NCBI GenBank assembly: GCA_041694815.1
Contig: JBGFSC010000013.1
Coordinates: forward strand, 1-25,683
From: Elusimicrobiota bacterium
GTDB lineage: Bacteria; Elusimicrobiota; Elusimicrobia; UBA1565; JACRDR01
Direction: 5' to 3'
Length of the DNA stretch: 25,683 nucleotides
A program made the translations under genes and the position numbers. The notes under the pieces were generated by a model that ran no database searches, was not told the DNA's origin, and saw nothing but the letters and a program-made list of their open reading frames with translations. This document shows positions 1 to 25,683 of this stretch, in pieces; within the stretch, counting starts at the first letter, position 1; each line of letters starts with the position of its first letter.

Positions 1-332
1 GGTGTAGCCATGACACGGCAAGAAGTCCGTGCGCTCAGGGCGCGGCCGCATAAACCGCGTCGAGCGATTTTGGGCCTCAGGCGGGGTTCCCCCATTCGGG
101 GTAGCCCGGGCTTTGGCTCAAAGGGAAGGAGGACGTTGAACAGGATTTCAGGCCCGGCAGGTCCGCCAAGGGGCGGCACCAGTCCAGGCTTGGAACGTAA
201 ACGACGGATTCGAACAAAACGAAAGAACTTATGAGCTAGGCGAAAACGGATTGGGGCAATGAATGCAGAGTTGGAGACTGGCTGACAGATAGTGATGGCT
301 AGAGAATGGCCAAGACGATGAGCACATAGCGT

Positions 333-2165
333 ATGAGCGTGAGGCTCAGGAAACGCCTCTTGCTTCCATTCATCAGCTTAGGGCTGATGTGGGGAGGGCT
401 TTTTGCGCCCTCAGGCCGCGCCTTGGCCGCCACTGGCAATCCTTTGGATTTCAATGTCACAGTCACAGTGCTACCAGAAACACCTCCCGCCAACATTTCC
501 GATCTCGTGGCCGTTCCAGGCACCGCCGAAGGAGAGGTGAAACTCACCTGGACCAGCCCGGGCGATGATGGGATATTAGGGGATCTCGTTAATAGCAAGT
601 TTCTAATTAAATTTTCGACAGCGCAGATCGACACTTGGACCGACCCGGCCAATATTGTCATATCCACAAACGCCATTGCCCTAAGCAGCCAGACCTATTT
701 CGTCCAGAATCTCGAGCCTGGCGTCACCTACTACTTTGCGATTCTGGCCGAAGATGATATTGGCCAAAGAAATACATGGTCGCGATCTGGCGGCACCAAT
801 GCCAACAACTTCGCTATTGCGACCGACTTGGCACCGCCCACGCCCTCCGGATTCTCCATCGTGGGCGGGAACAATCAGCTCACGCTATCTTGGAATGCTG
901 TCGCGGTCGGCGATCTAGATTTCTATCGCTTGCATATTGATTCAACTCCCCCGTATGACTTTGGGAATGTTTTCACCATCAATGTATCATCCACCGCGAC
1001 ATCGTTCGTGCATGCCGGCCTAACCAACGGAAATACTTACTTCTATTTCATCACTTCAGTAGATAGGGGCAGCCCAGCCTTCCCAGGTCTGGCCCTGGAA
1101 TCTCCACCATCCTCGATTGTCAGCATGGCTCCTGGAGACACGCTGCCGCCCGCAGCCGTCGCAGGCCTTTCCGGACAACTCTCAGCCGATGGCCTGACCT
1201 TTAACATCATGTGGGACACGGTCACTACCAACGCCAATGGGACCCCCATAGCCGATCTGTCTCTCTACAGAATTCTCAAATCGACAGGCCTCTTTGCGCC
1301 CACGACAGCCACATTCAATCTACCCGCGTCCCAAACATCATTTGCGGACACCGTTAACAACAACGTCTTCTACTACAAGGTCAGGGCCGTCGATACCAGC
1401 GCCAATGAGTCAATGGACTCGAACTCGATCATCTCCCAGGCCAAGGCGAATATCTTAGCTCCTGCTGATGACGGTAAAACGTTCCTGATCATTTCCGACC
1501 AGGTCGCCACAGAACTCCATAAAGCCAACAACGCGGCAGGGAGCAATCTGGTTATAGTTCCAGTCCGACTGCCAGCCGAAGAAACTGGGAACGTGTTGAA
1601 ATCCTATCGCTTTGAAGCCAGGCGAGCGGAGGATAACCAGCCAGTCACGCAGTTCTCCTTCTCAAAACCGATGGTCAATGTTCTATTCGGCTTTGTCACA
1701 GGCTCCGGAATAGGCTCATTGAACCACACAGATAAAAAGCTCTCCATTTACTGGAACAACGGGGCAAGGTTCATCAGCCTAGGCGGACATCTCAATTTCA
1801 CTGAAGGAACCGTCAACGTGCTCAGCTCCAATGTTGGTCGGTACCAGTTACGACTCCTAAGCGGAGCTGCCGACACATTGCTGACCGATGGCTCTCCTTA
1901 CCCCAGGGTCATTACCCCCAATGGGGACGGCATAAACGATCGTGTCTTCTTCTTCTTTGAGGCGACCGATGCTCCCAAGGACGGCAGGATCTATGACCTT
2001 AATGGGGCCTTGGTCGGTAGCTTGAAGTCCGGCCCAGTGCCGGATTCTTCGCTTGTATGGGATGGGAAGGATGATCGGGGCAATGTAGTACCCATGGGCG
2101 TCTATCTGTACAAGATTAGTATCGGTGACAAGAATGCTACGGGAACGGTAGTGGTGGCGAGATGA
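333..2165 (+). CDS. Secreted fibronectin type III repeat protein with gliding-motility-associated (CHU_C/FlgD-Ig-like, T9SS type B-like) C-terminal domain
   Basis: Signal peptide (…GRALA-ATG). Three FN3-like units (VKLTWTSPGDD…LEPGVTYYFAI; LTLSWNAV…LTNGNTYFYFI; IMWD…YYKVRAVD). C-terminus PRVITPNGDGIND…IYDLNG…WDGKDDRG…GVYLYKI…VVVAR. Confidence 0.85.
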   Translation: MSVRLRKRLLLPFISLGLMWGGLFAPSGRALAATGNPLDFNVTVTVLPETPPANISDLVAVPGTAEGEVKLTWTSPGDDGILGDLVNSKFLIKFSTAQIDTWTDPANIVISTNAIALSSQTYFVQNLEPGVTYYFAILAEDDIGQRNTWSRSGGTNANNFAIATDLAPPTPSGFSIVGGNNQLTLSWNAVAVGDLDFYRLHIDSTPPYDFGNVFTINVSSTATSFVHAGLTNGNTYFYFITSVDRGSPAFPGLALESPPSSIVSMAPGDTLPPAAVAGLSGQLSADGLTFNIMWDTVTTNANGTPIADLSLYRILKSTGLFAPTTATFNLPASQTSFADTVNNNVFYYKVRAVDTSANESMDSNSIISQAKANILAPADDGKTFLIISDQVATELHKANNAAGSNLVIVPVRLPAEETGNVLKSYRFEARRAEDNQPVTQFSFSKPMVNVLFGFVTGSGIGSLNHTDKKLSIYWNNGARFISLGGHLNFTEGTVNVLSSNVGRYQLRLLSGAADTLLTDGSPYPRVITPNGDGINDRVFFFFEATDAPKDGRIYDLNGALVGSLKSGPVPDSSLVWDGKDDRGNVVPMGVYLYKISIGDKNATGTVVVAR

Positions 2166-3850
2166 GGAAAAGAATATCGATTCTAGCTGTCCTTTCCCTC
2201 TGGGGCCACCTCTTTGCTCCTCGAGTAGAAGCAGCCTTTGAGCGCCAGGATACTGGCGCGAGGCAGAGCAGTATGGGCGGGGCCTTTAGCGCCGTGGGAG
2301 GAGATATCCACTCGTTGCTCCATAATCCGGCGGGTTTGGCTTACTTAAATCGCAAGGAATTCAGTTCTTCATACAGCAAGCTTTTCATAGGACTCGACGA
2401 TAAATCCGATCTCTCGAGCTCGCTGCTGATCTATGGCCAGCCAATCAACCGTTGGGGCAGCCTCGGAACCGGCTGGCTGGAAATGAAACTAGACAGCTTA
2501 TATAAGGAAAGGACTTTAGCCCTAGGGTATGGGCATACGTGGACGGATAAGCTGGCCTTGGGGGCCACTCTCAAACAACTGCAGGTGTCGGTGGAGCCCC
2601 CTGGAACCAACTACGACAATAACGGAATGGTTGAGACCAAGGCAGACCCAACCTTTGCCAGAGGAAACACGGCCAGCGGCATCGGTGTGGACCTAGGCCT
2701 GCTCTATGAGCCCATTCCGAAATACAGTTTGGGCCTGTCTTTGCAGAACATCAACCAACCCAAGGTTGCCCTGGCGGACTCTAATCGGATACCCACCCTA
2801 ATGCGATTCGGGATTGCGCACCGAAGCTCCGCGTTCTTAGTCACCTCGGAAGTACGAACCCAAGAATATCTCCAAGGGCAGAGAGATTACCAAGCCATCT
2901 TCGCGGCGGAGAGGTGGAAGTCGTTGGGACCCATCTCCAGCTTGGCCCTAAGAGGTTCCATGGGTTTTGGCAGCCGTTCCTTCAGCCAACTAACCCTGGG
3001 AATGGGTTACCGCCTCAATGGCATGCAGATGGATTACGCCTTCCTTATGCCGCTCTCCGGCGTCTCCTTCGGAAGCACGTATGGAACTCATCGGCTATCC
3101 CTCTCGCTGCGCTTCGGCAAAACAGTCCCGCGAGAAATTCAATGGGGGCTCGGTGAGGCACCCCGGGACTCGGAGGAACTAGAGGCGGTTAAACAACGCG
3201 CAGCCCAGGCGGAACTTCTAGCGCAGCTCTTGCAAGACAAGATCAAGAAGCTTGAGGAAGAACTGGAAAAACAGAAGCAAATCCAGGCTTCTACAATGAC
3301 GATAGTTGGCAAAGAGCCGGCAGTTCCTGAAGTCAGCCGCGAAGAAGTCTTGCGCGGCCTGGAGGAGGAAATCCGGCTTCTGAAACAGGAACTGGAAAGA
3401 GCCAGGCAGCGAAAATTAGCCAAGCCCGCTCCCGTTGCAACGCCAGAGGTCCGCACACTTCCTCCGGACCCAGCGAAAGCCCAGGATCTATACAAAGAAG
3501 GTGTGCGCTACTATAGCAATCGCCAACTCGAGAAAGCCGCTAAGGCATTCCGCACAAGCCTTGAATTAGATCCGACCAACGAGTGGGTGAAAAAGTCGCT
3601 GGAAAGAACCCTGGTCGAACTGGGAACAGAACAAAAGTCCCAGGAGCCGACCACCAGACCGCAAGGAATACAGTATTCGACCAAAAAGGGAGACACCTTA
3701 TGGAGTCTGGCCAAGGAATTCTACGGAGATCCCTACAAATGGACTCTTATCCGAGACGCCAATCCGGGGATCAAAGACGCTTATGGGCTGCCAGATGGAA
3801 CTGTCATTACAATTCCCCAAGTCCCCGCTGACTCAGGAGGTAAGCCATGA
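2162..3850 (+). CDS. PorV/UPF0164 (FadL-like) outer-membrane beta-barrel fused to coiled coil, TPR and LysM
   Basis: Signal peptide. GARQSSMGGAFSAV…NPAGLA N-terminal motif, amphipathic strands ending GTHRLSLSLRFG, a K/E-rich coil, a TPR (AQDLYKEGVRYY…LELDPTN) and a LysM (KKGDTLWSLAKEFYGD…W…I…AN). ATGA overlap with the upstream gene. Confidence 0.8.
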   Translation: MRKRISILAVLSLWGHLFAPRVEAAFERQDTGARQSSMGGAFSAVGGDIHSLLHNPAGLAYLNRKEFSSSYSKLFIGLDDKSDLSSSLLIYGQPINRWGSLGTGWLEMKLDSLYKERTLALGYGHTWTDKLALGATLKQLQVSVEPPGTNYDNNGMVETKADPTFARGNTASGIGVDLGLLYEPIPKYSLGLSLQNINQPKVALADSNRIPTLMRFGIAHRSSAFLVTSEVRTQEYLQGQRDYQAIFAAERWKSLGPISSLALRGSMGFGSRSFSQLTLGMGYRLNGMQMDYAFLMPLSGVSFGSTYGTHRLSLSLRFGKTVPREIQWGLGEAPRDSEELEAVKQRAAQAELLAQLLQDKIKKLEEELEKQKQIQASTMTIVGKEPAVPEVSREEVLRGLEEEIRLLKQELERARQRKLAKPAPVATPEVRTLPPDPAKAQDLYKEGVRYYSNRQLEKAAKAFRTSLELDPTNEWVKKSLERTLVELGTEQKSQEPTTRPQGIQYSTKKGDTLWSLAKEFYGDPYKWTLIRDANPGIKDAYGLPDGTVITIPQVPADSGGKP

Positions 3851-5244
3851 GGCTGCGTAGCCAATTTTTTCTGACGATGAGCCTGCTCATTTCTTTCATT
3901 CTGGCCTTCGTCGCGTTGACGCTTATCGCGATGGAACGGCAATTCCTGGTCAAGGAAACCGACAGACGTCAGCGTGCGGCGTTGGAGAGCGTCGCGGGGA
4001 TCGTTCGGGAAGCCCACATCACCCGCGATCCACTTTTGATGCTCAACTATCTCAAGCTGAGTGAACAAACCTATCCGGAAATTGGCTGGCTATGCATCGT
4101 AGATTCAGAGGGCAAAATTCAGGCAAGTCTGGATATCAACCTGTTTGGAGTGGACCGCAGCAGCGTCAGCTTGCCAGAGAATATTGTGCTTCTCAGCCAG
4201 GAAGTGGTCTCCAATGGACGCGGTCTCGGTCGCGTCGAGGTTGGATTCGATCAAGTTCGACTGGAAAGTTATATCCAAGCCTCCCTACTAAAAGTCAGAA
4301 ATCGCGTTACTGTCATAGGCTTGTGGGCATTGCTCCTGGGTTTTTTTGGTTCCCTGCTACTCGCTTTGAATCTAACGCGCCCCATAAGGCTCCTTTCCGA
4401 CGTAGCCAATGAGATCGGGAAAGGAAAGTGGGACACTCCCGTCCCCACGGCCAAACGAAAAGATGAGTTGGGCGATCTATCCCGATCGTTCCAGAAAATG
4501 ACCGCTCAACTCAAGGAGCTAGACCAGATGAAGCAGGACTTTGTCGCTAGCATGACCCATGAACTGCGCTCTCCCCTAAGCATCATTGAATCCCATGCCA
4601 ACTCCGTTCTACAAGACCTTGGACAAGCCCAGGGCCTTTCTCAAAATGACAGGAACGACTGGATATCCTCCATGGCTCACATCAAAGACAGCGCCTTTCG
4701 GCTCAGCCGCTTCGTCACAGAACTTTTGGACATAGCCAAAATCGAACGAGGGAAGTTGGACCTGAACCTTCAGAAGGTCTCGCTTGCCTCAATGATCCAT
4801 GAAATTCTGGCGTCCTTGGTTCCGAAGGCTGAGGAAAAAAAGCTGACCCTTTACGAACAGATAGGTAAAGACCTGCCTGCGATCTATGCTGACCCCGATC
4901 GCATCCATCAAGTTTTCATTAATCTGATTGGAAACGCTTTGAAATTTACTCCCGAGGGCGGAAAGATCATCGTGGGTGCCCAGGCACTTTCCCAGGGCTG
5001 GGTTTATGTCAAGGTGGTCGATACAGGACCTGGAATTCCCCAGGAATTCATGAGCCGGATTTTTAGCAAGTTCGAGCAAGTCAAGGGACTCCATGATCGC
5101 AGGCAAGGCACTGGTCTTGGCTTATCCATATGCAAGGGCATTATAGAAAGCCATGGCGGGAAAATTGGCGTCAAGCTCAACGACGTGGGGGGCAGCGAGT
5201 TTTACTTCACGCTTCCTATGGCCGAAAATGAAAAGACCGTCTAA
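3847..5244 (+). CDS. Membrane sensor histidine kinase (2 TM, HAMP, HisKA, HATPase_c)
   Basis: H box MTHELRSPL, N box NLIGNALKFT, G1 DTGPGI, F box IFSKF, G2 GTGLGLSIC. HAMP LTRPI…DELGDLSRSF. Confidence 0.95.
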   Translation: MRLRSQFFLTMSLLISFILAFVALTLIAMERQFLVKETDRRQRAALESVAGIVREAHITRDPLLMLNYLKLSEQTYPEIGWLCIVDSEGKIQASLDINLFGVDRSSVSLPENIVLLSQEVVSNGRGLGRVEVGFDQVRLESYIQASLLKVRNRVTVIGLWALLLGFFGSLLLALNLTRPIRLLSDVANEIGKGKWDTPVPTAKRKDELGDLSRSFQKMTAQLKELDQMKQDFVASMTHELRSPLSIIESHANSVLQDLGQAQGLSQNDRNDWISSMAHIKDSAFRLSRFVTELLDIAKIERGKLDLNLQKVSLASMIHEILASLVPKAEEKKLTLYEQIGKDLPAIYADPDRIHQVFINLIGNALKFTPEGGKIIVGAQALSQGWVYVKVVDTGPGIPQEFMSRIFSKFEQVKGLHDRRQGTGLGLSICKGIIESHGGKIGVKLNDVGGSEFYFTLPMAENEKTV

Positions 5245-5254
5245 CGGAGGACAA

Positions 5255-5632
5255 ATGAAATACAAAATCCTCGTTGTGGAAGATGAGGCGGGGCATCGTA
5301 ACTTGTTGGAACGAACATTGAAACGAGCGGGCTTCGAAGTATTGTTCGCCGTGGACGGGGCCCAGGGGAGGGAGATGCTCCAAAAAAATGCTGTGGACTT
5401 GGTAGTCTCGGATTGGAATATGCCCAAGCTCAACGGCGGGCAGCTAGCATCGTGGATTAGAAAGACGGAGAATCTGAGACACCTGCCCATCCTTATGCTG
5501 ACGGTCCGCGATAAGGCCGAGGAGGAAGCCCTGGGGTTTGCCAGCGGAGCGGACGATTACCTTCAAAAGCCATATTCTACTGCGGAACTTGTGGCCCGTA
5601 TTGAGAGACTTCTTAGCCTGCGCAGCCGTTGA
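5255..5632 (+). CDS. Stand-alone response regulator receiver protein
   Basis: GGAGG RBS before ATG 5255, shorter than the track ORF. ILVVEDE, SDWNMP, MLT, ADDYLQKP motifs; no output domain. Confidence 0.93.
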   Translation: MKYKILVVEDEAGHRNLLERTLKRAGFEVLFAVDGAQGREMLQKNAVDLVVSDWNMPKLNGGQLASWIRKTENLRHLPILMLTVRDKAEEEALGFASGADDYLQKPYSTAELVARIERLLSLRSR

Positions 5633-5650
5633 AAGAAGAGGGCAGTAACA

Positions 5651-6472
5651 TCACCCGCACACTTTCATGATCTGCATGATCTGCTGTTCGGCTCGCGTGA
5701 GAATTTCGAGCTCCTGTAGAGTGAGCTCTGAAGTGTTATCTTGGCGATACCAAGACCTGAGCAATTCGTAAAAACGCAGACGCAGATTAGGATTAGGTAT
5801 CTCTGCACCAGGAACTGAAAGCAAATTAGCGTATGAGAATCCCGGTTCCTTCATCTTGGCGGCCCAGTATCTCGCCTTAAGCCCTAGAACCTTCTCTTCC
5901 AGAGCCACTATGGCAGGCGCTGCCCCGCCACAGTTCCTGCCCCAAGGGGTTTTGGCAGACGACTCATCCCATACACAGACCTTCGGTCCATGGCGACACA
6001 AACCCTCTGGCCGCTTGAGTTCTAACTCTCCGACCGCCGCATGGAGAATCCTTCCTGTCTCCACATCAATCATGCGGGCGTGTATTTCTAGTTGGTGCTT
6101 GGAAGGGAGGACGGACCCCGTGACGATGGCATCTGCAGCAAGTATCCTGCCCAACTTTTTTGCGTGGTCTGGCAGACTTGACTCGGTCGAGATCAACTTG
6201 TGTTCTTCTATCACCCTGTCCAGTTGTATCCGCTCCACAACGACAATATCCTCTAAACGAGTCAATTGGGTGGTCAGGCGCTCCGCAACGTTCTTCCCTT
6301 CGGGGGTGGCGCGCCTATCCATCGAGACAAACTCGACCACTACTACTTTATTAACCTTATACTTTCGGCAAGCGTTGGCGAATTCCTTAGCCATTGCCTT
6401 GAAGCTATCGGCCGCAGAAATTGGTGAAGCCGCCAGACTAAAGACGAAAAAAAATAAGACTCTAGCCACCAC
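5651..6472 (-). CDS. Exported FlgO/CsgG (TolB_N-like) domain protein
   Basis: Signal peptide. VVERIQLDRVIEE…AKKLGRILAADAIVTGSV…ARMIDVETGRIL signature. GGGGGC upstream of the GTG. Confidence 0.75.
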   Translation of the reverse strand: MVARVLFFFVFSLAASPISAADSFKAMAKEFANACRKYKVNKVVVVEFVSMDRRATPEGKNVAERLTTQLTRLEDIVVVERIQLDRVIEEHKLISTESSLPDHAKKLGRILAADAIVTGSVLPSKHQLEIHARMIDVETGRILHAAVGELELKRPEGLCRHGPKVCVWDESSAKTPWGRNCGGAAPAIVALEEKVLGLKARYWAAKMKEPGFSYANLLSVPGAEIPNPNLRLRFYELLRSWYRQDNTSELTLQELEILTRAEQQIMQIMKVCG

Positions 6473-6646
6473 GCCCCCTATCGATTCTAAGGCCCTTCAA
6501 GCGTACCTCGGAGAACTTACGTCAAGCTCACAACCCGCTTAAATTTGGCTTAATTCTGGAGACCAGGGATCAAGCCATCCCGGCCGTCATCATCACGGCT
6601 AGTGACAATGGACAGGAAGATGCCTGACCTGGTCAGGTTAGGATGG

Positions 6647-7534
6647 CTACGCAAATCGAGGATGGGCCTGCCGGCAGGTGCTGCGCATTAAAGCGGTGGA
6701 GACATGCGTGTATCTTTGGGTGGTGAGCAGACTTGAATGGCCGAGGATCTCCTGGACTACGCGGATGTCCGCCCCGCCCTCCAATAAAGCCGTCGCGCAG
6801 CTGTGGCGCAGGACATGGGGCGTCACCCTGGCTGAGATCCCCACCCGGCGCGCCGCCGCTTCAAGTCGTCGCCCGAAGCCGCCCCGCGTAATCGCCCCGC
6901 CGCGACGGTTGAGGAATACGGTGTCACTGGTCACCGGGAAGCGGGCGCTGCGGGCCTCGAGGTAGCGTCCCAAGGCCGCCCCGGCCCTCGGCCCGACCGG
7001 GACGAGGCGCTCCTTGGAGCCCTTGCCCATCACGCGCACCCACCCCTCCTGGATATCCACTTGCTCGAGTCGCAGGCTGACCAGCTCCGAGACGCGCATC
7101 CCCGTAGCGTACATAAGCTCAAGCATGGCGTGGTCCCTTAGGGCCGAGTACTTGGCTCCCAGGGGCGGGTGAAGCAGCCGATCCATGGCCTCCGGGGCCA
7201 GGGGTTTCGGGATTCGCTGTCTGAACCGGGGCAGGCGCATCCCGGCGGTCGGGTCCGCCGGCGTGAGCCTGGCCTCAGCCAGATAGCGGTGAAACTGCCT
7301 GATCGCCATTGCGGCGAGGAATAGCGACGCAGATTTGATGCCCTCGCTCTTGCGGCACTCCAGGTAGGCCAGCACATCCTCGCGCGAGGCCGCAGATGGC
7401 TCCCTGCCCCTTTCCCGGAGGAAGGTCAGGTAGCCGCCGAGCTGGTAGCTGTAGGACTGGCAGGTGTTGGGCGCGAGCCCGCGCTCCACCGTGATGTGCC
7501 GGATAAACTCCTTGAGCAGGTCCACGCCCATCAT
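6647..7534 (-). CDS. XerD-like tyrosine recombinase/integrase (295 aa)
   Basis: N-terminal ERGLAPNT…Y SAM-like domain. Catalytic R (YATGMRVSEL), K (GKGSKER), HxxR (HVLRH), LGH and Y (TTQRY) are all present. GGAGGT RBS before ATG 7534; the 387-aa track ORF is over-extended. Confidence 0.92.
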   Translation of the reverse strand: MMGVDLLKEFIRHITVERGLAPNTCQSYSYQLGGYLTFLRERGREPSAASREDVLAYLECRKSEGIKSASLFLAAMAIRQFHRYLAEARLTPADPTAGMRLPRFRQRIPKPLAPEAMDRLLHPPLGAKYSALRDHAMLELMYATGMRVSELVSLRLEQVDIQEGWVRVMGKGSKERLVPVGPRAGAALGRYLEARSARFPVTSDTVFLNRRGGAITRGGFGRRLEAAARRVGISARVTPHVLRHSCATALLEGGADIRVVQEILGHSSLLTTQRYTHVSTALMRSTCRQAHPRFA

Positions 7535-7860
7535 GACGCCACCTCCCCGGCCCACCGCTGGGCCTCGCGGTCCACGGCCTTGGCCTCGCGCCGCCGGGCC
7601 TGGCGGATCTTGTAGGTAGGCCACGTAGCTCTTCGTCCGGCGCAGGGACTTGCGGGGGACGACTATCCCCGTCTCCCGCATACGGTCGAAAGCCCAGCGC
7701 TCGGCCTCGTACTCCTCCACGTGGCGTGGCTTACGCCCGGGCCGAGGCCCTGCCGGACTCGGATCACCTTGACCGAGGCCGGGGTGTTGGCCAGAGCGGC
7801 CAGGATGCACCGCTCGCGCATCCTGGCCGCGCCCGCCTTGAGCTTGGTCGCCCAGTCCAT
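7531..7860 (-). pseudogene. Doubly frameshifted small gene, possibly an ImmA/IrrE-like metallopeptidase remnant
   Basis: Three protein-like pieces: MDWATKLK…VRQGLG / KPRHVEEYEAERWAFDRMRE…SYVAY / KIRQARRREAKAVDREAQRWAGEVAS*. The second shift is a visible 4-bp duplication (GTAG GTAG at 7612-7619). The restored stop overlaps the integrase ATG. Confidence 0.65.
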
Positions 7861-8150
7861 CAAGCCCCCTGGACGACCTTCACCCGCTTCTTCTCATCCT
7901 TCTCGACCCGCCAGCCCTTGCGGGTGTAGCTGACCATGCGTGCCCGAACGTTGGCGGCGAGGTCCTTGTCCTTGGCCGCCTCGCCCGCTTTCTTGGCCAG
8001 CTCGGCCGCGATCTCCTTGATGGTGTACCGTCCAGCCGTCAGCATGGGATCGATGAACGCCGCCAGCGACCCTTCCCGGCCCGCGGCACGTCCCTTTTTC
8101 CCAGCCTTGGCCGCTACGGCACGACCATCCCTTCCGTTTTTCTTCGCCAT
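7860..8150 (-). CDS. Basic putative HTH/winged-helix DNA-binding protein (may extend in frame to ATG 8276 with a CxxC…CxxC zinc finger)
   Basis: GGAGGAG RBS before ATG 8150. IDPMLTAGRYTIKEIAAEL pattern. Paralogous to 10795-11235. Confidence 0.7.
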   Translation of the reverse strand: MAKKNGRDGRAVAAKAGKKGRAAGREGSLAAFIDPMLTAGRYTIKEIAAELAKKAGEAAKDKDLAANVRARMVSYTRKGWRVEKDEKKRVKVVQGA

Positions 8151-8272
8151 GGCTCTCTCCTCCCAGTCGATTCTCTTGACCTTGTCTGCGCACGGGTGGC
8201 AGGCGAATCCCGCGAAGGTTCGCCGAACCACCAAGCGTCCAGCCATCACGTTGTCGCCGCAGCGCTCACAGA

Positions 8273-8434
8273 TCATCGCCGGTAGACGACCTTCCCTTCT
8301 TTGGTGAGCTTGCCCACCACTTCCCAACGACCGTCAATCACGCGATGGATCAGGTTCGCGAAGCGCACCAGCACCTCGCGGCCCTCGGTCTTCCCGAGCC
8401 TATCCAGCTCGTTATAGTCCTCGACGATCTCCAT
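8273..8434 (-). CDS. Small hypothetical protein (53 aa)
   Basis: MEIVEDYNELDRLG…; GAGG upstream; ends in an ATGA overlap with ATG 8276. Confidence 0.6.
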   Translation of the reverse strand: MEIVEDYNELDRLGKTEGREVLVRFANLIHRVIDGRWEVVGKLTKEGKVVYRR

Positions 8435-8624
8435 CCAGGAACCTCTGGGTCGCCTCCATCTCCTTCCGGCGATCCGCGTACTCCTCGACCCCATGGGTGA
8501 GGCCGACCCTGATGGCGGCCTCGACTTCCTGGTGCGTGAAGCCCAACTCGAACGCCCGGAGGGCTTGGTCCGCGACCAAGTCGGTCACGATAGCGTTGAG
8601 CACGTCTTCCTTCGGCATCCTCAT
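8412..8624 (-). CDS. Small hypothetical protein (70 aa)
   Basis: GGAGGG RBS, ATGA overlap with the previous gene, protein-like helical sequence MRMPKEDVLNAIV…. Confidence 0.7.
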   Translation of the reverse strand: MRMPKEDVLNAIVTDLVADQALRAFELGFTHQEVEAAIRVGLTHGVEEYADRRKEMEATQRFLDGDRRGL

Positions 8625-8872
8625 CGCGATCCCTCCTGGACGGGCTCCAGGCGGATATCCGCCTCCTTGTCCTCGGCGATGTCGTACTCTTTCCCGCATG
8701 AGATGCAGGCCACCCGGCTCTCGCGGGTGAAGTCCCAGCCCTCGGACCAGTCCGCGTCCGTATCGTCGTACTGCGGCCCATCTTCCGTGATCTCGCAGGG
8801 GACGCCCGTCAGGACCAACGTCACCCTCGGTGCCTTGAACCGCCCGCTACCGCATGCGCACCGCAAGTTCAT
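8621..8872 (-). CDS. Small acidic zinc-ribbon-like protein (83 aa)
   Basis: AAGGAGGG RBS, ATGA overlap, CACG…CISCG cysteine pairs. Confidence 0.72.
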   Translation of the reverse strand: MNLRCACGSGRFKAPRVTLVLTGVPCEITEDGPQYDDTDADWSEGWDFTRESRVACISCGKEYDIAEDKEADIRLEPVQEGSR

Positions 8873-9123
8873 CGATTGCCCTCCTTGCGCGCAATCCGCC
8901 GGCCTTGCTCGAAGGCGATCTTGGCCCCCCTGATGATGGTCGGGATGCGATCCGCCTCCCTCTGCGCCTCGTTCATGGCCGTGTAGACCGCGTGAATCTC
9001 CTCGGGGTCGAGACCTCCTTTGAACTGGAGGGCGAGTCCATTGATGTCGGTCTGGAAGCAAATGTCTCCGAGTTCGCTCGACTCTATCGGCCGCGTCACG
9101 ATCCAAAATTTGTCGAGCCTCAT
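8869..9123 (-). CDS. Small hypothetical protein (84 aa)
   Basis: AGGAGGAG RBS and ATGA overlaps at both ends. Confidence 0.75.
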   Translation of the reverse strand: MRLDKFWIVTRPIESSELGDICFQTDINGLALQFKGGLDPEEIHAVYTAMNEAQREADRIPTIIRGAKIAFEQGRRIARKEGNR

Positions 9124-9380
9124 CGCACGCTCCTCCTCCTTCTGGCCCCGAGCAACACGTAGGCCAGTTTGGCCCGGGCCTTGGCGGTCAGGACTACGTC
9201 GGCCTGGTACTCGTCGCCCTGGTGCAGCATCAGGGCGATCTCGCCCTTGCGGTCCACCACAGCGTCCAGGCGGCTGCTGATCCGGTAGCAGAGCTCGTTG
9301 CGGACCCGCTCCTGGTCCTCCGGGCTGATGTAGTTCGCCCAGTCCCTCCTTCGCGTCGGTTTCACTCGTATCAAGCGCAT
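9120..9380 (-). CDS. Small hypothetical protein (86 aa)
   Basis: GGGAGGGT RBS; coupled to the downstream gene. Confidence 0.72.
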   Translation of the reverse strand: MRLIRVKPTRRRDWANYISPEDQERVRNELCYRISSRLDAVVDRKGEIALMLHQGDEYQADVVLTAKARAKLAYVLLGARRRRSVR

Positions 9381-9396
9381 CGTTTCACCCTCCCTT

Positions 9397-9594
9397 TTAT
9401 TCGGCCGCCTCGTAGCCGGCGCGGATCAGACGCTCCATGTCCGCCATCGTTGCCGGCACCCAAAAGCGGCCGTCGTCTCCCAGGAGGACCGCGACGTGAT
9501 GGGCCTGCCGCGCCGCAGCGCTGCGGGCAAGGCTCCAGTTCTGGAACTTCGCCGCGTCCTTGATGGCCCTCTGGATTCTCGTCTTGTCGCCCAT
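9397..9594 (-). CDS. Small hypothetical protein (65 aa), first gene of the small-gene operon
   Basis: AAGGAGGG RBS before ATG 9594; LGDDGRFWV…ERLIRAGYE. The track ORF is over-extended. Confidence 0.72.
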   Translation of the reverse strand: MGDKTRIQRAIKDAAKFQNWSLARSAAARQAHHVAVLLGDDGRFWVPATMADMERLIRAGYEAAE

Positions 9595-9808
9595 CGTCTC
9601 GCCCTCCTTTTGCCCGATTCCCCGTCGGGCAGGACTGAAGCTACAGCGAGTTCCCGAATTAATCCATAGGCAGGAAGGCCCAAGTTCGGGGCGAAACGGG
9701 CAACGTGTTGCGTATTTCGCCCCAAGATTCGAGGTCTGGAATCGAGCCCTGAGACTCGCGCAAACTCCGGCTAGGGCCCGGCCGCCGCGACGCGCTGCTG
9801 CGCCCGGG

Positions 9809-10000
9809 CTACTTCGGTCGGCGGGAGCGATGGGCCTTTGCCCGAACCCGGCTGATCGCCCGCGCATGGGGCAAGAAGCCGCCCTCCGGCTTGCTACGGA
9901 GGAACCACAGTAAGAAGGCATCCAAGCCGTCCCACGCGATGCGGTTCGCCTTGACCTCGACCGCGAACTCCGTGACCGTGACGTTGCGCCGCCTCGGCAT
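9809..10000 (-). CDS. Small basic hypothetical protein
   Basis: ATG 3 nt after the stop of the upstream gene; GC-biased codons. Confidence 0.5.
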   Translation of the reverse strand: MPRRRNVTVTEFAVEVKANRIAWDGLDAFLLWFLRSKPEGGFLPHARAISRVRAKAHRSRRPK

Positions 10001-10003
10001 ACG

Positions 10004-10291
10004 TTACGCCTTCGTCTCCGTAGCCTTGAGGTAGCCCTCCTTGACCAAGCGCTCGGTGATGCACTCTTCACCGAGCCGATAGAAGCTCACGCCACTGACC
10101 TTCTTGTACTCTTTGGCGGCATCCAGCATCTCCTGGGTCACGCGGATCGCCCGAATGATGTATTTCCCCGTCCGGGTCTCACCTTCGTCAGCCGCAGGCT
10201 TTTGCGCCGCAGGCTGTTCAACCTCCGTCGTTGTCGCCTCCAATTTTGCTGACTTCTGCTTTGCGACTTTCCGACTCTTTTTCTTCGACAT
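10004..10291 (-). CDS. Putative ribbon-helix-helix DNA-binding protein
   Basis: AAGGAG RBS. Disordered N-terminus, then IRAIRVTQEMLDAAKEYKKVSGVSFYRLGEECITERL (strand-helix-GxS-helix). Confidence 0.65.
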   Translation of the reverse strand: MSKKKSRKVAKQKSAKLEATTTEVEQPAAQKPAADEGETRTGKYIIRAIRVTQEMLDAAKEYKKVSGVSFYRLGEECITERLVKEGYLKATETKA

Positions 10292-10368
10292 GTGCGATCT
10301 CCTTTTGCGATATCGACGGACGGTTAATCTGCTCCGTCGGGATCGAAGACAGTACCTTCGTTCCCCCG

Positions 10369-10397
10369 ACGATACAAGCCATTTAGCGAAGCGCCAA
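10369..10397 (-). promoter_or_regulatory. Putative sigma70 promoter for the RHH gene
   Basis: TTGGCG-17 bp-TATCGT on the minus strand. Confidence 0.45.
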
Positions 10398-10466
10398 AAC
10401 GACCCAGTAATTGATGGGGCTCATCGCTCGCGATCTTGGTTTTTGCTAAACTCGGTGTAGTTTATG

Positions 10467-10564
10467 CAGCTCCCAGCTCCCAGCTCCCAGCTCCCAGCTC
10501 CCAGCTCCCAGCTCCCAGCTCCCAGCTCCCAGCTCCCAGCTCCCAGCTCCCAGCTCCCAGCTCC
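10467..10564. repeat. Perfect tandem repeat (CAGCTCC) x14
   Basis: 98 bp counted directly; no mismatches. Confidence 0.98.
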
Positions 10565-10580
10565 TTAGCCGAAGGCTCGT

Positions 10581-10817
10581 GTGAGTCGAAAAGCTGGGAG
10601 CCTCCTCGAGAAGACCCGAAGGGATCTAATTTCTCTCGGGGTATCCGAGGAATTCCACAACGCTAAAATTCTCGCCACCCTGTTCCCTGCCGAGTTCAAG
10701 ATAGAGCAGGCCAACTTTGATCTTGAAACCCTCGCTGAGGTTCTGGTCCATCTGGCGAAGACCGGCATCATCAAGCTTCCTTCAACAGCAGCCGTTAGAC
10801 CGCGGACCGTAGATTAA
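10581..10817 (+). CDS. Small hypothetical protein
   Basis: Protein-like amphipathic sequence; GTG start with weak GAAGG; converges on the next gene with a 23-bp overlap. Confidence 0.5.
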
Positions 10818-11235
10818 AATCGATGCGATGTCCCTTCCGGCGGAGCCAGTAAAGCCTTGCTCGGATGTTTGCCCTAATATCCCGTCCTTTGCAGGCCGCG
10901 CTGGCCTTACGTCGGAGCTCGCGGACAATGCCACGCATGGTCATGCTTCCGGCCAGAAGCATCGCGTCGATCAGTGGGGCCAGGGGTCTGGCCTGCGCGA
11001 GGCTCGTGGAGGCTCTGGCTTTCTTAGATCGCGGAACGTAGGGAGTGGAACGTGTCTCCCACGCGGCCTTGTCGGGATCGAAGGGTTGGAGAGGATAGCT
11101 TGCGGGAACGAGAAGGCGGTTGTCGGAAGCCAGGCCCTGGAGCACGACAGTATCCTGGCGGACCTCGAGAATCTGGATAGGAGTCCCGGTAACGGTGAGG
11201 TGCCGGGTCCCAACCGACGGCTTATTGGCCGGCAT
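10795..11235 (-). CDS. Hypothetical protein: beta-rich N-terminal domain plus HTH-like C-terminal domain
   Basis: C-terminal half aligns by eye with 7860-8150. Start 11235 or 11271 is uncertain. Confidence 0.68.
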   Translation of the reverse strand: MPANKPSVGTRHLTVTGTPIQILEVRQDTVVLQGLASDNRLLVPASYPLQPFDPDKAAWETRSTPYVPRSKKARASTSLAQARPLAPLIDAMLLAGSMTMRGIVRELRRKASAACKGRDIRANIRARLYWLRRKGHRIDFNLRSAV

Positions 11236-11600
11236 ACTCTGCGTTCGCTGCCCCTTTAGGGCAGAGACCATGCATTTTTGTCATTGCTTGCGACCGGTCA
11301 AGCAGGGGGTGGCGGGATTGGAAATCCGGGACTTCGACCTCTGTGGTAATTTCATTCGGTGAGAGAAGAGCGTCATTGACAACGCGCTCGCCGTTTGTGA
11401 TACGGCCCCAGGCGATAGGCCAGGTTAAAGAAAAGTGCGGAAAATGATAGAGTTTTTCCGGGGTTGGAACAGGGGAGGGAATTGGGGATGTGGTAATTTG
11501 CTTTCGCCGTTCCCGCCAGCTTCTCGGACAGCCCAAACAGCAGCACCGCAGACGCGGTATTCGCCTTTGCCATTCTCTCTTTCCACCCCTCAAGGCAAGT

Positions 11601-11629
11601 TGGACTCGAACCGGGAAAAGAGCTACATT
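11601..11629 (+). promoter_or_regulatory. Putative sigma70 promoter
   Basis: TGGACT-17 bp-TACATT, 10 nt before ATG 11640. Confidence 0.5.
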
Positions 11630-11639
11630 TGGCGATTCG

Positions 11640-11897
11640 ATGGCCGACCTCGCTTACGAATCCGAAGGCGCTTGGCCGATCTGGAAATGCGCGGCGCTGG
11701 CCGGCGCGCTCTGCGCGGTACCGCTCCTCCCCTGGCTTTTCGCTGCTCCTGGATCCGCGATCGCGGTATGGGTGCTGTTGGTCGGGCTCTACGTCACGTT
11801 GGTCAAGCTATTCGGCGACGGGTTCGTGCTCGAGGGCGGCGTCGTGGTATTCATCGTCTCGGCGCTCGCGGCGATCGCAAGGAGGCACCTGGGATGA
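11640..11897 (+). CDS. Small membrane protein (about 3 TM, 85 aa)
   Basis: Three hydrophobic stretches; ATGA overlap with the next gene. Confidence 0.7.
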   Translation: MADLAYESEGAWPIWKCAALAGALCAVPLLPWLFAAPGSAIAVWVLLVGLYVTLVKLFGDGFVLEGGVVVFIVSALAAIARRHLG

Positions 11898-12334
11898 CGA
11901 TTGAGAACGAGGACGACCCGTATGCTCAGCCGAGGTTCCGCACGTCGCACAAAGCGACGTCGCCGGACGGCAGACTCACGGCGGAGATCGCGTCGGCCTT
12001 TGAGGTCTCGATGAGCGAGCCGACCTCCGGGACGCTTCGGATCTCCAACGGGCTCGTCGTCGAGAAGTGCAACCCGAGCTTCCTCTGGTCGGACGACTCC
12101 AGGTATCTCGCAGTGCCGCAATGGAAGTACTGGTACGGGCTCCTGCCGGGCCAGCACCTGTTGGTGATCGACGCGTCGGCACGCCGGGCATATCGATCCC
12201 CTTGGCGCTGGGGCGTCTTCCAGCCGGAACGGTTTGCCTCAGGCACGCTCACTGTCATCTTCAGGCCGCATTATAAGCCCGAGCGTATCGATTGGCGCAT
12301 CCCCGACGACCTTGCTTCGTTCGAGCCAGCGTAA
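11894..12334 (+). CDS. Hypothetical beta-rich protein (146 aa)
   Basis: AAGGAGG RBS before ATG 11894; SPDG and WSDDSRYLAVPQW propeller-blade-like motifs. Confidence 0.75.
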   Translation: MTIENEDDPYAQPRFRTSHKATSPDGRLTAEIASAFEVSMSEPTSGTLRISNGLVVEKCNPSFLWSDDSRYLAVPQWKYWYGLLPGQHLLVIDASARRAYRSPWRWGVFQPERFASGTLTVIFRPHYKPERIDWRIPDDLASFEPA

Positions 12335-12350
12335 CGCGTCGCGACACGAT

Positions 12351-12533
12351 CGCCGGCGCGCCAAGCCCAGGCCCGATTCCATCAACACGGGCTGGAGGTT
12401 CGGCGGATTCCGGGCCTACGCGGACTATATGCAGACGCCGCAGTTCGAGACGGCGCTAGGCGAGCTGCTGGCGGCGGCGAATGAAGCGCCCCTTGCCTTC
12501 ATGTGCGCCGAGGCGGTGCCGTGGAAGTGCCAT
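12351..12533 (+). pseudogene. Internal fragment of a DUF488 family gene
   Basis: RPDSINTGWRFGGFRAYADYMQTPQF…MCAEAVPWKCH matches the DUF488 core. No start or N-terminus, and the similarity ends right after CH. Confidence 0.8.
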
Positions 12534-12612
12534 TGCAACCCTGGAACAGCTGCCGAACCGTTTGGTGCCGCAGTCCTATCTGTGGCATAATCGCGGGGCT
12601 TAGATAGATCGA

Positions 12613-13254
12613 ATGAGAAACGACGAGAATTTCATTCCGGCCCTCGGCTGGCGGCGGCTCACGCGCTACTACGACGCGATCAACGCCTGGTTCGTGCCGG
12701 TCGAGGAATTGCACGGAGCCGTGATCGACAACCTTCGCGCCGGCACGGGATCCCGAGTTCTGGATGTCGGCTGCGGCACCGGGACCCTGGCCCTTCGCCT
12801 GGCCCGACAAGTTCCCGGCGTCTCCATCGCCGGGGTCGACGGCGATCCCGAGATACTGGCCCTGGCCGAGGAAAAGCGGCGACGCGAAGGCCTGCCGGTG
12901 ATCTTCCGGGCCGCCATGGCCCAGCGGCTGCCTTTCGAGAAGGGCTGCTTCGACGCGGCGCTCAGCACGCTCGCGTTCCATCACCTGGGCCCCGACGGCA
13001 AGCGCGCCGCGCTGGGAGAGCTTTACCGCGTTCTCAAGCCGGGCGGGCGGCTGCTGATCTTGGATATCGGCCCTCCCGACGGGAAGCCGGCGGCGGTCAT
13101 CACCTTTCTCTTCGGGTTCCTAGAGGACACCGATGAGAACGTGAAGGGAAGGATTCCCATTCTAATGGGCGAGGCGGGCTTCGGTGACATCCGGGAGCCC
13201 TATCGCCGCAACGTGCTCTTCGGTACCTTACGGCTCTATGAAGGACGCCGATAA
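12613..13254 (+). CDS. Class I SAM-dependent methyltransferase (UbiE-like)
   Basis: VLDVGCGTG, LPFEKGCFD, LYRVLKPGG motifs. Confidence 0.93.
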   Translation: MRNDENFIPALGWRRLTRYYDAINAWFVPVEELHGAVIDNLRAGTGSRVLDVGCGTGTLALRLARQVPGVSIAGVDGDPEILALAEEKRRREGLPVIFRAAMAQRLPFEKGCFDAALSTLAFHHLGPDGKRAALGELYRVLKPGGRLLILDIGPPDGKPAAVITFLFGFLEDTDENVKGRIPILMGEAGFGDIREPYRRNVLFGTLRLYEGRR

Positions 13255-13762
13255 CTTGAAGCGCAAACAGAGCCTGCGCCTTTCCGAGATACGCCTCGCC
13301 CGGCCCGGCCCGGGCGATCTCGGCTGGGTCATCGGCCGGCACGGCGAGATCTATCATGAGGAGTTTGGTTGGAACGGCGATTTCGAGGCCTTGGTCGCCT
13401 CGATCGTCGCCGACTTCGCCAAGAAGCACGACCCCAAGCGGGAACGCGCCTGGATCGCCAAGGCCCGCGGGGCGCGCCTGGGCTGCGTGTTCTTAGTCCG
13501 CGGTAACGACGAGACGGCCAAGCTGCGCATCCTGCTCGTAGACCCATCGGCGCGCGGCCTTGGGCTCGGCTCGCGCTTGGTGGAGGAATGCCTGCGCTTC
13601 GCCAAGGCCGCCGGATACAAACGAGTCACCCTTTGGACCAACAGCGTGCTCGTCTCCGCCAGGAAGATTTACGAGGCGGCCGGATTCAAGCTCGACCGCG
13701 AAGAGCGGCATCGCAGCTTCGGCAAGAGCCTAGTGGGCCAATTCTGGTCGAAGAGACTTTAA
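13238..13762 (+). CDS. GNAT N-acetyltransferase (type often fused to MarR; here stand-alone)
   Basis: PGDLGWVIGRHG, LLVDPSARGLGLG, LWTNSVLVSARKIYEAAGF. Start uncertain. Confidence 0.9.
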   Translation: MKDADNLKRKQSLRLSEIRLARPGPGDLGWVIGRHGEIYHEEFGWNGDFEALVASIVADFAKKHDPKRERAWIAKARGARLGCVFLVRGNDETAKLRILLVDPSARGLGLGSRLVEECLRFAKAAGYKRVTLWTNSVLVSARKIYEAAGFKLDREERHRSFGKSLVGQFWSKRL

Positions 13763-13784
13763 TCCCAGCTTCATACCGTCTACA

Positions 13785-13793
13785 TGCTATAAT
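13785..13793 (+). promoter_or_regulatory. Extended -10 promoter, probably leaderless transcript
   Basis: TGcTATAAT 5 nt before GTG 13799. Confidence 0.7.
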
Positions 13794-13798
13794 AAGGG

Positions 13799-15046
13799 GT
13801 GACCTTCCGCGATTTCCCCTTCGACCCGTCCATCCAATCCGGCCTGCGCCGCGTGGGATTCGAGACCCCGACGCCCATCCAGGGCGAGGCCATCGGCCCC
13901 GCCCTGGAGGGCCGCAACGTGCTGGGCTTAGCGCAGACGGGCACCGGCAAGACCGCGGCCTTCGCGCTCCCCATACTCCAGCGCCTGCTCCGCGGGCCCA
14001 AGGGCCGGGTGCGCGCGCTGGTGCTGGCCCCGACGCGCGAGTTGGCCGAGCAGATCCACGAGGCCTTCCGCGACCTGGGACGAGACACCCAGCTGCGCAG
14101 CGCCAGCGTCTACGGAGGCGTCGGGATGCTGGAGCAACGCAAGGCCTTCGCGGGGCGCAGCGAGATCGTCGTCGCCTGCCCCGGGCGCCTGCTCGACCAT
14201 ATGGGCCGACGGCAGGCCGACCTCTCCTCGATCGAGATCCTGGTGTTGGATGAGGCGGACCGGATGCTCGACATGGGTTTTCTGCCGGATATCCGGCGCA
14301 TCCTCGCCCGCCTTCCGGCCGGGCGCCAGACCCTGATGTTTTCCGCCACCATGCCGGCGCCCATCGCCGGCCTCGTGCGCGAATGGATGCGCGATCCCGT
14401 GACCATCGAGGTCGCGCATACCGTGCCTTTGACTACGGTCGCTCACGCCGTATATCCCGTCCGGGATCATCGCAAATCCGCGCTGCTCTTGGCCCTATTG
14501 GATCGCATCGAAGGGGGCTCCATCCTCGTCTTCACCCGGACCAAGCACGGCGCCCATCGCCTGGCCGCGCGCGTGGCCGCCGCGGGGCATTCCTCGGCGC
14601 AGTTGCAGGGCAACCTCTCCCAGGGCCAGCGCCGCCAAGCCTTGGAGGGCTTCCGCAGCGGACGCTACCGGGTCCTGGTCGCCACCGACATCGCCGCGCG
14701 AGGCCTCGATATCTCCGACATCTCGCATGTCATCAACTACGACATGCCCGACACGGTGGAGGCCTACGTCCACCGCATCGGCAGGACGGGCCGGGCCGCC
14801 AAGACCGGCGACGCCTTCACGCTGGTGGCCGGCCAGGATGAACCGATGATCCGCCGGATCGAACGCAGCATGGGCCGGCTCATCGAGCGGCGGACGGTGG
14901 AGGGGTTCGATTACGGGGCGCCCATCGCTCAGGGCCACTCCCGCGTCCCCGCCCCGGCTCCCTCGCCTCTCGTTCGCGCCGTTCTTCCACCGCGCAGCGC
15001 CCGCTGGCCCCAGCGGCGCCTTCGCCGCTGGCGGCGGACCCGCTGA
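13799..15046 (+). CDS. rhlE: DEAD-box RNA helicase (RhlE-like)
   Basis: Q motif PTPIQ, AQTGTGKT, PTRELA, DEAD, SAT, ARGLD, HRIGRTGR. Confidence 0.93.
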   Translation: MTFRDFPFDPSIQSGLRRVGFETPTPIQGEAIGPALEGRNVLGLAQTGTGKTAAFALPILQRLLRGPKGRVRALVLAPTRELAEQIHEAFRDLGRDTQLRSASVYGGVGMLEQRKAFAGRSEIVVACPGRLLDHMGRRQADLSSIEILVLDEADRMLDMGFLPDIRRILARLPAGRQTLMFSATMPAPIAGLVREWMRDPVTIEVAHTVPLTTVAHAVYPVRDHRKSALLLALLDRIEGGSILVFTRTKHGAHRLAARVAAAGHSSAQLQGNLSQGQRRQALEGFRSGRYRVLVATDIAARGLDISDISHVINYDMPDTVEAYVHRIGRTGRAAKTGDAFTLVAGQDEPMIRRIERSMGRLIERRTVEGFDYGAPIAQGHSRVPAPAPSPLVRAVLPPRSARWPQRRLRRWRRTR

Positions 15047-15060
15047 TACGCCTCTGGTCG

Positions 15061-15951
15061 TTGCCCCTGCGCGCCCTGCTCTTCGGCCTGGGCTTGGCCG
15101 CCGCGGCCCTGCCCCGGCCGCTCGAGCTTCGCCTGGGACGCCTCTTCGGCCGCGCCTGCTTGGCGCTCGGCCTCTTCAAGCATCGGGTCGCGAGCCAGAA
15201 CATCGCGCGCTGCTTACCGGATCTCGACGAGGCGCAGCGGCGGCGCCTGCTCGAGGCGAACTTCGAGCATTACGGCGTCCTTTTCTTCGAGTTCCTGCAT
15301 TTCTTCTCTCCGATTCCCAATCACTTCACCCGTTATTCGAGGAAGGTCTCTCGTCTCGAGGGGCTGGAGCATTGGCACAGCGCGGCCGCGAAAGGCAAGG
15401 GCGCCGTCTTCTTCGCCGCCCATCTCGGCTTCTGGGAGATGTCGGGGGCGGCCACCGGATTGGCCGCGCTCGCTCCCACCATCGTGACGACGGTGATCAA
15501 GCCGCGCTGGCTTCACGAGAGGATCAACTCCTGCCGCGCGGCCAACGGAGTCGCCTCGGCCTTCCATCCCGGCTCCATGCCCGCCGTGTTGCGTACCCTC
15601 CGGCGTGGCGGCGCCGTCGGTTTCATGAACGACCAATACGCGCCTCCCCCGATGGGCCTTCCCGTGCTGTTTTTCGGCGTCCGCGTCGACACGCTGGCCG
15701 TCGTCAGCACCCTCGCGCGGCGCACGGGCGCCGCCGTGCTGCCCACGCTTTCCTACCGCGAGCCCGGCGGGGTCACGGTCGTGCGCATCGAGCCCCCGAT
15801 GGAAGAGGCCGCCTTCCAAGGCGACGCGGCGGCCGCCACGCAGGCGGTCGCCACTAGGGTAGAGTCCTGGGTGCGGCGGTACCCGGAGCAATGGCTCTGG
15901 ATCCACCGGCGCTTCAAGAATCTCAAGGACGAAGCCGCGGTCTACGCTTAA
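15061..15951 (+). CDS. Lipid A biosynthesis lauroyl/myristoyl acyltransferase (LpxL/HtrB family)
   Basis: HLGFWE (H-x4-E), NDQ, VLFFG, PEQWLWIHRRFK. Start uncertain. Confidence 0.9.
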   Translation: MPLRALLFGLGLAAAALPRPLELRLGRLFGRACLALGLFKHRVASQNIARCLPDLDEAQRRRLLEANFEHYGVLFFEFLHFFSPIPNHFTRYSRKVSRLEGLEHWHSAAAKGKGAVFFAAHLGFWEMSGAATGLAALAPTIVTTVIKPRWLHERINSCRAANGVASAFHPGSMPAVLRTLRRGGAVGFMNDQYAPPPMGLPVLFFGVRVDTLAVVSTLARRTGAAVLPTLSYREPGGVTVVRIEPPMEEAAFQGDAAAATQAVATRVESWVRRYPEQWLWIHRRFKNLKDEAAVYA

Positions 15952-16917
15952 CTAATCTGAAAGTGCGCCCTTAAGGAAATAAAGGTGTATGCTCTCGTCG
16001 TCGCCGGCGGTCGCCAGGGTCAGTCCGTCCGGGGAAAAGGCCAGGGCGTTGACGGCGGCATAATGGTCGTCGATGACGCCCTTCTCCCGGCCGGTGGCCG
16101 GGTCCCACAGCCGCACCGTCCTGTCCCCGCTGCCCGAGGCCAAGAGTCGCCCTCCCTGGGAAAAAGCGACCGAGCGCACCGAGCCGTCATGATCCTTCAA
16201 GTCGCCCAGGACCCGCCCGGTGGACGCCTCCCACAGGCGCACGGAGCGGTCCTCGCTGCCGGAAGCCAGCAGGCCGGAAGGCGAGAAGGCGATCGAGTTG
16301 ACGAAATCCCGGTGCCCGCTTAAGACCGCCTTCTCGGAAGCCGACTCGATCTCCCACAGACGGACCTTCTTGTCCTCGCCGGCCGATGCCAGCCAACGCC
16401 CGTCGGGAGAGAAGGCGACCGATTCCACGACGGCCTCCTGCCCGCTCAAGGTGCGCTCCAAGCGCTGGTCCTCGACATCCCATATCCGGACCGTCTTGTC
16501 CCAGCTTCCCGAGGCCAAACGCTTGCCGTCGGGAGAGAAGGCGACCGAATTGACGCCCAGCTCATGGCCACGCAGGACGCCTTTCTCCTTGCCCGTTTCC
16601 GCGTCCCAAAGGCGTATGGTCTTATCCCAGCTGGCCGAGGCGAGCAGCGAGCCCCGAGGCGAAAAGGCCACCGCCGCGATGGCCGCCTTATGCCCGCTTA
16701 GCAGCAGGCGCGGCCGCCTCTCGGCGACGTCCCAAACTTGGACGGCGGGGTCTTCCCCGCCGGAAGCCAGGAAACGCCCGTCGGCGGAGAAGGCGAGCGC
16801 GTTGACGACCGAATAGGGATTGAGGACCGAGCGCTGCCCGGGGAAGGGGCCGATGACGCTCACACAGGCTTCCAGCGTCAGGCAGGCGGCGGCGAGCGCT
16901 GCGCCACGGGCGGCCAT
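15952..16917 (-). CDS. WD40 beta-propeller lipoprotein
   Basis: Lipobox-like LEAC; seven GH…VAFSPDG…LASGS.D.TVR.WD repeats. Confidence 0.92.
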   Translation of the reverse strand: MAARGAALAAACLTLEACVSVIGPFPGQRSVLNPYSVVNALAFSADGRFLASGGEDPAVQVWDVAERRPRLLLSGHKAAIAAVAFSPRGSLLASASWDKTIRLWDAETGKEKGVLRGHELGVNSVAFSPDGKRLASGSWDKTVRIWDVEDQRLERTLSGQEAVVESVAFSPDGRWLASAGEDKKVRLWEIESASEKAVLSGHRDFVNSIAFSPSGLLASGSEDRSVRLWEASTGRVLGDLKDHDGSVRSVAFSQGGRLLASGSGDRTVRLWDPATGREKGVIDDHYAAVNALAFSPDGLTLATAGDDESIHLYFLKGALSD

Positions 16918-16944
16918 GGCGTCTAGTATATTAAAAACGGCCCG

Positions 16945-17340
16945 TTATTTCGTATGCCCGTGCTCGGCCTTGGGGCCGCGGCCGTTTTTTCCCTTCGGCG
17001 ATTGCGCGATGGGGGCGGAAGCGGAGGCGGCGCCGAAAGCGATGGAGCGGTTGTCGATGACGGTGTCCGTACGCGGCTCGATGCGGTCCTGGGGCGCCGG
17101 CTGTCCGGAGGCGGCCAGCCTGGAGAGAGCCTCGCTCTCGATGAGGCTCGCGGGGGGCAGCAGCGCCGGCGGCGCGGCGGGCTCGGCGCGATAGCCGGAG
17201 GGGTTGACTCGCCCCACGCGAGGCCCTTCCACCGCGCTCGGCCGGATCCAGCGCCTGGAAGCGGCCCGCCTCTCGGCGCAGAAAGCGTCCGGGGCGGCCA
17301 GCGACAGGAGAACTCCTAAAAAGGCAAGTCGGATTTTCAT
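16945..17340 (-). CDS. Exported low-complexity hypothetical protein
   Basis: GGGAGGAG RBS before ATG 17340; signal peptide MKIRLAFLGVLLSLAAPDAFC. Confidence 0.7.
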   Translation of the reverse strand: MKIRLAFLGVLLSLAAPDAFCAERRAASRRWIRPSAVEGPRVGRVNPSGYRAEPAAPPALLPPASLIESEALSRLAASGQPAPQDRIEPRTDTVIDNRSIAFGAASASAPIAQSPKGKNGRGPKAEHGHTK

Positions 17341-17395
17341 GGGGCTCCTCCCTGCGAAGACTATAGTCACCGCAAGTAACGAAACGGTTACAGGC

Positions 17396-18508
17396 TCAGC
17401 GCAGCATCAGGGGCGAGTCGTTGCGGACTTCGATCGCCTTCCAGGTGTAGCGGTTGGAGGGGTTCCAAAGTATCCAGCTCTCGATCCCCTCGCGGCGCGC
17501 CGCCAGCACCTGGGCCCGCACCTCCGGCTGGCCGTAGCGGTGGCCCAGCGAGAAATCCTGGAGGTAGGGGCGCAGCTTGTAGGCGTTGCCGCGCAGGCGG
17601 GCCTTGGCGTCGCGCAAGCCCCGGTGGATCACCTTGTAAGGCTCCCGGTTGGGGTTGGCAAGGCCGTATTCGCCGCGCGCGTAATGGGAGGGGTACATCA
17701 TCGGGCTGATGAAGTCGGGGATCTCGGCCATGTCGGCGATCTGCTGGCCGATGCCCATGTCGTCCTTGGCCGTCGTCGTCATGCCGAACACCGCGACCGA
17801 GAAGGGAACGCCCATGGGCGAGAGCCTCTCGCGCGCGTAGCGCAGGAAGGCGGCCAGGTTCTCCACGGCGGTCTTCTTGCTGTGGTCGGCCCGGATGAAC
17901 CGGCAAGTCGTGGTGTCGCCGTCGGAAGGGAAGCGCACGTAGTCGAACTGTATCTCATCGAAGCCGAGCGCGGCCGCGCGCGAGGCGACGTCGAGATTGT
18001 ACTCCCATATTTCGCGGCGATAAGGGTCGACCCAGGCGACGCCCTTCGTATTCCTCCATACGCCGCCGTCGGGGGTGCGCACGGCCCATTCCGGCCGCTT
18101 GCTCGGCAGGAGATCATCCTTGAAGAGCACCACGCGAGCAATGCTGTGCAGGCCCTTGGCCTTGAAATCGCGCAGCATGGACTCGGGATCGGGTATGGCG
18201 ATTTGGACGGTCCCCAGGCGCCGCGCGGACTCCACGCCTGGGATGTAGACCCAGCCTTCTATCTCCTTGACCGGGACGACGACGGCATTGAGCACGGTGT
18301 CGCTCATCTCCTCCAGGAAGCGTCGCCGCGCCAACGGCGCTCCGGCCGCCCAGGCGCTCAAATGCACGCCGCGGACGGGCTTGTAGTCGGCCGGGGTGAG
18401 CAGCACGGACTCGGTCGACACCTTCACGGCGGTGGCGGTCGAGAAGGCCGGCTCCTGGCACGACAGCCTCAAGGCCGGCATCATTAAAAGCATCAGGGCG
18501 GCTTTCAT
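17396..18508 (-). CDS. Exported putative glycoside hydrolase (DUF4015 family)
   Basis: ARVVLFKD, WVDPY…WEYN, GFDEIQFDYVRFPSDG, SPMMYPSHY, RPYLQDF, LWNPSNRY. Start 18508 preferred because TGcTACCTT abuts ATG 18517. Confidence 0.88.
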   Translation of the reverse strand: MKAALMLLMMPALRLSCQEPAFSTATAVKVSTESVLLTPADYKPVRGVHLSAWAAGAPLARRRFLEEMSDTVLNAVVVPVKEIEGWVYIPGVESARRLGTVQIAIPDPESMLRDFKAKGLHSIARVVLFKDDLLPSKRPEWAVRTPDGGVWRNTKGVAWVDPYRREIWEYNLDVASRAAALGFDEIQFDYVRFPSDGDTTTCRFIRADHSKKTAVENLAAFLRYARERLSPMGVPFSVAVFGMTTTAKDDMGIGQQIADMAEIPDFISPMMYPSHYARGEYGLANPNREPYKVIHRGLRDAKARLRGNAYKLRPYLQDFSLGHRYGQPEVRAQVLAARREGIESWILWNPSNRYTWKAIEVRNDSPLMLR

Positions 18509-18556
18509 GCACGGCATAAGGTAGCAGTTTTTTTGCTAGACTCGCTTGTCCGAAGC

Positions 18557-19990
18557 ATGAAGACGCCCCTTCGCCTCCTCTGCTTCTTCACGCTTTGCGC
18601 CCTCCTGGGCGCCCTGGCGACGACGGCGCTCTGCGGGCCTTCCCCTACAAAGCCGTCTCAGCCGCCGCCATCAGCGCAAACGACGGAGACCAACAGCGTC
18701 GCCCTCGAGCTCGAGCGCCTGCGCTCGAGCTCGAGCACGACTCTCGGCCAGCGCCTAAAATCCGTCCTGGGCCTGGGACTGCTGCTCGGGCTCTGCTGGC
18801 TCTTAAGCGACAATCGCTGGCGCGTCGATTGGCGGCTCGTGGCTTGGGGGCTCGGCCTGCAATTCGCCTTCGGGGTGCTTGTGCTTAAGACGGGGCCGGG
18901 GCTTTGGTTCTTCTCACGCCTCAACGACGGGACGATGGCCCTCTTGGGATTCACGAAGGAAGGCTCGGACTTCCTCTTCCGCTCCTTCTCGACCGGGGCC
19001 GTCGATCGGAGCCTCGTCAACTTCACCTTCCATGTCCTGCCGACCATCATCTTCTTCTCCTCCCTCATGACGGTGGGCTACCACCTGGGGTTGATGCAGA
19101 AGATCGTCCATCTCTTCGCGGCCGCCATGCACAAGACGATGCGGTGCTCGGGGGCCGAGACCCTCTCGACGGCGGCCAATATCTTCGTGGGCCAGACGGA
19201 GGCCCCGTTGGTGGTCAAGCCCTTCATTAACGAGATGACCCGCTCGGAGCTTTTGGCCGTCATGGTCGGCGGCTTCGCCAACACCGCCGGCGGTGTGCTG
19301 GCCGCCTACGTCAGCATCCTGCATCCCTATTTCCCGGACATCGCCGGCCACTTGATCGCGCAATCGGTGATGTCAGCCCCCGCCGCGCTCGCCTGCGCTA
19401 AGATCGCGATGCCCGAAACGGACAGCCCCAAGACCTCAGGGCAGGTGCGGATACCCGAGGCGCGGCCCGACGCCAATCTCATCGACGCCGCCTCGCGGGG
19501 CGCCACCGAGGGCCTACAGCTGGCCTTCAATGTCGCCGCGATGCTGCTGGCCTTCATCGCTCTCATCGCGATGGCCAACGCGCTCTTGGGCTGGAGCCTG
19601 GCCCAACTGGGGATGCCGGGAGTTACGCTGGAGAGGGTGCTGGGCCTGGCCTGCTGGCCTTTGGCATGGGCGATGGGGGTGCCCGTCCAGGACTGCGCCG
19701 CCGTCGGCCAGCTTTTGGGCGTCAAGACCGTGGTCAACGAGTTCGTCGCCTACCTTCAGATGGCCGATATGCTCAAGGCCGGACGCCTCTCCTATCGCTC
19801 GGTCGTCATCGCCAGCTACGCCCTCTCGGGGTTCGCGAATTTCTCCTCGATCGCCATCCAGATCGGCGGCATCTCGGCCATCGCCCCCGCCCGCCGGCAG
19901 GACCTGGCCCGATTGGGACTTAAGGCCATGATCGTCGGCGCCATCGCCACCTTCATGACCGCGGCCATCGCGGGAATCCTGGTCGGCTAG
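18557..19990 (+). CDS. nupC: Concentrative nucleoside transporter (NupC/CNT family)
   Basis: VLPTIIFFSSL, ANIFVGQTEAPL, KTVVNEFVAY, YALSGFANFSSIAIQIGG; many TM segments. Confidence 0.93.
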   Translation: MKTPLRLLCFFTLCALLGALATTALCGPSPTKPSQPPPSAQTTETNSVALELERLRSSSSTTLGQRLKSVLGLGLLLGLCWLLSDNRWRVDWRLVAWGLGLQFAFGVLVLKTGPGLWFFSRLNDGTMALLGFTKEGSDFLFRSFSTGAVDRSLVNFTFHVLPTIIFFSSLMTVGYHLGLMQKIVHLFAAAMHKTMRCSGAETLSTAANIFVGQTEAPLVVKPFINEMTRSELLAVMVGGFANTAGGVLAAYVSILHPYFPDIAGHLIAQSVMSAPAALACAKIAMPETDSPKTSGQVRIPEARPDANLIDAASRGATEGLQLAFNVAAMLLAFIALIAMANALLGWSLAQLGMPGVTLERVLGLACWPLAWAMGVPVQDCAAVGQLLGVKTVVNEFVAYLQMADMLKAGRLSYRSVVIASYALSGFANFSSIAIQIGGISAIAPARRQDLARLGLKAMIVGAIATFMTAAIAGILVG

Positions 19991-20100
19991 GCTCGTCCCT
20001 AAGGACAAAAGACCCATCCTCGGTAGGCCCAAAACGACGGCCAGGCTTGGGACCTTTGGCACTCGCGATGCCGCTCCTTTTCCCTAATATTACTTGGGGT

Positions 20101-21390
20101 ATGCAGGCCATCCTGCTTGCTTTATCGTTATTGATCTGGGTGCAGCCCTCGGTTGCCGCGCAAAACTCCGGGCTGCTGGAGAAACTCGATTTTCGAAAAG
20201 CAAAGGCCGAGACCATCATCGAACAAAAGTGCTCCGGTTCGTACCTAACATCTCTTTCGATAAGCGCTGACGGGCTAAAGATAGCCTTATACGGCGCCCT
20301 CGAAGGCGGCGCATCTATCTTATCGAGCGAGAGCGGCACCCCCATTGCCGGTTGGCGAGGCGGGGGGCAAATCATGATCGCTTCTTTCAGCCCTGACGGC
20401 ACAAAATTTGCCGGAGTGACCGACGCATGGACGAGCAACCGCTTGATCGTCCAGGATCTAAGAACGCGGGAGCTCAAGGAAATAGGGGCTCCCGGCCATT
20501 CTATTTTTTCATTCGCATTCAGCCGCGACGGCTCTAAAATAATGACCAGCAGCTTCGATCACTATAATTCGACCGGCTCGAACTCGACCGACTCACATAA
20601 AATCCATGTTTGGGAAACGCAGACAGGAAAGCATCTGCTAACGCTGACCAAATTCCAAAACGGCCTCGCTGACGCGAACGCAGACCCGGCTGGCTCGCAA
20701 ATCAATCTTCTAGACTGGGACTTACCTATCGCCTTCCAGTCTCGCAGCTCGAAAATTCAGGTATTAGGCGAGCGCTCTTATTTCGGATCCGATATTTTGG
20801 CGAATGGTGCCTCCTTAAGCCCGGATAAGACGAAACTCGCGACCTTCTACTCGAATACAGTGACGATCTGGGATGTAGCCACGGGACGCGCCTTGAAGGC
20901 ATTGCAACATCCCAAAGGGCAGCATGTCTATAATCCGGTAAAGACGGCCTCGTTTAGCCGCGATGGATCGCGGCTTGTCACGGCTGATGAAAAGGGAACC
21001 GCCGTCCTATGGAACCTGCAAAATGCATTGAAGCCCCATCGCGCTTTCCAAGGCCAAGGATATATCCATTCGGCGCTATTCGGCCCGAACGATTCCACGG
21101 TGATTTTGGGATATTTCGATAAATCGATCGTTTGGGACATCGAGAGCGATATCGTTATCTCGACGATCGAAAGCCGTTCTCATGACCTACTTCTTAAGCC
21201 GGATAAGGGCCGCGTGCTGAGCATAGCCGACGAGGGCGATCCCAAGTCCACGATGACGACGGTGGTCAAGATATGGAACGTCGGCCCTACCGCTCAGGAA
21301 CTTGAAGACGCCCGCCGGCTCCTAAACAACCGAGCCGTGCTGCCCGCCTTCGACGGCGAAACCGCAGCCGAGCGCTTCAAGCTACAATGA
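20101..21390 (+). CDS. Exported divergent WD40 repeat protein with C-terminal ETAAERFKLQ tail
   Basis: Signal peptide MQAILLALSLLIWVQPSVAA; FSPDG/FSRDG and IWD/VWE repeats. Confidence 0.85.
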   Translation: MQAILLALSLLIWVQPSVAAQNSGLLEKLDFRKAKAETIIEQKCSGSYLTSLSISADGLKIALYGALEGGASILSSESGTPIAGWRGGGQIMIASFSPDGTKFAGVTDAWTSNRLIVQDLRTRELKEIGAPGHSIFSFAFSRDGSKIMTSSFDHYNSTGSNSTDSHKIHVWETQTGKHLLTLTKFQNGLADANADPAGSQINLLDWDLPIAFQSRSSKIQVLGERSYFGSDILANGASLSPDKTKLATFYSNTVTIWDVATGRALKALQHPKGQHVYNPVKTASFSRDGSRLVTADEKGTAVLWNLQNALKPHRAFQGQGYIHSALFGPNDSTVILGYFDKSIVWDIESDIVISTIESRSHDLLLKPDKGRVLSIADEGDPKSTMTTVVKIWNVGPTAQELEDARRLLNNRAVLPAFDGETAAERFKLQ

Positions 21391-22007
21391 TGCATATCGC
21401 CCTCCTCGCCGTTCTTGGATTTTGCGGCAGCGCCTATCCCGCGGACTCGCCGGAGTCGCAGAAAGCCGAATCTGACGCGCCTTTTGAGGCTGTCGCTCAA
21501 CGTGAGGGGAAGGGGGTCGCGCTGCCCGCCGCTGCCGCGAAAAAGCCGACCGTTGCGCCGGCGCCACAGGCAAACGCGAATCTAGCCGCCCCCCAGCCTC
21601 CGACGCCGAAATACTGGGAAGAGCGCTGGCGCGCGAGCGGCGGTGGTTGGGGTTTTCTGGTCTCCATTGTCGGTTCTCAACTGGCATACTGGACCTTTGT
21701 TATTTTAAATAGCCTTGATCACATCATCCGCGATCCGTTTTTACTCGTTCCTATTATCGGATTAGGCGTCATGATCCTCGCCTGCGGCGGTATGGGAGTA
21801 GCCGCCGGAGAATCGATAGGCGGATCCCTGGGCCGCGAGAGGGATCGGGAAGAACGAGCAGCCTACAAGAAGGCGTTGCGCGCTTACAAGAAGCAGGAAG
21901 CGGCAAAGAAAAAAGAAGAGCTGAAACGCAAGCTCGCCGCTCCCGCCGTCCCGGTCGATGAAGAGTCCGTCGACGACTCCGCCGAAGACCGGTTCAAGCT
22001 CCAATGA
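21387..22007 (+). CDS. Signal-peptide protein with Gly-rich hydrophobic hairpin, coiled coil and DDSAEDRFKLQ tail (paralogue 1)
   Basis: ATGA overlaps at both ends; clear paralogy with 22004-22621, with mostly synonymous changes. Confidence 0.85.
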   Translation: MMHIALLAVLGFCGSAYPADSPESQKAESDAPFEAVAQREGKGVALPAAAAKKPTVAPAPQANANLAAPQPPTPKYWEERWRASGGGWGFLVSIVGSQLAYWTFVILNSLDHIIRDPFLLVPIIGLGVMILACGGMGVAAGESIGGSLGRERDREERAAYKKALRAYKKQEAAKKKEELKRKLAAPAVPVDEESVDDSAEDRFKLQ

Positions 22008-22618
22008 GCCTCATCTACCTCATCGCTTTTTCGTTCTTCTGCGGGCACGCTCATTCGGAGGGCTCACCGGAGTCGCGGAAGGCCGAGTCGGACGCGCCGT
22101 TCGAGGCCGTCGCCCCAAAAAGCGACGATGGGCTCGTTCTGCCCTTAGCCCTTGCTCAAACACCGGCCGGAACGCCGGCGCCCGCGTCGGCCGGCTCGTC
22201 CGCCCCCCAGCCCCCGGCACCAAAGTTCTGGGAGAATCGCTTGGAAAAGAAGGGCAAGGATTTGGGCGCTCTCATCGGCATCCTCGGTCTCGAACTGCCA
22301 CTGGCCGCCGGTTTTATTTCCAGCAATAGCCTTGAAACGATTCTGTCTCTTCCCGGGATAACGGTTTTGGCGAGTTTCCTATTCCTTGGCCTTGTGGGCG
22401 GCGCGATTATCGGAACTGTCGCCGGAGGAGCCCAGGGCAAATCCATGGGACGCAAGAAGGATCTCGAAGAGCGGATAGTCTACAAGAAGGCGTTGCGCGC
22501 CTATAAAAAGCAGCAAGCGGCCAAGAAGAAAGAAGAATTATTGCGCAAGCTCGCCGCCCCCGCCGTCCCGATCGAGGAAGAGTCCGTCGACGACTCCGCC
22601 GAGGACCGGTTCAAGCTC
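21864..22618 (+). repeat. 138-bp imperfect direct repeat (21864-22001 and 22481-22618)
   Basis: Hand alignment: 16 of 138 nt differ and 42 of 46 amino acids are identical. Confidence 0.92.
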
Positions 22619-22621
22619 TAA
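22004..22621 (+). CDS. Signal-peptide protein with Gly-rich hydrophobic hairpin, coiled coil and DDSAEDRFKL tail (paralogue 2)
   Basis: ATGA overlap with the upstream paralogue; same architecture. Confidence 0.85.
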   Translation: MSLIYLIAFSFFCGHAHSEGSPESRKAESDAPFEAVAPKSDDGLVLPLALAQTPAGTPAPASAGSSAPQPPAPKFWENRLEKKGKDLGALIGILGLELPLAAGFISSNSLETILSLPGITVLASFLFLGLVGGAIIGTVAGGAQGKSMGRKKDLEERIVYKKALRAYKKQQAAKKKEELLRKLAAPAVPIEEESVDDSAEDRFKL

Positions 22622-22714
22622 TCGCCCCGACAACATTCTAGGCCTCTAGTCCCACGCGTTTTTTCCCCGGACGGCCCGCGCTTGTCGATATTGATTTAGG
22701 TCATACTGCTGCCC

Positions 22715-25135
22715 ATGATCCGAACCCTGCGCCTTTTCCTGGTTTTATGCCTGCTCGCGCCCAGCGCTCCGAAGGCATCCGATCGCCAACAGACGCTCGC
22801 GGAGATCTGGACGGATTTAAAGGCCGTTCAAAGGCGGCTGGAGGCCGTAGGCCTGCACTCCTCTAGGGCATCCGAGCTCACCGAAGAGCAGCTCCAATGG
22901 ATCCAGGCGCGGCATCCGCTGGAAAGCCATGATCTGCACTCCATCGTCATGGGCCACCCGCGCGGGCTTATCCTGAGGGCCCAAGAAAGCTCGTCCGACG
23001 TCCACTACCTCGGGAAATTAAAGGAATGTCTACAGCTGGCCGACGAGATATCCTCTCTGCTAAGCCCGAAGCTGCAAAAGGAGGTGCAGGCGGCGCTTTC
23101 TCAGGTCCGCGCCAAGCTGACCCAAGCCCGCGGCGAGTCGTTTACGGATACCATCCGTTCCCAGCAGCGGGACTGGCAGATCAGCAACAACGGAGAGAAT
23201 GATCCCTTCACGGGCGGGCAGGGGAACCCCCGGCCCGACTCCAGCGGCGAGATCGTCCCCTTCGCCAATAATCCCCAGAAAGCGCTGCCGCCTCCCCCTC
23301 CTCCCCGAATCCCGACACCGACCTTGGACCTGCTCTCGGTGGACCTGACCGCCTTGGCCAAGGAAGGCAAGATGGACCCGGTGCAAGGCCGAGAGAAGGA
23401 GATGGAACAGCTCATGGAGGTGCTGCTGCGCAAGGGCAAGCCGAACGCGGTCTTGGTCGGCGAGCCCGGCGTGGGCAAGACGGCCATCGTAGAAGGGCTG
23501 GCCCAGAAAATCGCCGCCGGCAAGGCCCCGGCCGCGCTGGGCAACCTGCGCATCGTGCGCTTCGACGTGGGCTCGCTTATCGCCGGGACCAAGTACCGCG
23601 GCGAGTTCGAGGAAAGGCTTCAGAAGGTGCTCCAGGAGCTCAAATCCGCCAAGGACGTGGTCCTGTTCATCGACGAGCTGCACACGGTCATCGGGGCCGG
23701 CGCCGCCGAGGGCGCCGTCGACATGTCCAACCTGCTCAAGCCCGCGCTCGCGCGCGGCGAGATCCGCGTCATCGGCGCGACCACCGTCGACGAGTACCAG
23801 CGCATCATCCAGTCCGACGGGGCCTTCGAGCGGCGCATGGAGAAGGTGATGGTGCTCGCCCCCTCGGCCCAGGAGACGCTCGAGATACTCAAGGCCATAC
23901 GCCCCAACTACGAGAAGTTCCACAAGGTGCAGTTCAGCGACGAGGCCTTGGAGGCGATCGTCGGGCTCGCGCCGCGCTACATGCCCTACCGACAGCTTCC
24001 CGACAGCGCCATCGACATACTCGACAAGTCCGGCAGCCGCGCGCGCCTTAAGAACGCCGAGAAGGTCGGCCAGGAGGACATCCGCTCGATGGTGGCCTCG
24101 ATGACCGGCATCCCCTTGGAGCGTCTGAGCTCCAACGAGCAGGAGCGCCTGCTCAAGATCGAGGAGTTCCTGCGCAAGCGCGTCAAGGGCCAGGAGGAGG
24201 CCCTGGCGACGGTCGGCGAGGCCGTGCGCCAAGCCTACGCGGGGCTTAAGATCGACAACGGCCCCTTGGCCACGCTGATGTTCGTCGGCCCCACCGGCGT
24301 GGGCAAGACCGAGCTCGCCAAGGCCCTGGCGGAGTTTCTCTTCGGCGACGAGAAGGCCTTGATCCGCCGGGACATGACCGAGTTCCAGGAAAGCCACGAC
24401 AAGAGCAAGCTCATCGGCTCGCCCCCCGGATACGTGGGCCATGACGAGACCCCCTGGACCGAGGAGATCCGCAACAAGCCCTACAGCGTCATCCTGCTCG
24501 ATGAGATCGACAAGGCGCACCCCGACATACTCAAGCTGCTGCTGCCCATGCTCGACGACGGGCGGCTCACCGACAGCAAGGGCCGCACGGCGGATTTCAA
24601 GAACGCCATCGTCATCATGACCTCCAACCACTTGAGCCGCAAGTTCTTCGACGACGCCTCCAAGCCGCGCCTCGGCTTCAGGAAGGACGGCGACGCACGT
24701 CAGACCCCGACGCTTAAGACCCGCAAGGAGGAGGTGCTCGCCAGCCTGCGCCAGGTGCTGCCCCCCGAGTTCTTCAACCGCATCTCGGTCTCGCTGTTTA
24801 ACCCCCTGGACCGCCCGACCCTCAACGAGATATTCGACGGCATGATGGCGAAGGTCGAGCAGAACCTCAAGGCCAACCAGCTGAGCCTGGAACTGAGTCC
24901 CGAGGCGCGCGCCTTCTTATTGGAAAAGGGCTACGACCCGCAACTGGGCGCTCGGCCGATGAGGCGCGCGATCCAGAATTATCTCTTCGGCCCTTTATCC
25001 AGGAAGATGCTCGGAAAACACTCGCAGCGCCTCGTCGCCAAGCTCGCGCCCGACGGCGCCGGGCTAGTCATCGAGGACGCCGACGCCCCCCTCGCGAAAG
25101 CGGAAGACGGCAAAAGCAAAGGGCCTGCGTCGTAA
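22715..25135 (+). CDS. ClpA/ClpC-type double AAA+ ATPase with atypical signal-peptide-bearing N-terminus
   Basis: NBD1 [25 protein letters not shown]2 [28 protein letters not shown] loop present; no ClpB middle domain. Confidence 0.93.
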
Positions 25136-25146
25136 CGCAGGCCCTT
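25119..25146. terminator. Intrinsic terminator hairpin between convergent genes
   Basis: AAGGGCCTGCGT-CGTA-ACGCAGGCCCTT perfect 12-bp stem; T-rich tail on the minus strand. Confidence 0.8.
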
Positions 25147-25168
25147 GATCGGCGACGGCTTGCTTCAG

Positions 25169-25459
25169 TTAAACGTGCTGCGGCTCCCGGCGGTGCCCGT
25201 TGGAATGAGGCCGGGCCTCGCGATAAGCCTCCTGACCTGCTTTCAGCGCCGCGCTTAGCTGCTCCCGTTTCTCCGGGATGATTTCCCGCGCGCGCGCCAA
25301 CAGCTCCTTCGTTTCCTCGCGCTTGTCTTTAAGCCAATCCTTGAGCTCCCGCCGCGTCTCGCGCCCTTCCTTCGGCGCGAAGAGCACCCCCAATATCACT
25401 CCGATCGCCGCTCCCCCAAGGAAGAAGGGAAGGGCGCTTCCCGCTCGATTTTCCGCCAT
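25169..25459 (-). CDS. YtxH domain protein
   Basis: FFLGGAAIGVILGVLFAPKEGRETR signature; AGGGGG RBS. Confidence 0.92.
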   Translation of the reverse strand: MAENRAGSALPFFLGGAAIGVILGVLFAPKEGRETRRELKDWLKDKREETKELLARAREIIPEKREQLSAALKAGQEAYREARPHSNGHRREPQHV

Positions 25460-25519
25460 ACGGACCCCCTGATCTCGATCTCGTCGCGCTCGCGACGTCC
25501 TGCAGTGGTTGGACGCTCA

Positions 25520-25548
25520 TTTATAGCCCTCGGAATTCGTTTTGTCAA
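25520..25548 (-). promoter_or_regulatory. Near-consensus sigma70 promoter of the YtxH gene
   Basis: TTGACA-17 bp-TATAAA. Confidence 0.8.
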
Positions 25549-25563
25549 GGACGTTTTTTGGAC

Positions 25564-25683
25564 TGTCGCGCGAGAATTAATATGTCCTGTTTAGCGAGAA
25601 TAGAAATGTCCGGTTTTGGGTTACCCTGTTCCTCTGAAAACGGAGGGACGATCCAGAATGGACGAGGTCATCAAGATGAGCAA
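25564..25683 (+). mobile_element. Probable left end of an IS1202/IS481-like (ISNCY) insertion sequence, with transposase start at ATG 25658, truncated by the window
   Basis: Terminal TGT; two 18-bp subterminal direct repeats GCGAGAATTAATATGTCC / GCGAGAATAGAAATGTCC; GGAGGG RBS; ORF start MDEVIKMS. Confidence 0.55.

Follow-up and report, generated by a model that had tools for sequence, protein, structure and literature searches.

We analysed a window of 25,683 nucleotides, by which we mean the whole stretch of DNA at its full length, on contig C2 of the source genome (G000; 2.77 Mb, 97.8% complete), whose other contigs are cited below as C3, C9, C15 and so on. The gene under study is an open reading frame of 806 amino acids (22715-25135, forward strand), and the 5' portion singled out in an earlier, first-pass annotation of this DNA corresponds to its first 209 codons. 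Residues 201 to 790 form a class I Clp core with matches to the Pfam families AAA, AAA_lid_9, AAA_2 and ClpB_D2-small. The features of the locus are as follows.

20047..22621, forward strand: a WD40 protein and two paralogous orphans with leader-like starts and a common RFKL tail, upstream of the Clp gene (context only)
22702..22707, forward strand: −10-like hexamer CATACT, possibly marking a leaderless start, 7 nt before the ATG and with one mismatch to TANNNT
22715..22777, forward strand: predicted Sec/SPase I signal peptide, residues 1-21 (hydropathy heuristic with controls; twin leader at C40:18993)
22778..23194, forward strand: orphan helical N-domain in the Clp_N position, residues 22-160 (no relatives, low GC3; structure model)
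23195..23314, forward strand: predicted disordered linker ending in P6-RIP, residues 161-200 (sequence and model)
23315..24064, forward strand: NBD1, an AAA+ domain with its lid; Walker A/B, pore loop 1, sensor-1 and Arg fingers intact
24065..25084, forward strand: NBD2 and the D2-small domain, directly after NBD1 and without an M-domain; Walker A/B, pore loop 2 and sensor-2 intact
24671..24679, forward strand: LGF tripeptide in the ClpP-docking (IGF/LGF) loop, in alignment with that of ClpC
25119..25146, no strand assigned: likely terminator, a 12-bp hairpin that spans the stop codon and separates the Clp gene from the convergent YtxH gene

Both Walker A and B motifs, sensor-1, the Arg fingers, sensor-2 (GARP) and the Tyr pore loops (KYRG and GYVG) are intact in the two AAA+ domains, which is the motif set of class I Hsp100/Clp ATPases. 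The motif alignment bears out the first-pass annotation, which had described both NBDs, both pore loops and a docking-like PRLGF loop (residues 651-655, with LGF at 653-655) as intact. The Walker A motifs lie 276 residues apart, compared with 282 in a Clp_N-bearing ClpA-like protein, 338 in ClpC and 402 in ClpB, and the query therefore has no M-domain of the ClpB or ClpC kind: both alignment and spacing indicate the absence of the UVR M-domain of ClpC and of the long coiled-coil M-domain of ClpB, the latter as stated before. The best match among solved structures was B. subtilis ClpC (3j3s, E = 2 × 10−175), whose alignment is split in two where the query lacks the M-domain, and the core is 45% identical to the source genome's own ClpC. 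None of the NCBIfam cut-offs was reached (626 of 993 bits for ClpA, TIGR02639, and 584 of 885 bits for TIGR03345). Judged by its motifs and scores, the query is a class I Clp ATPase variant that belongs to none of ClpA, ClpB, ClpC or ClpV, and we infer that it would form hexamers, hydrolyse ATP and thread substrates.

The query resembles ClpA and ClpC in its two AAA+ domains with all motifs and in its IGF/LGF loop, and ClpA in particular in NBD spacing and in the absence of an M-domain, but it differs in lacking the Clp_N double repeat and the UVR M-domain and in carrying a signal peptide and an orphan N-domain. With ClpB/Hsp104 (TIGR03346) it shares the two-NBD core, but not the coiled-coil M-domain, and it has a docking loop that is missing in 14/14 ClpB. 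ClpV/TssH and ClpG/ClpK are Clp cores with a specialised, substrate-picking N-domain that act in the cytoplasm and keep a Clp_N-type domain; the query likewise has a specialised N-domain on a Clp core but scores far below the cut-off, and no T6SS sheath gene (PF05943, VipB) was found in the source genome at 97.8% completeness.

The gene caller places the start at ATG 22715, with the next in-frame ATG at codon 79. The first-pass annotation had taken the hexamer CATACT as support for this start. The hexamer does lie 7 nt upstream of the ATG, and starts across the source genome, in which leaderless-type spacing is common, show an excess of TANNNT at distances of 6-9 nt (106 genes at 6 nt vs. about 20 at other distances). 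However, CATACT mismatches TANNNT at its first base and a promoter scan called no sigma-70 site upstream of the gene, which is a weak point in the case for this start. No clear ribosome-binding site was found ahead of the ATG.

Residues 1 to 21 comprise basic, hydrophobic and polar regions in that order, with a possible cut after A21 or S17. We scored leaders with a hydropathy heuristic of our own with controls, distinct from SignalP, that looks for an uncharged 9-residue window with basic residues ahead of it. The best such window of the query scores 3.37, with two basic residues ahead; only 41 of 2,478 N-termini in the source genome reach at least 3.3, none of 33,816 windows taken from within Clp cores attains 3.0, and the maximum among ordinary Clp frames of other bacteria (n = 76, taken from a genome-wide locus scan dominated by ordinary Clps) is 2.4. 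The hydrophobic leader reported earlier is thus predicted by the heuristic as a signal peptide with a score above those of the internal Clp-core windows and the ordinary Clps. The best 19-residue window scores 1.51 and the protein has no other hydrophobic segment; it therefore lacks a full transmembrane helix, which favours a cleavable signal over a membrane anchor. The suggestion that the protein is membrane-tethered and faces the cytosol fits poorly with a hydrophobic stretch of about 9 residues that has basic residues on its N-terminal side and no transmembrane segment after it. By inspection against the consensus motifs, the leader contains neither a lipobox (Leu precedes Cys12) nor a twin-Arg motif (no RR). 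A cut after A21 would place Pro at −3, in line with the earlier remark that the cleavage site is not a canonical AxA, and a twin leader with the same kind of site is found at C40:18993 of the source genome (10/15 residues identical across the h/c-region). ClpA, ClpC and ClpB are defined as cytoplasmic proteins without a signal peptide, whereas the query has a Sec-type leader according to the heuristic and its controls, and we consider its export from the cytoplasm probable.

The N-domain is followed by a linker whose P6-RIP stretch (residues 192-200) is the PPPPPPRIP linker described before. The N-domain region is the sole open frame of the six and has a hexamer score of 54, compared with at most −26 in 1000 shuffles, and is therefore coding. 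We found no relatives of the domain: it matched none but itself among 1,869 candidates (near lengths only), occurring on one contig, and there were no matches among 1.84 billion protein representatives, in the ESM Atlas or elsewhere in the source genome. Neither Pfam nor NCBIfam contains a matching family, Clp_N included; hhalign against Clp_N gives a probability of 0.2% (E = 0.35), and a profile of 31 Clp_N regions scores 2.4 bits, a value reached by 17/2000 shuffles and exceeded by unrelated longer helical extensions. A single-sequence model predicts 7 helices (pLDDT 53), for which Foldseek, one of the checks proposed in the first-pass annotation, returned no match at E ≤ 0.001; the best fold match is a generic helical bundle (Z 8.6, rmsd 3.0, 99 aligned), and Clp_N is missing among the 50 fold matches listed, which says little for a model of pLDDT 53. 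We also considered an eroded Clp_N, suggested by an alignment with the junction of the ClpC repeats that is roughly collinear though below threshold (−0.4 bits), but the profile tests are non-significant and this origin is not supported. The sequence searches thus agree with the earlier claim that the N-domain is unlike Clp_N, and they link it to no other known domain.

The lower GC3 of the N-domain noted previously was reproduced (0.77 vs. 0.92-0.93 in the core). By the size of this drop the query is 3rd among the 231 genes of at least 600 codons in the source genome, and the 1st rank is held by the nearest paralogue, on contig C15, whose core is 59% identical to that of the query and whose N-domain (model pLDDT 49) is unrelated (E = 1.7). 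Both N-domains have foreign codon use. The GC3 drops of the two paralogues, taken together with unrelated heads on 59%-identical cores, support the proposal that the N-domain was grafted onto the Clp core, although fast divergence is a possible alternative source of the difference. A swapped N-domain would likely choose which proteins are destroyed.

The source genome encodes five Clps, one housekeeping ClpC and four with leader-like starts (the query and those on C15, C9 and C25), of which the C9 and C25 proteins fail the leader score rule. In a phylum-wide core search with three candidates scored per genome, the query core gave single-piece matches in 30/401 genomes of the phylum, 27 of them among the 59 other genomes of its own order; one core match outside the class is a Clp_N-bearing ClpA-like protein. 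A metagenome scan yielded 2 loci, both ordinary Clps. We extracted 75 Clp frames, excluded 6 with fewer than two Walker A matches, and obtained 34 short-middle frames without Clp_N, 30 of which have a complete 5' end. When any start within the first 140 codons was allowed, which inflates every count, the leader rule was passed by 27/30 complete short-middle frames, compared with 0/9 ClpC, 0/2 Clp_N-bearing short forms, 2/14 ClpB (both internal segments of short frames) and 9/76 ordinary Clps of other bacteria, none of the last above 2.4. The leader is kept across relatives that are about 40-50% identical and have different N-extensions, so that the homologues do not, as a check proposed earlier had allowed for, start downstream without it.

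The closest homologues occur in the five genomes of one genus (g10), and four proteins from it form a clade with the query and the C15 paralogue (SH-aLRT 99, quick tree). All six members start with a leader and none has a transmembrane segment, of which some long relatives have many. In quick trees, this clade is separate from a 25-member clade of longer proteins, and the comparison with housekeeping Clps called for in the first-pass annotation places the query branch apart from ClpC, ClpB and one ClpA-like row. A single origin of the exported Clps was not rejected (AU p = 0.33, quick-mode trees with an open backbone). The sister group, which has weak support (87), comprises two short-middle Clps that carry Clp_N and from which the query's core may derive. 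A wrong start or a decaying gene, in which translation truly starts at codon 79 or close to the core, making the leader incidental, would suit the weak promoter, the lack of a clear ribosome-binding site and an N-domain that is confined to one contig and has no homologue to show selection. We consider this very improbable, given an open, coding-like frame in which every motif is intact and a leader that stands at the start of all six clade members and most of the relatives.

No conserved gene neighbourhood was found for the query Clp across its relatives, and the three genes at 20047..22621 were not found beside any of them. The RFKL tail of these genes was examined as a feature shared with the Clp, but the Clp lacks it. 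In the source genome, the tail [AS]E[EDQ]RF[KR]L has 25 matches in 24 called genes, and 24 of the matches lie within 14 residues of the stop; beyond the window it occurs in 20+ other genes (e.g., C12:311, C20:67935, C38:19429, C46:334 and C54:65786), and the genes with the tail have mostly leader-like starts (by eye) and are in many cases WD40-like. None of the examined loci from relatives showed the tail, which is a candidate genome-specific sorting tag. At the other end of the window, a block of lower GC (333-6500, about 52% vs. 63%) encodes an fn3/CHU_C-FlgD protein, a PorP/SprF-like TPR-LysM protein and a two-component pair, and adjoins a tyrosine recombinase gene (6647-7534) that is followed by small phage-like ORFs to about 11300; this block is possibly an integrated element. 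Among the longer relatives, about 24 clade-B and long-middle Clps (L066-L099) share a leader, an Ala/Pro/Ser-rich stretch and an FD(G/A/L) motif 90-180 residues from the start, and several are polyproteins of 1,500-3,400 aa with transmembrane bundles and further enzyme-like segments. The FD(G/A/L) motif was rejected as a signal of the query, from which it is absent (score −6.2), and it is not enriched among leader-bearing proteins of the source genome.

The IGF/LGF loop, which we take to be the ClpP-docking element, behaves as if under selection: the motif [LIVM]G[FY] is kept in 31/34 short-middle frames and 9/9 ClpC but absent from 14/14 ClpB and 9/9 long-middle leader-bearing frames, and the residues around it vary freely. 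In the query clade, an LGF-type loop is kept in 6/6 members. ClpA and ClpC are partners of ClpP and ClpB is not, according to one report (PMC7355975). The source genome has two ClpPs, both without a leader, and a tig-clpP-lon cluster without clpX (C3:6252-10597). ClpX, ClpA and ClpB were not detected in this 97.8% complete genome, so that a single ordinary partner remains for its two cytoplasmic ClpPs.

These findings would suit a Clp that stays in the cytoplasm, with a leader that is inefficient or leads only to membrane association, and works with the cell's own pair of ClpPs as a substitute for the missing ClpA and ClpX; a non-canonical cleavage site and an export prediction that comes from a heuristic point the same way. 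Basic residues ahead of a hydrophobic stretch direct the remainder of a protein outward (the positive-inside rule), however, and the query has such residues ahead of one of the most hydrophobic N-termini of the genome, and no transmembrane helix by which it could return. Leaders of the same kind are also found on Lon, FtsH, adenylate kinase and ClpP families, and we regard a cytoplasmic role as improbable.

The ClpP family in question consists of a leader, a coiled coil and a ClpP domain in which the catalytic Ser and His are aligned, and is apparently an exported ClpP. It is present in 55/401 genomes of the phylum and in 3,009 database proteins at E ≤ 1 × 10−40 (loci L107-L124, e.g., L121:4927-6501, forward strand; the L110 copy adjoins single-NBD AAA_2 genes). 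It was not found in the source genome by an unfiltered HMM search and a family search, nor in the genus of the closest homologues (0/5 genomes, 91-97% complete). Exported ClpP and short-middle Clps do not co-occur in the order (n = 59 genomes: both in 13, each one alone in 14, neither in 18), and none of the exported ClpP genes adjoins a short-middle Clp.

Besides the Clps, the source genome encodes a narrow set of leader-bearing proteins, mostly AAA+ quality-control enzymes and an adenylate kinase: FtsH, Lon, the adenylate kinase (C9:74299-74958, abutting the C9 leader-bearing Clp, with a housekeeping copy also present) and a MoxR-VWA pair (C20:61456-66542, a MoxR-type double AAA_5 protein and its VWA partner). 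There are also two TLC-like carriers, one encoded directly after the leader-bearing FtsH gene and the other 5 kb from a fourth Clp. At three loci (L091, L092 and L094), a leader-bearing Lon or adenylate kinase adjoins Clp relatives; a second adenylate kinase is present in 20/50 relatives searched, and a TLC match in 30/50 genomes searched. In the genus of the closest homologues, each genome has one adenylate kinase, Lon matches are of the housekeeping type only, and no TLC carrier was found (0/5 genomes, with a protein query that can miss divergent carriers).

The leader-bearing Lon, FtsH and adenylate kinase, the TLC-like carriers and the exported ClpP of relatives suggest an option that the first-pass annotation had not considered, an ATP-supplied extracytoplasmic space of the cell itself. 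The Clp would then work in the cell's own periplasm or envelope, where TLC-type carriers supply ATP and the exported adenylate kinase recycles it, either within an extracytoplasmic proteostasis kit or, like Plasmodium HSP101, as a motor for translocation; its LGF loop would bind exported ClpP where this is present, and would here be a relic or bind another ring. The narrowness of the exported set and its gene adjacencies fit this arrangement, as does the precedent of HSP101, an exported Hsp100 motor (PMC7355975). Against it stand the absence of exported ClpP from the source genome and from the closest genus, its lack of co-occurrence with the Clp, and a closest genus in which TLC carriers, a second adenylate kinase and leader-type Lon were not found. 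Moreover, TLC carriers usually import ATP, and porins would leak it from the periplasm. We hold an ATP-fed periplasm to be a serious possibility, with a chance well short of even.

The explanation that we favour, tentatively and at a little under an even chance, is that the Clp is secreted into or against a prey or host cell and uses the ATP and ClpP of that cell, its N-domain choosing the targets. Sec would take the Clp, as a soluble protein, across the inner membrane, its signal would be cleaved, and a secretin system (of the type II, type IV pilus or Tad kind) would release it from the cell. The target bacterium would supply ATP and ClpP, on which the Clp would dock by its LGF loop, and the variable head would select substrates for destruction. 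The stripped Lon and FtsH would act as digestive enzymes, the exported adenylate kinase would stretch the prey's adenylate pool, and the TLC carriers would take up nucleotides.

We counted in favour of secretion the conservation of the leader and docking loop among the relatives; a query clade that keeps the loop throughout, yet lacks exported ClpP in the source genome and the closest genus; the absence from that genus of TLC carriers, of a second adenylate kinase and of any but housekeeping-type Lon; the lack of co-occurrence of exported ClpP with short-middle Clps; and the unrelated N-domains of the paralogues with their foreign codon use. To these we added the 4 secretins and 10 T2SSE-family ATPases of the source genome, the operons of which we take, from their motifs, to be type II secretion, type IV pilus and Tad loci, together with the TLC-like carriers and a leader-bearing protein of 13,779 aa (C38:58886-100225). 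Very large genes are tied to predation in Omnitrophota and are present in Elusimicrobiota, according to a preprint (10.1101/2023.11.21.568195). An analogy is offered by Microsporidia, in which enzymes that are otherwise cytosolic have gained signal peptides and act where parasite and host meet (PMC6460350); the secreted hexokinases are ATP-using enzymes of a host-dependent organism, but they are metabolic enzymes of a eukaryotic parasite, so that the likeness is one of strategy without homology.

Counted against secretion were the leader-bearing Lon, FtsH, adenylate kinase and MoxR-VWA pair, which look self-sufficient outside the cytoplasm and which, with the Lon and adenylate kinase neighbours of Clp genes, fit a compartment of the cell's own fed with ATP as well; the presence of exported ClpP in 55/401 phylum genomes; and the cytoplasmic ClpPs left with one ordinary partner. 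No route from the secretor's periplasm into the cytoplasm of another bacterium was identified in the source genome, which has no T6SS sheath gene. A broader version of secretion appears rather unlikely, namely that Elusimicrobia export swappable-head Clps into prey or host bacteria and capture their ClpP and ATP to destroy chosen proteins, acting as natural effectors of targeted degradation with the support of exported Lon, FtsH and adenylate kinase and, in many relatives, of an exported ClpP of their own.

To our knowledge, ATP-driven Clp machines are held to act only in the bacterial cytoplasm. Plasmodium HSP101 (ClpB2) reportedly carries a signal peptide. Like the proposed role of the query, HSP101 is an Hsp100 ATPase active outside the producing cell, in the PTEX translocon of the vacuole, but it is eukaryotic and ClpB-type, has an M-domain and Clp_N, and works without ClpP (PMC7355975). 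A full-text search, which covered few subscription journals, found no report of signal-peptide-bearing Clp ATPases in bacteria, and the accessible parts of PMC5177795, PMC2605481 and PMC12546842 contain nothing on exported Clp. What appears to be new here, as judged from sequence comparison, is a family of leader-bearing Clps in Elusimicrobia with evidence for head swapping, a docking loop that is conserved in the query clade without an exported ClpP of its own, and an exported ClpP family in relatives.

Within the family, the query, soluble, 806 aa long, complete in its motifs and fitted with a small head that can be removed, is the member that lends itself best to experiments. Targeted protein degradation is a field in which Clp cores able to carry unrelated heads are of interest. 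Either of the likely readings, secretion or an ATP-fed periplasm, would, if true, break the cytoplasm-only rule for Clp machines, and an ATP-fed periplasm would overturn the textbook statement on the diderm envelope. If the Clp is instead a secreted unfoldase that borrows the ATP and ClpP of another cell, it would be an interbacterial effector of a new class, and a predatory or host-attached life would be indicated for these uncultured Elusimicrobia.
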